A stretch of DNA of 64,000 nucleotides from the NCBI GenBank assembly GCA_965223295.1, contig CBDCWC010000003.1:1824001-1888000 (forward strand), in the 5' to 3' direction. The DNA is from Nitrospirales bacterium (GTDB taxonomy: Bacteria; Nitrospirota; Nitrospiria; Nitrospirales; UBA8639). Shown one piece after another: positions 1 through 64,000 of this stretch. The notes beneath the pieces are model-generated. The model saw nothing but the letters and a program-made list of their open reading frames with translations, was not told the origin of the DNA and did no database searches. How positions within the stretch are numbered: position 1 is the stretch's first letter; every line of letters begins with the position of its first letter. The position numbers and the translations under genes are program-made.

Positions 1-32
1 GTTTTCCCACCAGCCATTTCCAAGCCAAGCCC

Positions 33-1064
33 ATGAAAATAGCCGTGGATGCGATGGGAGGAGATCATGGTCTATCTCCCACCGTTGAAGGAGCTCTCCA
101 AGCCACAAGGGAATCATCCCTCTCCGTTATTCTGGTTGGAGATCAATCGGCCATTCAAGCTCAATTGGATAACTTGAGTGGGAAGAAAACGAACATCGAT
201 ATTTTTCATGCGTCTCAAGTCGTAGGAATGCATGAATCTCCTGCCTTAGCAGCCAGGAAAAAACGCGATTCCTCCATTTGGAAAGCGACCGAACTGGTCA
301 AAAGCAAACAAGCGGATGCCTTGGTGAGTGCGGGAAATACGGGGGCAACGATGGTCTCAGCCTTTTTTTTGTTGGGGTCGATTGAAGGTGTGGATCGGCC
401 GGCCATTGCGGCGACGTTGCCTACTCGCCAAGGCAAGGCGATCATGTTGGATGTTGGCGCGACGGTTGATTGCACGGCCCGTCAGTTGTATCAATTTGGC
501 ATTATGGGGCATGAATATGGAAAACATCTGTTAGGTGTTGATCGACCACGGATCGGACTTTTAAGTATTGGAGAAGAAGATACCAAGGGCAATGAGGTAA
601 CCAAAGAAGTGTTTAAGCTGTTAAAAGAGAGCCATATTCATTTCATCGGGAATATCGAAGGCCGGGATGTGTATAGCGGCAATGCCGATGTCATTGTGAC
701 TGACGGTTTCATTGGTAATGTGGCATTAAAAATTTCAGAAGGGTTAGCAGATGCCATTAAAAAGATGCTGATGAAAGAAATTGCCCAATCTGCTCTTGGA
801 CGTTTCTCCTATCTGTTTGTGGCTGGCCCTCTTCTTCGTCTGAGACGAAAAACGGATTATGCTGAATTTGGTGGAGCTCCTCTTTTGGGTGTGGAGGGAA
901 TCAGTATGATCTGCCATGGGCGATCTTCATCTAAAGCGATTAAAAATGCGATTCTCCAGGCCCAAGCCCTGGCACAAGGTGGGTTGATCGAGGCCATCCG
1001 TGGTGATATTGCTCAAGGTGTTCTTCCATCATCGACAGCTGAAGGGTCTCGTGTTGTTCTTTGA
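33..1064 (+). CDS. plsX: Phosphate acyltransferase PlsX
   Basis: N-terminal IAVDAMGGD, plus SAGNTGA, DRPAIA, GNIEGRD and ICHGRS motifs; first gene of the fab cluster. Confidence 0.97.
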   Translation: MKIAVDAMGGDHGLSPTVEGALQATRESSLSVILVGDQSAIQAQLDNLSGKKTNIDIFHASQVVGMHESPALAARKKRDSSIWKATELVKSKQADALVSAGNTGATMVSAFFLLGSIEGVDRPAIAATLPTRQGKAIMLDVGATVDCTARQLYQFGIMGHEYGKHLLGVDRPRIGLLSIGEEDTKGNEVTKEVFKLLKESHIHFIGNIEGRDVYSGNADVIVTDGFIGNVALKISEGLADAIKKMLMKEIAQSALGRFSYLFVAGPLLRLRRKTDYAEFGGAPLLGVEGISMICHGRSSSKAIKNAILQAQALAQGGLIEAIRGDIAQGVLPSSTAEGSRVVL

Positions 1065-1070
1065 AAATAC

Positions 1071-2045
1071 ATGAATACTGCCATTCTTGGGACAGGCAGT
1101 TACGTGCCCAATCGGGTCTTAACCAATGCGGATCTGGAACGTATGGTTGAGACATCTGACAGTTGGATTGTGGAGCGTACGGGTATTCGGGAGCGACGAG
1201 TGGTCGAGTCTGGACAAGCCTGCTCGGATCTAGCCCTCGAAGCCGCGCAGCGTGCGCTGGCTGCTGCCAAGGTCGAGGCCAGTGCTATTGATCTTATTCT
1301 TTTAGCCACTTGTACGGGAGATGCTCCGCTTCCCTCAACCGCCTGTCTTCTTCAACATCGATTAGGCGCCAATCGGGCGGCCGCTTGTGATATTTCGGCC
1401 GCTTGTTGCGGGTTTGTGTATGCGCTGTCTATTGCAGATGCGTATGTGAGAAATGGCATGCGATATGTGCTGGTCGTTGGCTCTGAAGTCATGTCGGCCA
1501 TCACTGATTGGACAGATCGAAATACCTGTGTGCTTTTTGGTGATGGGGCGGGAGCGGTGGTGCTGGGACAGAGTCCTCAAGATACTGGGATTCTCTCGAC
1601 GCATTTACATGCGAATGGGCGGTTGTCTGAAATGATTCACGTACCCGGTGGTGGATCGACAGAACCGGCTTCCCAGGAAGTTCTGGACCATAAACGTGGG
1701 TTTATCAAGATGAAAGGCAATGAGACCTTTAAAATTGCTGTCAAATCCATGGAAGAAGCGGCTCATGAGGCCGTGGGGGCTCATGGGGTGGCCATGCAGG
1801 ATATTGATCTGTTTATTCCCCATCAGGCCAATTTGAGAATTTTGAAGGCTGTCAGTCAACGTTTGGGCCTGTCGCAAGAAAAATTGATGATTAATTTAGA
1901 CCGATTTGGTAATACTTCTGCTGCATCTATTCCATTGGCATTAGATGAAGCCGTTCTCAGCAGGAGAATTCAAGAGGGGCAATTACTGCTCTTAGCGGCT
2001 TTCGGAGCAGGACTTACGTGGGCTTCGGCGTTAATTCGTTGGTAG
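1071..2045 (+). CDS. fabH: 3-oxoacyl-ACP synthase III
   Basis: AACCGF (catalytic Cys), FGDGAGA, HQAN, GNTSAAS, AFGAGLTW. Confidence 0.97.
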   Translation: MNTAILGTGSYVPNRVLTNADLERMVETSDSWIVERTGIRERRVVESGQACSDLALEAAQRALAAAKVEASAIDLILLATCTGDAPLPSTACLLQHRLGANRAAACDISAACCGFVYALSIADAYVRNGMRYVLVVGSEVMSAITDWTDRNTCVLFGDGAGAVVLGQSPQDTGILSTHLHANGRLSEMIHVPGGGSTEPASQEVLDHKRGFIKMKGNETFKIAVKSMEEAAHEAVGAHGVAMQDIDLFIPHQANLRILKAVSQRLGLSQEKLMINLDRFGNTSAASIPLALDEAVLSRRIQEGQLLLLAAFGAGLTWASALIRW

Positions 2046-2235
2046 AGAGCGTTGAATAAAGAGGATACTGAAGACCATGTTTCGTCAGGAAGACGTTGGA
2101 GGCCATTAGCTTCGGGTAGGTTCAAAAAAGTCCGTTCAGCTAGGCCGCAGCCATTGTTGCGCGCGGAGCGTACTGGTTCTGCGTGAGCACGGAACAATGG
2201 CGAGAAGGCCGCTGACGGATTTTTTCAACAGACCC
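2045..2235 (+). mobile_element. ~190 bp MITE, copy 1
   Basis: Ends GAGAGCGTTGAATAAA ... TTTTTCAACAGACCC; 5-bp direct repeat TGGTA at 2040-2044 and 2236-2240; homologous to four other copies. Confidence 0.9.
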
Positions 2236-2342
2236 TGGTAGATAACCTGCACGGTGAAACTCGTATGGTTGTATTTGAAATGAAGAATATTGAGGATACA
2301 AGACACAGACCTGGAGTTTGAACGAGGAAAAAGGGGAGCGGT

Positions 2343-3155
2343 ATGTCTGATATGAAATGGGGTAAAAATGATTGGGCCCTCATCTTAGGGGCTTCAAGCG
2401 GGTTTGGTGAAGCAGCGGCTTTGGAGCTAGCGGGCTTAGGTCTCAATATACTAGGTGTGCATCTGGATCGAAAATCAACATTACCAAATGCAGAACGTAT
2501 TGCGTCGAATATCCGCGAACGTGGTCGTGACGTATTATTTTTTAATGCCAATGCTGCAGACCCGGAAAAGCGTGGAGATATCTTGAAGACCATGAAGCAG
2601 CGAGGGGAGGAATCTGGAAAACCAATTCAGGTACGCGTCCTCCTCCATTCATTAGCCTTTGGAACCTTAAAACCCTATATTGCTCAATCTGCTCCTGAAG
2701 GTATTACGAAATCGCAAATGGAAATGACGATGGATGTGATGGCCAACAGCCTGGTCTATTGGACTCAAGATCTTGTCCGTCATAAGTTTTTAGGCCAGGG
2801 CAGTCGAATCTTTTCCATGACTAGTGCTGGAGGAGCACGTGTATGGAAAACCTATGGAGCCGTGTCGGCTGCCAAGGCGGCATTAGAGTCTCATACGCGG
2901 CAATTGGCCCTGGAATTGGCGCCTTTGGGGATTACCATTAATTCCCTTATGGCTGGAGTCACGGATACTCCGGCGTTGCGAAAAATTCCTGGCTCTGATG
3001 AAATGTTGGCCATGGCTCAGCGGAAAAATCCATCCAATCGTTTGACGACACCCCAAGATGTGGCCGATGCACTAGGTTTGCTGAGCCATCCCAAAGCCCA
3101 TTGGATTACAGGAAATGTGATTTGTGTAGATGGCGGAGAGTTTATTGTCGATTAA
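2343..3155 (+). CDS. SDR oxidoreductase, probably a FabL-like enoyl-ACP reductase
   Basis: GASSGFG Rossmann motif, Y-x6-K (YGAVSAAK) active site, C-terminal VDGG; lies inside the fab operon. Confidence 0.8.
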   Translation: MSDMKWGKNDWALILGASSGFGEAAALELAGLGLNILGVHLDRKSTLPNAERIASNIRERGRDVLFFNANAADPEKRGDILKTMKQRGEESGKPIQVRVLLHSLAFGTLKPYIAQSAPEGITKSQMEMTMDVMANSLVYWTQDLVRHKFLGQGSRIFSMTSAGGARVWKTYGAVSAAKAALESHTRQLALELAPLGITINSLMAGVTDTPALRKIPGSDEMLAMAQRKNPSNRLTTPQDVADALGLLSHPKAHWITGNVICVDGGEFIVD

Positions 3156-3228
3156 TTGAATTCCATGTTGCCCTGAATTCGGGATAAGCCATACACCTAA
3201 TCATGATGTCATTTTTTACAAATGAGCA

Positions 3229-4173
3229 ATGCCGTTGATGAAATCATCTCTTGGATTTCTCTTTCCCGGTCAGGGCTCACAATCGGTAGGGATGGGAAAA
3301 GCTCTTTATGAGTCGAATGCTCAGGTTCCCGCTCTCTACCAAGATGCTGAAACAATCTTGGGCTATGATGTTGGGGCCTTATGCTTTGAGGGTCCGGCTG
3401 AACAACTTAATCAAACAGAGTTTACGCAACCGGCTTTACTGGTCACCAGCCTTGCGGCCTATCATTTGGTGCAAAACGGTCCGCTGGAACCGGCTGCGGT
3501 GGCTGGGCATAGTTTGGGTGAATATACTGCCTTAGTCGCTGCCGGCGCGATTAAGTTTCGTGAGGCCGTGGGTCTTGTCAAAAAACGAGGACAATATATG
3601 TCAGAGGCCGTCAGCCCAGGGAGTGGATTAGTGGCAGCGGTATTAGGCCTTTCCGAGTCAGATGTATGTGCCGTCTGCAAAGAGGCCGAGTCATTCGGGG
3701 TCGTGGCCCCAGCTAATTTAAATTCGCCAGGACAAACGGTGATTGCGGGCGAGAAGGCCGCCGTAGAACAGGCGTCTGAGCTTGCCAAGGCGCGAGGGGC
3801 TAAACGCGTGAAAGCCCTGCCGGTCAGCGTACCGGTTCATACTCCGTTGATGCAGGGGGCAGCGGATCGACTGAAGAACGATATTGATTCGTTGGAATGG
3901 TCTGATTTAACGGTTCCATTGATCAATAATGTTGAAGCCAAGGCGCTTCGCTCAGCAGATGAAGTCCGGACATCTCTGGTTCAACAATTACCAGCTTCTG
4001 TTCGCTGGCAGGAAACCATCCAGACAATGTGGAAAATGGGTATTCGAGATTTTATTGAAATCGGACCCGGGAAAGTGTTGACCGGGCTAGTCAAGCGCAT
4101 CGTTCCGGAAGCAGGGACCTGGAATATTTCTGATCAAGAATCCTATGACCATGTTCTCGCTCACATGACATAA
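3229..4173 (+). CDS. fabD: Malonyl-CoA:ACP transacylase
   Basis: FPGQGSQ, TQPAL, GHSLGE, EIGPGKVL. Confidence 0.97.
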   Translation: MPLMKSSLGFLFPGQGSQSVGMGKALYESNAQVPALYQDAETILGYDVGALCFEGPAEQLNQTEFTQPALLVTSLAAYHLVQNGPLEPAAVAGHSLGEYTALVAAGAIKFREAVGLVKKRGQYMSEAVSPGSGLVAAVLGLSESDVCAVCKEAESFGVVAPANLNSPGQTVIAGEKAAVEQASELAKARGAKRVKALPVSVPVHTPLMQGAADRLKNDIDSLEWSDLTVPLINNVEAKALRSADEVRTSLVQQLPASVRWQETIQTMWKMGIRDFIEIGPGKVLTGLVKRIVPEAGTWNISDQESYDHVLAHMT

Positions 4174-4209
4174 TCATCCTACATTTTATTGATTGCTGAG
4201 AGGGCAGCC

Positions 4210-4953
4210 ATGACATTGACAGGAAAAATTGCGGTCGTGACGGGAAGCGCGCAGGGGATTGGCCAGGCGATCGCAACGGCGCTGGCCCAAGAAGGTGCCG
4301 ATGTTGTCGTGGCCGATCTGCAAGCCGATCGTTGTCAAGAAACGGTCGGGCAGGTTCAGCAATTAGGCCGGAAGGCCATGGCTGTTTCGGTGAATGTTGG
4401 CGATTGGGATCAGGTCAAGAGCACGATGGATCAGGTTGTGAAAGAATGGGGACGGATCGATATTTTAGTGAACAATGCTGGAATTACTCGAGATGGACTG
4501 CTTCTACGCATGAAGGATGAAGATTGGCAGTCCGTGTTGCAAGTGAATTTGACCGGCACGTTTTATTGCGTAAAAGCGGTGATGCCGACCATGAGCCGAC
4601 AGCGGAACGGACGTATTGTGAATATTGCGTCAATTGTGGGGGCCATTGGAAATATTGGGCAAGCCAATTATTCGGCGTCAAAGGCGGCAGTCATCGGTTT
4701 GACGAAAACGGTAGCCCGGGAATATGCCAGTCGAAATGTGACAGTCAATGCGGTCGCACCTGGTTTTATTGATACGGCCATGACACAGAATCTTTCAGAC
4801 GATACGAAAGAATCCCTTTTAAATCAGATTCCGTTAAAACGATTGGGACAACCCTCTGATGTTGCTGATGCGGTGTGTTTTTTGTCATCCGAAAAAGCCG
4901 GGTATATTACAGGCCATGTGCTACATGTGAATGGTGGAATGCATATGGCATAG
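4210..4953 (+). CDS. fabG: 3-oxoacyl-ACP reductase
   Basis: [28 protein letters not shown]; start moved to ATG 4210. Confidence 0.97.
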
Positions 4954-5009
4954 AGAGGAAATCAAAGTTCAGTTCACTCAATACACTTTGGAAGGAGGAG
5001 GTGCGAACA

Positions 5010-5240
5010 ATGGCTGTAGAAGAACGGATTAAGAAAATTATTGCGGAACAATTAGGTGTCGAAGAAGATGAGGTTGTGCCTGATGCCAAATTTGTGGAGG
5101 ATCTAGGGGCTGATTCCTTAGATACGGTGGAATTGGTTATGGCGCTGGAAGAAGAATTTGAAATTGAAATTCCTGATGAAGATGCAGAAAAAATCCAAAC
5201 GGTCTCCGCAGCCGTTGATTTTATAAAGGAAAAAGTCTGA
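5010..5240 (+). CDS. acpP: Acyl carrier protein
   Basis: [14 protein letters not shown]; strong SD GGAGG upstream of ATG 5010. Confidence 0.98.
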
Positions 5241-5274
5241 TTTCCCTATTCGATAAGTGAACAGAGATGTTGTG

Positions 5275-6528
5275 ATGAGTGAGTGGGTACCACGTCGAGT
5301 TGTTGTGACAGGATTGGGGTTGGTCACACCTTTGGGGAACTGTGTGCCCCAAACCTGGGAAAACCTTTGTCAGGGCAAGTCCGGTATAGGCCCTATTTCT
5401 CAATTTGATACCAGTGAGTATTCCGTGAAAATCGCGGGAGAGGTGAAAGACTTTGATCCTGCGGCATTCATTGAAAAAAAAGAAATCAAGAAAATGGATC
5501 GATTTATCCATTTTGCGGTTGCGGCAAGCCAAGAAGCCGTGGATGATGCCAAGCTGGTTGTCACACCTGGTCATGCTGAACGGGTAGGAGTCTATATTGG
5601 CGCAGGGATTGGAGGCCTTCCAGCCATCGAGCATTACCATAAAGTCTTGATGGAACGTGGCCCCGATCGTGTGTCTCCATTTTTCATTCCCATGGTGATT
5701 ATCAATCTCGCCTCCGGGCAGGTTGCCATTCGATTTGGCGCCAAAGGCCCCAATGCATGCTCGGTCACGGCCTGTGCCACGGGAAATCATTGTATTGGTG
5801 ATGGCTTTCGACTGATTCAACGAGGAGAAGCCGATGTCATGATTGTTGGGGGCGCGGAGTCAACGATCTGTCCAACAGGTGTGGCCGGTTTTGCCGCTGC
5901 GAAAGCCTTGTCGAGACGAAACGATGAACCGGAGAAAGCCAGTAGGCCCTTTGATAATGATCGCGATGGGTTTGTCATTGGAGAAGGTGCGGGCGTCTTG
6001 ATTTTAGAAGAGCTGGAGCATGCTCGTGCTCGCGGAGCTCGTATTTATTCCGAACTGATTGGCTATGCGATGAACAGTGATGCGTTCCATATCACCGCTC
6101 CACCTGATGATGGTGCGGGCGCTGTGACATGTATGGAGCGAGCTCTTCAGGATGGGAACGTGTCCAAATCATCAGTAGGCTATATCAATGCCCATGCCAC
6201 CTCGACATTTGCCGATCGTGTGGAAACGCATGTCATGAAAGAAGTCTTCGGTGAACAAGCCTACTCCATTCCGGTGAGTTCCACAAAGTCGATGACTGGG
6301 CATTTGCTGGGAGCTGCGGGAGGTATTGAAGCGGTTTTTTCTATCTTAGCTTTACAGCATGGCATCATTCCGCCCACGATCAATTTAGATCATCCTGATC
6401 CAGCATGTGATCTAGATTATGTCCCTAACCAATCTCGTCAATGCTCTGTTGATGTGGCTATCTCGAATGCGTTTGGATTTGGCGGGGTCAATGCCTGTTT
6501 AGTATTTCGTCGGTGGCAGGAGGCCTAG
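5275..6528 (+). CDS. fabF: 3-oxoacyl-ACP synthase II
   Basis: [35 protein letters not shown]. Confidence 0.97.
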
Positions 6529-6687
6529 CTCAAGAGAATGGTTTCGAACGAATCGTCTCCTCCAGCAGGCTATTGGTTCCGTTCCTCTCATCCATCAGCG
6601 ATGTCTGACGATATGATACAATGAGACGATTTTGTCGGAGAGCATCGTGGTCATTCGTGCATAAGTCACTGGAAATGGGGATGTTCC

Positions 6688-7404
6688 GTGTTTCAAGTCA
6701 AAGAAATTCAGGCTGCTTTGCAATATGTTTTTACGAAAGAAGCCTTATTGTATGAAGCCCTCACCCATCGATCGTTTTCCCAAACTGATGGCCTGGGGAC
6801 AACCCCGAATAATGAACGGCTAGAGTTTTTAGGAGATGCGGTCTTGGGTCTTGTGATCAGCGAGAGTGTGGCGCAAATTTTCCCCACGTGCACCGAAGGA
6901 GAGCTTTCTAAAGCCAAAGCCGGATTGATTAACCGAGGCACACTGGCCAAGGCAGCGGGGCGTTTAGGGCTGGGGCAATGGTTGCGGTTGGGGCGAGGTG
7001 AAGAAGTTACTTCTGGGAGGGAAAAACATTCCCTGTTGGCGAATGCGTTGGAGGCTCTCATCGGTGCGATGTATCTTGATAATGGATTAGATGTTGCTCG
7101 TTCTTTTATTCACCGGGTTCTTGCGAAGGAATTGTCCGATCTGCGTGAACAGCCAGAACTCGCTGCCGGAGGAGATTGGAAAAGCCGGTTGCAGGAATGG
7201 GTACATAAACATGAAGGAACAAGCCCGCGGTATCGGCTGATTCGAGAATCTGGGCCCGATCATGAAAAACTGTTTTCCAGTCTTGTGGAAGTTCGAGGTC
7301 GTGTCGTGGGTCAGGGAGAAGGACGCACAAAAAAGGAAGCAGAGCAACGAGCGGCAGAGCAGGCCGTTGCTCAGGTCACTGGAGATATTTCTGATACAAT
7401 ATAA
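6688..7404 (+). CDS. rnc: Ribonuclease III
   Basis: NERLEFLGDAVL signature and a C-terminal dsRBD. Confidence 0.97.
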   Translation: MFQVKEIQAALQYVFTKEALLYEALTHRSFSQTDGLGTTPNNERLEFLGDAVLGLVISESVAQIFPTCTEGELSKAKAGLINRGTLAKAAGRLGLGQWLRLGRGEEVTSGREKHSLLANALEALIGAMYLDNGLDVARSFIHRVLAKELSDLREQPELAAGGDWKSRLQEWVHKHEGTSPRYRLIRESGPDHEKLFSSLVEVRGRVVGQGEGRTKKEAEQRAAEQAVAQVTGDISDTI

Positions 7405-7435
7405 AATTCACATGAATAGCAATGGAGGAGTTATG

Positions 7436-8020
7436 ATGAATGTGTTTCAACGAAGTATGATTATATTTGGGTGTGTGGCGCTCTTGAACCTCGGTGTTGT
7501 TGCAACAACTGTTGCGGATGAGCCGGCAAAAGAGCAGCCGGCTCCACACGTGATCTTAAAGACAAAATTTGGTGAAATGGAAATTGTCCTGTTTCCTAAC
7601 TTAGCGCCTAAACATGTAGAAAGTTTTCTCAAACTCACCAAATCTGGGTTCTATAATGGAACGATTTTTCATCGTGTTATTCCTGGTTTTATGATTCAAG
7701 GCGGAGATCCATTGACCAAAGATCCCGCCAATCGAAATAAATTTGGGACAGGCGGTCCTGGCTATACCCTGCCCGCCGAGTTCAATAAGGTGGTGCACGA
7801 AAAGGGCATTCTCTCCGCTGCGCGTACGCAGGACCCGAACAGCGCTGGTTCACAATTTTTTATCATGGCAGATAAAGCGCCTCACTTGGATGGTCAATAC
7901 ACCGTCTTTGGTGAAGTATTAAAGGGTATTGAAGTTGTCGATAAGATCGTGAGCCAGCCCCGCGATTTGCGAGACAACCCAGTCGAACGAATTGAAATGA
8001 CGATCGAAGTGAAGAAGTAA
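7436..8020 (+). CDS. Cyclophilin-type peptidyl-prolyl isomerase with signal peptide
   Basis: FHRVIPGFMIQGGDP, SAGSQFFI, HLDGQYTVFG; SD GGAGGA before ATG 7433/7436. Confidence 0.93.
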   Translation: MNVFQRSMIIFGCVALLNLGVVATTVADEPAKEQPAPHVILKTKFGEMEIVLFPNLAPKHVESFLKLTKSGFYNGTIFHRVIPGFMIQGGDPLTKDPANRNKFGTGGPGYTLPAEFNKVVHEKGILSAARTQDPNSAGSQFFIMADKAPHLDGQYTVFGEVLKGIEVVDKIVSQPRDLRDNPVERIEMTIEVKK

Positions 8021-8073
8021 CTCTAAGGACTGTTATTGACCTGATGAGATTCGATCTTGGTACAAAGGGGAAA

Positions 8074-8730
8074 TCAAGAAGAAGGGGTGGACTGGTAATC
8101 AAAGCCGCTAGGAATAACAATCCGCCCTCCAGCTCCTGTTTGACGAGCCAGTTGCTCCGCGACGTCGGGATGTCGCTCACGAACATAACCCAGTAACCCT
8201 CGCAAGAATCGGTTGGATCGGAGGCCGGCTCCTGAAAACCCTTGAATGAAAACTAGAGCTCGGTCGAGGACCTCGGTCACCATTGTTGGTTCCAATTCCT
8301 GGCGTTCTCCAAAGACTTTAAACTCCTTTCGCAACTCCTCTCCGAAGGCGGGTGTTCCAGTTTCTGGAATCTGAATGAGGCTAAAGCTTCTCCGGAGGCT
8401 TTGAAGACCTTCCAGCACGTCCGCATCTTGTGCATCCCGGCGATCTTGAAAATAGCGAAAGGCTAAGGCCTCAAAGACATAAAACACCTCGGTGGCCCGT
8501 TCACCGCCAAACTCTAAAAGCTCTCGATAAAAGGTCCGGCGGTCTATTTCAAACCGGCCCCCTGCGCGTTTTTGCTGATAGGTGTCATTAGCCTCTAAAA
8601 AGACGCAGGATGCCGGGCAAGAGATATTCGTGAGACGATGTTCGCCACAACATTGGCTGCAGATCATCCCATTCAAGGCTGGACACGACCGTTTGCCTTT
8701 CCGTTGGCGGCAATACACACATTTACTCAT
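8074..8730 (-). CDS. Hypothetical protein with N-terminal Cys-rich (putative Zn-binding) region
   Basis: MSKCVYC...CPA...CSQCC...CPASC; the ORF-track extension to 8886 runs through the MITE, so the real start is probably 8730. Confidence 0.75.
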   Translation of the reverse strand: MSKCVYCRQRKGKRSCPALNGMICSQCCGEHRLTNISCPASCVFLEANDTYQQKRAGGRFEIDRRTFYRELLEFGGERATEVFYVFEALAFRYFQDRRDAQDADVLEGLQSLRRSFSLIQIPETGTPAFGEELRKEFKVFGERQELEPTMVTEVLDRALVFIQGFSGAGLRSNRFLRGLLGYVRERHPDVAEQLARQTGAGGRIVIPSGFDYQSTPSS

Positions 8731-8746
8731 TTGGAGGATCTTTCTT

Positions 8747-8937
8747 GGGTCTGTTGAAAAAAGCCGCCAGCGGCGTTCTCGCCCTTTTTCCGTGCTCACG
8801 TCGTGCCAGTACGCTCCGCGCGCAACAATGGCTGTGGCCTTGCTGGACGGACTGTTTTGAACAGACCCGACGCTGTTGATCGTCAATGGCTTCCTGGCGA
8901 AATATGGCCTTTGACATCATCATTATTCAACACTCCC
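8747..8937 (-). mobile_element. ~190 bp MITE, copy 2 (inserted in the 3' end of the beta-propeller gene)
   Basis: GGGTCTGTTGAAAAAA ... ATTATTCAACACTCCC; target-site duplication TTCTT at 8742-8746 and 8938-8942. Confidence 0.92.
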
Positions 8938-9947
8938 TTCTTAGAAAAGTCTAAGCCATAATCAGAGAACGTTCGTTTTTTCTTATTGGGATTATCGTTC
9001 GAGGGACGTTCCAAACCATTGATTTCGGCACCTTTGGCATAAAGATAGGGGACAAGAATCACATGATTCACTCGATCAACCCCGATGCCTGATGGCGAAA
9101 GCAAGAATTCAGCAATCGCTTCTTTCTTGAGGTCAGGACGAATGCGCCAAACTTTTCCCGCAGTTAAGTCAGAGATATACATGATTCCGTAGCGGTCAAA
9201 ATCGATGCCGTCAAGATTGTGAAACCCGCCAGAGAAAAATGAATTCACAAACAGTTCGTGAAGCACGCCGTGCTCATCAATTTCAAAGACTTTGCCGTCA
9301 TCCCACCCGACACCCATCAAATGACCATTACGGGGATGAATCGCCAAACCGTGGGGGTGTGAGAGTTTGACATCATGGATGAATTCAGAAACCGCATAGT
9401 CCTTTGCTGGGTCAATGTGAAAGATCGTGTTGGTCTCGGCATCTGAGACGTAGAGCTTTCCTTGCGAATCCGTTGTGAGGCCAGTCAGGGACTCCGCACG
9501 AAACCGCGTAAAGGGAATGGTGACAACGGGGTCTCCCGTGGTCTTCTCAAATCCCCGTACCGCATCCAAGTCCGCGACATAAAGAATGTTCCCAATAATG
9601 GCCATTTCTTTCGGTGAATGTAATGTCACCGATTTCTGTCCACCTTGGATGAAATGGCGCTCAGTGATCTTGCCTTCTTGGTCGGCTTTACTGATAAATC
9701 CGTTGTTCTCGCGTGTGCCGGGGTCTCCGTTGGCGTTGGCGATATAATACACTTGACCGTCGTCTGCGATAATATTTTGGGGAAAGAGGAGGTTCGCAAT
9801 TTCATAAGCCGTGGCATGCTCTGAACTAAACAGCATAAGACTCAAGATTGTCCCCAGGGTGCATTGCGTGACTGCAGAAACGATCTTTTTCAAGATGAGC
9901 GGGAGCTGGGAACGTCTGTGTTGAGAGTAAAAAGGTACTAATGGCAT
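8883..9947 (-). CDS. Secreted SMP-30/gluconolactonase/NHL-like beta-propeller protein
   Basis: Repeated blades (LYVADL, LYVSD, PHGLAI, LDGIDFD, PSGIGVD) and a hydrophobic N-terminal segment; start uncertain. Confidence 0.75.
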   Translation of the reverse strand: MPLVPFYSQHRRSQLPLILKKIVSAVTQCTLGTILSLMLFSSEHATAYEIANLLFPQNIIADDGQVYYIANANGDPGTRENNGFISKADQEGKITERHFIQGGQKSVTLHSPKEMAIIGNILYVADLDAVRGFEKTTGDPVVTIPFTRFRAESLTGLTTDSQGKLYVSDAETNTIFHIDPAKDYAVSEFIHDVKLSHPHGLAIHPRNGHLMGVGWDDGKVFEIDEHGVLHELFVNSFFSGGFHNLDGIDFDRYGIMYISDLTAGKVWRIRPDLKKEAIAEFLLSPSGIGVDRVNHVILVPYLYAKGAEINGLERPSNDNPNKKKRTFSDYGLDFSKKGVLNNDDVKGHISPGSH

Positions 9948-9993
9948 AGCCGTTCGTCTCACATGTATCGGTAAAGAAAACTGTCCAAGTCGC

Positions 9994-10482
9994 CTATCCA
10001 CGTTGGGCAGGTTCAAATATCGACAGATTGTTTCCCGTCAAGGTATACGCTTTTCCAAATCCCATGACAAATTGTCCATGCAATGGTTGCAGATGAAATA
10101 ACACAAAGTCTGGTAGTTGCCGTAATAGTACTGCCGTCTTGCCATGCCGTGCCTGATAGTCATCGAGTATCGAGGGGTACTCAGGATGTTCAGGTGCAAG
10201 AAGTTGTGTCTGGCACTGATAATGGACCCTGGTTCTGGCAAAAATCTGTGATGTGGATTGTTCATCAGCAATAATCATTATTGCGACGGTCCCTTTGCTG
10301 AGTAGATCTTGTGTATGGACTGCTAGTTGACTGACAAAGATATAAAAACTGCACGGTGTTCGGTGCAGGTAAGGTGTATATCCACAGTGTGGAACACCGT
10401 CTTCTCCAACAGTAGAGAGCTGCAGACTTTGCATTTCTGCAATGAGCTTGGCGCAGACGCTTTCGGGCTTGTCATCGCTCAT
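9994..10482 (-). CDS. HugZ/HutZ-like (PNPOx split-barrel) heme utilisation protein
   Basis: LSTV..DGVPHCGYTPY, YIFVSQLAVHT, QIFARTR, LPDF.LF, FVMGFGKAY. Confidence 0.85.
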   Translation of the reverse strand: MSDDKPESVCAKLIAEMQSLQLSTVGEDGVPHCGYTPYLHRTPCSFYIFVSQLAVHTQDLLSKGTVAIMIIADEQSTSQIFARTRVHYQCQTQLLAPEHPEYPSILDDYQARHGKTAVLLRQLPDFVLFHLQPLHGQFVMGFGKAYTLTGNNLSIFEPAQRG

Positions 10483-10622
10483 TCAGTGAACTCTCTCCCT
10501 CTATCCTGTCATGGTGAAACGGCAAGAGGATAATTGGTGATAAACATCAAGCTAGCTGACTAGTACGGGCATGGTAGGTGAGGGTTTCTCAGGGTGTCAA
10601 GAAATGTACCTGTGAGTCTTCG

Positions 10623-10651
10623 TTGACGAAGTTTTGAGTGGCTGATATCGT
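10623..10651 (+). promoter_or_regulatory. Putative sigma70 promoter of folD-panB
   Basis: TTGACG-N17-TATCGT upstream of folD. Confidence 0.5.
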
Positions 10652-10720
10652 TTCATACGTCATCCAAAGGTGCCCCAACCTTTTGGGGCACATTCAATTC
10701 AGACTTGTAAGGAGAAACAA

Positions 10721-11578
10721 GTGGCTGCACAAATTATTGATGGAAAAGCCTTGGCACTGACTCTTCGAGAAGGCATTGGCCAGGAGGTCGCGATACTTGA
10801 AAAAAACACTGGAGTGAAACCCGGTTTAGCAGCAGTGTTGGTGGGGGATGATCCTGCCTCAGCGGTCTATGTGAGAAATAAGAAACGAGCTTGCGAAAAA
10901 GCCGGCCTGTACCCGCAAGAGCACATTTTACCCGCATCGACCACACAGGATGAATTGCTGAAACTGATTCATTCGTTGAATGCCGATCCCAAGATTCATG
11001 GCATTTTAGTACAGTTGCCATTGCCGCCACATATCGACAGTAAAGCGATTTTACAAGCCGTCTCTCCGGAAAAGGATGCTGATGGTTTTCATCCAGTGAA
11101 TGTGGGGCGGTTGGTGGAAGGAGATCCGGTCTTTGTTCCCTGCACGCCGAAGGGCGTCATCCATATGATTGATTCCACAGGCGTGGATATTTCCGGAAAG
11201 CGAGCGGTGGTCATTGGTCGTAGTAATATCGTGGGCAAGCCTGTCGCCATGTTGTTGCTACATCGTCATGCGACAGTGACGATTTGCCATTCCCGAACCA
11301 AAGATCTGCCTGGCCGGGTTCGGGAGGCTGATATCGTCATTGCAGCCATTGGCAAACCACACTTTGTCACATCAGATATGGTGAAAGATGGGGCGGTGGT
11401 CATTGATGTGGGTATTAATCGTTTGGCTGATGGTAGGCTTGTGGGAGATGTCGATTTTGATCGCGTGAAAGAACGAACCAGTTGGATCACACCAGTCCCT
11501 GGCGGCGTCGGTCCCATGACGATTGCGATGTTGCTTCAGAACACGCTCGAGTCGGCCAAACAGTTTGTTAAAAAGTAG
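10721..11578 (+). CDS. folD: Methylenetetrahydrofolate dehydrogenase/cyclohydrolase
   Basis: [53 protein letters not shown] before GTG 10721. Confidence 0.97.
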
Positions 11579-11605
11579 TTCGATAGAGAATAGAAAACAA
11601 AACGC

Positions 11606-12403
11606 ATGAGCTATCTCACAATTCCTGAGTTTCAACAGCATAAAAAAGACGGTAAAAAAATCACGGTGGTGACGGCTTATGATGCCTTGTTTACAAGCAT
11701 CATCGAGCAAGCTGGGTTGGAAGTCATTTTGGTTGGGGATTCTCTAGGGATGGTCGTCCAGGGAAAGCCGAATACAATATCCGTTACGATGGAGGATATG
11801 CTGTACCATACTCGAATGGTCGCAGGGGCAGCTCAACGAGCCTTGGTGATTGGAGACATGCCGTTTTTGTCCTATCAAGTGAATGTCGAGGAAGCCGTGC
11901 GAAATGCCGGACGCTTTCTTCAAGCCGGTGCGGTGGCGGTTAAACTGGAGGGAGGGTTGCCAGTCGTGGACCGTGTTGAAGCCATGACACGTTTTGGTAT
12001 TCCAGTCATGGGCCATGTCGGCATGACGCCACAGTCAGTCAATCAATCTGGGGGATACAAGGTTCAAGGAAAAGCGCAGGCTGCTGCCGATCAGATTATG
12101 CGAGAAGCCAAAGCCCTTGAAGAAGCCGGGGCTTTCGCGGTGGTGCTGGAATGTGTGCCGAGTTCATTGGCTCAAACGATCTCACAGGAACTCACGATTC
12201 CTACTATCGGTATTGGTGCTGGAGCAGGCTGTGATGGCCAAGTGCTTGTGCTCTATGATTTGTTAGGATTGTTTGACGATTTCGTCCCAAAGTTTGTGAA
12301 ACCTTATGCTCGTTTAAAAGCAGAAGCTCTGCAAGCCCTTTCGCGCTATAAGGAGGAAGTGGAATGTGGCAAGTTTCCTTCTGACGCAGAAAGCTACCAT
12401 TAA
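11606..12403 (+). CDS. panB: 3-methyl-2-oxobutanoate hydroxymethyltransferase
   Basis: TAYD, LVGDSLG, KLEGG, GIGAG..CDGQVLV. Confidence 0.97.
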   Translation: MSYLTIPEFQQHKKDGKKITVVTAYDALFTSIIEQAGLEVILVGDSLGMVVQGKPNTISVTMEDMLYHTRMVAGAAQRALVIGDMPFLSYQVNVEEAVRNAGRFLQAGAVAVKLEGGLPVVDRVEAMTRFGIPVMGHVGMTPQSVNQSGGYKVQGKAQAAADQIMREAKALEEAGAFAVVLECVPSSLAQTISQELTIPTIGIGAGAGCDGQVLVLYDLLGLFDDFVPKFVKPYARLKAEALQALSRYKEEVECGKFPSDAESYH

Positions 12404-12406
12404 CTA

Positions 12407-12550
12407 GTGAAAAGTGAGAAGTAAGGTATAAGGAGAGGACCAAAAAAATGAGAACAGATAACTGATCGGGTTATCTGTTCCCTGGCTATTTACCTTTTGT
12501 ATCGAACTTTTTCATTCTCACTCCTTACTTTTTACTCCTCACGACTCACT
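12407..12550. repeat. Heptamer-periodic palindromic element between convergent genes; possible bidirectional terminator
   Basis: GTGAAAA GTGAGAA GTAAGGT ATAAGGA, inner hairpin GAACAGATAAC/GTTATCTGTTC, then TCTCACT CCTTACT TTTTACT CCTCACG ACTCACT. Confidence 0.65.
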
Positions 12551-12554
12551 TCTT

Positions 12555-13376
12555 TCATAGTTTTTCCAGAATCTCCTGTCGTTTTTGTTGATATTCTTCC
12601 TCGCTTAGCAAATCGTCCTGTCGAAGTTCCTTTAGTCTTTGAAGCCGTGCCTTCGTGGACCGGTCAAGGGATTGGGACGAACCGGAGGTCCGCGCTTGTG
12701 GCTCAGGTGCAGTCCCATGCGTCGAGGAAAATAGGTTGAGAGGAAACACAAAATGAGGTGTTTGTGGCGACCACAGTTCAGTGGCCAGGCTATAGGTGAC
12801 TTGTTGGGCAGGCTTCATAGCCTTCAACGAATGCAGGGGTTGGCCTAATGGGAGTAACGGATTTTCTCTGATGTGTTGTGGAGGATGTTGTCCCGTGACA
12901 GTCTGACGGAAATTAGGAAGTACAAGATGTAGACGATGATCTTGAAGGTAGAGACCTCCCGATGTGAGTTCCCAAATGCCATTTCCCCGAGAGGTTGCCC
13001 AATAAAACGTGACGGTTTCCAGAGGTGTGGCTCGAGTCAGTGCCTGCGAAAGATGGTGCGAAAAAAAATCTCGTTGTTCTTCTGAGAAAGCCGTTTGGGT
13101 TGTTGAAGATCCTCCCACCATGCGGTCAAGCAGGGATGAGGGTTGCACTTCAACATGTTGCAATACTTGGTCGAGTGTCTCTGGGGGCACATGCGCAGGG
13201 TGCGAGTATTCAGGAGAGCCATTGCGATAAGTGACTTCCATGCCCACGGTTTTGTCGGGTTGCTCAACAAGAGATCGCATGGTTGAAGGATGTGATGAAC
13301 AATTGGTCGTCAACAATCCAATCGCAAGCCCTAGACCTACTAGTTGGGCTTTTAAAAATACGTGAGAAATTTCCAT
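12555..13376 (-). CDS. Putative lipoprotein with C-terminal SHOCT domain
   Basis: Hydrophobic signal followed by Cys (LLTTNC); C-terminal RLQRLKELRQDDLLSEEEYQQKRQEIL; start moved to 13376. Confidence 0.75.
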   Translation of the reverse strand: MEISHVFLKAQLVGLGLAIGLLTTNCSSHPSTMRSLVEQPDKTVGMEVTYRNGSPEYSHPAHVPPETLDQVLQHVEVQPSSLLDRMVGGSSTTQTAFSEEQRDFFSHHLSQALTRATPLETVTFYWATSRGNGIWELTSGGLYLQDHRLHLVLPNFRQTVTGQHPPQHIRENPLLPLGQPLHSLKAMKPAQQVTYSLATELWSPQTPHFVFPLNLFSSTHGTAPEPQARTSGSSQSLDRSTKARLQRLKELRQDDLLSEEEYQQKRQEILEKL

Positions 13377-13535
13377 TGAATGACTTTTCCCAAGAAGAAA
13401 AATGATGACATAAGACCAAAAGAATGTAACATGTATTAAAGAAAAGAGATAGAAAACTCTCTCCCTTGTGAAGAATTTCATATTCATTTCGCAAAGTTTT
13501 TCTGTGCTTGCTCACCGTTCAAGAAGTATCGGCCT

Positions 13536-14912
13536 ATGATCTATGAACTGATATTCCTTCGTCCTAAATTAAATACAATTTTGACGTTAGGGTTTGTCTT
13601 GTTTGTCTCCGCATTGCCAGGATGGATCCCGGATGCAGAAGCCATTCCAGCTTTTGCTAGGAAATACAAGGTCAATTGTCATGTGTGTCATACGCGACAG
13701 CCTCGGCTGAATCTCTTTGGAGAACAATTTCTGGAAAATGGCTACCAAATGCCCGGCACGGAGGATGGAGGTATTGTTGGTAAATTGAAGTACGGGGATC
13801 TGACATTGGAGCAGGTTTCCAATTATTTAGGGGTCCTCTTTGCGACAAGTGGTGTTGATCATGTTGAGCTTAAACGAGATGTCCCAGGATCAGGGGATCA
13901 AACAGAGTTAGGCACTCCTGCGATCATGAGAATGTTTACCGCTGGAACTGTCACCGACAACGTGGGGTTTTTTGTAGACATGACGACAATATTTGGTCGG
14001 TCTAGTGAGCTGGAACTGGGTCGGGCCTTTGTTACCTTCAATAATCTTGGTGGTATGAATTGGGGACATCTTCGTGTGGGGCGGCTGGATCCTTCGGCTT
14101 TTTTTTCTATGGCAAGGGGACGCCCACATTTTGTTCCGATCGGTCCCAAGCTGGCCCCACCGTTTGGTGCCTTTAACACGCCCACGGTCAATCGATGGTC
14201 GTTGACGCAGAGTGCCTATGCTTCGAAGTTTTATGGGTTGTTTGATCGTAGTCGAACCGCTATACAACCCTATGACTCAACCTTGTATAACTCGCCGGAA
14301 GAAGTAGGCATTGATATCCATGGACGACCATTTGGTGACTGGTTCCTCTACCAAGTAGGTATCTTAAATGGCGGAAATGAACGGGCAGGGGACTCCAATA
14401 ATTCCAAAGATTGGTATGTCATGGCCCGGTTTGATTACGCCCGATCGAATTATTTCTCTGCCAATCTTTCAGGGTTTGCCTATTTTGGCAATCATAACGC
14501 CAAGGTAGCTACCAATGCCGATGTCAGCCGGAGTCGCTATGGTGTGGGGGCACGCATGCGTTACAAATGGCTGGATGTCTATGGGGCTTATACCATTGAT
14601 CGAGTCACGGATTTGCCCAGTGGCATGGAAGCGAGTTTTGACTCGACAGCTACGGGGGTAACGGTGGAGGCTCATGCCATTGTGACCGATCGTCTGATGT
14701 TAGGGGTCAGGTATGACCATATGGATGCTGGAGGTCTCTTAGCGGAAAGGAAAAGTGCCACGTTTGCGGGCATACAAGTGAGATACTTTTTGCGATCAAA
14801 TATCTCATTGAATCTCCGAGACGATTTTAATGTTCGCGATTCGGAGGGGGGCAGTAGCGCTGCTCGGAATCTTCGGAATCGCTTATCAGTAGGCGTGGCA
14901 ATTGTCTTTTAA
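13536..14912 (+). CDS. Cyc2-like fused monoheme cytochrome c-outer membrane porin, paralog A
   Basis: Signal peptide, then AIPAFARKYKVNCHVCHTRQPRLNLFGEQFLENGY (Cyc2-type N-terminal heme motif); amphipathic beta-strands; terminal Phe. Confidence 0.82.
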   Translation: MIYELIFLRPKLNTILTLGFVLFVSALPGWIPDAEAIPAFARKYKVNCHVCHTRQPRLNLFGEQFLENGYQMPGTEDGGIVGKLKYGDLTLEQVSNYLGVLFATSGVDHVELKRDVPGSGDQTELGTPAIMRMFTAGTVTDNVGFFVDMTTIFGRSSELELGRAFVTFNNLGGMNWGHLRVGRLDPSAFFSMARGRPHFVPIGPKLAPPFGAFNTPTVNRWSLTQSAYASKFYGLFDRSRTAIQPYDSTLYNSPEEVGIDIHGRPFGDWFLYQVGILNGGNERAGDSNNSKDWYVMARFDYARSNYFSANLSGFAYFGNHNAKVATNADVSRSRYGVGARMRYKWLDVYGAYTIDRVTDLPSGMEASFDSTATGVTVEAHAIVTDRLMLGVRYDHMDAGGLLAERKSATFAGIQVRYFLRSNISLNLRDDFNVRDSEGGSSAARNLRNRLSVGVAIVF

Positions 14913-14921
14913 AAGGAGAAG

Positions 14922-15689
14922 ATGCCGATGCAAATCTCCATAAAATACTTTTGGTGGACAATAGTCTTGATTCTTCTGGTGTTTCAACCTGTTTTCGTGG
15001 CTGCCGGGACTACTAGGATGAACGATATCCAGAAAGGTCAGATTGTCTATGAACGGTCTTGCTTGGTTTGCCATGGAGCCAAGGGTCTTGGAGATGGCCC
15101 TGCGGCCTTTTACAATGCAGCCTTTTCAGCATCACGACCTAGAGATTTGACTGTGGGCAACTATAAGTTTCGCTCGACTGGTTCGGGGAGCCTTCCGCTT
15201 GATCAAGATTTGTTTCGTACGGTTACCAATGGTATTCCTGGCACAATGCCCTCGTTTAGTGGATTATCTGCAGAACAGCGTTGGCAGGTCGTAGCCTATA
15301 TCAAAACATTCTATGCTGGCTTTCAGGAGGAGATGCCTGAATTGGCGAGCATTCCCGAGTTTCCTATTGCACCTTCCGCCGATAGTGTGCAACGTGGGAA
15401 GGCTTTGTATCTGGAGATGGATTGTCATAGCTGTCACGGGGAGCAAGGTCAGGGAGATGTGGTCTTGGCAGGAGAGCTGAAGGATAGTACGAGATTACCC
15501 ATCGCACCGAATGATTTGACGAATCGTACAGGCTGGAAAAATGGGTCGACGGCGCGTGATGTGGTCAGAACGCTCTTTACGGGGTTTGATGGGACTCCTA
15601 TGCCGTCCTACGCGAGTCAATTTGTTGGTCAGGAGGAAGATGCCTGGCATTTAGCTAACTATGTGCTCTCACTTTCCCAATCTCATTAA
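14922..15689 (+). CDS. Periplasmic diheme cytochrome c, paralog A
   Basis: CLVCH and CHSCH; distal Met motifs GTMPSF and GTPMPSY; N-terminal hydrophobic segment. Confidence 0.9.
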   Translation: MPMQISIKYFWWTIVLILLVFQPVFVAAGTTRMNDIQKGQIVYERSCLVCHGAKGLGDGPAAFYNAAFSASRPRDLTVGNYKFRSTGSGSLPLDQDLFRTVTNGIPGTMPSFSGLSAEQRWQVVAYIKTFYAGFQEEMPELASIPEFPIAPSADSVQRGKALYLEMDCHSCHGEQGQGDVVLAGELKDSTRLPIAPNDLTNRTGWKNGSTARDVVRTLFTGFDGTPMPSYASQFVGQEEDAWHLANYVLSLSQSH

Positions 15690-15700
15690 CGGGTAGACTT

Positions 15701-16513
15701 ATGTACCAATGCCTCGTGAGACCTATTAATCCCAATCTAGGGAAATCGCTATATTCCTCTCAGAATTTGAAATCAAACTATTGTCGTTATTGGGCTGTTT
15801 TGCCCAAAACTGTCTTCCTCTGGGCTTCAATAGTCTTCGTTCTGGCTAATGGAATTGGTCTGGGTGAATTTTTGGGGCTATCGGCTTATGCAGGCACCGT
15901 GGAGGGCACTATTTATTACCAAGGTGTTATCCCTAAACCACGATTGAGGGCTGTGATCAAAGATCAAGAGTATTGTGGGGTGGGGGTCAGCATACAGACT
16001 GTCCATGTTCATGACGCCCAGGGAGCGTTAAGCGGGGCTGTTGTGAGTGTCGAAGGGATGAAAAGAGAAGAATATAGGAAAGACGGAACGAAGGATCGTA
16101 AGGTCATCAACATGCACTGTGCCTTTTCTCCTCGAATTGGCGTCGCTCGGCTAGGTCAGGATATTGAGGTACGCAATCAAGATCCTATCCTCCATAATAC
16201 ACATATTAGACTTGGTAAGCGCACTATTCTTAATGTGGCGCAAGTCCCTGGAGGGAAGCCGATTGTGAAGCGGTTAAAGCGATCCGGGCTGCACTCAGTT
16301 CGGTGTGATAAACACATATTTATGGAATCCTCTCTGTATGTCTTCAACCATCCCTTTTATGATCTGACCGACAAAGCTGGAGCATTCCGGATTTCCGGTA
16401 TTCCACCGGGAAAGCATCCCATCCAGGTGTGGCACGAAACTCTCGGCATTCTGGAGAAAGTGGTGCGCGTTCCCAAAGAAGATACCGTCCGTATTGATTT
16501 TGCCTACCCGTAA
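15701..16513 (+). CDS. Exported cupredoxin-like plus carboxypeptidase-regulatory-like domain protein, paralog A
   Basis: ILHNTH ... CDKHIFM (His + C-x2-H-x2-M); TDKAGAFRISGIPPGKHPIQVWHE; start uncertain. Confidence 0.75.
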   Translation: MYQCLVRPINPNLGKSLYSSQNLKSNYCRYWAVLPKTVFLWASIVFVLANGIGLGEFLGLSAYAGTVEGTIYYQGVIPKPRLRAVIKDQEYCGVGVSIQTVHVHDAQGALSGAVVSVEGMKREEYRKDGTKDRKVINMHCAFSPRIGVARLGQDIEVRNQDPILHNTHIRLGKRTILNVAQVPGGKPIVKRLKRSGLHSVRCDKHIFMESSLYVFNHPFYDLTDKAGAFRISGIPPGKHPIQVWHETLGILEKVVRVPKEDTVRIDFAYP

Positions 16514-16681
16514 TTTCTTTTTATCCTATATTGAGATTCTTTAGTATCGCTTCCTAAAAACCGAAAATCTTATTGGACGTGTAGGTCCAACTCTATTCTT
16601 GGGCGCTCTGATGACGAGTGCGCCCTGTGCTAAGAAGGGACTCAATTGAGATGATGAGTAGATTGATCACTGGATATTGCG

Positions 16682-19600
16682 ATGCCTAAGGGTCAAACTC
16701 TCAACCATTCTTTGCTAGGCTGGTTTCGTCGGAAATGGCAGGGGAGTGTAGTCTTCCGTATTTCAACCAGTTTGACCCTTTGCATTGGGTTACTGGTGTT
16801 TGTAGGAGCCATGTTGATTGGCTATAGCCAACGTCAATTACTGGAACAATTGTTTCGGGAACGAGGTCTTGCCGTCGCCAGAACCTTTTCCACTCTTGGT
16901 TCCGGGGCCATTCTGAACCATTTATTCCGTATCCAAGAAGCAATGCCTGCATATGCCAAAGATGGCCATCTCGAAATATTGGAAGTCCTTGATGAAGATC
17001 GTATGGTGATTGCTTCGATGGAGCCCGCCAGGATTGGGGAAATCATCGAAGATCCGCGACTCATAGAAGCTCAGGAATTGGCCAGGGAAGTTGAGGGGTT
17101 TGTGGATAGTCCCGATGGCAGTTCCATGTATATGGTGATTGAGCCGTTGTTTGATCAAAACGAAATTCTGGCATGGGTCCGTGTCGGATTTTCAATGGAA
17201 CGGGTACAGGAAAAAGAACATGAGCTATGGTTTGGCCTAGTACTCATGGCAAGTCTTTTTATTGGGTTGGCGATTGTGGGGGTTCGGCAAGGATTGAATC
17301 AAATCCTTCCTATGTTACAGGGGATGATCAAAAAGCTTCAGGATGTGGCCAAGATGACTGATGCTGGGATGCTTCAAGGAACTGAAAATGTTCACGATGC
17401 ATCTCTTCTTGGTCTCAGAAATAATGAGATGAAAGGAGAAGTTGAGCAATTAGCTAGTGTGGCGACTCAGACCGCAGATTTATTGGAAGATCGCACAAAA
17501 ACTCTTCAAGGATTAATGCTGGCTCAAGAGGAGAAAAATCGAGAATTGACTCGATTAGCTTCGTTCCCTGAGCTGAATCCGAATCCAGTCATCGAATTAA
17601 ATCTTCAGTACCAGGTTACCTATATTAATCCATCAGGTACACGGCTACTCCCTGACTTAGTTGCCGTGGGCTTGGCCCACCCACTTTTTAAAAGTTTCAA
17701 AGATTCATTGGACTATGTGGTCCATGCTGGGTCTGTCAGTGTGGTGCAAGAATCCTCGGTGGGTGAACGAGTCTTTGAAACCCAAATCACGTTCTTAGAA
17801 TCCAGTCAAGTGATCCGTGTGTATTTTCATGAAGTGACCCAAAGAAAAATTGCTGAGCAAAAAGTTCACAAGGTGGCCCGGGAGTTAGAACTGAATAATC
17901 AGGAGTTAGCTCAATCTCGTGATGTGGCGTTAGAGGCTGCCAAAGCGAAGTCAAATTTTTTGGCGATGATGAGTCATGAAATTCGAACGCCCATGAACGG
18001 AGTGATTGGCATGACCGGTCTCTTGCTAGATACAGAATTAGATGAAGTTCAGCGCAAGATGACGGAGACTGTGAGAGGGTCGGGTGAAGCCTTGCTGACG
18101 ATCATCAATGATATCTTAGATTTCTCGAAGATGGAGGCTGGTAAATTTGAATTAGAGGATATTCCCTTTGATCTTCAGTCCTGTGTTGAGGAAGTGTTGG
18201 ACCTGCTTGCTGAACGAGCGAATGAAAAAAATCTCGAACTAACTAGTTGTATTTTCCAAAAGGTTCCACCCATCTTACGGGGTGACCCCGGACGTTTCCG
18301 GCAAATCCTCATGAATCTGGTAGGTAATGCCATTAAATTTACGGAGGTAGGGGAAGTCTCCGTTCAAGTCTTTCCCGAAAAACAAAGTGAACAAGAAATA
18401 ATATTACAGATACAGGTGTCTGATACCGGAATCGGGCTCACTTCTGAACAGCAAGCCAAACTCTTTCAACCATTTACCCAGGCTGATGGCTCCACCACAC
18501 GAAAATTTGGAGGGACAGGCCTAGGGTTGGCTATCTCGAAACAGTTGGCGGAAGCCATGAATGGCTCTATTGCCGTCACCAGTCAACCTGGTGACGGGAG
18601 TTGCTTTTCCGTGAGATTGCCGTTCCAGCTAGCTCAGCATGTTCATGAAGGTACTGATGAATCTCCTGTGTTGCAGGGCCTCAAAATCTGTTGTGTTGAT
18701 GATAACCAGACCAATCGAATGGTGCTTCACTATTATACGCAGGCTTGGGGTATGGATGGTGTATTCGCGGAGGATGGCAGAAAAGCCTTGTTGTTACTGC
18801 GAGAATGTCATGATCAGGGGAAGCCCTGTGACATCGCTGTTCTAGATCTCAATATGCCGAACATGGATGGTTTGGAGCTTGCACAGACCATTAAAGCTGA
18901 TCCTGCCCTTCAAGACCTGAAACTTGTGCTACTCTCATCAAGTGGCCTTCGAGGAGACAACGCGCGCGCGCAGAAAGTTGGGTTTGAGTCGTATCTCAGT
19001 AAACCTGTCCGAAAAGGGGACCTGAAGTCTTGTTTAGAGATGATCATGACCCCTTCGAATACATCTGTTGTCGACAGTTTCCATTCGGTGAAAAAACAGG
19101 AAAACGATGCGCTCTCGGCTCCTTGTATTTCTGGGTTACTGTTGGTGGTTGACGATCATGTGGTCAATCAACAACTAGCGCAAATGATGTTAGAACGGTT
19201 AGGGCATCGTGTTGATGTGGTTGGGAATGGCCTGGAAGCGCTCGAAGCCTTAAGGCAGATTCCATATGATCTGGTCCTTATGGATTGTCAAATGCCAGAA
19301 ATGGATGGATATGAAGCTACACGATTGATCAGAAGGGCAGAAAGTGAAATGTTAGAAGTAAAAGGTCAGGAGGCAGGAGCAAAGAGTGGGAGGCCAGATA
19401 AGAACGGTTCTGAAACTCCTGACTCCTTGCCCTTTTCCCCTCACTCCCGCCGCATTCCGATTGTGGCTATGACCGCCAATGCCATGAAGGGGGATCGGGA
19501 GAAATGTATCGATGCGGGTATGGACGATTATATTAGCAAACCTATCAAACCCCAAGACCTGGAAGACATTCTCGCGAAATGGTTGTCGGTGAAGGAGCAT

Positions 19601-20083
19601 CCTGAGCTGACGACCGATCAAGAGACGATCACCCCTGGTTTTCAAGAAGATGTTCACGCAACGTCCGAGCCCGTTTCTCCGTCCGAGGCGAGTTCAACGG
19701 TTTTTGACCAGGGGACCTCCTCGGAGCCTGTGCTCTCGCCTCAAATGGTGGCTGATTGGCGGATGGCTGGAGGGAGTGATTTTGTCGCGAAACTCGTAAA
19801 TCAATTTGTTTCAGATGCCGTGGCATGTGTAGACGATATTGGCGTTGCGTTAGATTTCCAAAATGCCAATGATGTACGCGAAGCGGCTCATGGGTTAAAA
19901 GGGATGGCAGCTAATATGGGACTGCCGGAGTTAGCGACTATGGCGCATCAATTAGAATCTCTTGGGCGCGAGCAGAATCTTTGCAATGGCACTGATCTGT
20001 TTGCTTCCGTACAACAGGAATTCTCGCGTATTCAGGCCGGGCTGCAGCTTATGCTGGAACAAGAGCACTCCCGTAGAGAGTGA
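16682..20083 (+). CDS. Membrane hybrid histidine kinase (TM-sensor-TM, PAS-like, HisKA, HATPase, 2 x REC, Hpt)
   Basis: [48 protein letters not shown]. Confidence 0.93.
19344..19451. repeat. Heptamer-periodic palindromic element lying in frame within REC2 of the kinase
   Basis: GTGAAAT GTTAGAA GTAAAAG GTCAGGA GGCAGGA GCAAAGA GTGGGAG ... TCCTGAC TCCTTGC CCTTTTC CCCTCAC. Confidence 0.6.
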
Positions 20084-20175
20084 AAAGTGAGAAGTAAAAA
20101 AAGTATTTTGTTTAGTCTCTTGCTTTTTACGTTTACCTTCTCACTTTTTTCTCCTTACGCTTCACGAATCTTCAC
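20080..20175. repeat. Heptamer-periodic palindromic element between convergent genes; possible terminator
   Basis: GTGAAAAGTGAGAAGTAA is identical to 12407-12424; complementary arm contains TTTTTAC, TTCTCAC, TCCTTAC, GCTTCAC. Confidence 0.65.
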
Positions 20176-20903
20176 GGGGCTGGAAAGTCAATATTCAGAA
20201 TAGCGTTGTTTGGTTGCGGAATGGTGACTTTTTGCCGCACCGTGCCTAAGGTTTCGTGCCAAAGCGAGAGGGTATATGTTCCAAATGAGAGGTTCGGAAT
20301 AGTAAAGTGTCCGTAACTATCGGTCACGGTGTGGTAGGGATGGGGGAACACATGAATGATACCGTTCATGAAAGGATGTTTATTACATGTGACTGTCATA
20401 GGACCTGGCTCTCTCAAGACCTTCTGAACACCTTTTGCCTGAGGAAGTAACACGACATTGATAAATGCACGAGTTTTGGTGCGAACATGGGTGTTATGCA
20501 AGATGTTATCGAGATTTTCGATGGCCAATTTTTGTTTTACGGTTGCCGTGACTGCGTGCTTTAAGAATTGACATCCCTTGTTGACAATCGTTTTTGTAGG
20601 TTCTGGCTCCTCGTTGGAGCTATCCTGTCCTTCAATTTCCACACTCACAATGACGTCCTGTAACCCTTTATCCTCAGCAAGGACAACGGATTCCAACTCA
20701 CGGGTCTTTCCACAGACCTCGATATCTTTTTTAATGATAACTTCTTCCATGGGCGGAAGAGGTCCGAGGTAGACGACTTTCCCTTGCAGAGAGGTGGTTT
20801 GGGCGTTGCCGATCTGAGCAACATTAAAGATTCCAGTAAACCAGAGCACAGTAAAGAAGAGGGTTCGTTGAATTTGCCGATGACTGGGACGGTGGTTTGT
20901 CAT
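20172..20903 (-). CDS. Exported cupredoxin-like plus carboxypeptidase-regulatory-like domain protein, paralog B
   Basis: ILHNTH ... CNKHPFM; TDSYGHFTIPNLSFGTYTLSLWHE; signal peptide; homologous to 15701-16513. Confidence 0.78.
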   Translation of the reverse strand: MTNHRPSHRQIQRTLFFTVLWFTGIFNVAQIGNAQTTSLQGKVVYLGPLPPMEEVIIKKDIEVCGKTRELESVVLAEDKGLQDVIVSVEIEGQDSSNEEPEPTKTIVNKGCQFLKHAVTATVKQKLAIENLDNILHNTHVRTKTRAFINVVLLPQAKGVQKVLREPGPMTVTCNKHPFMNGIIHVFPHPYHTVTDSYGHFTIPNLSFGTYTLSLWHETLGTVRQKVTIPQPNNAILNIDFPAP

Positions 20904-20958
20904 GTTGCTAAGACTCTATTCGGAGAGTATATTCAGGAACAGGTTGTCGATCCACTAT

Positions 20959-21142
20959 GGGTCTGTTGAAAAAAGCCGCCAACTGCGTTCTCGCCATTTT
21001 GCCGTGCTCACGTATTGCCAGTACGCTCCGCGCGGCAAAATGGCTGTGGCCTTGCTGGACGGACTTTTTTGAGCCGACCCGACGCTTCTGACCGTCCAAG
21101 CCTTCCTAATGAAATATGACCTTTGATATCTTCATTACTCCC
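20959..21142 (-). mobile_element. ~190 bp MITE, copy 3 (7-nt deletion in one terminal repeat)
   Basis: GGGTCTGTTGAAAAAA ... ATTACTCCC; target-site duplication ACTAT at 20954-20958 and 21143-21147. Confidence 0.9.
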
Positions 21143-21219
21143 ACTATCGGTTCTTTTGTTGTAGCCCAAATGAGAATGTGGCGCCAGGTGATTGTGTACA
21201 CGGAGCCTCTCCGTCTCTC

Positions 21220-22032
21220 CTATTGTGGTGATAATGATAAGAGATAATTGACGAGGTGCCAAATATCTTCAGGATTGGGGGAGAGAGCCTCCTGATAGGA
21301 GGCCATAGGGGTGCCATCCAGGCCGGTGAGTATGCTTATTGCGATGTCTCGCGGTTGCTGTCCGTTTTTGAATGAAGAAGGGTTGTGTAAGTCACGGGGA
21401 AGGATATCTAAATTACGGCGGTCCCGTAATTTGCCTTGTTCATAGAGTCCTCCGGGCATCGTGGCCTCAGGGCCATGGCACTTGGCGCAATCTAATAGTT
21501 CATACAACTCATGACCCCGGGTAATGCTGTGAGCTGTTGCCGGCAATGGGCCAGATGCTAGCGCAATAGGTGTTCGTTCTATTTCTTCGAAAAGTGGCGA
21601 GAACTGTTTGATATAGTTAACAAGGTCCCATCGTTGGTTTTCAGAAAAGCTTCGAAATGATGGCATGTAGCCAGGGATGCCGTTAGTAATCGTCTGAAAA
21701 AGATCATAATCGGTTGGCGGTTCCCCAGAAGGGGTGGAGCGGAACTTATATTCTCCACCAACGAATTCTCGAGGACGTGGTGCGGAATAGGCTCCTAAAT
21801 AAAAGGCGTCCGGCCCGTCGCCTACTCCAGTTTTCCCATGACAGAGCAAACAAGATTGTTCATACAGGCGCTTACCTCTTGCGAGGGAATCTGAAGGATT
21901 GCTTTGAGGCTTAGCAGCAAATAAAGGGGTGAGGCCTACAGTGGACCACAACATCACCCCCAGCAGGGGGGCAACAATTCTCTGCTGGTACGACTGGCTA
22001 AAACACCACATCTGCGCCGACAAAAAAGCCAT
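21220..22032 (-). CDS. Periplasmic diheme cytochrome c, paralog B
   Basis: CLLCH and CAKCH; GYMPSF, GTPMASY; homologous to 14922-15689; start 22032 or 22011, overlapping the porin gene end. Confidence 0.88.
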   Translation of the reverse strand: MAFLSAQMWCFSQSYQQRIVAPLLGVMLWSTVGLTPLFAAKPQSNPSDSLARGKRLYEQSCLLCHGKTGVGDGPDAFYLGAYSAPRPREFVGGEYKFRSTPSGEPPTDYDLFQTITNGIPGYMPSFRSFSENQRWDLVNYIKQFSPLFEEIERTPIALASGPLPATAHSITRGHELYELLDCAKCHGPEATMPGGLYEQGKLRDRRNLDILPRDLHNPSSFKNGQQPRDIAISILTGLDGTPMASYQEALSPNPEDIWHLVNYLLSLSPQ

Positions 22033-23374
22033 TACGAAAATTCCTTGCTGAGGAACGGCCCCCTTGGGCCTTTCGAAGATTGAAATCATCACGCAGAAAA
22101 AGCGCGATATTGGATCGAATGTAATATTTGGCAATCAGGGCCAATAACGAGTGGCTGGTTCGTTGGCTTCGCAGGCCGCCAGCATCCAGATGATCGTATC
22201 GGAGGCCGACCAGAATTCGATCAGTTGCCAACACGTTGGCTTCGAGCGTGACTCCCGTGGCTGAGTTATCGATTTGGCTGTCTGCAGATTTAGGAAGGCC
22301 CGTCAATCGGTCTACGACGAAGGCTCCATAGACATCCACCATATGGTAACGGATATTTGCCAAGAACCCATATTGGCTCCAGTTCGCATTGGCTGCGGAA
22401 GCCACCTTGGCGTTGTTACGGCCAAAATAGGCAAAGCCAGAAAAATTGACCGAAAAATACTCAGACTGCGCAAAATCAAAACGGGTGAGGACATACCAGT
22501 CTTTGGATTTATTAGAATCGCCAAAGGATTCGTTGGCACCATTGAGAATACCGACTTGATATAAAAACCAATCACCAAAGGGACGGCCATGGAGGTCAAG
22601 ACCCATTTCAGCCACGGCATGAAATAAGGATGGAGCCGTGGGCAAGATGGTGGTTCCTCTTCGATCAAATAGGCCGTAAAATTTATTAGCAAAAGCTGCG
22701 GGCGCGAGGCCGATACGGTTAATCGTGGGATCCATGAATGATCCGTTATCCTCCGAATTGTCTCCCACCAGTTCAAAGTGTTGCCGAAGTGTGGCATAAG
22801 ACGAATATGCGGAAGGATCAAGTTTCCCGACCCGGAGGTGTGCCCAATCATGTTGCCCGAAATTATTGAACGTCAGGAAGGCGCGTTCAATCCCAGTTTC
22901 ATCTTCTTCAAGATTAGATTCTAGCTCAACAAAAAAACCGACATTATTGGTGACGGTTCCGGCGGTAAACATGCTGAAGACCTCCGGAAAACCCAGCTCA
23001 GTCCGGTCTTGTGGGTTGCCGGCGATATTTGACCCGGCAGCCTTGCGGGAATACTCAAAATTTCTGAGAACATTGCCACGGAGTCGAAAGCCCAGGTAAT
23101 TGGTGACATCATCCAGTGTGAGGTCGCCCAGTAGTGATTTTTTAATCGAGTCGCCGTCTTCGGTGCCTGGCAGTTGATAGCCATTTTCCAAAAACCGTTC
23201 GCCGGTCCGGTTTAACCGCGGAACACGGGTATGACAAACTGTGCAGTTCACGTCATACTTTCTGGCGAAGGCCGGGATGGCTTGGGCATCTGGGGGAATA
23301 ACCAGTGAATCGAAGAGAGTGAAGGATGTAAGAAGGAGCATGACAGGAGTTGTGACGGAAAAAATTCGTTTCAT
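21998..23374 (-). CDS. Cyc2-like fused monoheme cytochrome c-outer membrane porin, paralog B
   Basis: AIPAFARKYDVNCTVCHTRVPRLNRTGERFLENGY; long blocks identical to paralog A (HGRPFGDWFLYQVGILNG, SKDWYV, SGFAYFG); terminal Phe. Confidence 0.82.
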   Translation of the reverse strand: MKRIFSVTTPVMLLLTSFTLFDSLVIPPDAQAIPAFARKYDVNCTVCHTRVPRLNRTGERFLENGYQLPGTEDGDSIKKSLLGDLTLDDVTNYLGFRLRGNVLRNFEYSRKAAGSNIAGNPQDRTELGFPEVFSMFTAGTVTNNVGFFVELESNLEEDETGIERAFLTFNNFGQHDWAHLRVGKLDPSAYSSYATLRQHFELVGDNSEDNGSFMDPTINRIGLAPAAFANKFYGLFDRRGTTILPTAPSLFHAVAEMGLDLHGRPFGDWFLYQVGILNGANESFGDSNKSKDWYVLTRFDFAQSEYFSVNFSGFAYFGRNNAKVASAANANWSQYGFLANIRYHMVDVYGAFVVDRLTGLPKSADSQIDNSATGVTLEANVLATDRILVGLRYDHLDAGGLRSQRTSHSLLALIAKYYIRSNIALFLRDDFNLRKAQGGRSSARNFRNGFFVGADVVF

Positions 23375-23448
23375 GAAAATCTGTGAATACGATGGTGGAG
23401 AAAAGATCTAAGCGGAGAAGCTATCTAAATGGTAGTAAAACATCGCAG

Positions 23449-23469
23449 TATGTCAAGGCAGTTGACATA
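23449..23469. promoter_or_regulatory. Perfect 8-bp inverted repeat TATGTCAA-N5-TTGACATA; candidate operator or -35 element
   Basis: Lies in the divergent region between paralog B and pheA; the minus strand reads TTGACA-N16-TACCAT. Confidence 0.5.
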
Positions 23470-23696
23470 TGCATTAGTGGTAGAACGGGGCTAGCGACTT
23501 TGTCGCGCGCTGACGGAATATTGGACGGAGGTGTACTGTGTGAGAGTCTCTAATTTTCGTGCAAAAGCTTACTAGATTTGCTGGGATATGAGGGCAAAGG
23601 AGACGATGGTTTAGCTTGCCATAGAAAGGTATTCTTAGTATGCTCCGAGCTGGTTGCATCAGATGATTCATTGTCGTTAGAAAAAGGATCGCTGGA

Positions 23697-24779
23697 ATGG
23701 ATATGCCAGACAATATCCAAGGGTGCCGGGAAGAGATTGATCGGCTTGATGATGAAATTCTCAAGCTGTTGAATGAACGTTCCCAATATGTGATTCAAGT
23801 CGGCAAATTGAAAAAGAAACAGGACGCGGCTGCCCATTTGCATACCCAAGGTCGGGAAGCCGCCCTGGTCAAGCGATTGATGGAGAACAACCCTGGACCG
23901 TTTCCCAGTGAAGCCCTCCGTCCCGTCTATCGCGAAATCATGTCTGCTTCGTTGTCCCTAGAAGGCACTCAAACAATTGCCTATCTTGGTCCGCCTGCCA
24001 CATTTACCCATTTAGCGGCCATGCGGAAATTTGGCGAATCGGCTGAGTATCTTCCTGTGACGAGTATTAAGGATGTGTTTGATGATGTTGAGCGGGGACG
24101 CGTGCGGTTTGGCGTCGTACCCATTGAGAATTCGACCGAAGGTGTGGTCAATCATACATTAGACTTGTTTGTTGATTCGCCGTTGCTCATTTATGGCGAA
24201 GTGATGATGGAAATTTCTCACCATTTTTTATCCAAAGCGCAGAATATTGAGGACATCAAAACAATCTATTCCCACCCACATGCCATTGCCCAATGTCGAA
24301 ACTGGTTAGAAACCCATGTGCCGTCGGTGTCTATTGCTGAAGAGCCAAGTACGGCCAAGGCTGCAGAGCGATGCGTCAGCGATCCAACGGCGGCAGCTAT
24401 TGCCTCAGAGTTAGCGGCGCAACTTTATGGATTAACGATCTTGCGCTCTCGCATTGAAGATAACACGAATAATTTTACGAGATTTCTGATATTGTCTTTA
24501 CGTGGGGCCGAACGGACAGGGAAAGATAAGACCTCTTTTATTGTCTCGGCCAAAGACAAGGTTGGGGCGCTCTATGATCTGATCCGTCCCTTCTCATCGC
24601 ATGGCATCAACATGACGAAAATTGAATCGCGACCCACTCGACGGAAAGTCTGGGAATACTTGTTTTTCATGGACTTAGAAGGTCATCAAGATGATGACCG
24701 CGTCAAGAAAGCCCTAGACGAAGTGAAAACACGCTCTTTGTTTTTGAAAGTGTTAGGATCCTATCCCATTCACCAGTAG
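23697..24779 (+). CDS. pheA: Chorismate mutase/prephenate dehydratase
   Basis: REEIDRLD (CM domain), YLGP, PIENSTEG, NFTRF, IESRP (ACT). Confidence 0.96.
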   Translation: MDMPDNIQGCREEIDRLDDEILKLLNERSQYVIQVGKLKKKQDAAAHLHTQGREAALVKRLMENNPGPFPSEALRPVYREIMSASLSLEGTQTIAYLGPPATFTHLAAMRKFGESAEYLPVTSIKDVFDDVERGRVRFGVVPIENSTEGVVNHTLDLFVDSPLLIYGEVMMEISHHFLSKAQNIEDIKTIYSHPHAIAQCRNWLETHVPSVSIAEEPSTAKAAERCVSDPTAAAIASELAAQLYGLTILRSRIEDNTNNFTRFLILSLRGAERTGKDKTSFIVSAKDKVGALYDLIRPFSSHGINMTKIESRPTRRKVWEYLFFMDLEGHQDDDRVKKALDEVKTRSLFLKVLGSYPIHQ

Positions 24780-24819
24780 TCTCGGTCCACAAACGTTCAG
24801 CATATCCGGATTGTTTGAT

Positions 24820-25914
24820 ATGGCCTTACATGTTCATCCGACGATTGCTTCGTTGAACCCCTATTCTCCAGGGAAACCCCTTTCTGAATTGGAACGGGAA
24901 CTCGGGATTTCTGAAGCCATTAAATTGGCGTCTAACGAAAATCCGTGGGGGCCGTCTCCGAAGGCCCGGCAAGTTCTTGAGCAGGCGTCGGCGTCACTGC
25001 ATCGATACCCTGATGGCGGAGCGCATGCGTTACGGGAAGCATTAGCCAAGAAATGGCAGATGCCTCAGGATCAAATTCTTGTGGGCAATGGATCGGATGA
25101 AGTCATCAGCCTGCTGATCAAAACGTTCCTTGCCCCTGGCGATGAAGCGGTCATGGCGGATTTGACCTTTGTCATGTATCGCCTGTCCGTACTAGGCGGG
25201 TATGGGGTGCCGGTTGAAGTGCCCTTGAACAATTGGACCCATGATTTGCCAGCCATGGTGGGGGCAATCACTGACCGCACCCGTCTGTTCTTTATTTGTA
25301 ATCCGAATAATCCGACGGGCACGATGCTATCCGCGAAAGAGATCGACTTAGCGCTGGCTAAGATTCCCGAAAATGTGGTGGTCGTGTTTGATGAGGCCTA
25401 TTACGAGTATGTTCGAGATGCAGAATATCCAGATAGTTTGGGCTATGTTCGAGATGGACGACCGGTGGTCGTGCTGCGGACGTTTTCGAAGATCTATGGC
25501 CTGGCAGGTTTGCGCGTGGGCTATGGAATCACGACATCAGAGATTGCCAGCTATGTGAATCGCGTGCGCCCTCCTTTCAATGTCAATAGTTTGGCACAGG
25601 AAGCGGCTCAAGCGGCTTTGTTGGATGACGAGCATGTAGCGAAGAGTCGTGCTATGAATGAAGCGGAAATGATCTTTCTGGAAGAAGGGTTAACCAAGAT
25701 GGGGTTCACGACTATTCCCACTCAAGCTAATTTTATATATTTTGATGTTGGGATGGATGGTGCCGTTCTCTATGATGCGCTGCTTCGGGAAGGGGTGATT
25801 GTGCGTCATATTCGTGGGTCGATGATCCGGGTTACAGTTGGTCAGCCTACGGAAAATCGGCGGCTTCTAGAGGCACTTGAGCATGTGTTATCAACCCTGT
25901 CAAAAACCGCGTGA
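24820..25914 (+). CDS. hisC: Histidinol-phosphate aminotransferase
   Basis: KLASNENP, GNGSDE, NPNNPTG, DEAY, RTFSKIYGLAGLRVG. Confidence 0.95.
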   Translation: MALHVHPTIASLNPYSPGKPLSELERELGISEAIKLASNENPWGPSPKARQVLEQASASLHRYPDGGAHALREALAKKWQMPQDQILVGNGSDEVISLLIKTFLAPGDEAVMADLTFVMYRLSVLGGYGVPVEVPLNNWTHDLPAMVGAITDRTRLFFICNPNNPTGTMLSAKEIDLALAKIPENVVVVFDEAYYEYVRDAEYPDSLGYVRDGRPVVVLRTFSKIYGLAGLRVGYGITTSEIASYVNRVRPPFNVNSLAQEAAQAALLDDEHVAKSRAMNEAEMIFLEEGLTKMGFTTIPTQANFIYFDVGMDGAVLYDALLREGVIVRHIRGSMIRVTVGQPTENRRLLEALEHVLSTLSKTA

Positions 25915-25926
25915 GTTGAACATCAT

Positions 25927-26940
25927 ATGATTATTGTGTTGAAGCCAGAAGCCACAGAGCAAGACGTTGAACATTTGGTAGACCGTCTTCGTTCTCTAGG
26001 CTTGAAATCGCAAATCACGAAAGGGGAAGAACGAACGGTGGTTGGTGTGATTGGCGATGAGCGAGTTTTGCAAAGCCAACCGCTGGCAGTGTTTCCTGGT
26101 GTGGAAAGTGTCACGCCAATTTTGGCTCCCTGGAAGTTAGTGAGTCGTGAATTTCAACCGCATGATTCTGTGGTTGATGTGGGTGGAGTCAAAGTCGGTG
26201 GGCAAAAGATTGCGGTGATGGCTGGCCCCTGTGCGGTAGAAAAATTAGAAATTACAGTCGGCATTGCGAAAGAAGTCGCCAGCGCCGGGGCATCTATCCT
26301 GCGAGGGGGCGCCTATAAGCCTCGAACTTCGCCCTATTCATTTCAAGGCTTGGGGCAGGAAGGTTTGAATTTTCTGACTGAAGCTCGGAAGCAAACGGGG
26401 CTTCCAGTCGTGAGCGAGATTTTGGACGCACGTGACCTCGGATATTTTCTGGAACATGCGGATGTGATTCAGATTGGCGCCCGCAATATGCAAAATTTTG
26501 AATTGCTCAAGGAAGTGGGCGCGTATGATAAACCTGTGTTATTAAAGCGGGGCCTTTCTGCGACCATTAAAGAATTTTTGTTGTCCGCGGAATATATTAT
26601 GTCTCGTGGGAATCGTAATGTCATATTATGTGAACGTGGAATTCGAACATTTGAGTCGCAGTATCGCAATACGCTGGATCTTGCGGCTGTGCCGACCTTG
26701 AAGGAAATGTCGCATCTGCCCGTCATTGTGGATCCTAGTCATGCCACGGGAAATTGGAAGCTTGTGGCGCCGATGGCCAAGGCCGCCATTGCCGCCGGGG
26801 CCGACGGATTGCTCATCGAAGTCCATTCGAATCCCGAATGCGCACTCTGCGATGGTGAAGAATCATTAAAGCCCAGCCGTTTTACGACTTTAATGGATGA
26901 TCTCAAAAAAGTTGCACAGGCCATAGGCCGTGATCTCTAA
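25927..26940 (+). CDS. aroF: DAHP synthase, type I-beta with N-terminal regulatory domain
   Basis: AGPC, GGAYKPRTSPYSFQG, QIGARNMQN, CERGIR, DPSH. Confidence 0.95.
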   Translation: MIIVLKPEATEQDVEHLVDRLRSLGLKSQITKGEERTVVGVIGDERVLQSQPLAVFPGVESVTPILAPWKLVSREFQPHDSVVDVGGVKVGGQKIAVMAGPCAVEKLEITVGIAKEVASAGASILRGGAYKPRTSPYSFQGLGQEGLNFLTEARKQTGLPVVSEILDARDLGYFLEHADVIQIGARNMQNFELLKEVGAYDKPVLLKRGLSATIKEFLLSAEYIMSRGNRNVILCERGIRTFESQYRNTLDLAAVPTLKEMSHLPVIVDPSHATGNWKLVAPMAKAAIAAGADGLLIEVHSNPECALCDGEESLKPSRFTTLMDDLKKVAQAIGRDL

Positions 26941-26981
26941 CTCATCCCCCCACTCAGTTTTAGTTTTCTTGTTTTGTTGTC

Positions 26982-27869
26982 ATGCCTAGCCATTCTTCAG
27001 ATTATCTGTTTCAGCAAGTCACGATAATTGGTGTGGGTCTGTTGGGAGGCTCACTTGGTCTTGTCTTGAAGGAACAAGGGTTAGCCAAAACAGTTGTAGG
27101 AATTGGTCGCCGGCAATCGAATCTAGAATTAGCCGTAGAGCTTAGGGCAATCGATCGTTTTTTTTCTGAACCACAGGAAGCTGTCCGCGATTCTGATTTT
27201 ATTGTCCTAGCCACTCCGGTTGATACGTATATTTCTCATGTCAAAAAGTGGGGGCAGGATATCCCGACCGGAGCAATCGTCAGTGACGTGGGCAGTGTGA
27301 AAGGACAACTGGTCATTGATTTGGAGGCGGCGCTTCCAGCGACGGTGAGTTTTATCGGGGCTCACCCCATTGCCGGAAAGGAAAAATCTGGTGTGGTACA
27401 TGCCACTTCTCAGCTTTTTGAAGGGGCACGTTGCATTGTGACGCCTACTCCCCAAACAAATGCTGAGGCTTTGGGTAAAGTCCGTCGTGTGTGGGAACAG
27501 GCTGGGTCTGAAGTTTTGTCGATGGATCCTATGGTTCATGATTGGGTCCTTGGGGCGGTCAGCCATCTGCCGCATATTGCAGCATTCTCGCTCATGCATG
27601 CCCTAGATGATTTGCAAGGTGAAACGTCAAACGATCTCAGTCTCTTGGATTTTTCTGGTGGAGGATTACGAGATACGACGCGCATTGCCGCAAGTTCTCC
27701 TGAAATGTGGCGGGATATTTGTCTAGCCAATCGCGAAAACTTATTGAAAATGGTCGATCAGTACATCATACAGCTTCACGCGTTTATGCAGTTGATGAAG
27801 GATCAGGATGGTGCAGGGTTAGCAGATAATATTGAGCAAGCTAAAACGTTACGGGAACGTTTGCCATGA
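26982..27869 (+). CDS. tyrA: Prephenate dehydrogenase
   Basis: GVGLLGGS, DVGSVK, HPIAGKE, SHLPH, RDTTRIA. Confidence 0.95.
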   Translation: MPSHSSDYLFQQVTIIGVGLLGGSLGLVLKEQGLAKTVVGIGRRQSNLELAVELRAIDRFFSEPQEAVRDSDFIVLATPVDTYISHVKKWGQDIPTGAIVSDVGSVKGQLVIDLEAALPATVSFIGAHPIAGKEKSGVVHATSQLFEGARCIVTPTPQTNAEALGKVRRVWEQAGSEVLSMDPMVHDWVLGAVSHLPHIAAFSLMHALDDLQGETSNDLSLLDFSGGGLRDTTRIAASSPEMWRDICLANRENLLKMVDQYIIQLHAFMQLMKDQDGAGLADNIEQAKTLRERLP

Positions 27870-29164
27870 GTCTGCTCAGGATGGCTCCCGCTGCAGGGCC
27901 GCTTCGTGGGACTCTGACAGTTCCTGGAGACAAATCCATCACCCATCGTGCATTGATTCTTGGAGCGCTTGCTCACGGCAACACTCACATCACGGGATAT
28001 TCTACAGGCGAAGATTGTCTCAGTACCCTCGGGGTCGTTCGAGCATTAGGCATTGATGTTCTGGAAAGACCCGAAGGATTGACCGTGATTGGTAAGGGCC
28101 TTTGGGGGTTAACGGAACCTTCTAATGTATTAGATTGCGGCAATTCTGGGACCGGGCTTCGACTCTTAGCCGGTGTGCTGGCTGGGCAAAAATTTTTTTC
28201 CGTTTTGACAGGCGATGCGTCATTAAGAGGGCGACCTATGGGGAGGGTTGTGAAGCCGTTGCGACAAATGGGTGCGGTGATATCAGGAAGAAAGAGCGGA
28301 GATTTAGCTCCACTCGGTATCCAGGGCAGCGTGCTACAGGCTATGCAGTATGAGTCTCCCATTGCGAGTGCCCAGATTAAAACCTGTGTGCTTCTTGCCG
28401 GACTTTTTGCTGAAGGTATTACCACGATTCAAGAACCGATGAAATCCCGTGATCATTCAGAACGGATGTTTTCTTATTTTGGCATTCCTCTTCAAGTTGA
28501 AGGGTGTGCGGTTCAGGTCCACGGACAACCATCTTTTGAAGGAAAACCGATTCCGGTGCCTGGAGATATTTCCGCTGCTGCATTTTTTCTTGTTGCCGCT
28601 TCGATTGTTCCCGATTCTGAAGTCTTAATCACAGGGGTTGGGTTAAATCCTGAACGGATTGGTATTCTTGATGTGCTATCGGCCATGGGCGCTGATATTG
28701 TCACGCTTAACATGAGAGAAGAGGCTGGAGAACCAGTGGGTGATCTCTGTGTTCGGGCAACGCAGTTGAAGGGCATGACTGTTGGGCCAGATTTGATTCC
28801 TAAGACCATTGATGAACTTCCCGTTCTCTGCGTGGCAGCAGCTTTAGCCGATGGAGAGACCCGTATTACCGGTGCGCAAGAACTACGGGTGAAGGAAACG
28901 GATCGTATTCATGCCATGGCGGTGGAATTAACCAGAATCGGAGTGGTTGTTGAAGAACAGCCAGATGGCTTGGTGATTCAAGGCGGTTCCACGCTGCGAG
29001 GGGCGCAATGTCAGAGTTATGGTGATCATCGCGTAGTGATGTCTTTGGCGATTGCTGGATTAGTGTCGAAGGAACCCATGATCATTGAGGATGTGGATTG
29101 TGTGGAGACGTCTTTCCCAGGCTTTCACAGTAAACTATTGGATTTATTGACAAATTCTAAGTGA
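27866..29164 (+). CDS. aroA: EPSP synthase
   Basis: PGDKSITHR, GNSGT, SAQIK, RDHSE, ELRVKETDR, DHR. Confidence 0.97.
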   Translation: MSLLRMAPAAGPLRGTLTVPGDKSITHRALILGALAHGNTHITGYSTGEDCLSTLGVVRALGIDVLERPEGLTVIGKGLWGLTEPSNVLDCGNSGTGLRLLAGVLAGQKFFSVLTGDASLRGRPMGRVVKPLRQMGAVISGRKSGDLAPLGIQGSVLQAMQYESPIASAQIKTCVLLAGLFAEGITTIQEPMKSRDHSERMFSYFGIPLQVEGCAVQVHGQPSFEGKPIPVPGDISAAAFFLVAASIVPDSEVLITGVGLNPERIGILDVLSAMGADIVTLNMREEAGEPVGDLCVRATQLKGMTVGPDLIPKTIDELPVLCVAAALADGETRITGAQELRVKETDRIHAMAVELTRIGVVVEEQPDGLVIQGGSTLRGAQCQSYGDHRVVMSLAIAGLVSKEPMIIEDVDCVETSFPGFHSKLLDLLTNSK

Positions 29165-29889
29165 CCTTTATAATACCTCAACAAATTTCTGGTGAAGGAG
29201 AACAGAACGCCGTTTCCCCGCGTCGCCTTGTCATTACGATCGATGGTCCTGCCGGAGTGGGGAAGAGTACTGTCTCCAAATCGCTAGCCTCTCGTTTGCA
29301 GTATCACTATCTTGATACAGGGGCACTCTACCGGGCCATTGCCTGGAAAATTCAACAAGAAGAACTAGAATCTGAAAATCTTGCCGATATTGAAGCCCTC
29401 CTTTCACGCATGACTCTTCAACTACGTGAAGACCAGAAAGGGTTTGTAATCCAGATTGATGGGCAGACAGTCATGCAGGAAGTTCTTCGCACCAGGGACA
29501 TTAGTCAAATGGCCTCTTCCATTGCGGCTTTGCCAATCGTGAGAAAATGGTTGCTCCCCGTTCAGCGGACAGTTGGGATGGCAGGAGGCGTCATTGCTGA
29601 AGGGCGGGATATGGGAACCCGCGTGTTTCCAGATGCCGACATTAAATTTTTTTTAGATGCTGATATAGATGTGCGGGCCAGACGGCGGCAGGAAGAACTG
29701 ACGGCAAAGGGGCAGGACGTTCACTTGGGTACTGTACGGGAGGAGATGGTCACGAGAGATCACCGTGACCGTCATCGAGCTGTTGACCCGCTGCGGCCAG
29801 CACCTCAGGCTATCATGATCGATACGTCTCACAAGCCCATTGAAGTTGTTGTGGATCAGATGGTGGGCATGATTTCGGATCGTTTGTGA
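29161..29889 (+). CDS. cmk: Cytidylate kinase
   Basis: IDGPAGVGKST, LDTGALYR, EGRDMGT. Confidence 0.96.
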   Translation: MTFIIPQQISGEGEQNAVSPRRLVITIDGPAGVGKSTVSKSLASRLQYHYLDTGALYRAIAWKIQQEELESENLADIEALLSRMTLQLREDQKGFVIQIDGQTVMQEVLRTRDISQMASSIAALPIVRKWLLPVQRTVGMAGGVIAEGRDMGTRVFPDADIKFFLDADIDVRARRRQEELTAKGQDVHLGTVREEMVTRDHRDRHRAVDPLRPAPQAIMIDTSHKPIEVVVDQMVGMISDRL

Positions 29890-30527
29890 GTGGGGTCATG
29901 TATTGGAGTCTATGGCTCCTCTTTAATCTGTTGAGCCGACTGCTTTTACGGTTTCGTGTCGAAGGCAAGCATTTTTTTCCCAAAACTGGCGGGGTGATTG
30001 TTGCGGCCAATCATGCCAGCTATTTTGATATTCCCTTATTGGGCTGTGCCATCAACCGACGAGTCGTTTTTTTAGGGCGAGCCACACTTTTTCCTAACCC
30101 TGTGTTAAGTTGGATGTTGCAGAGATTGGGATGGATTCCGTTAAAGACCCATCGTCTGGATCGAAAAGCCTTTGATATTGCGCTCGAGCATTTAAAAAGC
30201 GGGATACCCGTAGTTATTTTCCCTGAGGGAAGCCGAACGGAAGATGGCCAACTGCAACCTGGAAGACCTGGAATCGGTTTTTTAGTCAAGGAATCGCAAT
30301 GCCAGGTGATTCCTGCGTATATTTCTGGTACCTTTAATGTTTTACCCGTCAAGGCCAAATGGCCAAGGTTGTTTCCCGTGACTGTTTTCTTTGGAGAATT
30401 ACTGGATTTCTCAAATGCAGATACTCTTACGAAAAAACAAGAGTATGAACATATTGGTCAGACGGTAATGGATAAAATTGCCCATGCTGGAGGCATATCC
30501 TCCTCACCCCATAAGAGCGGTCTTTAG
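29886..30527 (+). CDS. plsC: 1-acyl-sn-glycerol-3-phosphate acyltransferase
   Basis: NHASYFD, FPEGSR. Confidence 0.9.
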   Translation: MSGVMYWSLWLLFNLLSRLLLRFRVEGKHFFPKTGGVIVAANHASYFDIPLLGCAINRRVVFLGRATLFPNPVLSWMLQRLGWIPLKTHRLDRKAFDIALEHLKSGIPVVIFPEGSRTEDGQLQPGRPGIGFLVKESQCQVIPAYISGTFNVLPVKAKWPRLFPVTVFFGELLDFSNADTLTKKQEYEHIGQTVMDKIAHAGGISSSPHKSGL

Positions 30528-30609
30528 GGCCGACTGAAATGGTTAATATTTTTCCTTTTTTTACTCACCTTTAAACCAGTGTTTGTATCTTTGGAGGTAT
30601 GACTTCGAG

Positions 30610-32328
30610 ATGACTACCCTTTCCACACAACCTGAAAAAATTGATCGTGACACTCTTGCCGCATTATATGAAGAAACGTTTAAAAACATTGAAGAGGGAA
30701 CCATTACGGAAGGCAAGGTGATTGATATCCAGCGTGATCGGATTGTAGTGGATATTGGATATAAATCTGAAGGCATGATCCCCGTTGATCAATTCTCTTC
30801 AGAAGAACTTGAAACATTGACGGTCAATGACCCTGTGCAGGTCTATATTGAGCAATGCGAAGATGCCGACGGAAATTTGATGCTTTCCAAAGAGAAAGCC
30901 GACAAAATGAAAGTATGGGAGGACTTGGAAGTTGCCCATAAAGAAGAAACAGAGGTACAGGGCAAAGTGATTTCCCGTATTAAGGGCGGTATGATTGTGG
31001 ATATTGGCGTGAAAGCCTTTTTGCCAGGTTCCCAAATTGATTTGACTCCGGTACGAGATTTAGATGGTCTTGTTGGAAAGACCTACAACTTTAAAATTAT
31101 TAAGATTAATCATCGCCGGGGTAACGTGGTGGTCTCGCGGCGGGCGCTTCTAGAGGAAACTCGTGATAAGCGTCGGCAGACGACCTTATCCACCTTATCT
31201 GAAGGCCAGCTTATCGAAGGCACGGTGAAAAATATTACCGACTATGGGGCATTTTTAGATCTAGGTGGGATTGATGGCTTGTTGCATATTACCGATATTT
31301 CCTGGGGTCGGGTTGGGCATCCTTCCGATATCTTCTCCATAGGAGATCGGGTCGAGGTATTGGTTCTCAAGTATGATCGAGAAACAGGCCGAATTTCATT
31401 GGGTGTAAAACAAAAATCTGCCGATCCCTGGACAAAAGTTGAAGAAAAATATCCTGAACGGAGTCGGGTGAATGGCAAAGTGGTAAGCCTCACCGATTAT
31501 GGAGCATTCGTGGAACTTGAACCGGGTGTGGAAGGGTTGGTGCATGTCTCTGAAATGTCTTGGACCCATGAAGTCCGGCATCCTTCAAAGGTGGTGTCTG
31601 TGGGGGATGAAATTGAAGCGCAAGTGCTCCATGTTGATCAACATAGTCGAAAAATTTCGTTAGGGATGAAGCAAACCGCTCCTAATCCTTGGGATATTAT
31701 TGAACAAAAGTATCCCGAAGGAACCCAGATTGAAGGAAAAGTCAAAAGTGTGACCGACTTTGGTGCGTTTGTTGGACTGGACGAAGGGGTTGATGGATTG
31801 ATTCACATTTCGGACATGTCTTGGATCAAGCATATCAAGCATCCTTCGGAGTTGTTTAAAAAAGGACAGTCCGTCAATGCCATTATTCTCAAGATCGATA
31901 AAGATAAAGAACGGTTGTCTCTAGGGTATAAGCAATTGAGTTCAGATCCTTGGGTCAGTGATATTCCTCAACGATATCATGTCGGTGAGAATGCGACAGG
32001 CCAGGTGTCTAAGGTTGCAGACTTTGGTGTGTTTGTTGAATTGGAAGGGGGCGTGGAAGGGTTGATTCATGTCAGTGAGATCGGACAAGACCTGCAGGAA
32101 CACCTGGAAGAAAAATTTGTGGTTGGGCAGGAAGTGGTGGCGAAAATTGTGAAGGTGGATTGTGAAGATCGAAAAATTGCGCTCAGTCTTTGGGAGCATT
32201 TAAAAGACGTTGAGCAAAACGAGGTAGAGGAATTTAATAGCAGCCAAGGAACTGTCGATCAAAGTTTGGGTCGCGTGGCTCAAACGTCCGAAGACGAGGG
32301 GGAAACCCCAGAGTCTCACGGATCGTGA
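30610..32328 (+). CDS. rpsA: 30S ribosomal protein S1
   Basis: Six S1 repeats (DYGAF..LGGIDGLLH etc.); start moved to ATG 30610. Confidence 0.97.
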   Translation: MTTLSTQPEKIDRDTLAALYEETFKNIEEGTITEGKVIDIQRDRIVVDIGYKSEGMIPVDQFSSEELETLTVNDPVQVYIEQCEDADGNLMLSKEKADKMKVWEDLEVAHKEETEVQGKVISRIKGGMIVDIGVKAFLPGSQIDLTPVRDLDGLVGKTYNFKIIKINHRRGNVVVSRRALLEETRDKRRQTTLSTLSEGQLIEGTVKNITDYGAFLDLGGIDGLLHITDISWGRVGHPSDIFSIGDRVEVLVLKYDRETGRISLGVKQKSADPWTKVEEKYPERSRVNGKVVSLTDYGAFVELEPGVEGLVHVSEMSWTHEVRHPSKVVSVGDEIEAQVLHVDQHSRKISLGMKQTAPNPWDIIEQKYPEGTQIEGKVKSVTDFGAFVGLDEGVDGLIHISDMSWIKHIKHPSELFKKGQSVNAIILKIDKDKERLSLGYKQLSSDPWVSDIPQRYHVGENATGQVSKVADFGVFVELEGGVEGLIHVSEIGQDLQEHLEEKFVVGQEVVAKIVKVDCEDRKIALSLWEHLKDVEQNEVEEFNSSQGTVDQSLGRVAQTSEDEGETPESHGS

Positions 32329-32359
32329 TAAACGTTGTTGCCGAGTGGAGTGAGTTCTA

Positions 32360-33238
32360 ATGAGTGAAGGCTATCCTCGTTGGAAGCGTGTGTTCTGGAT
32401 GCTTCTTGCAGGCGTGACCCTGTTTTTGATTGGGAAGGCTCTACTGCCGGAGTTACTACTAGCAGGGAAAGAAGGGGTCGCGATCGTTCGAGTTGAGGGT
32501 CCTATCCTTGATTCCCAGCAAACGATTACAGAGCTTCAAGCTTTTGCCGATGATCCATTGGTCAAGGCCATTGTTGTGAGAATAGACAGCCCGGGTGGAG
32601 GCGTTGCACCTTCTCAAGAAATCTATAATGCGGTTAAGCGAGTCAGAAAAGAGCAAAATAAAACGGTGGTGGCCTCGATGGGGACAGTTGCGGCCTCGGG
32701 GGGCTATTACATTGCGGTGGGCACGGATAGGATTTTGGCCAATCCTGGGACGCTCACCGGAAGCATTGGTGTGATCATGCAGATGGCGAACTTTCAAGAA
32801 TTGTTAGACAAAGTTGGCGTGAAAAGTGTCGTGGTTAAGACGGGGAAGTTTAAAGATCTAGGGTCGCCTTTTCGACCAATGAGTGAAGAAGATCAGGAAA
32901 TCTTGGAAGGGGTGATGAATGATACGTTGAGCCAATTCATTGAAGCGGTTGCAGATGGACGTTCGTTGGATCCCGCAGAGGTGGAACTCTTAGCCGACGG
33001 TCGTGTATTTACAGGACGACAAGCCAAATCAGTGTTGCTGGTGGATGAAATTGGTGATTTACACGATGCCATTCATTTAGCTGGTGAATTGAGTGGTATT
33101 GAAGGCACACCCCGGGTGATGGAAACCACCAAACCGTTTTCATTCCAAGAGTTTCTTGAGAGTACGTTTCTAGGAAATGTCCGAGGGTTAACCCCCTCTA
33201 GGTTTTCCGCCCCTTTGCTCTATCTATGGGTGGCATAG
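32360..33238 (+). CDS. sppA: Signal peptide peptidase SppA (36K type)
   Basis: IDSPGG, AASGGYY, TGSIGV, DGRVFTG. Confidence 0.93.
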   Translation: MSEGYPRWKRVFWMLLAGVTLFLIGKALLPELLLAGKEGVAIVRVEGPILDSQQTITELQAFADDPLVKAIVVRIDSPGGGVAPSQEIYNAVKRVRKEQNKTVVASMGTVAASGGYYIAVGTDRILANPGTLTGSIGVIMQMANFQELLDKVGVKSVVVKTGKFKDLGSPFRPMSEEDQEILEGVMNDTLSQFIEAVADGRSLDPAEVELLADGRVFTGRQAKSVLLVDEIGDLHDAIHLAGELSGIEGTPRVMETTKPFSFQEFLESTFLGNVRGLTPSRFSAPLLYLWVA

Positions 33239-33257
33239 CTAAATCAAGGAGGATTGG

Positions 33258-33554
33258 ATGACAAAAGCGGATCTCATCGAAAGATTGGCGGAAAAGGCTC
33301 CCCAATTAAGTCGACGACAAGCCGAGTTGGTAGTCAACACTATTTTTGATTCAATCCGTGACTCATTGAAGCGCGGCGAAAAGACTGAAATACGAGGATT
33401 TGGGAGTTTCCGGTTGCGTCATCGTCAAACGAAAGAGGGGCGTAATCCCAAAACAGGAGAATCGGTATCGGTTCCCGAAAAATGGATGCCATTCTTTAAA
33501 GCGGGCAAAGAGATTAAAGAATTACTCAATCCTGAAGAACAAACAGCGTTGTGA
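33258..33554 (+). CDS. ihfB: Integration host factor beta
   Basis: MTKADLIE, EIRGFGSF, GRNPKTG, FKAGK; canonical position after rpsA-sppA. Confidence 0.9.
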   Translation: MTKADLIERLAEKAPQLSRRQAELVVNTIFDSIRDSLKRGEKTEIRGFGSFRLRHRQTKEGRNPKTGESVSVPEKWMPFFKAGKEIKELLNPEEQTAL

Positions 33555-33557
33555 CCT

Positions 33558-34544
33558 ATGTCGGATTCTGAGTCATCACCAACGGTCCAAGATATTTCTT
33601 GGACGGAAGATGCGCTTTTGCGATTAGAGCGTGCGCCGATTTTTTTACAAGGAATGGTTCGCCGGCTGGCGGAAAAAAAAGCTAAAGAACTCGGTTATGT
33701 GGAGATAACCGTTGATACTCTGGACAAATTTAAGAACCAAATGATGGGGCAAATGGGTGGGGAGGCAGGAATGTCTCAAGCTGTCGCTGATATGGCTTCT
33801 GGCAAGCTACCCTGGACTGCCGAAGCTAAGAAACGACTAGAAACCATTCCAGAATTCATGCGAAGTATGATTGCGAATATTGCTGAGGATGTTGCCCGAG
33901 AGCGCGGGCATATGGAAGTGAATGTTGAGTTGTTTGAAAAGGTTGAAGCCTTAGGAGATATTCAAGAGCAAGCGGCTCTTCCGTTAGAATGGACAGAAGA
34001 AGCCTTGGCTTTGCTGCACCAAAAAATTGAACATTCTCCACCGATGGCGAAGGAGTTTGTGGCAGATATGTTGAAACATGATGCCGAAGACCTTGCTCGT
34101 GAACAAGGAATCATGCACATAGATGCTGAATCTCTTCAGCGTCTTTGGGAGGCCCCGCAATCACAAGTGGCTTGGGCTGATGATGCGTGGAAACGTCTTC
34201 AAACCTCTCCGGATTTTGTCCGGAGCGGAATCCGAAAAGCCGCCGAGCGTCGGGCGCGAAAGCTGGGTCTTCAGGAAATTGATTCGGAACATTTGACGGT
34301 GTTTCGAAATGAAGCCATGATGAAAGCCGTCAAACGTATTCGAGCGTTTGGATATAAAGAGCTCACGTTTGATGCCTTTGATGATGCGCTCGGTAAGGTC
34401 AAACGGTTAAAAGGCAATGAGCAAGCTGAACACCGCTTAGAAGAAATCCGAGACTATATGAAAACCAAGCCCGATGTCGGGGTTTTGGGTGAAGAGCTTA
34501 TGGGTCGTTTCCGGTCCTATTTAAAAGGGGAGGGAAAATTATAA
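33558..34544 (+). CDS. Protein built from four PCP_red-like (BchB/ChlB C-terminal) repeats
   Basis: Four W-T-x-E/D-A-x-x-x-L...P..F...A-E-x-x-A-x-x-x-G repeats. Confidence 0.75.
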   Translation: MSDSESSPTVQDISWTEDALLRLERAPIFLQGMVRRLAEKKAKELGYVEITVDTLDKFKNQMMGQMGGEAGMSQAVADMASGKLPWTAEAKKRLETIPEFMRSMIANIAEDVARERGHMEVNVELFEKVEALGDIQEQAALPLEWTEEALALLHQKIEHSPPMAKEFVADMLKHDAEDLAREQGIMHIDAESLQRLWEAPQSQVAWADDAWKRLQTSPDFVRSGIRKAAERRARKLGLQEIDSEHLTVFRNEAMMKAVKRIRAFGYKELTFDAFDDALGKVKRLKGNEQAEHRLEEIRDYMKTKPDVGVLGEELMGRFRSYLKGEGKL

Positions 34545-34606
34545 ATCTGTTTCTCCTGGGCCTTGTCGCTATTTGACTTTTTCTGCTCGCTCTTTTTATG
34601 TATTTC

Positions 34607-35245
34607 CTACCTCTTGCTTGTAAGATTCGCTCCTTCTTTTGCCAGTTGATCCACGGTCTCATTTTCGGGATTTCCCGAATGAGCTTTGATTTTTACCCAA
34701 TGAATGGTAATTCCTGAGGCGTTCACGGCTTCGGCATAAAATTGGGTAAACGGCAACTTCGCTCGCCAGGCTCCAGTCGCCCAGCTTTCTAAGCCTTGAT
34801 AATCATAATGCAACGAAACTTCTTGAATACCATTTGACTGGCACCAGTCTAATGCTTTCAAAATTCCAAAAATTTCTCCTGCTACATTTCGATGAACATG
34901 GGCTTCAGGGGGAATATCATTTCCCATATCGCGGTATATCTCTTTCCCATCTTTCTTCACCAGTAAGCCCCATCCAATATGGAGCGAACCGTCATCTTGT
35001 GGGACGCATGATCCATCAACCCAAATTGCAATGTTAGAATGAGAAGATAATTGTAAAGTTGGCTCCGGGTTATCAGAAGGGTGATCTATATCAGCAAGAA
35101 AGGCATCAGCTTCCTCTCTGGTAGGGAAAGCTTTATAGACGGCTCCAGGAAATTTGAAGACTTGTTTTCGGCAAGCCTCCCAACTTGTAAAGACTCCAGT
35201 GGTGCGTCCTCGACGGACTGCGTAATACTTCATCGTTGGTGACAT
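34607..35245 (-). CDS. Ribonuclease HI with N-terminal Cauli_VI hybrid-binding domain
   Basis: YYAVRRGRTTGVFTSWEAC...YKAF; WVDGS, RNVAGE, YDY.G, KAHSG..NE.VD.LAK. Confidence 0.9.
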   Translation of the reverse strand: MSPTMKYYAVRRGRTTGVFTSWEACRKQVFKFPGAVYKAFPTREEADAFLADIDHPSDNPEPTLQLSSHSNIAIWVDGSCVPQDDGSLHIGWGLLVKKDGKEIYRDMGNDIPPEAHVHRNVAGEIFGILKALDWCQSNGIQEVSLHYDYQGLESWATGAWRAKLPFTQFYAEAVNASGITIHWVKIKAHSGNPENETVDQLAKEGANLTSKR

Positions 35246-35281
35246 CGGAATGTCCGAAGTTAGCGAACTTCTCTGTTGAGA

Positions 35282-36487
35282 CTAGTCGCCAGGGCCACTC
35301 AATGCTTTGATTTTGGCTTCCGCAATGGCTGCGTGAGTGGCTTCATCTGGATTGTCTCCAACGAGTGCCAGAAAGGTTTCGTATTCTTGAATCGCGCGTT
35401 TAGGGTTCATCAACTCAAATGCCCTGGCCAAATTGAATCGGGCTTGTGGGTAAGCGGGTTGCAAGGCTAAAGCTTTTTCATAGGCTTGGATGCCTGCCGG
35501 GACTCTTTCCAATTTGACCAGGACGTTTCCATAGCTGTTGAGGATATTAGCCGCATAAGGCTGAATATCTAATGCGGTCTCGATAGACGCTTTTGCGTCA
35601 GACAATTGCCCCAGATCTGAGAAAGCGAGTCCGAGGCGATGATGGGCTTCGGCTCGTTGTTTTGAATCAGTCAAGCCATGGTTAATGGCCCTTTGATAGG
35701 CATCTCGTGCGATGTCAGGATGTCTGGTCCCACACGAGGCAAATAGTGCAATCTCTCCTCTCGCGAATTGTTGCAGAGCTAGAAACCTTGCGTCCGTTGA
35801 TAAAGCTGGGGCTGAAACAGAGAGATTTTTTTGATCAGGATCTGGTGTCGTTGTCAGATAAGAAAGAAATCGTGAGTGACTGCCATCCAAGAGTGATTCA
35901 TAGGGGTCGAGAACCAAGACGGCCATGATGAGACGGTCGTCCTCATCAGGCCTATGACGAAGATAATATTGATGAGTGGTCGTGGCTTCTCCTGTGCGGT
36001 ATAGCGTGGCTGAATCAGGAACCTGTCCTTCAAGAAGTTCGGATGAGGTCAGGTAAAATTCCCGGGTTGGGGGTAATTGGGAAAGAGTGTTTCTTAGGGT
36101 AGGATAATCATCCAAGTCGAGCCCATCTGGGAATACGGTGATGACTCCTACGAGTGTCTCGTCTTCATTGAAGATAACCCATTGCCCTTGTTTAATTGGA
36201 GCAATGAGTTCTTGGAAATGTTCAATGCCTTTTCCCCATGGAGATTCCTGGCTTTTGGTTTTCAACAAACTTTTTTGAGCCTCAGCTTTTGTCTGACAAA
36301 GATGGGCTTGCCCTAAGAGGTTCAGATCACTTGCTGACGGAGGCAATGAGGATGGTGGGGGAGCGGTTGTACAATGTGTTAGGAGTAAGAGCGTACATGC
36401 TCCTATGTTTTTCAGTAGCCGCAAGAACACTCGGCGGTGTTGGAAATGTTGGATTGGGACCGTACTCATGGCGAATAGGCTACCCAC
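35282..36487 (-). CDS. TPR-containing putative lipoprotein
   Basis: LLLLTHC followed by a Pro/Ser linker; C-terminal TPRs (AHHRLG, ILNSYG, ARFNLA); start uncertain. Confidence 0.75.
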   Translation of the reverse strand: MGSLFAMSTVPIQHFQHRRVFLRLLKNIGACTLLLLTHCTTAPPPSSLPPSASDLNLLGQAHLCQTKAEAQKSLLKTKSQESPWGKGIEHFQELIAPIKQGQWVIFNEDETLVGVITVFPDGLDLDDYPTLRNTLSQLPPTREFYLTSSELLEGQVPDSATLYRTGEATTTHQYYLRHRPDEDDRLIMAVLVLDPYESLLDGSHSRFLSYLTTTPDPDQKNLSVSAPALSTDARFLALQQFARGEIALFASCGTRHPDIARDAYQRAINHGLTDSKQRAEAHHRLGLAFSDLGQLSDAKASIETALDIQPYAANILNSYGNVLVKLERVPAGIQAYEKALALQPAYPQARFNLARAFELMNPKRAIQEYETFLALVGDNPDEATHAAIAEAKIKALSGPGD

Positions 36488-36541
36488 ATGATTGTCCGTA
36501 TTTCGAAAAATGAAGGATTGAGAATAGAGGTATTTGTACTC

Positions 36542-36616
36542 TGGTGGGCGATACTGGGATCGAACCAGTGGCCTCTGCCGTGTGAAGGCAGCGCTCTCCC
36601 ACTGAGCTAATCGCCC
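36542..36616 (-). tRNA. tRNA-Val(CAC)
   Basis: Reverse complement GGGCGATTAGCTCAG...CTGCC-TTCACAC-GGCAG...GGTTCGATCCC...CGCCCACCA. Confidence 0.97.
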
Positions 36617-36685
36617 AAAGCCCTCAATCTATCACATTGTTAGAAGGGGAGCAATTAATTGTAACGGGTCAAGCTTGCTTCAATC

Positions 36686-36715
36686 TTGACGCTCCAGGAA
36701 ACGGTGGAGTAGGCT
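36686..36715 (+). promoter_or_regulatory. Putative sigma70 promoter of pup
   Basis: TTGACG-N18-TAGGCT followed by SD AAGGAGG. Confidence 0.45.
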
Positions 36716-36752
36716 GAAATCAAGTGTTTGCACCATATAAAGGAGGTGGAGA

Positions 36753-36956
36753 ATGGACAAGCAAGATCGAAAGCATGAGTCCAAAAAGCCAAGCGCTCCT
36801 CAAGAGACTGAAGACATCAAGGCCAATCCCAAGGTGGCTGAAACTGGGCAACGATTAAAAGAAGAAATGGATGACTTAGTTGACGAGATTGATAAAGTCC
36901 TCGAAGAAAATGCCGCTGAGTTTGTGAAAAACTACGTGCAAAAAGGCGGGGAATAG
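36753..36956 (+). CDS. pup: Prokaryotic ubiquitin-like protein Pup
   Basis: DDLVDEIDKVLEENAAEFVKNYVQKGGE C-terminus; low-complexity N-terminus; strong SD. Confidence 0.92.
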   Translation: MDKQDRKHESKKPSAPQETEDIKANPKVAETGQRLKEEMDDLVDEIDKVLEENAAEFVKNYVQKGGE

Positions 36957-37053
36957 CTTCTAGGTTTTTAAAAGGTGCTCGTTGCCCGCACATCTGTCCT
37001 TCCTAATTGCTGTATTACCTGTTTATTGCATAACCCTCGTTTAGTCTTACGTC

Positions 37054-37084
37054 GTCATTCCCGACATTTTTAATCGGGAATCCA
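37054..37084. repeat. REP-like hairpin GTCATTCCCGA-loop-TCGGGAATCCA
   Basis: ATTCCCGA/TCGGGAAT stem; resembles the widespread GTCATTCCC...GGGAATCC palindromes; single copy in this window. Confidence 0.45.
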
Positions 37085-37288
37085 TCTTAGTGTTCCTCAT
37101 AAACATCCAAACAATTTTTGTGTAGCTGGGTTTGGCCCCAGCCTCTATTGAATCCGATGTGGTCGCTCATTGCTGTTTGGGATATGAACATGATCTCGAT
37201 ATGAGGGAATATTCAGCAATTTCTTTGGTTTTTTGCTATGATTTTTTAGTATAAGCAGGGGTAGTATTGTAGATGCTGTGGGAAGCCT

Positions 37289-39466
37289 ATGAGTGTTGTA
37301 CAACTGACAGACATTGAACAGTTGATGGAACAAGTTGTTGCGTATGATCCTGAGGCTGATACGAGCCTGATTCGTCGGGCTTATGAATACTCAGTGAAAG
37401 CGCATGAAGGACAAATGCGTCAAACTGGAGAACCCTATGTGCAGCATCCATTAGCCGTTGCAGGCATTTTGACATTTTTAAAACTTGATGTGACGGCCAT
37501 TGCTGCGGGGCTGCTTCATGACACGCTTGAAGATACGGTTGCGACCCAGGAAGACTTGGAACAGGAGTTTGGAGCGGACGTAGTGCGGCTGGTTGAAGGG
37601 GTGACAAAGATTGGTCAGATTCCCTTTAAAACGTATGAAGAGAAGCAGGCAGAAAATTTTCGAAAAATGGTGCTGTCCATGGCGGATGATATTCGCGTGG
37701 TCTTCATCAAACTGGCCGATCGCCTTCATAATATGCAGACCTTGGATGCGTTGTCGGACGAAAAACGGAAAAAAATCGCTCAAGAAACGATGGAGATTTA
37801 TGCTCCCTTAGCGAACCGGCTTGGCATGAGCTGGATCAAGCAAGAATTAGAGGATTTATGTTTTCAGTATCTCCAACCGGAATCTTGTTCTTTTTTGAAA
37901 TTGCGGTTGGCAAAAAAAGATATTGAGCGGCAAGCGTATATTCAATCGCTCATTCATGTGGCTCAGAAAGCTCTTGCTGAGCAGGGCCTGTCTGGCCAAA
38001 TCGATGGGCGTCCGAAACATCTCTATAGTATTTATCAAAAAATGGAGCGGCGTTCGGTGGCATTTGATGAAATCTATGATCTAACGGCCATTCGCATTGT
38101 GACGGACTCCAAAATGAATTGCTATGCCGTATTGGGCCTCATTCATTCAATTTGGCCTCCGGTGCCCGGTCGGTTTAAGGACTATGTAGCCACGCCACGG
38201 GCGAATCTCTATCAGTCTTTGCATACGACGGTTGTGGGCCCTCAAGGAGAATATGTGGAGTTTCAGATTCGAACGGCTGAAATGCATCGGATTAATGAAT
38301 ATGGGGTGGCGGCGCATTGGCTGTATAAGGAGCCGGGGAATGCTCGAAAGAATGATGAGAAAGTGTTTAGCTGGCTTCGTCAGTTTGTGGAATGGCACAA
38401 AGACCTTTCAGATAATCGACAGTTCATGGATTCGGTCAAATTAGACCTCTTCCACGATGTGGTCTTTGTCTTTACTCCTAAGGGCGAAGTGCGGGAAGTT
38501 CCGGTTGGCTCGACCCCATTGGATTTAGCTTATGCGATTCACACTGAAATTGGCGATCATTGTGTGGGGGCAAAAATTAACGGGAAGCTAGCTCCCCTTC
38601 GCTATCAATTACATAGTGGGGATATGGTGGAAATTCTGACATCCCCCTCGCAGGTTCCTCATCGTGGGTGGCTAAAGTTCGTTCGAACCTCAAAAGCCAA
38701 AACAAAAATCAAGCATTGGTTTAAAGTGGAAGAACAAAAGCGAGCTCTCGAGCTTGGGAGTCGTCTCTTGGAGCAAGAGTTTCGTCGGCAAGCTTTCTCT
38801 CTAGAGGAATCATTGAAGTCTGAACGTCTGTTGTCGATGGCCAAAGTGAAGGGCTGTGAAACCGTCGATGAACTCCTTCGTTTGGTTGGGTTTGGGCGGC
38901 TGGCTCCAGATCAAATTGTGGGTCATTTTAAAGAAGAGCAACAACAATCCGCTCCTTTACCTGCCTCAAGTGAGACGGCTTCACCTCAACGCAAGATCCC
39001 AGCGCTTCTTCATGATGGACCTGTAAAATTTGGAGGCGCCAAAGATGTTCTTATGCAGCTTTCAAAATGCTGTAATCCGGTTCCAGGGGAAATTATTCGT
39101 GGGTATATTACGCGAGGGCGAGGGTTATCAATTCATGCTGCCGATTGTCCAAACTTCCAATCGTTGGAATGGGACCAAAGCCGACTTGTCGAGGTGGAAT
39201 GGGATCCAGCGGTTGAAGGGCCTCATTCGGTAGACGTTTCAGTCGTTACTCTGGATCGTCCAGGAATGCTCGCCAAAGTGTCTTCCGGAATCTCCAAAAA
39301 TCAGGCGAATATCACGAAAGCCGAAATGTCAACCAGGGAGGATCAAAAAGCCGTTTTGGATTTTGCACTTGAAGTGAAGAATACGGCACATCTCGAACTG
39401 ATTCTGCAGGACATTCAACGTGTCGATGGCATTCTTTCTGCCAAACGTGTTAGAGGGTGGTCTTAA
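37289..39466 (+). CDS. rel: Bifunctional (p)ppGpp synthetase/hydrolase (long RSH)
   Basis: Intact LLHDTLED HD domain, KLADRLHNM, YQSLHT, EFQIRT, TGS, CC zinc motif, ACT. Confidence 0.96.
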   Translation: MSVVQLTDIEQLMEQVVAYDPEADTSLIRRAYEYSVKAHEGQMRQTGEPYVQHPLAVAGILTFLKLDVTAIAAGLLHDTLEDTVATQEDLEQEFGADVVRLVEGVTKIGQIPFKTYEEKQAENFRKMVLSMADDIRVVFIKLADRLHNMQTLDALSDEKRKKIAQETMEIYAPLANRLGMSWIKQELEDLCFQYLQPESCSFLKLRLAKKDIERQAYIQSLIHVAQKALAEQGLSGQIDGRPKHLYSIYQKMERRSVAFDEIYDLTAIRIVTDSKMNCYAVLGLIHSIWPPVPGRFKDYVATPRANLYQSLHTTVVGPQGEYVEFQIRTAEMHRINEYGVAAHWLYKEPGNARKNDEKVFSWLRQFVEWHKDLSDNRQFMDSVKLDLFHDVVFVFTPKGEVREVPVGSTPLDLAYAIHTEIGDHCVGAKINGKLAPLRYQLHSGDMVEILTSPSQVPHRGWLKFVRTSKAKTKIKHWFKVEEQKRALELGSRLLEQEFRRQAFSLEESLKSERLLSMAKVKGCETVDELLRLVGFGRLAPDQIVGHFKEEQQQSAPLPASSETASPQRKIPALLHDGPVKFGGAKDVLMQLSKCCNPVPGEIIRGYITRGRGLSIHAADCPNFQSLEWDQSRLVEVEWDPAVEGPHSVDVSVVTLDRPGMLAKVSSGISKNQANITKAEMSTREDQKAVLDFALEVKNTAHLELILQDIQRVDGILSAKRVRGWS

Positions 39467-39496
39467 TTTACTTGGGTGGGCGAAAGAATGAGAAAT

Positions 39497-40000
39497 TTAG
39501 TAGGGGAAGCTCATGGGAGGAAGGTCAATCACGAGCTGGCTACCGATTGACAAGTCAAGCTTTTCAGTCATGCCAGCGTTTAGTTCAAGGACCTGCAGCG
39601 ACTTGATAGGGGCCCCATATCGAGGGCATCCATCGTCCTTTCGAGTACAAATGGGAACATGTGGTTCCAGGTAAACAATGGTCCCAGATTCATCTAGCCA
39701 GAGCATATCGAGCGGAATCAGGGTGTTCTTCATCCAAAAGTTGTGGTCTCCCGGTTCAGGGAAGAGAAAAAGCATTCCCCGATCGGGGGCCATGGAACCC
39801 CGAAACATCAATCCTTTTGCACGTTTATCCGGAGAATCTGCGATTTCTACAAAGATCGTGGACCCATTTGGGGTGACAATCGTGCCCAAGCCATTCCCTG
39901 ATGGTGAAATTGATTGTCCATTCACTATTTGGAAGGTCAGGGGTAATGCACCAACAATGAATCCCATGATCAATCCTAGGAGAACCATTCTTGAGGTCAT
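39497..40000 (-). CDS. DUF192 family exported protein
   Basis: VEIAD..RAKGLMFR, GMLF, FWMKNTLIPLD, VLELNAG. Confidence 0.9.
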   Translation of the reverse strand: MTSRMVLLGLIMGFIVGALPLTFQIVNGQSISPSGNGLGTIVTPNGSTIFVEIADSPDKRAKGLMFRGSMAPDRGMLFLFPEPGDHNFWMKNTLIPLDMLWLDESGTIVYLEPHVPICTRKDDGCPRYGAPIKSLQVLELNAGMTEKLDLSIGSQLVIDLPPMSFPY

Positions 40001-40023
40001 GTCGTGCTCAACGTAAATATCAT

Positions 40024-40210
40024 GGGCCTGTTGAAAAAAACCGCCAGCAGCGTTCTCGCCATTGTTCCGTGCTCAGGTATTGCCAGTACGCTCCGTGGGC
40101 AAACATGGCTGTGGCCTTGCTGAGACATTTTGAACAGCCCCGATGTTGTTGATGGCGAACCGCTTCCGGGCGAAATATGGCCCTTGATATCTTCATTATT
40201 CACCACTCCC
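40024..40210 (-). mobile_element. ~190 bp MITE, copy 4
   Basis: GGGCCTGTTGAAAAAA ... ATTATTCACCACTCCC; flanks ATCAT (40019-40023) and GTCAT (40211-40215), a 4/5 match. Confidence 0.88.
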
Positions 40211-40344
40211 GTCATAGGAAAATGGAACAGGCGCATGAAGGTTCCTTTCCTGTCGCTTGAGATCCAGCAATGTGTCTTGTATGAAAGGTATTTGTCAAAT
40301 GTCCTCTTGTTCTCGCATCGCTTGGAAAAGAGTAATCTTCGGTC

Positions 40345-40373
40345 TTGACCTAAACTACTCAGAAAATTATAAT
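40345..40373 (+). promoter_or_regulatory. Sigma70 promoter of the tRNA-tuf operon
   Basis: TTGACC-N17-TATAAT. Confidence 0.75.
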
Positions 40374-40570
40374 ATTCTGTTTACAGGTAGAGTAGGTTTA
40401 ATTTTCCGCTCCTGTAGGTAGAGACAAACCTTTTAGTATTGGTTGTTGAATGGGATCACTGGGAGAGGATTGTTGCCTTGCCTGCCTTCTCGTCACGTAG
40501 ATCTTCATCTAGTTTCCATGATGTAACTCAAAGACGGTTTAGGTAGAAAACGGCCCTACATTGGTCAAAT

Positions 40571-40655
40571 GGGCAGGTACCCAAGTGGTCAACGGGGGCA
40601 GACTGTAAATCTGCTGCCATCGGCTTCCAAGGTTCGAACCCTTGCCTGCCCACCA
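40571..40655 (+). tRNA. tRNA-Tyr(GTA)
   Basis: GCAGA-CTGTAAA-TCTGC anticodon arm, long variable arm, CCA end. Confidence 0.97.
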
Positions 40656-40799
40656 TGCCCAGCAGATTGTGAATGCAAGGGTTATACGAAAAGTAGGGAA
40701 GTGAGTTTGAGTGCTGTAGGAATCGAGAAAAGATGACGCGTATATTCTTAGGCAAAACATTGGTACCTGGTGAATAGCAAGAATGATTATATGAACTCT

Positions 40800-40874
40800 G
40801 CGGGCGTAGCTCAGTGGTAGAGTTCCAGCCTTCCAAGCTGGCTGTCGTGGGTTCAAATCCCATCGCCCGCTCCA
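40800..40874 (+). tRNA. tRNA-Gly(TCC)
   Basis: CAGC-CTTCCAA-GCTG anticodon arm, GGTTCAAAT, CCA end. Confidence 0.97.
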
Positions 40875-40942
40875 AATTTAACGTCATGTTTGGCTCGTAT
40901 GAGCCGTTGGCGACAGGGGTTGTGTGGATGAGTAAGTTTCAT

Positions 40943-41018
40943 GCCCATGTAGCTCAGTTGGTAGAGCACGTCCTTGGTAAGGACGAGGTCACGCGTTCGA
41001 TCCGCGTCGTGGGCTCCA
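40943..41018 (+). tRNA. tRNA-Thr(GGT)
   Basis: CGTCC-TTGGTAA-GGACG anticodon arm, CCA end. Confidence 0.97.
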
Positions 41019-41080
41019 TTTGAGTACTTCTGTAAGTGTATTGAGGTATAGATCTGTAATCCTGACTAAGGAGAGATAGG

Positions 41081-42286
41081 ATGGCGAAGGCGAAATTTGA
41101 GCGGAAGAAGCCGCATTTAAATGTGGGGACGATTGGGCATGTGGATCATGGCAAGACGACGCTCACCTCGGCGTTAACCAAAGTCATGGGGGATTTAGGG
41201 AAAGCCTCGTATGTGCCCTATGACGACGTGGCCAAGGCGAGCGAGAGTCAAGGGCGGCGGGATCCCACCAAAATCCTCACGATTGCCATCTCGCATGTGG
41301 AGTATGAAACCGACAACCGGCATTACGCGCATGTGGACTGTCCGGGGCATGCGGACTATGTCAAAAACATGATCACGGGGGCGGCGCAAATGGACGGGGC
41401 CATCTTGGTGGTCAGTGCGGCGGATGGGCCGATGCCGCAAACGCGGGAGCATATCCTCTTAGCGCGGCAAGTGGGGGTACCCTACATCGTCGTCTTCTTG
41501 AACAAAGCGGATAAGGTGGAAGACAAAGAATTGCTGGAGTTAGTGGAATTAGAAGTGCGGGAATTGCTCACCAAGTATGGCTTTCCCGGCGATGATGTGC
41601 CGGTGGTCATCGGATCAGCCATCAAAGCCATCGAAGGCGACAGCAGCGACATTGGGATCGCCTCGATCACGAAGTTATTAGAGGCGGTGGATACGTACAT
41701 TCCCACGCCCGAACGAGCCATCGACAAGGCCTTTCTCATGCCAATAGAAGATGTATTTACCATCAGTGGCCGGGGGACGGTGGTCACAGGCCGAGTGGAG
41801 CGGGGCAAGGTCAAGGTGGGGGATGAAATTGAGATTGTGGGGTTACGGGCCACGCAGGCGACCATTGTCACAGGGGTGGAAATGTTCCGGAAGGTGTTAG
41901 ATGATGGGCAAGCGGGCGATAACATTGGGGCCTTGTTGCGGGGTACGAAGAAAGAGGACGTGGAGCGGGGGATGGTGTTGGCCAAGCCGAAGTCGATCAC
42001 GCCGCATACGAAGTTCAAGGCGGAAGTGTATGTGTTGACGAAAGAAGAAGGGGGCCGGCATACGCCGTTTTTCAATGGGTATCGCCCGCAGTTTTACTTC
42101 CGGACGACGGATGTGACGGGGGTGGTGCAGTTGAATGAAGGGGTGGAGATGGTGATGCCGGGGGATAACGTGTCGTTTGCGGGGGAGTTGATTGCGCCGA
42201 TTGCGATGGAGCAGGGGGTGCGGTTTGCCGTGCGCGAAGGGGGCCGAACCGTGGGGGCCGGGGTTGTCACCGAAATTGTTGAGTAA
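41081..42286 (+). CDS. tuf: Elongation factor Tu, intact copy
   Basis: [29 protein letters not shown]. Confidence 0.99.
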
Positions 42287-42307
42287 GAATGTTATAGAGG
42301 TGTAGCT

Positions 42308-42457
42308 ATGCGAGTGATTATTTCTCTGGCTTGTGGAGATTGCAAGCGACGAAATTATTCTACAATGAAAAACAAGAAGAACGATCCTGATCGTCTGGAA
42401 ATGAAAAAGTTTTGCCGGCATTGCCGAAAACATGTCCCCCATAAAGAGGTGAAGTGA
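42308..42457 (+). CDS. rpmG: 50S ribosomal protein L33 (Zn-ribbon type); missing from the ORF track
   Basis: Manual translation [49 protein letters not shown]. Confidence 0.96.
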
Positions 42458-42497
42458 TTTGTTTGTGGGCAGAAACCTTTTGGGTTTGAGCCTGTGA

Positions 42498-42573
42498 AGG
42501 GGCATAGTGTCAACGGTTAGCACGTCGGTCTCCAAAACCGAAAGTCCGGGTTCGAATCCTGGTGCCCCTGCCA
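42498..42573 (+). tRNA. tRNA-Trp(CCA)
   Basis: CGGT-CTCCAAA-ACCG anticodon arm, GGTTCGAAT, CCA end; canonical position between rpmG and secE. Confidence 0.96.
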
Positions 42574-42650
42574 TAGACGTTTATGAGGGCTAATTGATTG
42601 GGGGCCGATCAAGAGCATTGTTGGAAATAATCTGTTAGCAAGGTTCAAGC

Positions 42651-42845
42651 ATGTTTAAAAAAGCCTGGTCTACTATTACGGAATTTTTGTCTGATGTTCG
42701 CAGTGAACTGAAGAAGATTTCCTATCCCACAAAATCCGAAACAATTGGTTCGACAACGGTCGTATTGCTGTTTTGTATGATCATGTCGATGTATTTATCG
42801 GTTGTTGACTCATTTCTCGTGTGGTTAATCAGCAAGATTGTCTAA
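42651..42845 (+). CDS. secE: Preprotein translocase SecE
   Basis: FLSDVRSELKKISYP plus one TM helix; upstream of nusG. Confidence 0.93.
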   Translation: MFKKAWSTITEFLSDVRSELKKISYPTKSETIGSTTVVLLFCMIMSMYLSVVDSFLVWLISKIV

Positions 42846-42847
42846 CG

Positions 42848-43037
42848 GGTGGTGTTGAATAATGAAGACATCAAAGGCCATATTTCGCCAGGAAGCTCTT
42901 GGCGATCATCAGCGTCGGGTTGGTTTAAAAAGTCCGTCCAGCAAGGCCGCAGCCATTGTTGCGCGCGGAGCGTACTGGCAGTACGTGAGCACGGGAAAAT
43001 GGTGAGAACGCCGCTGGCGGATTTTTTCAACAGACTC
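42848..43037 (+). mobile_element. ~190 bp MITE, copy 5 (between secE and nusG)
   Basis: GGTGGTGTTGAATAAT ... TTTTTTCAACAGACTC; target-site duplication TAACG at 42843-42847 and 43038-43042. Confidence 0.9.
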
Positions 43038-43057
43038 TAACGGAAAGAAAGGGATTC

Positions 43058-43594
43058 ATGGCGAGCCATTGGTATGTCATCCACACCTATGCCGGATTTG
43101 AGGGGAGAGTGCGAACGGGTATAGTTGAACGCGCCAATCAGTTGGGATTGGGAGAAATGGTTGGGCAGGTACTTGTTCCCACTGAGGATGTTGTGGAATT
43201 TAAGGAAGGAAAACGGCGGGCGTCCAAAAGAAAGTTTTTCCCAGGCTATGTCCTGCTTGAAGCAAATGGGCCGATTAGTGACGAGGTCGTCATGATGATA
43301 AAAGAGACGCCAAAGGTAACAGGATTTGTAGGAGGGGGAACTCGGCCAATTCCATTGGATCCAGAAGAAGTGTCAACTCTTCTGAGTCAACTCGAATCTG
43401 GAGTTTCGGCTCCAAGAGAGCTGGCAAGTTTTGCAAAGGGTGACAATGTCAGAATAGTTGATGGTCCATTTTTGGGCTTTAATGGAATGGTCGATGAAGT
43501 CGATCAAGACCATGGAAGAGTGAAGGCGTTGGTTAGTATTTTTGGGCGGTCAACTCCGGTGGAGTTGGCGTTTTCCCAAGTTGAGCGAGGATAG
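43058..43594 (+). CDS. nusG: Transcription factor NusG
   Basis: WYVIHTYAG, FPGYVL, TPKVTGFVG, KOW domain, IFGRSTPVE. Confidence 0.98.
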   Translation: MASHWYVIHTYAGFEGRVRTGIVERANQLGLGEMVGQVLVPTEDVVEFKEGKRRASKRKFFPGYVLLEANGPISDEVVMMIKETPKVTGFVGGGTRPIPLDPEEVSTLLSQLESGVSAPRELASFAKGDNVRIVDGPFLGFNGMVDEVDQDHGRVKALVSIFGRSTPVELAFSQVERG

Positions 43595-43670
43595 AGTGAT
43601 AGGCTCTATGCTTCTTTGTTGTTGTAATGGAGCGTGATGAGAGCGTTAGCAATAAAAGGTAGGTGAATTT

Positions 43671-44096
43671 ATGGCCAAAGAAGTAACCAGTCAAATTAAA
43701 TTACAAATTCCGGCTGGAAAAGCCAATCCTGCTCCTCCTGTTGGCCCTTCCTTGGGGCAGCATGGCGTGAATATTATGGAATTTTGTAAGCAATTTAACG
43801 CGAAGACGCAGAAGCAGGAAGGCAGCATTATTCCTGTTGTGATTTCGGTATATAAAGATAGAAGTTTTAGTTTTATTATGAAAACGCCGCCAGCGTCAGA
43901 CCTGTTGAAAAAGGCTGCTGGTGTGATTAAAGGTTCTGGTATCCCACATAAAAGCAAGGTCGGGAAAATTACGCAGGCGCAATTAGAAGAGATTGCGAAA
44001 ATAAAGGCAGAAGATTTGAACGCCAGCGATATTCCTGCCGCCATGCAAGTGATTGCTGGGACTGCGCGGAGTATGGGTATCACGGTAGAAGGATAA
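43671..44096 (+). CDS. rplK: 50S ribosomal protein L11
   Basis: [17 protein letters not shown]. Confidence 0.99.
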
Positions 44097-44131
44097 ATCT
44101 TTCCAGGATTTTTAAATAGAGGGTATGAATT

Positions 44132-44824
44132 GTGGGGAAAAAATTTAAAGAAGCCTTAAAAAAGGTGTCAAAGTCAGAATATTCGTTGGAAGAAGCCAGT
44201 GCATTAGTCAAGGAGTCTGCTTTTGCCAAGTTTGATGAATCTGTTGAAATGGCCTTGTCGCTTGGAGTCGACCCAAAGCGAGCAGATCAAATGGTACGTG
44301 GGACAACGGTCTTGCCTCATGGCACTGGGAAAAAGACTCGGATTTTGGTGATTGCCAAAGGTGAAAAGGAGCAGGAAGCTAGGGAGGCTGGTGCTGATTT
44401 TGCCGGGAATGAGGATCTTCTGCAGAAAATTCAGGATGGGTGGTTGGATTTTGATTCAATGATTGCCACTCCTGACATGATGGGTTCCGTGGGAAAGTTG
44501 GGAAAGGTTTTGGGGCCACGAGGGTTGATGCCAAATCCCAAAACGGGAACGGTGACATTTGAGGTAGGCAAAGCCATTCAGGAGATTCGGAAAGGCCGTG
44601 TGGAATATAAAGTTGATAAGGCTGGAAATGTGCATGTGCCAGTCGGAAAAGTCTCGTTTCAGGCTCAGCAAATCACCGACAATGTCAAGACGGTGTTTGA
44701 TTCCATCATGAAGGCCAAGCCTTCTTCCAGTAAAGGGAAGTATGTCAAGAGTGCGACGTTGTCGAGCACGATGGGGCCAGGGATTCGTCTGGATAGTGTG
44801 GCTCTTGCCAAGCAAGTTGGGTGA
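44132..44824 (+). CDS. rplA: 50S ribosomal protein L1
   Basis: [31 protein letters not shown]. Confidence 0.99.
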
Positions 44825-44853
44825 AATTTTAATCTTCGCAGGTGGGTTGGAGT

Positions 44854-45792
44854 ATGAAAAAATCTGATAAAGCAGAAGTTGTGTCAACCTTGCACGAACG
44901 GTTTGCTCGGGCGCGAATTGCTATTGTGACGGAATGTGCGGGAATGCCCGTCAATCAGGTCAATGATTTGCGAAAAAAGCTTCGTCAGGCTCAGGCGCAT
45001 TTGCATGTCGTTAAAAATACGTTAGCAGTTCGAGCCATCAGTGAGACTCCGCTGGTTCCGTTGCAACCCTTGCTTAAAGGGCAGTCCGTCATGGTCATTG
45101 GCTATGATGATCCGGTGTTGCCGACGAAAGTCGTACGCGATTTTATTAAAGCAGAAAAATGTGAAAAGAATTTGCAAATTAAGGGAGCAGTTCTAGATGG
45201 TGACGAGTTGGATCCTGCTCGGTTGTCCTCGGTGGCGGATTTGCCGTCAAAATCAGAATTGCTTGCCATGTTATTGTCAGCCTTTCAGGGCCCTATTCGA
45301 GGATTTGTTGTAGGGCTCAATCAGATAGTTAGAGGGTTTGTTGCAGTACTTGCGGCGATTCAGGAAAACAAAAGTAAGAAAGGAGAAGGAGAAATGGCTA
45401 CGAAGGAAGCAAAGCTGTCAAAAGAGGATATTATTAACGGGGTATCCAACTTGAGTGTGTTGGAGCTTTCAGAATTGGTGAAAGAATTAGAAGAGAAGTT
45501 TGGAGTAACGGCGGCAGCTCCTGTGGGAGTGGCTGTGGCGGCTTCGGGGGCTGCGGCAGCGCCTGCTGGAGAGGAAAAGACAGAGTTTGATGTAGTTTTG
45601 ACAGGAGCCCCGGCAGACAAAAAGATTCAGGCTATTAAGGTTGTCCGTGAAATTACGGGATTAGGTTTAAAAGAGGCTAAAGATTTGGTGGAAGGCGTGC
45701 CCAAGCCTGTGAAAGAAGGAGCGTCAAAGGAAGAGGCTGAGGCAATTCAGAAGAAGCTGCAGGAGGTTGGAGCGACGGTGGAAGTAAAATAG
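44854..45792 (+). CDS. rplJ: L10 fused in frame to L7/L12 (rplJ-rplL fusion ORF)
   Basis: L10 motifs ([17 protein letters not shown]) run without a stop codon into L12. Confidence 0.9.
45394..45792 (+). CDS. rplL: 50S ribosomal protein L7/L12 from an internal in-frame start
   Basis: [47 protein letters not shown] directly upstream of ATG 45394. Confidence 0.9.
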
Positions 45793-45863
45793 GTTTGCTG
45801 CGCCAATGAATTGCTTGGAGCCAGTCGGGCTCGGCTAGCTGTTAATCCATCAAGGAGATCTGA

Positions 45864-48800
45864 ATGCCACAATCAGCCTTTGAGGGCAGTGTACAACGAC
45901 ATAGTTTTTCGAAGATTCGCACCCATATTGTGATTCCTGATTTAGTTGAAGTTCAGCGTCGTTCCTATGAGGAGTTCTTGCAGGCGGAAACGCTACCTGA
46001 CCGACGTGCTGAGAAGGGGTTGCATGCTGCCTTTAAAAGTGTGTTCCCCATCATGGATTACAACAATTCAGCCATTTTGGAGTTTTCGAGTTATTCGTTG
46101 GGAACTCCAAAATACGATATTCGGGAATGTATTGAACAGGGAATGACTTTTGCGGCTCCCTTAAAGCTCCGTGTACGGTTGGTGGTCTTCGATCAGCAGG
46201 ATAAAGCGGTGAAAAACCGGGTGTTGGATGTTCGAGAGCAAGAGGTGTATGTCGGTGAGCTGCCGCTCATGACTGATCGGGGTACTTTTATCGTGAATGG
46301 GACGGAGCGCGTGGCTGTGAGCCAATTGCACCGGTCTCCAGGTCCATCATTTGGTCATGATAAGGGACGAACGCATTCCAGTGGCAAGGTGTTATTTTCT
46401 GGAAGGATTATTCCGTATCGTGGCTCTTGGTTAGATTTTGAATATGATGCCCGCGATATTCTATATGTCCGTATTGATCGCCGCCGAAAAATGCCCGCTA
46501 CGATTTTGCTCAAAGGTTTTGGTTTTAGTACAGATGATCTTTTGAAGATGTATTACCCTGTGGAGGAAGTTCGGGTCAGTAAGGGGATGTTGCTTCGCAA
46601 GTTGGATCCGGCGATTCATACTGGGTTGCGTGCCCCAACCGATTTAGTGGATAAAAGTTCAGGGGATGTATTGGCTAAAGAAGGTATGAAGTTAAATAAA
46701 ACCCTCATGGCTCGTGTGCGATCCGGAGGGATAAAGGAAATTTCTATTAAACCGGAAGATCTCGTGGGGAGGGCTGTCTTAACCGAACTCGTGGATTCGG
46801 AAAGCCAGGAAGTGATCTTGGAGAAGAATCAGCGTTTGACAGCCCCAGTCTTAGAGCAGATCCTGGAAGGTCGCGTAGAGTCTTTTAAAGTCATTTATTT
46901 GGATAGTCCAACTACCAGCCCTGTTATTTTGGATACCTTGGAGGCAGAACGCACCAATTCTAAAGAAGAAGCGTGGGTGGAAATTTATAAGCGGCTTCGT
47001 CCCGGAGAAATGCCCTCAATCGAATCAGCTAAGCTGTTATTTGAGAATCTTTTCCTTAATCCCAAGCGCTATGACCTGTCTCCCGTTGGTCGCTTGAAAA
47101 TGAATAAGCGATTTAACTTAGACTTGTCGTTAGAGCAACGAACATTGTCGGCTCAAGATATTGTTGAAGTGGTGCGGTGTTTGGTCGATCTCAAGGCTGG
47201 TAAAGGTGAAGTAGATGACATCGATCATTTAGGGAATCGGCGCGTGCGCTCTGTGGGGGAGCTATTGGAAAATCAAATTCGAATCGGTTTGGCAAGAATG
47301 GAGCGTAGCATTAAAGAGCGCATGAATCTTTTAGATATGGACACAGTGCTGCCGCATGACCTTATTAATGCTAAGCCTATAGTGGCAGCCATTAAGGAAT
47401 TTTTTGCAGGCAGTCAATTGTCTCAATTTATGGACCAAACGAATCCTTTGGCAGAAATTACGCATAAGCGGCGTCTATCTGCCTTGGGTCCTGGAGGTCT
47501 GACTCGAGAGCGAGCCGGTTTCGAGGTTCGTGATGTTCATCCGTCGCACTATAGCCGCATATGCCCGATTGAAACGCCAGAAGGCCCGAATATTGGGTTG
47601 ATCACATCTCTGGCGACCTATGCTCGGATTAACGAATTTGGCTTTATTGAGGCACCTTTTAGAAAAGTGCGAAAAGGTCGTGTGTCTGATGATGTGGAAT
47701 TTCTCTCGCCGATAGATGGTGATCAGGTTGTCATTGCCCAGGCCAATACTGCAATGAGTAAGGACGGGGCTCTTACCTCTGAGACGATTACCGCGCGGGA
47801 AGCGGGGGAGTTTGTCACGACCACGCCTGATACCGTCGATTATCTTGATGTTTCTCCAAAACAGGTTGTGAGTGTGGCGACAGCGCTCATTCCATTTTTG
47901 GAGCATGATGATGCCAATCGCGCGCTCATGGGTTCCAATATGCAGCGGCAAGCCGTTCCAACGGTTAAAAGTGAATCGCCTTTGGTTGGGACCGGAATGG
48001 AAGCCGTGGTGGCCAGGGATTCAGGGTATTTGGCTATTGCCCAGCGAGATGGAATTGTCGAGTCCGTGGATGCTCGACGAATTGTGGTTCGAGCTGGCAG
48101 TAAAGAAAAAGACGTGCAGAAAAAGAGTTCCCGAATTCTCGACACCTATGATTTAGTGAAATTTCAACGTACCAATCAAAATACCTGTATTATTCAGACG
48201 CCTATCGTACGAGTAGGGCAACCGGTGAAGAAGGGGCAAGTGTTGGCGGATGGGCCGTCGATGGATCGTGGAGAATTGGCTTTGGGTAAAAATGTTCTGG
48301 TCGCCTTTATGCCTTGGGGCGGCTACAACTATGAGGACGCCATACTATTGAGTGAAAAATTAGTGCGAGAAGATACCTTCACGTCTATTCATATTGAAGA
48401 ATTTGAAGTTGAAGCGCGAGATACCAAGTTAGGGAAAGAGGAGATTACAAGAGATATTCCAAACTTGGGAGAAGAGGCTCTTCGCAATTTGGATGAAAGT
48501 GGAATTGTTCGCATTGGAGCGGAAGTGAAGCCTGGAGATATTTTGGTTGGCAAGGTCACGCCTAAGGGGGAGACTCAGTTGACCCCTGAAGAAAAGCTTC
48601 TGCGAGCCATTTTTGGAGAGAAAGCGGGAGATGTGAAGGATACGTCTTTGCAAGTTCCTCCGGGCATCGAGGGAATTGTGGTTGATGTTAAAATATTTTC
48701 CCGTAAAGGGGTCGATAAAGATGAGCGATCTCGTACGATCGAAACCGATGATCGTGTGAAGGTGGAGCGTGACTATCAAGAGGAATTGCGGATTATCGAA

Positions 48801-49829
48801 GAAGAGCGGAATCGTAAGATTCGCAAGTTATTGTTAGGACAGTTTGTTGGGCGGGATTTGATGGACCCTGATAGCGGTGAAGTCATTCTGAAGAAAAAAG
48901 GCCGTATTACCGCGGATGTACTCCGGAAGCTCACAGATGATGATGCGAGGCGGGTCATTTTAGCTGATGCCGAGGAGCAGAAAAAACTTGATGAAATCGA
49001 ACGAGAAGCCAAAGATCAAATTGAAATTCTGCAAACGGAGTATGACGAGAAGGTGGGGCGGCTGCGTCGAGGGGACGAGTTGCCGCCAGGAGTGATCAAG
49101 CTGGTCAAAGTGTATTTAGCGATTAAGCGGAAAATTGCGGTTGGGGACAAAATGGCCGGCCGACATGGGAATAAAGGTGTGGTGTCTCGGATCATGCCGG
49201 AAGAAGATATGCCGCATCTTCCGGACGGAACTCCTGTCGAAATTGTCTTGAACCCGTTGGGCGTACCTTCCAGGATGAATGTTGGGCAAATTTTGGAGAC
49301 TCATCTGGGGTGGGCCTCTCATGCTTTGGGTATTAAGGTCGAAACTCCTGTTTTTGATGGAGCATCGGAAAAAGAGATCAAGGACCTCTTAGCGAAGGCG
49401 AATTTACCTGAGTCTGGTCAATCTATCGTGTATGATGGTAGGACGGGCGAGCCCTTTAAGAGTCCCGTCACGGTTGGATACATGTATATGCTGAAGCTGC
49501 ATCATTTGGTGGATGATAAAATTCATGCGCGGTCCATTGGGCCTTATTCTTTGGTCACGCAGCAGCCCTTGGGTGGGAAAGCGCAATTCGGTGGTCAACG
49601 CTTGGGAGAAATGGAGGTCTGGGCGTTACAAGCCTATGGGGCGGCTTCCACGCTGCAGGAATTTCTCACTGTCAAATCTGATGATGTCCCGGGGCGTTCC
49701 CGTATGTATGAGGCCATTGTGAAAGGGGAAAATTTCCTCGAGCCTGGCTTGCCTGAGTCCTTTAATGTGTTAGTAAAAGAGTTGCAGAGTTTAGGGTTGG
49801 ATGTGGAGCTGATTAAATCTGCGGAATAG
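45864..49829 (+). CDS. rpoB: RNA polymerase beta subunit
   Basis: [37 protein letters not shown]. Confidence 0.99.
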
Positions 49830-49875
49830 CCGAGTATGTTAATCGTGACCATTCACCATCCATATAACTGGAGGA

Positions 49876-52800
49876 TTGCACTTGGATAGTATCTATTCGC
49901 TCTTTGAAAAACCTCGTGACGCTGTTTCATTTGATGCGATGCGCATTCGTATCGCTTCACCGGAAAAGATTCGTTCCTGGTCTTATGGTGAGGTGAAAAA
50001 GCCTGAGACTATTAACTACCGGTCTTTTAAGCCCGAACGTGATGGGCTGTTTTGTGCAAAAATCTTTGGCCCGACAAAAGATTGGGAATGTAATTGCGGT
50101 AAATATAAGCGGATGAAACACAGGGGTATTGTCTGCGATAAATGCGGTGTGGAAGTCATTCAATCCAAAGTCCGTCGTGAGCGGATGGGGCATATAGAGC
50201 TAGCTGCTCCGGTCGCACATATCTGGTTTTTGAAAGGCGTCCCGAGCCGTATAGGTATTCTTCTAGACATGAGTCTCAAGCAATTGGAAAAAATTCTCTA
50301 TTTTGAGGCGTATGTCGTCTTGGATCCTGGCAATACCGATCTCAAAGAGCGGGAGTTGTTAACGGAGGAGCGATATCGAGAATGTGTGGAGGAGCATGGA
50401 GCGACGTCTTTTAAGGTCGGTATTGGAGCTGAAGCGATTCGTGAGCTCCTGAGAACCGTAGACATTGAGGCTCTATGGGATGAGCGGCATGACAAAATTA
50501 AAAGTACGACGTCTGTTGCCGTTGGGAAAAAGCTAACCAAACGTTTAAAAGTTATTGAAGCGTTTCATAAGTCCGGGAATAATCCGGAATGGATGATCAT
50601 GGACGCCATCCCGGTCTTACCTCCAGAGTTACGTCCCCTGGTTCCCTTAGATGGAGGACGCTTTGCAACTTCTGACCTGAACGATCTGTACCGGCGTGTG
50701 ATCAACCGGAATAATCGTTTGAAGAGGCTGGTGGAGCTAAAGGCTCCAGGGGTTATTATTCGTAATGAAATGCGGATGCTGCAAGAGGCGGTCGATGCCT
50801 TGTTCGATAACGGCCGTCGAGGGCGCGTGATTCGTGGCGCGAATAAGCGGCCGTTGAAATCCTTGAGCGATATGCTGAAGGGTAAGCAAGGGCGGTTCCG
50901 GCAAAACCTTTTGGGTAAACGTGTGGATTATTCTGGACGGTCGGTCATTGTGGTTGGGCCTGAACTTCGGCTCAATCAATGTGGGCTGCCCAAGAAAATG
51001 GCCCTGGAACTCTTTAAGCCGTTTATTTTTCACAAGCTGGAAGAGCGTGGCGCAGCGACGACTATCAAGAGTGCAAAGCGATTGGTTGAAAAAGAGCGTC
51101 CGGAAGTTTGGGATGTTTTAGATGAAGTGATTCGCGAGCATCCGGTCATGTTGAATCGCGCGCCAACTCTTCACCGGTTAGGTATCCAGGCCTTTGATCC
51201 TATTTTAGTTGAAGGGAAGGCAATTAGACTGCACCCGCTTGTCTGTGCGGCGTTCAACGCGGACTTTGATGGAGACCAAATGGCCGTGCATGTTCCGCTT
51301 TCAGTCGAAGCGCAGATTGAGGCGCGAGTGCTGATGATGGCAGCCAATAATATCTTGTCTCCAGCCAACGGGCGCCCACTGGCTATTCCTTCTCAAGATA
51401 TGGTCTTGGGTTGCTACTGGTTAACGAATAACCGTGACGGCGCACGAGGGGAAGGGAAGGTCTTTTCTTCAGTTGAAGAAGTTCGTATTGCCTATGATTC
51501 GAGTGAAATTGAAGAGCAGTCGGCAATTAAAGTTCGCATTGGTGATGAGTTAGTTGAGACGACGGTAGGGCGTGTCCTTTTGTCGGAAATCTTGCCGTCG
51601 AATATGGCCTTTTCGCATGCTAATCAGTTAATGACGAAAAAGGAGCTCACCAAATTGGTAGACCGCGTATACCGATTGGCTGGGCTTCATGACGCCGTGG
51701 TTATGCTGGATCGGTTGAAGGATTTGGGATTTCTTTATGCGACGAAGGCTGGTGTGTCAATTTGTATCGATAATATGCATATTCCATCCAGTAAGAGCGA
51801 TTTGATTAGTCGCGCGCAAAGTGATGTCAGTGCCGTGCAAAATCAATATAGTGAAGGTCTTATTACCAATGGCGAGCGGTATAACAAGGTCATTGATATC
51901 TGGGCTCATGTGAGTGAGCAAGTCGCCATTGCGATGATGAAAGAAATTAGTCAGGGTGATGGTCGAGGTGAAACAGAAGGTCTCAATCCAATTTATATGA
52001 TGGCTGACTCAGGCGCGCGAGGGAGTTCTCAGCAAATTCGGCAATTGGGCGGCATGCGTGGATTGATGGCCAAGCCGTCTGGGGAAATTATTGAAACGCC
52101 CATTACCGCGAATTTCCGTGAAGGACTGACCGTATTGCAGTACTTTATTTCCACCCACGGAGCGCGAAAGGGTTTAGCAGATACCGCATTGAAGACGGCT
52201 AATTCAGGTTACCTAACTCGACGGCTCGTGGATGCGGCCCAAGACGTGATTATCAGTGAGCCCGATTGTATGACCACCAATGGGATTATCGTATCGGCGC
52301 TGGTTGAAGGTGGCGAAGTCATTCAATCATTGGACGAACGAATTCTCGGTCGCCTAACGGCTGAAGATGTTCATGACCCTGTGACACAAGAAATCTTGGT
52401 CAAGGCTCATGAGGAATGTGATGAAGAGTTGTGCAAGACGATTGTTGAGGCAGGTATCGACCATATTAAAATTCGTTCTGTCTTGACCTGCCAATCACGT
52501 TGGGGTGTCTGTGCAAAATGTTATGGACGGGATCTGGCTCGTGGGCGCCTGGTGGAAAAGGGCGAGCCGGTTGGTGTCATTGCCGCTCAGTCAATTGGGG
52601 AACCCGGAACGCAGTTGACGATGAGAACATTCCACATTGGTGGAACGGCCAGTAAAGTGGTTGAGCAAACGGTTCTCGAGGCAAAGCATCCAGGAACGAT
52701 TAAGTTTCTGAGTTTTGATGCCAAAAAGAATGCGGATGTCCATAATGCCAGTATGGCGGTCAAAACCCAGCAAGGCGATTGGGTGGTCATGGTCAGAAAT

Positions 52801-54033
52801 GCCAAGATTGCCGTGTTTGATGAAACCGGCCGTGAGCGTGAAAAGTATCCACTGGTATACGGCGCAAAAATCAAGGTAAAGGATGGTGGAAAAGTTGATG
52901 TTGGGCAAAAGTTCGTGGAATGGGACCCTTATTCCTTAACGATTTTGACGGAAGTGGGTGGGAAGGTGGCCTTGGGTGATATTGCCGAAGGGGTTACGAT
53001 TAAAGATGAAGTGGATGAAGTGACCGGCTTGTCTCGGCGTGTTGTGATTGAGCAAGCTGGAACGAATCTTCGTCCTCGGCTATCGGTGAAGGATGATTCG
53101 GGAAAGACGGCGAAATTAAGTTCGGGATCTCCGGCGCGGTATCTTCTTCCTGTTGGAGCGCATATCTTTGTAGAAAAAGGTTCAACCGTGTATCCGGGAG
53201 ATGTGTTAGCGAAGATTCCTCGAGAAACTACAAAAACAAAAGATATTACAGGTGGTTTGCCAAGGGTGGCCGAGCTCTTTGAAGCAAGAAAACCCAAAAT
53301 GCATGCCGTGGTCAGCGAAATTGATGGTGAAGTGTCCTTTGGGGGATTTGTGAAGGGTCTTCGCAAGGTGACTGTGGATAATAAGATTGGCGATGTCAAG
53401 GAGTATCTTATTCCTCGCGGGCGTCATGTGAATGTGCATGAAGGTGATTGGGTGCGTGCGGGTGAGCCGTTGATGGATGGTTCGGCTAATCCACATGATA
53501 TTCTTAGCGTCTTAGGTCCTCGTGAATTGCAGAAATATTTGGTGAACGAAGTGCAGGAAGTGTATCGCTTGCAGGGCGTAGTGATTAATGATAAGCACAT
53601 TGAAGTGATCACTCGGCAGATGTTGAAAAAAATTCGTATTGAAGATGCAGGGGATACATCGTTCTTGCCGGGAACGCAGGTCAATAAATTTGTCTTTGAT
53701 GATGAAAATGAGCAGGTCATGTCAGATGGTGGGAAGCCTGCCCTTGGTAAGCCGGTGCTGCTAGGTATTACAAAGGCTTCGTTAAGCACTGATAGCTTTA
53801 TTTCCGGAGCTTCATTCCAAGAGACCACAAGAGTTCTTACTGAAGCGGCGATTAATGGCAGAACCGATGAGCTCAGAGGTCTGAAGGAAAATGTGATCGT
53901 TGGACGGCTTATCCCGGCAGGGACGGGTTGGGGTGAATACCGGGAAACATTTGTTCCGCTTCCGGTTGAAGAACAGCCTTCATCTCTTGAGGAAGATGCG
54001 GGTCTTGAGCAGGGGCAATTATCAAGAAACTAA
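49876..54033 (+). CDS. rpoC: RNA polymerase beta' subunit
   Basis: NADFDGDQM, Zn fingers, TMRTFH; TTG start at 49876 or 49882. Confidence 0.99.
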
Positions 54034-54069
54034 TTTGTCATGTTGTTGATGGAAAGCTGTGTGTTCCTA

Positions 54070-54098
54070 TTGACAGTTAGTGCGTGAATCTATAACAT
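54070..54098 (+). promoter_or_regulatory. Putative sigma70 promoter of the str operon
   Basis: TTGACA-N17-TAACAT. Confidence 0.65.
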
Positions 54099-54159
54099 CG
54101 GCTGGTTGTCCCAAAGGAAAAGTTTTGTCTGAGTTTTTCATTCTGAATCTAGGAATATC

Positions 54160-54531
54160 ATGCCGACAGTCAATCAATTAGTCCGCGTGGGCCGAAAGGC
54201 AATCAAGGCCAAAAGTAAGAGTTCGGCGTTAAATCAATGCCCCCAGAGAAGAGGTGTGTGTCTTCGTGTGTATACCACCACTCCCAAAAAGCCAAATTCT
54301 GCTTTACGGAAGGTGGCCAGGGTTCGCTTGACGACGGGTTTGGAGGTGACGGCGTATATCCCAGGCATGGGACATAATTTGCAAGAGCATTCGATTGTGT
54401 TGGTAAGGGGTGGACGCGTAAAGGATCTTCCCGGTGTTCGATATCATATGGTCCGTGGCGCCTTGGATGCCGTAGGGGTAGCAAATCGAAAGCAGGGTCG
54501 GTCGAAGTATGGAGCTAAGCGACCCAAGTAA
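54160..54531 (+). CDS. rpsL: 30S ribosomal protein S12
   Basis: [20 protein letters not shown]. Confidence 0.99.
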
Positions 54532-54591
54532 TCCTTCCTGTATCTTTGGGGCAAGACTGATTAATTCATATTAAAAATTTGGAACTGTAGC

Positions 54592-55062
54592 ATGCCACGT
54601 AGGCCACTTGTACTTCGTCATAAGGTTGTTCAGGATTCCCGTTACAAAGACCCTGTTGTTGGAAGGTTTTTGAATATTCTTTTGCGGGATGGAAAAAAGA
54701 GCACGGCTGAACGTGTCTGTTATGGAGCGTTTGATATCGTGAAGGATAAAACGGGTGATGAGCCTCTGAAGGTTTTTCATGCCGCTCTTGGTAACGTGAA
54801 GCCAATGGTGGAGGTGAAGTCTCGGCGTGTTGGTGGAGCATCGTATCAGGTTCCGGTAGAGATTCGCCCGGTTCGTCAGATTGCGCTGGCTTTACGTTGG
54901 ATAAAGCAAAGTGCTGTGTCGCGAAGCGGGAAAAGCATGAGAGAGAAACTGGCGGCGGAGTTGATGGATGCCGCGAGTAATAATGGATCCGCAGTAAAAA
55001 AGCGTGACGAAACTCATCGGATGGCAGAAGCCAACAGAGCTTTTGCGCATTATCGGTGGTAG
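54592..55062 (+). CDS. rpsG: 30S ribosomal protein S7
   Basis: SRRVGGASYQVP, HRMAEANRAFAHYRW. Confidence 0.99.
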   Translation: MPRRPLVLRHKVVQDSRYKDPVVGRFLNILLRDGKKSTAERVCYGAFDIVKDKTGDEPLKVFHAALGNVKPMVEVKSRRVGGASYQVPVEIRPVRQIALALRWIKQSAVSRSGKSMREKLAAELMDAASNNGSAVKKRDETHRMAEANRAFAHYRW

Positions 55063-55170
55063 GTTTGGCTGAATATGCTGCAGTTGACTTGCTGTAAATA
55101 GGGGCCGTGGGTTTCTCTGTTGGTCTCTTGATGGGCAAAGTCTTGTGCAGCATTGTTGTGTGAGGGGTTT

Positions 55171-57252
55171 GTGGCGGTCGATACTTCACTCAGTAACACA
55201 AGAAATATCGGGATTATGGCGCATATAGACGCCGGGAAAACTACGACGACTGAGCGTATTTTGTATTATACCGGCGTGTCTCATAAAATTGGTGAGGTGC
55301 ATGAAGGTGCCGCGACCATGGATTGGATGGAGCAAGAGCGGGAGCGTGGCATTACCATTACTTCTGCTGCGACAACATGCTCGTGGAACAATAGTATTAT
55401 TAATATTATTGATACTCCAGGGCATGTCGATTTCACCATTGAAGTGGAGCGTTCCCTTCGGGTGTTAGACGGAGCCGTGGCTGCATTTGACTCAGTTCAG
55501 GGCGTTGAGCCGCAATCTGAGACCGTGTGGCGTCAAGCTGATAAGTATCAGGTTCCGCGCATCGCCTTTATGAATAAAATGGACCGGGTGGGGGCAGATT
55601 TCTTTGCCAGTGTGCAGTCGTTGATTGATCGTCTTGGCGCAAAGCCTGTTCCTGTGCAGTTGCCTTTTGGGAAAGAGGATGGTTTTAGGGGGGTCATTGA
55701 TTTAGTCTCCATGAAGGCGCTCATTTTTGATGATGAAACTCTTGGTGCGGCTTTCGTGACAGAAGAGGTCCCTGCAGATTATGTCGAGCAAGCCAACGAG
55801 TATCGCGAAAAAATGCTGGATGCTGTTGTGGAGTTTGATGAAGCGGTGATGGAGCGTTATTTAGGTGGCGAGTCTCTGAGTGTTGATGAAATAAAGGGAG
55901 CTATTCGTCAGGGGACAATTGACCTGAAGATTACCCCAGTGCTTTGCGGGTCCGCCTTTAAGAATAAGGGTGTTCAGCCGTTGTTGGATGCTGTTGTTGA
56001 TTTTTTGCCTTCCCCTCTTGATCTTCCTCCTGTCCAGGGCGTTGATCCAGGGGATGAGTCTCAGGTTACTCGAAAGGCTGATGCTGATGAGCCGTTTGCT
56101 GCTTTGGCCTTTAAAATTATGTCTGATCCATTTTCAGGGCAATTGACGTATTTTCGAGTCTATTCTGGCAAGCTGAGTGCTGGATCATATGTGTATAACG
56201 TTGGCAAGGGAAAGAAAGAGCGTGTTGGCCGGTTGCTGAAGATGCACGCCAATAAGCGAGAAGAGATTGGTGAGGTGTCGGCAGGTGATATTGCTGCGGC
56301 CGTTGGACTGAAGGATACAAGGACAGGGGATACTCTGTGCGATGAAAAGCATCCAATCTTGCTGGAAGTGATTAAGTTTCCTGAGCCGGTTATTTCTTTA
56401 GCGGTCGAACCTAAGACGAAGCAGGATTTGGATAAACTTGGATATTCTTTGGAAAAGCTTGCTCAGGAAGATCCTTCATTTCAAGTGCAATCAGATGAAG
56501 AGACTGGCCAGACAATCATTTCTGGTATGGGAGAATTGCATTTGGAGATTATTGTTGACCGGCTTCTTCGTGAATTTAAGGTTCAGGCAAACGTTGGAAA
56601 GCCTCAGGTTGCCTATCGTGAAACAATTCGTGGTACAGCCGAAGCCGAAGCGAAGTATGTAAAGCAAACTGGAGGGCGTGGGCAGTATGGTCATGTGTGG
56701 CTCCGTGTTGAGTCAGCAGAGCCTGGGACTGGCCTCGAGTTTATTAATAAGATTGTCGGTGGTGCTGTCCCAAAAGAATTTATTGGTCCGGTTGAGAAGG
56801 GTGTAAAGGAAAGAATGGAAAGTGGGATTTTGGCTGGATATCCCATGAGAGATCTTCGTGTTACCTTGTTCGATGGTTCTTTCCATGAAGTTGATTCCAG
56901 CGAGATGGCGTTTAAGATTGCAGGTTCTATGGCTTTGGTGAGTGCATGTCAGAAGGCCGACTTGGTCTTGCTGGAGCCTGTGATGAAGGTTGAAGTGTTA
57001 GTTCCTCAGGAATTTATGGGAGATATCATCGGGGATTTAAATGGCCGACGTGGGAAGATTCATGGAATGAAGGCGAGGGGTGGGTCTCAGGTCGTGGATG
57101 CGGCTGTCCCGCTAAGCGAAATGTTCGGGTATTCTACGGATTTGCGATCAAAGACTCAGGGGCGTGCGACGTATAGCATGGAATTTGAGTCGTATGAAGT
57201 GGTTCCTAAGTTGATGGCCCAGCAAATTATCAAAAAGAATCAAGGGGAATAA
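55171..57252 (+). CDS. fusA: Elongation factor G
   Basis: [29 protein letters not shown]; probable GTG start at 55171. Confidence 0.99.
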
Positions 57253-57310
57253 GGCCTCTCTGTATAAACTATTCTTTTATGGAATAACAGTGACTTGAGG
57301 AGGAAAGAGG

Positions 57311-58515
57311 ATGGCGAAGGCGAAATTTGAGCGGAAGAAGCCGCATTTAAATGTGGGGACGATTGGGCATGTGGATCATGGCAAGACGACGCTCACCTCG
57401 GCGTTAACCAAAGTCATGGGGGATTTAGGGAAAGCCTCGTATGTGCCCTATGACGACGTGGCCAAGGCGAGCGAGAGTCAAGGGCGGCGGGATCCCACCA
57501 AAATCCTCACGATTGCCATCTCGCATGTGGAGTATGAAACCGACAACCGGCATTACGCGCATGTGGACTGTCCGGGGCATGCGGACTATGTCAAAAACAT
57601 GATCACGGGGGCGGCGCAAATGGACGGGGCCATCTTGGTGGTCAGTGCGGCGGATGGGCCGATGCCGCAAACGCGGGAGCATATCCTCTTAGCGCGGCAA
57701 GTGGGGGTACCCTACATCGTCGTCTTCTTGAACAAAGCGGATAAGGTGGAAGACAAAGAATTGCTGGAGTTAGTGGAATTAGAAGTGCGGGAATTGCTCA
57801 CCAAGTATGGCTTTCCCGGCGATGATGTGCCGGTGGTCATCGGATCAGCCATCAAAGCCATCGAAGGCGACAGCAGCGACATTGGGATCGCCTCGATCAC
57901 GAAGTTATTAGAGGCGGTGGATACGTACATTCCCACGCCCGAACGAGCCATCGACAAGGCCTTTCTCATGCCAATAGAAGATGTATTTACCATCAGTGGC
58001 CGGGGGACGGTGGTCACAGGCCGAGTGGAGCGGGGCAAGGTCAAGGTGGGGGATGAAATTGAGATTGTGGGGTTACGGGCCACGCAGGCGACCATTGTCA
58101 CAGGGGTGGAAATGTTCCGGAAGGTGTTAGATGATGGGCAAGCGGGCGATAACATTGGGGCCTTGTTGCGGGGTACGAAGAAAGAGGACGTGGAGCGGGG
58201 GATGGTGTTGGCCAAGCCGAAGTCGATCACGCCGCATACGAAGTTCAAGGCGGAAGTGTATGTGTTGACGAAAGAAGAAGGGGCCGGCATACGCCGTTTT
58301 TCAATGGGTATCGCCCGCAGTTTTACTTCCGGACGACGGATGTGACGGGGGTGGTGCAGTTGAATGAAGGGGTGGAGATGGTGATGCCGGGGGATAACGT
58401 GTCGTTTGCGGGGGAGTTGATTGCGCCGATTGCGATGGAGCAGGGGGTGCGGTTTGCCGTGCGCGAAGGGGGCCGAACCGTGGGGGCCGGGGTTGTCACC
58501 GAAATTGTTGAGTAA
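57311..58515 (+). pseudogene. tuf: Second EF-Tu copy with an apparent 1-nt deletion (probably a sequencing error)
   Basis: Matches 41081-42286 except G4 at 58280-58283 where the first copy has G5 at 42050-42054. Confidence 0.85.
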
Positions 58516-58548
58516 ATTCTATTAGGAAAGAGGAAAGGGTAGGTTTTT

Positions 58549-58860
58549 GTGGATCGAGACCGCAGAATTCGAATACGTTTAAAGGGGTTTGACTACCGTG
58601 TGCTTGATCAATCCGTTCGAGAGATTGTGGACACGGTCAGGCGTAGTGGAGCCCTAATAGCTGGCCCTGTTCCTTTGCCTACCCGAATAGAGAAGTATAC
58701 TGTGCAACGTTCTACTCATGTTGACAAGAAGTCGCGTGAACAATTTGAAATTCGTACCCATAAGCGTTTGTTGGATATTATGGAGCCGACTCCAGAAACT
58801 ATGGACGCATTGATGAAGTTGAACTTAGCAGCTGGTGTTGATGTTGAAATAAAATTGTAA
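58549..58860 (+). CDS. rpsJ: 30S ribosomal protein S10
   Basis: [21 protein letters not shown]. Confidence 0.99.
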
Positions 58861-58923
58861 GTTTTTAGTTAAGTTCGTGAAGGTGGGACATCATTATTGA
58901 CGGAATTTTGAGTAGGAAAAAAT

Positions 58924-59541
58924 ATGATTAGCGGGCTAGTGGGTAGAAAATTAGGAATGATACAGGTCTTTGATGAGGCAAGGCGTCTCGTCCCTGTTAC
59001 CGTTGTGCAGGCGGGGCCTTGTGGGATTGTTCAGGTAAAAGAGAAGGGGCGTGATGGGTATGAGTCGGTTCAGGTTGGGTTTGAAGAAGTTCCTGAGCGA
59101 AAGCTGAATAAGCCAGAATTGGGGCATTTGCGGAAAGCGAATGATCGGCGTTGGAAGTACTTAAAAGAATTTCATGCGGATGGAAAAGTTGAGTTGGGTG
59201 CGCTGGTTACCGTAGATTTGTTCTCTAAGGGAGACCAGGTCAAGATACAGGGTGTTTCAAAGGGGAAGGGCTTTCAGGGTGTGATGAAGCGTCATAATTA
59301 CGGAGGTGGACCGGCGACTCACGGATCGATGTTTCATCGAGCACCGGGCGCTGTCGGGCAGTGTTCCTATCCTTCTCGAGTGTTTAAGAACAAGACGTTG
59401 CCTGGGCAAATGGGAAGTAAGCGAATTACTGTAAAGGGGCTGAAGATTGTAGATGTTAGATCTGAGGAAAACATTTTGTTGGTTTCAGGCTCGATACCGG
59501 GTGCTAATGGTGCAATGGTTGTGATTAGGAAGGCTGGATAA
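58924..59541 (+). CDS. rplC: 50S ribosomal protein L3
   Basis: KLGM, DGYESVQ, SKGKGFQG. Confidence 0.98.
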   Translation: MISGLVGRKLGMIQVFDEARRLVPVTVVQAGPCGIVQVKEKGRDGYESVQVGFEEVPERKLNKPELGHLRKANDRRWKYLKEFHADGKVELGALVTVDLFSKGDQVKIQGVSKGKGFQGVMKRHNYGGGPATHGSMFHRAPGAVGQCSYPSRVFKNKTLPGQMGSKRITVKGLKIVDVRSEENILLVSGSIPGANGAMVVIRKAG

Positions 59542-59550
59542 GGAATTCGT

Positions 59551-60171
59551 ATGGGTGCTTTGCCAGTATTAGGAGCTGATGGGCAGAAGATTGATTCTGT
59601 TGAGTTGAGCAACGAGGTCTTTGGCTCATCCATTAATGAAGTGCTGGTCCATCGGGCAGTTGTGATGCAGAGAGCGTCTGCTCGTCAGGGTACGGCGTCA
59701 ACGAAAGGTCGTGGGGAAGTCCGAGGGTCCGGGAAAAAGCCATGGAAGCAGAAGCATACTGGGAGAGCCAGGGCTGGTTCTGCTCGTTCTCCAATCTGGA
59801 GGCATGGTGGGATAGTGTTTGGGCCTACGCCAAGATCTTATGGATATCCTCTTCCTAAGAAGATGTATCGTTCTGCTTTAAAGGCAGCCTTGTCAGATAA
59901 GGCTGCCGCTGGGGGTGTCGTCGTCGTCGATTTATCTTTACCGGAAATGAAAACGAAAGCGTTGGTTCAAACGCTTTCCCGAGTAGGGGTGAGTGGGAAG
60001 GCCCTGTTGGTCGTGGAAGAAGGGGCCGTTGACCTGGTGAGGATTGGGAAAAACGTTCAGTGGTTAAAGGTTCTGCATGCAAAGGATTTGAATGTGTATG
60101 ATCTTTTGTGGTGTGAGAAGCTCGTGGTGACTCGAGGAGAGTTGCAAAAAATCCAGGAAATTTGGGTGTAA
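59551..60171 (+). CDS. rplD: 50S ribosomal protein L4
   Basis: RQGTASTK, KPWKQKHTGRAR. Confidence 0.98.
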   Translation: MGALPVLGADGQKIDSVELSNEVFGSSINEVLVHRAVVMQRASARQGTASTKGRGEVRGSGKKPWKQKHTGRARAGSARSPIWRHGGIVFGPTPRSYGYPLPKKMYRSALKAALSDKAAAGGVVVVDLSLPEMKTKALVQTLSRVGVSGKALLVVEEGAVDLVRIGKNVQWLKVLHAKDLNVYDLLWCEKLVVTRGELQKIQEIWV

Positions 60172-60172
60172 T

Positions 60173-60460
60173 ATGAATCCACATGATGTCCTCATTCGAC
60201 CATTATTAACGGAGAAAATTACAGCTATTCGCGAAATTAAGAATAGTGTGGCTTTTGCGGTCGACCGTCGAGCCACGCGCGTTGACGTTCGACATGCAGT
60301 GGAAAAAGTATTTAGCGTTAAGGTGGCTTCGGTGAATGTCATCAACGTGAGAGGGAAGAAAAAGCGTCAGGGGCGGTATTTGGGTAAGAGGGCAGATTGG
60401 CGAAAAGCGTTGGTTACATTAAAAGAAGGTGAAAAAATTGAATTGTACGAAAGTGCGTAG
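60173..60460 (+). CDS. rplW: 50S ribosomal protein L23
   Basis: PLLTEK, AVEKVFSVKV, WRKALVTL. Confidence 0.97.
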   Translation: MNPHDVLIRPLLTEKITAIREIKNSVAFAVDRRATRVDVRHAVEKVFSVKVASVNVINVRGKKKRQGRYLGKRADWRKALVTLKEGEKIELYESA

Positions 60461-60519
60461 TAAAGAAATCAGCTTGTCATTTCAAGTTAATGCCTATTTT
60501 TTAGGAAAGTCGTTAAGTC

Positions 60520-61359
60520 ATGCCAATTAAGGAATATAACCCGACATCGCCAGGTCGACGTGGAATGTCGGCAGTGACAAAAGAAGGATTGGCCCCGAAT
60601 CAGCCTGCAAAAAGTCTAACAAAAACCATTTCTCCATCTGGTGGGAGGAACAATGCGGGTCGAATAACGGTTCGTTTCCGAGGCGGTGGGCATAAGCGCC
60701 GTTACCGAAAAATTGATTTTAAGAGAGATAAGGTTGGCGTCCCTGCCAAGGTGGCTCGCATTGAATATGATCCGAATCGGACAGCTCGTATTGCCCTGTT
60801 GCATTATTCTGATGGAGAAAAGCGATATATTCTGGCTCCTCAAGGGCTAGCGGTTGGTGATGCTGTCAGGTCAGGTTCTCAAAGTGAAGTGAAGGCGGGC
60901 AATGCTCTTCCTCTTATGGAAATGCCTTTGGGTGTGGTGATCCATAATATTGAATTAAAGCCAGGTAAGGGGGCGCAGTTAGCCAGAAGTGCCGGGGTTT
61001 CCGCGCAGGTTATGGGCAGAGATCAAGGTTATGTTCAGGTGCGTTTGGCTTCTGGAGAAATGCGAAAAATTTTAGGAACCTGTATGGCCACAGTCGGTCA
61101 GGTCGGGAATTCTGATCATAATAATGTGACCGTGGGAAAAGCCGGGCGTTCCCGTTGGTTAGGCAGGAAGCCTCATGTGCGCGGGGTGGTCATGAATCCG
61201 GTTGATCATCCACATGGCGGGGGTGAAGGAAAGGCTGGTGCGGGCAATCCTCATCCGGTTTCTCCGTGGGGGCAACCTGCAAAGGGTTTTAAAACCCGTA
61301 AGCCAAGAAATCAAAGTACACGTTATATCATTGCGAGTCGCAAGAAAAAGTCTCGATAG
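60520..61359 (+). CDS. rplB: 50S ribosomal protein L2
   Basis: [25 protein letters not shown]. Confidence 0.99.
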
Positions 61360-61373
61360 ATTGAGGGGGAACG

Positions 61374-61661
61374 ATGCCTAGGTCAGTTCATAAGGGTCCA
61401 TTTGTTGACGAACATCTTCTCAAAAAAATTGAGAAGGCAAGGGACTCGAGAGAGTCCAGGGTCATTAAAACATGGTCTCGTCGTTCCACGATTACCCCCG
61501 ATATGATTGGTCTGACCTTTGCTGTGCATAATGGGAAAAAGTTTATTCCGGTGTTTATTACGGACAATATGGTTGGGCATAAACTTGGAGAGTTTTCTCC
61601 CACCCGGTTGTTTAAAGGGCATAGTGCGGCAAAGAGCGAAAAGGGTGTGGCGCTTAAGTAA
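61374..61661 (+). CDS. rpsS: 30S ribosomal protein S19
   Basis: KTWSRRS, GHKLGEF. Confidence 0.99.
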
Positions 61662-61715
61662 GTCGTTCGTGGCTCAGGTGTTTCTTATCATGAATTTTGA
61701 AGAGTAGAGATTGAT

Positions 61716-62054
61716 ATGGCTGAAGCAAAAGCAATTCTGCGTAATGTAAGATTGGCTCCACGGAAGGCGAGGTTAGTCGTGGATATGGTAAGGGGTCGTA
61801 ATGCGGCAGAAGCCTTAACCCTTCTCAAATTTACGCCACGTTCTGCAGCGAGAGTTGTTGAGCAGTTGCTATCTTCTGCGGTGGCCAATGCAGGGCAAAA
61901 GGATTTAGGGGAGCCTGAGGGCTTGAAGGTCTCAACCGCTTATGTTGATGGTGGGCCAGTTCTCAAAAGATTTCAACCGCGTTCAATGGGAAGAGCCAGT
62001 CCCATTAAAAAGCGGACAAGCCATATTACCATTGTGGTCAGTCCGGTGAGTTAA
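61716..62054 (+). CDS. rplV: 50S ribosomal protein L22
   Basis: PRKARLV, SAVANA, KRTSHITI. Confidence 0.98.
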   Translation: MAEAKAILRNVRLAPRKARLVVDMVRGRNAAEALTLLKFTPRSAARVVEQLLSSAVANAGQKDLGEPEGLKVSTAYVDGGPVLKRFQPRSMGRASPIKKRTSHITIVVSPVS

Positions 62055-62105
62055 AAGAGCTGTCAGTGGTAGTTGTAAATGAGAGTTAGGTAAGGAGAAC
62101 GATTC

Positions 62106-62771
62106 ATGGGTCAAAAGACGCACCCCTATGGCTTCCGGTTAGGGTACACCCGCACATGGAGGTCAAGGTGGTATGCTAAGAAAGATTATGCCACGTTGCT
62201 TCATCAAGATTTGTCGATTCGGACCTTGGTGAAAAAGCGGCTCTATCATGCCGGAATATCCAGTGTGGAAATTGAGCGGTCTGGTAATCAATTGAAATTG
62301 ATTATTCATACAGCTCGTCCTGGAATCATTATTGGGCGAAAAGGCGCCGAGGTTGATAAATTGAAGGCTTCCTTGGAAAAAGATTATGGCAATGAAGTCT
62401 TTGTGACGGTGAAAGAAATAAAAAAGCCAGAAATCGATGCGCAATTAGTCGCTGAAAATATCGCCACTCAGTTGGAAAAGCGCGTGTCCTTTCGTCGTGC
62501 ATTGAAGCGTAGTGTAGCTTCGGCACTTCGTCTCGGGGCATTAGGGATTAAGGTGTACTGTGCTGGTCGGCTAGGCGGGCACGAGATCGCCAGGACGGAA
62601 TGGTATCGTGAGGGGCGAGTGCCTCTGCATACCCTCCGAGCTGATGTCGAGTATGGTTTTGCTGAGGCTAAAACGGCAATGGGTCAGATAGGGGTCAAAG
62701 CCTGGATCTTTAAAGGGGATGCACAGATTCCTTCGTTAGAAAAATCCGAACCGTCCTTAGGGTTTTTATAA
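62106..62771 (+). CDS. rpsC: 30S ribosomal protein S3
   Basis: [28 protein letters not shown]. Confidence 0.99.
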
Positions 62772-62805
62772 GAAATTTTTATTTTGGTATTGGAGAATTG
62801 GCAGA

Positions 62806-63228
62806 ATGTTAGCGCCAAAACGTATAAAGTTTCGTAAGGTTCAAAAGGGCCGTATGAGAGGGAAGGCTTACCGTGGTGGAGAAGTCTCTCATGGACAATT
62901 TGGTCTTAAGGCAATGGAACCAGGGCGGATCACGGCCAGGCAAATTGAGGCAGCTCGTATTGCCATGACTCGTCATGTCAAGCGCGGCGGAAGAATTTGG
63001 ACCAGAATATTCCCAGATAAACCGATTACCAAAAAACCAGCAGAAGTAAGAATGGGTAAGGGAAAAGGGAATCCTGAATACTGGGCAGCCGTCGTAAAGT
63101 CAGGGCGAATTTTATTTGAGATGGATGATGTCTCTCAAGCCGTAGCAGAGGAAGCGTTCCGATTAGCTGGTCATAAGCTTCCTGTTTTAACGAAATTTGT
63201 CGTTCGTGGTGAGATTCCGGTTTTATAG
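62806..63228 (+). CDS. rplP: 50S ribosomal protein L16
   Basis: QIEAAR, RMGKGKG. Confidence 0.99.
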
Positions 63229-63246
63229 GTTTAAGGGACATGTTCC

Positions 63247-63435
63247 ATGCAAATTGATGAATTAGAAGGATTAGAAAAATCTGAATTAGTGGAAAAAGTT
63301 AATCAATTAAAACAGGAGCTTTTTCACTTCCGTTCACAGTTGGCTATGGGCCGAATCGAAAATCCCATGAAAATACGAGAAACGAAGCGAAATATTGCGC
63401 GGGTTCATACGATCCTTCGTCAAAAAAATACCTAA
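63247..63435 (+). CDS. rpmC: 50S ribosomal protein L29
   Basis: ELFHFR, IARVHT; canonical position. Confidence 0.95.
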   Translation: MQIDELEGLEKSELVEKVNQLKQELFHFRSQLAMGRIENPMKIRETKRNIARVHTILRQKNT

Positions 63436-63463
63436 AAATGTTTTTCCTGAAAGTTAGAAATTT

Positions 63464-63718
63464 ATGACACAAATCCGATCAGCCCCTCGTGCGCTCACAG
63501 GCAAAGTTGTGAGTAATAAAATGCAGAAGACCGTTGTTGTGGAAGTGACACGAATTGAGCGTCATGCTCTTTATGGAAAAGTGATCCGGCGTAAGAGCAA
63601 GATGAAGGCACACGATGAGAAAAGTGAATGCAAGATGGGCGATCAAGTGAAAATTGTTTATTCTCGCCCGCTCAGCAAAGACAAGCATTGGCGTGTCGCT
63701 GAAGTCTGTGGAAAATGA
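63464..63718 (+). CDS. rpsQ: 30S ribosomal protein S17
   Basis: [20 protein letters not shown]. Confidence 0.97.
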
Positions 63719-63777
63719 CTTTTCAGTCTACGCATAAAAGAAGGTATTCTTCGCGGTTATTTTTTTAGAGCTGAATC

Positions 63778-64000
63778 ATGATTCAAAATTACACCTATCT
63801 TGACGTTGCAGATAATTCTGGTGCTAAAAGCGTGCGTTGTTTTCATGTGTTGGGCGGGACCAGAAGGCGTTACGGCTCCTTGGGCGATCTCATTGTTGTT
63901 TCGGTGAGAGAAGCTATTCCAAGAGCATCAGTGAAAAAAGGCGATGTGATGAAGGCCGTTATCGTCCGAACGAAAAAGGGGTCTCGGCGCGAGGATGGAT
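63778..64000 (+). CDS. rplN: 50S ribosomal protein L14, truncated by the window edge
   Basis: Manual translation [17 protein letters not shown]...[13 protein letters not shown]. Confidence 0.96.

Follow-up and report, generated by a model that had tools for sequence, protein, structure and literature searches.

Twin Cyc2-type porin-cytochrome cassettes beside a hybrid sensor kinase in a Nitrospirales bacterium: a candidate regulated electron chain

The rus operon of Acidithiobacillus ferrooxidans encodes Cyc2, the dihaem cytochrome Cyc1, rusticyanin and an aa3 oxidase. The step from Cyc2 to rusticyanin in this organism has been published. In Keffer 2021, Cyc2 is defined by the sequence AxPxFAR[Q/K][T/Y], one CxxCH, PxL and a length of more than 365 aa; the same paper cautions that, among the clusters, function is least certain for cluster 3. 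Fe(II) oxidation by Cyc2 from all three clusters has been found in assays (partly cited in Keffer 2021), and the cluster-3 Cyc2 of another member of the Nitrospirota oxidised Fe(II) when produced in E. coli. A preprint has placed Nitrospira homologues in cluster 3 by tree and FeGenie, in clades apart from the sequences of Fe and Mn oxidisers, and could not link them to either Fe or Mn. Since Cyc2 homologues in Nitrospirales have already been published, the barrel itself is not new. In Kuenenia stuttgartiensis, the dihaem cytochrome Kustc0457 forms a stable complex with an octahaem enzyme and extends the haem chain of its redox partner, the HAO-like Kustc0458; PDB 6h5l is an HAO-type structure from Kuenenia.

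The locus described here lies in a window of 64,000 nt, which is the whole stretch of DNA analysed, from a Nitrospirales genome of 3.78 Mb in 3 contigs. A sequence-only reading had described two three-gene cassettes converging on a 1133-aa kinase, and all of the ORFs are present at their positions:

13536..14912, + strand: A1, barrel of cassette A, Cyc2-type fused monohaem cytochrome-porin, 458 aa (ORF)
13641..13709, + strand: A1 haem motif AIPAFARKY-KVN-CHVCH-TRQ-PRL, residues 36-58 (sequence, alignment of 25 homologues)
14922..15689, + strand: A2, periplasmic dihaem c-type cytochrome, 255 aa (ORF, two CxxCH, Pfam)
15701..16513, + strand: A3, exported amicyanin-like cupredoxin with C-terminal Ig-like (CarboxypepD_reg-like) domain, 270 aa (invariant residues, profile)
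16193..16324, + strand: A3 copper-ligand stretch, H165 ... C202-x2-H205-x2-M208 (alignment)
16682..20083, + strand: hybrid sensor histidine kinase, 1133 aa (Pfam)
16823..17227, + strand: periplasmic sensor domain of the kinase, residues 48-182, with conserved LFRIQEA motif (alignment)
20172..20903, - strand: B3, cupredoxin with Ig-like domain, paralogue of A3, cassette B, 243 aa (invariant ligands, AF2, Foldseek)
20367..20498, - strand: B3 copper-ligand stretch, H136 ... C173-x2-H176-x2-M179 (alignment)
21220..22134, - strand: B2, dihaem c-type cytochrome, longest ORF 304 aa (two CxxCH, Pfam, likeness to A2)
21998..23374, - strand: B1, Cyc2-type fused monohaem cytochrome-porin of cassette B, 458 aa (ORF, likeness to A1)
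23213..23281, - strand: B1 haem motif AIPAFARKY-DVN-CTVCH-TRV-PRL, residues 32-54 (sequence against the Cyc2 consensus)

The cassettes, read from the start as duplicated and diverged versions of one another, are indeed old, diverged paralogues: the barrels are 55% identical over 451 aa (E 1e-175), the dihaem cytochromes 46% (E 6e-76) and the third genes 31% (E 2e-40). A2 starts 9 nt past A1, and 168 nt lie between A3 and the kinase gene downstream of it on the same strand. Cassette B comes without a second kinase; the 3′ end of B3 faces the 3′ end of the kinase at a distance of 88 nt, B2 and B3 are separated by 316 nt, and the longest ORF of B2 overlaps B1 by 137 nt. Judging from the positions of its Met residues, B2 likely starts at Met42 (nt 22011), for which a normal signal peptide is expected. 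The neighbours of the cassettes are folD, panB, pheA, hisC and aro genes. The genome encodes two type II DMSO-reductase alpha subunits (1146 and 1150 aa); together with relatives among the Nitrospirales and Nitrospira, these bear out the assignment to a probable nitrite-oxidiser lineage.

First of all, both barrels contain AIPAFARKY-x3-CxxCH-x3-PRLN..GE.FLENGY, with a single CxxCH at residue 48 in A1 and residue 44 in B1, and both end in ...VF (...IVF in A1, ...VVF in B1); the columns of the haem motif are invariant or nearly so among 25 barrel homologues. A1 has no match in Pfam or NCBIfam. Its AF2 model (pLDDT 74) has 16 long strands and matches 16-strand porins in Foldseek with E of about 1e-12 to 1e-13. 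That is to say, the Cyc2-family N-terminus ascribed to both barrels agrees with the published definition (Keffer 2021), every sequence feature of which is found in A1 and B1, and a modelled 16-strand porin is added to it. The barrels thus resemble A. ferrooxidans Cyc2, Mariprofundus Cyc2PV-1 and Leptospirillum Cyt572 in the signal peptide, AxPxFAR motif, single CxxCH, PxL, length of about 400-500 aa and predicted 16-strand porin; unlike these, the barrel gene here is tied to a dihaem gene of the Kustc0457 type and, among Nitrospirales, also to a cupredoxin-kinase pair. A profile search with the barrels returned 3319 representatives at E<=1e-3. Among the best 150 of these, 87 reach a length of 365 aa or more; in 86 of the 87 there is exactly one CxxCH, N-terminal to residue 70 in every case, and PxL follows it in 80. 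The source genome holds exactly two such barrels, A1 and B1.

The second gene of each cassette had been read as a dihaem c-type cytochrome, and this assignment is upheld by two CxxCH in A2 (residues 47 and 168) and likewise two in B2, by Cytochrome_CBB3 and Cytochrom_C domains of Pfam in A2, and by the match of A2 residues 37-253 to chain B of PDB 6h5l (E 2.2e-44). The likeness to Kustc0457 covers the whole mature protein, including two c-type haems; the difference lies in the partner, which is here a monohaem porin and not an octahaem HAO, and no HAO-like gene is adjacent.

The proposal that the third gene is a type-1 cupredoxin is likewise supported by its H/C/H/M ligands, a profile match and a modelled fold, while a Pfam search did not recognise the A3/B3 family as a cupredoxin. 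LHNTH and C-x2-H-x2-M (CDKHIFM, CNKHPFM) occur in both proteins. C92, C140, H165, C202, H205, M208, W244 and H245 of A3 are invariant in 20 sequences; the B3 ligands H136, C173, H176 and M179 are invariant too, and the H/C/H/M set of the family is invariant across 20-22 sequences. In a profile comparison, amicyanin is matched by the family at E 2e-4 with its ligands in register; the AF2 model of B3 (pLDDT 85.6) matches amicyanin in Foldseek (E 7.6e-7, target TM 0.70) and also resembles pseudoazurin and plastocyanin. Seven more distant cupredoxin paralogues are found elsewhere in the genome near genes of multicopper-oxidase-like and bd-like oxidases, and therefore this fold also serves as an ordinary carrier.

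Compared with the rus chain, the locus shares an outer-membrane monohaem porin, a periplasmic dihaem cytochrome c and a type-1 copper protein. It differs from that chain in that oxidase genes are missing from the locus, the dihaem cytochrome is closest to Kustc0457 and a hybrid kinase belongs to the unit, and from rusticyanin in that the copper protein is amicyanin-like and carries an extra Ig-like domain.

The kinase consists, according to Pfam, of a TM segment, the periplasmic sensor, a second TM segment, HisKA, HATPase_c, receiver domains and Hpt. Its sensor matches sCache_3_2 weakly, and its core matches BarA/TorS/ArcB-type and LuxQ models of NCBIfam, with TorS, LuxQ and BarA as the best, all below their curated cut-offs. 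Conservation of the sensor domain extends across families; in an alignment of 14 cassette-linked kinases, L81, R83, Q85, E86, D104, D106, I118 and G119, among others, are invariant. There is no response regulator in the 64,000-nt window. Some Nitrospira loci have a gene for a REC-PAS-GGDEF-EAL protein, a signalling output (c-di-GMP), after that of the kinase. The pairing of a hybrid kinase with a co-receptor from a neighbouring gene is known from TorT-TorS and LuxP-LuxQ. The present locus is similar in that the gene of a soluble periplasmic protein adjoins that of a hybrid HisKA-HATPase-REC-Hpt kinase, and docking of this protein on the periplasmic domain of the kinase is predicted; unlike TorT and LuxP, as these are generally known, the putative co-receptor is a redox protein and not a solute-binding protein.

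Gene linkage was surveyed in 73 related loci with 73 barrel ORFs and 65 cupredoxin ORFs. A dihaem gene lies directly downstream of 65 of the 73 barrels; five barrels stand at contig ends, and three are without it. A kinase with the sensor domain is present in the same locus for 58 of the 65 cupredoxins: directly downstream on the same strand in 41 (gaps of -136 to +295 nt), 3′-to-3′ in 7 and elsewhere in the locus in 10, the others being cut by contig ends (4) or without a kinase (3). Where the gene order is altered, the cupredoxin-kinase pair stands ahead of barrel and dihaem gene (L080, L089, L108, L111, L114). There are, then, two linked pairs, barrel with dihaem cytochrome and cupredoxin with a kinase of one conserved sensor domain. 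The kinase had been taken to be flanked by the cassettes; its position is right, and yet it is more than flanked, because barrel, dihaem cytochrome, cupredoxin and kinase form a conserved Nitrospirales unit. No published account of this modular logic was found in the literature. In all 7 class-level loci (L025-L031) barrel and dihaem gene stand alone, with neither cupredoxin nor kinase in the retrieved flanks, and therefore the core chain needs neither of them.

Contact between cupredoxin and kinase was modelled with kinase residues 48-182 and A3 residues 65-270. The score, which expresses model confidence, was 0.69 (runs 0.70, 0.69 and 0.69), against 0.00 for the best of three controls; scores this high were obtained for 116 of 157 solved complexes and for 2 of 215 mismatched pairs, a benchmark that is only rough here since own alignments were used. 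At least 96% of the contacts were common to the runs, and the pLDDT of the partner was at least 86. The predicted interface includes L81, Q85, E86, D104, I118 and G119 of the kinase and H165, N166, N178, V179, K190 and C202 of the cupredoxin, with A3 residues 164-166 and 202-204 lying within it, so that the copper-site face of A3 is placed on the most conserved motif of the sensor. Residues conserved to at least 90% make up 8 of the 18 on the kinase side of the interface (3.1 expected, hypergeometric P 0.003) and 7 of the 19 on the cupredoxin side (3.3 expected, P 0.03); this conservation is not independent of the score, because the alignments were input to the model and copper ligands are conserved in any case. 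B3 differs from A3 at 9 of the 19 aligned interface residues. This controlled model supports a cupredoxin-kinase contact, and such binding would indicate signalling as much as respiration. The copper-site face is the usual electron port of a cupredoxin; a kinase sitting over it would block this port, which suits signalling and poorly suits high flux.

With the genes, their paralogy, family features, folds and conserved linkage established, the explanation that we tentatively put first is an electron chain, regulated or sensing, that leads from the cell surface to a phosphorelay and exists in two diverged input versions. For this chain we infer haem and copper binding, the donor, and the direction and order of electron flow. 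A1 and B1 would take single electrons from a dissolved extracellular reductant, with Fe(II) best backed by precedent and Mn(II) as another possibility; A2 and B2 would accept them and hand them on to the type-1 copper protein A3 or B3. The copper protein would dock by its copper-site face onto the periplasmic sensor, and through this docking the kinase would read the state of the last carrier, be it redox or copper loading, and drive a His-Asp-His phosphorelay whose response regulator is encoded at another site.

A possible, though rather less probable, explanation, which takes up the electron conduit of the sequence-only reading, is that the chain is purely respiratory, leading from barrel through dihaem cytochrome and cupredoxin to a terminal oxidase and using extracellular Fe(II) or Mn(II) for energy, with the kinase as an ordinary regulator of the operon that binds a small ligand through its Cache-like domain, and with the cassettes as isoforms for different donors, potentials or conditions. 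With such a conduit, if true, a nitrite oxidiser would have a second substrate for lithotrophy. Models for Acidithiobacillus and Zetaproteobacteria use the same types of component (Cyc2 with rusticyanin; dihaem Cyc1), the Fe(II) assays cited above cover Cyc2 of all three clusters, and the preprint proposes metal oxidation in Nitrospira from its cluster-3 cyc2. The class-level relatives keep barrel and dihaem cytochrome without the kinase, and the distant paralogues near a bd-like oxidase subunit and multicopper-oxidase-like genes mean that carriers of the cupredoxin fold occupy respiratory neighbourhoods. However, no terminal oxidase or bc-type complex adjoins the cassettes, the cupredoxin stays with the kinase and not with the barrel when the gene order changes, its copper-site face is predicted to be buried on the sensor, a c-di-GMP signalling protein ends some loci, and growth of Nitrospirales on Fe(II) or Mn(II) was not found in the literature on their Cyc2 homologues.

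It is improbable that the cupredoxin is instead the periplasmic co-receptor of a copper-status sensor, whose kinase would read copper loading and not redox state while the haem proteins only tune or protect the cupredoxin. The predicted interface over the ligands H165 and C202 and the TorT-TorS and LuxP-LuxQ precedent would fit such a sensor, but the strict linkage of barrel and dihaem cytochrome to the cupredoxin-kinase pair would be unexplained, a full H/C/H/M type-1 site is suited to electron transfer and not to reversible metal sensing, and the window has no copper-efflux or copper-chaperone genes. Electron export, by which the chain would pass periplasmic electrons to an acceptor outside the cell (such as Mn(III/IV) or an oxidant) and act as a sink or defence under low oxygen, is very improbable: porin-cytochromes may in principle work in both directions, and type-1 copper and c-type haem potentials would suit high-potential acceptors, but every Cyc2 assayed in the cited work acts as an Fe(II) oxidase and the genes of the locus suggest no quinol-side donor.

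For the organism, the regulated chain from cell surface to phosphorelay would mean that this gene set may allow extracellular metals or redox conditions to be used or sensed.

Seven open reading frames (ORFs) make up the twin-cassette locus, in which each cassette consists of a barrel gene (A1, B1), a second gene for a dihaem cytochrome (A2, B2) and a third gene for a cupredoxin (A3, B3), and the two cassettes converge around a hybrid histidine kinase:

Genes of the twin-cassette locus
13536-14912, + strand: ORF of barrel A1
14922-15689, + strand: ORF of second gene A2, 9 nt past A1
15701-16513, + strand: ORF of third gene A3, 11 nt past A2
16682-20083, + strand: ORF of the 1133-aa kinase, 168 nt past A3 and on the same strand
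20172-20903, - strand: ORF of third gene B3, its end 88 nt from the kinase stop codon
21220-22134, - strand: longest ORF of second gene B2, overlapping B1
21998-23374, - strand: ORF of barrel B1

For B2, Met42 is more likely to be the start than the first codon of the longest ORF. The sequence-only reading had described two paralogous cassettes here, and the comparison bears it out: all seven ORFs lie where it had placed them, and the three gene pairs are true paralogues, with 55% identity between A1 and B1 (E 1e-175), 46% between A2 and B2 (E 6e-76) and 31% between A3 and B3 (E 2e-40). The genome of the window (3.78 Mb, 3 contigs) contains exactly two such barrels, namely A1 and B1.

In passages of Keffer et al. 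2021 (PMC8406198), Cyc2 is characterized by a signal peptide, one CxxCH, the motif AxPxFAR[Q/K][T/Y], PxL and a porin, with a total length of at least 365 aa; AxPxFAR[Q/K][T/Y] upstream of CxxCH is called unique to Cyc2 there, and PxL is placed four residues downstream of CxxCH. By inspection, both barrels have signal peptides, that is, hydrophobic N-termini ending in ...DAEA/IP (A1) and ...DAQA/IP (B1) just before the motif. AIPAFARKY is present in A1 and B1, three residues before the first Cys (the same passages state '5 amino acids upstream'), and is followed by a single CxxCH, at residue 48 in A1 and 44 in B1, and then by PxL in the form of CHVCH-TRQ-PRL (A1) and CTVCH-TRV-PRL (B1). Among 25 homologues, the columns of AIPAFARKY-x3-CxxCH-x3-PRL are invariant or nearly so, with P56 and L58 invariant in all 25 sequences. 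The barrels are 458 aa long, and both end in ...VF. The AlphaFold (AF2) model of the barrel (pLDDT 74) has 16 long strands, the fifth and sixth of which are joined by a long loop, and it matches 16-strand porins (OmpF, Omp32, chitoporin) in Foldseek at E about 1e-12 to 1e-13; its haem domain is of low confidence, as expected without haem. Pfam and NCBIfam returned no match for the barrels. A barrel profile search found 3319 cluster representatives at E<=1e-3, and among the best 150 of them, 87 are at least 365 aa long; exactly one CxxCH occurs in 86 of these 87, always before residue 70, and PxL follows it in 80. On the strength of motifs, length, fold and profile results, A1 and B1 are placed, by every sequence criterion applied, in the Cyc2-type fused cytochrome-porin superfamily, so that the Cyc2-like character proposed for them earlier is upheld by the published motifs, length and strand number.

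The near homologues of the barrels come from Nitrospira, Nitrospirales or Nitrospirota and are all annotated as 'hypothetical protein'; named loci include Ca. Nitrospira defluvii, an N. lenta MAG, sand-filter Nitrospira MAGs and marine Nitrospirales MAGs. The genome of the window also encodes two type II DMSO-reductase alpha subunits of 1146 and 1150 aa, the size of periplasmic NxrA; together with the relatives named Nitrospirales or Nitrospira, they agree with the nitrite-oxidiser lineage that had been suspected.

Because Cyc2 homologues in Nitrospirales have already been published, the barrel by itself is of a known kind. They are mentioned for nitrifying Nitrospirales in a passage of Yu et al. 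2022, Ca. N. defluvii is flagged for Cyc2 in a part of the FeGenie paper, and in a section of a similarity-network study Cyt572 is connected with a cluster containing Nitrospira and Acidobacteria homologues. According to excerpts of a 2024 preprint, the Nitrospira Cyc2 belongs to cluster 3 and forms three Nitrospira-only clades, which its authors were unable to assign to Fe or Mn; excerpts of a 2025 paper report FeGenie cyc2-like genes in MAGs from a marine nitrite-oxidising Nitrospirales family. A cluster-3 Cyc2 of a Thermodesulfovibrionia bacterium, made in E. coli, oxidised Fe(II), as given in part of its report. As far as these excerpts go, several groups noticed cluster-3 cyc2 in Nitrospira and raised the question of iron or manganese oxidation, a question that had lacked a functional handle; the present cassette is described neither in the Nitrospir* passages of PMC10654088 nor in passages of PMC10367259.

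A2 and B2 are dihaem class-I cytochromes with two CxxCH each. The second genes match chain B of PDB 6h5l at E 2.2e-44 over residues 37-253; the entry is listed as a Kuenenia stuttgartiensis HAO-type structure. In passages on this system, the dihaem cytochrome Kustc0457 co-crystallised with the HAO-like Kustc0458 as a stable complex and lengthens the haem chain of this partner, and from two papers and the chain length we infer that chain B of 6h5l is Kustc0457. Two variants of the dihaem gene were observed in addition. At two loci (L013:7014-8459, - strand, and L081:8309-9754), a 481-aa ORF matches the dihaem cytochrome, a separate cupredoxin ORF is missing and the kinase comes directly after; either a fusion of dihaem and cupredoxin or a frame error could account for this ORF. 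In the genome of the window (handle G000, contig C2), a 662-aa protein at G000:C2:1747977-1749965 (L130:6177-8165) combines a dihaem domain of this family (188 bits to the dihaem profile) with EB_dh, the ethylbenzene-dehydrogenase-type haem domain.

A3 and B3 are exported, and each joins an amicyanin-like cupredoxin domain to an Ig-like domain on its C-terminal side. The B3 model (pLDDT 85.6) matches amicyanin in Foldseek at E 7.6e-7 with a target TM of 0.70, and further matches pseudoazurin, plastocyanin and CuA domains, in keeping with the cupredoxin beta-sandwich. All four ligands of H...C-x2-H-x2-M are invariant in alignments of 22 and 20 sequences, and the match of the family profile to amicyanin, modest at E 2e-4, aligns the copper ligands. 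Neither Copper-bind nor Cupredoxin_1 of Pfam matched the third genes, for which a sub-threshold C-terminal CarboxypepD_reg was the only match, and their nearest Atlas clusters are named 'hypothetical protein'. That is to say, this cupredoxin is overlooked by standard annotation.

In the kinase, two transmembrane helices bracket a periplasmic domain of about 135 aa with a weak sCache_3_2 match, and HisKA, HATPase_c, receiver domains and Hpt follow in one protein, all above Pfam cut-offs. None of the named kinases is an orthologue, because all NCBIfam matches fall below their cut-offs, the best being BarA (491.8 bits vs 890) and TorS (484.8 vs 676.5). The sensor domain has been conserved between families, which share an invariant LFRIQEA-type motif together with D104, D106, I118 and G119. 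At some Nitrospira loci (L009:5947-8082, and those of the L012 and L015 type), a REC-PAS-GGDEF-EAL protein stands right after the cassette-linked kinase, which suggests a c-di-GMP output for the relay at loci of this type. Elsewhere in the genome of the window, a second kinase of the same sensor-domain family, 862 aa long with PAS and one receiver, is found at G000:C2:1605780-1608368 (L129:5480-8068). Directly upstream of it, on the opposite strand, lie two short cupredoxin relics (L129:5177-5387; A3 residues 67-104 and 240-269, with a stop codon), and kinase and relics look like a decayed third unit. Tll0287-like proteins, which are adjacent to two distant cupredoxin-Ig paralogues in this genome, were considered as homologues of the sensor and rejected at the sequence level (hhalign probabilities 0.1% and 0.4%).

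The relation among the four kinds of gene becomes clear from the relatives. In the phylum survey, 111 of 401 genomes match A1 at E<=1e-5, many via the haem domain alone. Five other genomes of the window's genus were sampled: in three (L003-L005) the twin cassettes likewise lie between panB/folD and pheA, a fourth has only one cassette with the kinase at that site and the second cassette elsewhere (L007, L006), and the fifth has no A1 match. In the sister family, barrel, dihaem, cupredoxin and kinase on one strand are the rule (L009-L021), and the cupredoxin and kinase genes frequently overlap. In addition, 73 named loci (L051-L123), which may overlap the genome-survey set, were scanned with HMMs built from the alignments of this analysis. 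The dihaem gene lies immediately downstream of 65 of the 73 barrel ORFs; five of the others are at contig ends and three are without it. The cupredoxin ORFs number 65. A kinase with this sensor domain follows directly downstream in 41 cases and stands 3'-to-3' in seven (the B-type position); in 10 it is elsewhere in the locus (split kinase ORFs included), four cupredoxin ORFs are cut by contig ends and three are without a kinase. Sometimes the order is altered, and the cupredoxin-kinase pair precedes barrel and dihaem (L080, L089, L108, L109, L111, L114). Barrel and dihaem without the other two genes are found in all seven class-level loci (L025-L031) and in a few loci outside the phylum. From these linkage counts and altered orders it follows that the module is composed of two linked pairs, porin-cytochrome with dihaem cytochrome and cupredoxin with kinase. 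The sequence-only reading had taken each cassette as a three-gene electron conduit, and this stands in part: the barrels are Cyc2-type by sequence criteria and are linked to the dihaem gene (65/73), and the cupredoxin, absent from the class-level loci, is tied to the kinase more than to the barrel. The twin form, with two cassettes per one kinase, occurs on seven named contigs (L052-L054, L056, L058, L059/L122, L070), and Ca. Nitrospira defluvii carries the four-gene unit (L110). In another relative, cassette B is present as fragments only (L061:13373-14727).

In the barrel tree, clades A and B and that of the sister family part in an unresolved three-way split within a well-supported group, and the age of the two cassettes is thus roughly that of the separation of the two families. 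A tandem inverted duplication of recent date is ruled out by this topology and by identities of only 55/46/31%. At L004:3321-4709, in a member of the genus, the B slot is occupied by a barrel that falls with the A clade and is 59% identical to B1, which suggests a replacement or conversion; of the two cassettes, B seems the less stable. The gap between B2 and B3 (20904-21219) measures 316 nt, vs 11 nt between A2 and A3, and a comparable gap of 307 nt is found in L003; B3 may have its own promoter. A promoter-like site at 21262-21234 (- strand) lies near this gap, and such sites are no commoner than in shuffles: the promoter scan gave 12 sites vs 14.1 +/- 3.6, with no excess, and the terminator scan gave 14 vs 10.9 +/- 3.3, which is not above the shuffles either. 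An Rfam scan of 12000-25000 at E<=0.1, the B2-B3 gap included, had no match. When sequencing runs were searched for words of the locus, a fraction of 0.61-0.65 of the words was present in four runs of unknown kind from one study and almost none in three RNA runs; no RNA run was listed as containing the locus. As for the surroundings, 12555-13487 (- strand) encodes, divergently from A1, a protein of 310 aa with a SHOCT domain at its C-terminus. It keeps its position in the genus relatives L003-L005 and L007 (41-75% identity), and it may be a member of the module; a relative of it with 29% identity adjoins another barrel-like gene in L042. At 9994-10482 (- strand), 3 kb upstream of cassette A, lies a HutZ/HugZ-like protein of the haem-utilisation or haem-oxygenase family, below NCBIfam cut-offs.

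Because the linkage of cupredoxin and kinase resembles that of co-receptor/kinase pairs, a complex of the kinase sensor (residues 48-182) and mature A3 was modelled in three runs with three controls. The complex scored 0.69 (runs 0.70, 0.69, 0.69), and the best of the three controls scored 0.00. Among solved complexes, 116 of 157 attain the mark applied to this score, and among mismatched pairs 2 of 215; both counts are rough, custom alignments being used here. The runs share at least 96% of contacts, with a partner pLDDT of at least 86, and the model thus supports binding of A3 to the kinase sensor. On the sensor side, the predicted interface comprises residues 78-86, 104, 110-112 and 118-119, which form the most conserved motif; on the A3 side, it covers the surface surrounding the copper ligands, H165 and C202, and takes in N178, V179 and K190, all three invariant. 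More conserved columns fall in this interface than expected (8 of 18 vs 3.1 in the kinase, 7 of 19 vs 3.3 in the cupredoxin), an excess that is not independent of the model. We know of no solved cupredoxin-Cache complex, and the titles and abstract openings covered by a literature search contain no cupredoxin paired with a kinase sensor. The loop of A3 and B3 is of the amicyanin Cys-x2-His-x2-Met type, and in amicyanin the His flips upon reduction; a similar flip would place a conformational switch, already built in, right at the predicted interface.

With a little less than an even chance, we read the module as a sensing or regulated electron chain. Judging from the protein families, the haem of the barrel would accept single electrons from a dissolved external donor, and the type-1 copper protein would receive them by way of the dihaem cytochrome. 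The copper protein would then dock on the kinase sensor, as the controlled model predicts, and the kinase might read the redox or copper state of this carrier and signal via its REC-Hpt relay. In a more specific form, held tentatively, haem-porin and dihaem cytochrome would wire the outside redox state (or Fe(II)/Mn(II)) to a blue-copper co-sensor of the kinase, and the twin cassettes would be two input channels, differing in donors or potentials, that meet at one kinase; extracellular reductants would be 'measured' by an electron wire and not by ligand binding.

The first alternative, less likely in our estimate, is a purely respiratory conduit. The comparison here is the rus-type operon of Acidithiobacillus for Fe(II) oxidation, which contains cyc2 and cyc1 with terminal oxidase genes and rusticyanin. 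The copper protein at the present locus is not rusticyanin-like, and around the cassettes no terminal oxidase gene is found within the window, the neighbours being housekeeping genes. In favour of respiration are seven distant cupredoxin-Ig paralogues in the genome of the window (contigs C2 and C3), all with C-x2-H-x2-M:

Loci of distant cupredoxin-Ig paralogues
G000:C2:1763368-1770386
G000:C2:311193-312125
G000:C2:270588-271520
G000:C2:1440225-1441184
G000:C3:1487211-1488014

Among them, two in tandem adjoin a 1698-aa multicopper-oxidase-like protein, one more adjoins a 1644-aa one, and one cluster is near a bd-like oxidase subunit. A sensor of copper status, in which the kinase would follow copper itself, is improbable, and an outward export of electrons through the barrel is still more so.

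What goes beyond the barrel, itself of a known kind, is a conserved module with a cupredoxin that annotation has missed and that is predicted to dock on a dedicated kinase sensor, and a layout in which two inputs share one kinase. Nitrospira and its marine relatives are the main nitrite oxidisers of soils, oceans and water works, and cyc2 in nitrite oxidisers is now set in a conserved four-part module with its likely electron partners named. The predicted contact between blue copper protein and kinase sensor is concrete and testable, with residues to mutate, and experiments are feasible because the four-gene unit is present in Ca. Nitrospira defluvii, which has long been studied in enrichment. 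If the kinase indeed reads the redox state of the copper protein, an electron wire would let these bacteria sense the redox chemistry outside the cell, and a metagenomic match to cyc2 would no longer automatically mean an iron-oxidising metabolism.

Follow-up and report, generated by a model that had tools for sequence, protein, structure and literature searches.

The rplJ-rplL locus

The locus described here lies on the forward strand of the window, a stretch of 64,000 nucleotides from the genome of a Nitrospirales bacterium, and it is occupied by the ribosomal stalk genes rplJ and rplL, which encode uL10 (L10) and bL12 (L7/L12). ORF listing and domain searches place both genes in one frame of 312 codons plus a TAG stop, in which a complete uL10, a short linker and a complete bL12 follow one another. 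The genes and features of the locus are the following:

43058-43594, + strand: nusG (NCBIfam TIGR00922 above cut-off)
43671-44096, + strand: rplK, encoding L11 (NCBIfam TIGR01632 above cut-off)
44132-44824, + strand: rplA, encoding L1 (NCBIfam TIGR01169 above cut-off)
44854-45792, + strand: single rplJ-rplL frame (three Pfam domains in one chain; both NCBIfam equivalogs above cut-off)
44854-45393, + strand: uL10 part, codons 1-180 (NCBIfam NF000955, alignment to 1zav_A, AlphaFold2 helix)
45373-45420, + strand: predicted flexible linker, residues 174-189, SKKGEGE followed by MATKEAKLS (AlphaFold2, without secondary structure)
45380-45393, + strand: doubled Shine-Dalgarno sequence AAGGAGAAGGAGAA, translated as K-G-E-G-E; 8 nt separate its conserved distal AAGGAG from the ATG
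45394-45396, + strand: internal ATG, the ancestral rplL start codon
45394-45789, + strand: bL12 part, 132 codons, with N-domain, Ala/Gly-rich hinge and C-domain (TIGR00855, PF16320, PF00542)
45864-49829, + strand: rpoB (TIGR02013, 1880 bits), after a 71-nt spacer behind the fused frame

The operon order nusG-rplKA-rplJL-rpoB is the usual arrangement. Between 44854 and 45790 there are no in-frame stops at all, so that nothing ends rplJ before the start of rplL, as a pair of cistrons would require. The uL10 part opens at ATG 44854, runs for 180 codons and continues directly into MATKEAKL, and the frame closes at the TAG at 45790-45792. The enclosing ORF given by the listing, which begins at an upstream GTG (44842-45792, 316 aa), is likewise without an in-frame stop, and the TAA present at 45375-45377 is out of frame. 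Computed from the window, the predicted mass of the fusion protein is 33.2 kDa, and that of the bL12 part alone would be 13.6 kDa if it were made separately.

Both parts of the frame correspond to whole proteins. In the single translated chain, Pfam recognises Ribosomal_L10 at residues 1-98 (PF00466, 89.2 bits, cut-off 22.8), Ribosomal_L12_N at residues 190-237 (PF16320, 81.3 bits) and the Ribosomal_L12 C-domain at residues 245-312 (PF00542, 100.3 bits). The uL10 part matches the NCBIfam equivalog NF000955 with 157.8 bits (cut-off 85) over residues 5-173, corresponding to model positions 2-167 of 168, and the bL12 part matches TIGR00855 with 164.7 bits (cut-off 84.4) over residues 186-312, corresponding to model positions 2-125 of 125. 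Since the two equivalog models are matched over nearly their full length, uL10 and bL12 are complete proteins and not remnants. The bL12 part, as a full-length equivalog, possesses the N-terminal dimerisation domain, the hinge and the C-terminal factor-binding domain that mark the family, and no sequence test applied sets either half apart from ordinary uL10 and bL12 proteins. An earlier note on this DNA had read the region as an in-frame L10-L12 fusion; the single frame and the two complete equivalogs confirm this, and the positions on which that reading was built (ATG 44854, 180 uL10 codons, L12 ATG 45394, linker string at 45380-45393) are all correct. No second L10 or L12 gene was found in a search of the genome, which returned one PF00542 match and one PF00466 match, both in the fused frame.

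Few other elements were recognised at the locus. In a search for an rplJ leader RNA or another Rfam element around it, only a tRNA at 42498-42570 exceeded the threshold, and a match to a plastid family (E 0.51) was dismissed as noise. No promoter-like site was found on the + strand between the uL10 and bL12 parts. As a candidate internal terminator, one weak terminator-like hairpin at 45644-45659 was considered and rejected, as shuffled sequences yield as much.

The locus resembles the canonical rplJ-rplL pair in most respects. The stalk formed by L7/L12 recruits every translational GTPase and carries 4, 6 or 8 copies of the protein, the canonical cases being L10(L7/L12)4 in E. coli and L10(L7/L12)6 in Thermotoga maritima (PDB 1ZAV). 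The same complete families are found here in the same order and in the same nusG-rplKA-rplJL-rpoB context; helix alpha-8 of uL10 aligns without gaps to that of T. maritima, and rplL has its own ribosome-binding site, which is predicted to be stronger than that of rplJ. Unlike the canonical pair, the Nitrospirales genes are joined without a stop or spacer, and the ribosome-binding site of rplL forms part of the coding sequence.

Distribution and origin of the fused frame

The fusion is not a base-call or assembly artefact. That a one-base insertion or deletion in an A-rich run conceals a true stop in this homopolymer-rich stretch has a negligible probability, given that four independent contig sets cross the junction with 0 gaps and that the open frame is retained in more than 150 genomes, whose protein identities are 51-91% and whose changes in linker length are themselves in frame. 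The contig sets, taken from Logan, represent four runs that belong to three studies, and one of the runs may be the source sample; they span 45360-45396, the interval in which the earlier note had advised a look at the reads, without inserted or missing letters. Among relatives at 65-84% DNA identity (41), 30 loci were available, of which 29 read from the L10 C-terminus into L12 without a stop or a change of frame, while the 30th ends at a contig end. The concern, voiced in the same note, that the TAA near 45375 betrays a base-call error finds no echo in related genes, as a TAA occupies this position in only 3 of 76 unique fused genes and is not a conserved feature.

The junction was compared across the phylum in 301 Nitrospirota genomes, 86 of them from the order Nitrospirales and 215 from outside it. 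Within the order, 83 of the 86 genomes contain a stop-free match to residues 1-312; in two the match is split at contig ends, and one is without a match. A larger order sample comprised 401 Nitrospirales genomes, 367 of them with a match, and stop status was taken from 150 of the matches, the other 225 not being included. Of these 150, 149 are stop-free over residues 1-312 (one over 2-312), and the remaining one, also without a stop, is truncated at a contig end. Two genomes flagged as unpublished (G495 and G609) are among the 150, and no conclusion depends on either.

The apparent exceptions within the order have simple causes. A recheck of ten genomes whose matches were weak or double found seven pieces that cover the junction stop-free, the junction being unassembled in the other three; these cases are set down to breaks at contig ends or, in G598, to a frame change inside the N-terminal part of L10. 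Thirty-four of the 401 genomes have no match, and five of them, from one genus (g5), were rechecked. In these five, PF00542 gave nothing above the cut-off. Searched with a 3.5-kb stretch of rplA-rpoB DNA from a congener, G512 alone gave a match, which is confined to the rpoB part, where the locus ends. The rplA-rpoB region is therefore absent from the available sequence of these five genomes, which makes them uninformative. A stop was found in no readable Nitrospirales junction, so the comparison across Nitrospirota proposed in the earlier note came out in favour of the fusion, and all four sampled families of the order (f1, f2, f3 and f4) carry it. On the genomes sampled, the fusion is a fixed trait of the order Nitrospirales, to which Nitrospira belongs. 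The covalent L10-L12 chain appears to be the rule in an order that includes globally important nitrite oxidisers and the comammox Nitrospira.

The situation outside the order is different. None of the matches listed from the 215 Nitrospirota genomes outside Nitrospirales is stop-free across both parts. Of the 47 genomes in which a single match covers the two genes, 45 carry one to four stops; the rest of the genomes have L10 and L12 as separate matches. In all 15 outgroup junctions that were read, L10 ends in a stop and a GGAG-type site lies in the spacer that leads to the L12 ATG; this spacer is about 27-60 nt long in the six cases in which the two genes share a frame. As stop and spacer persist in other orders and classes of the phylum, the fusion is a derived trait, and these comparisons indicate that it was fixed at the base of Nitrospirales through the loss of these two elements. 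The old rplL ribosome-binding site is now in frame, within the last codons of uL10.

The predicted internal start site

The retention of the ribosome-binding site can be followed in 76 unique fused genes, all of which have ATG as the L12 start. Upstream of it, AAGGAG or AAGGAGG is present in 69 and GGAG in 75. The bias extends to the choice among synonymous codons, since the Gly codon at position -4 is GGA in 72 of 75 cases, a count that overstates the number of independent events because the genomes are related, as do others of its kind, compared with 413 of 1815 (23%) of the other Gly codons in the same genes. Fourfold-degenerate sites are identical at a level of only 0.24-0.32 between families, which is the random level, and of 0.37-0.48 within a genus. 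With synonymous sites at random-level identity between families, the conservation of the Shine-Dalgarno hexamer is not due to inertia. The GGA bias also argues against the view that the conservation of K-G-E-G-E is wholly a requirement for a protein linker, even if such a need could account for part of it.

The properties predicted for the mRNA point in the same direction. In the window from -30 to +20 around the internal ATG, the mean minimum free energy of folding is -2.7 kcal/mol versus -11.5 kcal/mol elsewhere in the same genes, and in 68 of the 76 genes this region is among the weakest-folded 10%. The predicted pairing of the Shine-Dalgarno sequence amounts to -8.75 kcal/mol at the internal site and to -6.76 kcal/mol at rplJ, the internal site being the stronger in 64 of 66 genes; the 16S rRNA of the genome has the canonical anti-Shine-Dalgarno tail at its 3′ end. 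In addition, the residue that follows the internal Met is A, S, P or T in all 24 aligned sequences, as at a processed N-terminus.

On the strength of these comparative signals, the internal ribosome-binding site and its ATG are kept by selection at the RNA level, and the frame holds what is expected of an ORF with two products, namely an internal ribosome-binding site and start codon under selection. The claim of the earlier note that the fusion retains an internal ribosome-binding site is thereby strengthened, as the site is conserved beyond amino-acid need, lies in unstructured mRNA and is predicted to be stronger than that of rplJ. Ribosomes would also initiate at AAGGAG-N8-ATG to produce a free bL12 of 13.6 kDa, and initiation at this position would probably be more frequent than at rplJ.

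Similar arrangements are known in E. coli, in which infB, clpB and cheA yield long and short products from one frame by internal initiation. Like them, the Nitrospirales gene has an internal Shine-Dalgarno sequence and ATG in a longer frame, and the expected long and short forms would have a common C-terminus. It differs from them in that the short form would be the product of an ancestral free-standing gene and would be needed in several-fold excess, and in that the use of the internal start is deduced from comparison. The fusion offers, in this sense, a clean case of an intergenic ribosome-binding site that has survived as codons.

The tether, the stalk and related fusions

The copy number and assembly of the stalk have been studied for decades with L10 and L12 as separate proteins, and its stoichiometry was reportedly surveyed by Davydov and colleagues in 2013. 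In the Nitrospirales gene, there is no stop between the rplJ ATG and the end of rplL, so uL10 would always be made together with a bL12, joined to it by a linker of about 16 residues. Translation from the rplJ ATG would in this manner attach one bL12 to each uL10 chain, in a protein of 33.2 kDa. Of the eight codons before the internal ATG, 6.3 on average are one substitution away from a stop, so that one change would bring back the two-gene arrangement of the ancestor; yet no genome of the order has one, which indicates that the tether itself is under selection. Linker length varies by two residues across the order and always in frame. Taken together, the fusion is real, ancient and order-wide, and it is apparently under selection.

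AlphaFold2 gives a single helix alpha-8 at residues 133-173 (nt 45250-45372), a coil at residues 174-189 and then the two helices of the N-domain, in a monomer model of low confidence (mean pLDDT 67.7, pTM 0.45, with pLDDT below 50 over residues 150-192) that gives no docking position for the tethered N-domain. Residues 4-174 of uL10 align with residues 6-179 of the T. maritima L10 chain 1zav_A, whose structure was solved in complex with L12 N-domains, and the helix alpha-8 region is gap-free, through residue 174; alignment and model therefore agree on the C-terminal helix alpha-8 of a uL10, to which bL12 is predicted to bind. In T. maritima, this helix of L10 binds three L12 dimers. A helix alpha-8 of the Thermotoga type is long enough that several free copies of bL12 would still be needed, and by homology the stalk would consist of one fusion and about five free bL12. 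The N-domains of bL12 work as dimers, and a free bL12 would be the partner of the tethered one at the last of the binding segments, onto which a coil of about 16 residues is probably long enough to fold back.

The explanation that best accounts for these observations, and which we regard as probable, is that of a genuine, selectively maintained and order-wide fusion, from which an obligatory L10-L12 protein would be produced along with free L12 by internal initiation. The stalk base would then probably carry one covalently attached arm. As far as sequence reaches, the reading of the earlier note is supported; fusion protein and free L12 would both accumulate, the fusion would stay uncleaved in the ribosome, and the stoichiometry of the stalk might, as that note suggests, be unusual.

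The main rival is a polyprotein that is cut after its synthesis. Proteolysis, ahead of assembly or in the course of it, would release uL10 from bL12, the mature stalk would be ordinary, and the fusion would only couple the expression of the two proteins, a use for which the ubiquitin-ribosomal-protein fusions of eukaryotes provide a precedent. The linker is predicted by AlphaFold2 to be flexible and exposed, and its strong sequence conservation is also compatible with a cleavage site. Nevertheless, this conservation is already accounted for at the codon level by the Shine-Dalgarno sequence and its GGA bias. Moreover, a stop codon would be an equivalent state that is easily reached from most codons of the junction and is nonetheless absent from the order, so that cutting leaves unexplained why the stop never returns. 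On balance, we consider this alternative quite unlikely.

It is also very improbable that ribosomes leave the frame at the junction to release uL10 alone, either by a frameshift into an out-of-frame stop or by drop-off at the internal Shine-Dalgarno sequence. The A-rich runs before the junction and the out-of-frame TAA at 45375-45377 would suit such an exit, but the first out-of-frame stop is scattered across the 76 genes, with 12 different positions for the +1 frame and 14 for the +2 frame, and inspection by eye found no canonical slippery heptamer in the window sequence. Without a conserved out-of-frame stop, a programmed frameshift is an unlikely route. There is, finally, hardly any chance that the internal site is unused and the fusion is the sole product, in a stalk with far fewer copies of bL12. 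A single ORF is most simply read in this way, and the annotation by most gene callers is of just one protein, 310-314 aa long; no specific support for this reading was found. It is opposed by the conservation of the ATG and Shine-Dalgarno sequence against saturated synonymous sites, by the unstructured start region, by a long helix alpha-8 with room for several bL12 dimers, by the lack of another bL12 gene and by the dimeric nature of the N-domains.

If the preferred reading of an obligatory fusion with additional free bL12 is followed, a functional parallel lies outside bacteria. The archaeal and eukaryotic uL10 (P0) has at its C-terminus a tail of the kind found in the stalk proteins P1/P2, beside arms that are encoded separately, and the Nitrospirales stalk base would similarly bear one factor-recruiting arm of its own. 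The likeness is a functional analogy. Unlike in P0, the appended part is a whole bL12, with N-domain, hinge and C-domain, and not the tail of a P-protein; in addition, the Nitrospirales fusion has an independent and recent origin in one bacterial order, and the resemblance is not homologous. A P0-type extension (Pfam Ribosomal_60s) was not found in the fused chain, in which the Pfam scan recognised L10, L12_N and L12 only. The fusion could accordingly be viewed as a bacterial convergence on the archaeal and eukaryotic P0 design, and also as a natural experiment on the dependence of the stalk on the exchange of free L12.

Putative fusions of the same kind occur sporadically elsewhere. A search of 1.84 billion proteins returned, among the best 150 representatives, 22 L10-L12 fusions that match in one stretch, with lengths of 297-332 aa and identities of 35-58%. 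One of them (P0001, 58%) is a Nitrospirales protein, as judged by the names in its cluster, and the other 21 are at 35-46% identity. The named sources are Dehalococcoidia/Chloroflexota (four members, from several sources) and Armatimonadota; one unnamed metagenome fusion is present on 12 contigs, the remaining fusions are singletons, and most clusters are tiny or hold a single sequence. These sporadic fusions match the whole query in a single stretch, as the Nitrospirales proteins do, but mostly at an identity of only 35-46%. Many of them have a G-G that stands two to four residues ahead of the Met of bL12 and that an in-frame GGAGG would encode. In species-representative genomes of other phyla, by contrast, 35 of 35 examined loci with end-to-end matches have stops between the L10 and L12 parts, which implies that L10-L12 fusions are uncommon.

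A bolder and rather unlikely reading would make of these observations a new type of stalk, with a P0-like base on which the tethered bL12 is either a seventh arm beside three free dimers or the seed for an ordered assembly of the last dimer, and would regard the related fusions elsewhere as a sign that this is a recurrent, favoured solution. If it were true, no uL10 would ever occur without its bL12, and the gene itself would fix part of the L10:L12 ratio.

The fusion has already been noticed in annotation, and no study of it was found in the literature searched: the search yielded no work on an L10-L12 fusion in the main texts covered, among them PMC3578206, PMC6375957 and PMC13001810. In GenBank, the cultured Nitrospira sp. 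KM1 has a protein of 311 aa named 'Fused 50S ribosomal proteins L10 and L7/L12', which is 91% identical to the family f2 query. This existing name and the fixation of the fusion throughout the order both go beyond what the earlier note had reported. Cultured strains carry the fusion and therefore provide a directly testable system. Other GenBank records of the fusion are named L7/L12, L10 or hypothetical, or have only a 133-aa L7/L12 annotated, an inconsistency of naming that can disturb marker-gene sets and proteome searches.

Surroundings of the fused gene

Two features lie close to the single rplJ-rplL frame (44854-45792, plus strand) in the window:
42498-42570, tRNA gene (60.9 bits), upstream of the nusG-rplKA-rplJL cluster
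44825-44853, rplA-rplJ spacer, 29 nt

A search against Rfam did not find an L10-leader RNA at the spacer between rplA and rplJ, and the predicted Shine-Dalgarno site at the rplJ start is weaker than that at the internal rplL start.

Unmatched and interrupted genes in Nitrospirota assemblies

Among the Nitrospirota assemblies drawn for comparison, five genomes of one genus (G235, G400, G512, G514 and G520) yield no match to the L12 C-terminal domain above the cut-off. Their completeness is 98-99%, and one of the five is a single contig. The 3.5-kb rplA-rpoB DNA of a congener is likewise unmatched in all five, except for a piece of rpoB in G512, where the retrieved locus ends. The rplA-rpoB region thus appears to be absent from the available sequence of these genomes. 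Many short-read assemblies break within the fused gene itself (G024, G028, G214, G426, G470, G508, G511, G521 and G567), often at about residues 220-245, which correspond to the Ala/Gly-rich hinge of bL12; therefore, this hinge seems to be a weak point for assembly. In another assembly, the N-terminal part of L10 is matched in two frames on one contig (G598:C22:84515-85445; residues 1-76 and 72-312). This frame change inside L10 may be either an assembly error or real, and the L10-L12 junction of the same gene is open.

Related proteins under other lineage labels

The fused gene, with a junction of the Nitrospirales type, is also present at 63% identity in a metagenome-assembled genome labelled as a Nitrospinota bacterium (locus L116); this assignment may be wrong, for the contig or for the label. 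Apparent L10-L12 fusions from other lineages, 297-332 aa long, occur among the best 150 representatives matching the fused protein (in the P0003-P0031 range, P0048 and P0058), the named members belonging to Dehalococcoidia/Chloroflexota and Armatimonadota. Many of them carry Gly-Gly 2-4 residues N-terminal to the L12 Met, a pair that, judged from sequence, looks like a GGAGG site translated as codons; in P0011 the Met at the junction is missing. The same 150 representatives include six metagenome proteins of 322-1056 aa (P0002, P0008, P0012, P0033, P0013 and P0020), in which the bL12 C-terminal domain (PF00542) is repeated in tandem 4-7 times, accompanied in P0012 by LRV/HEAT repeats; the domain search detected no L12 N-terminal domain in them.
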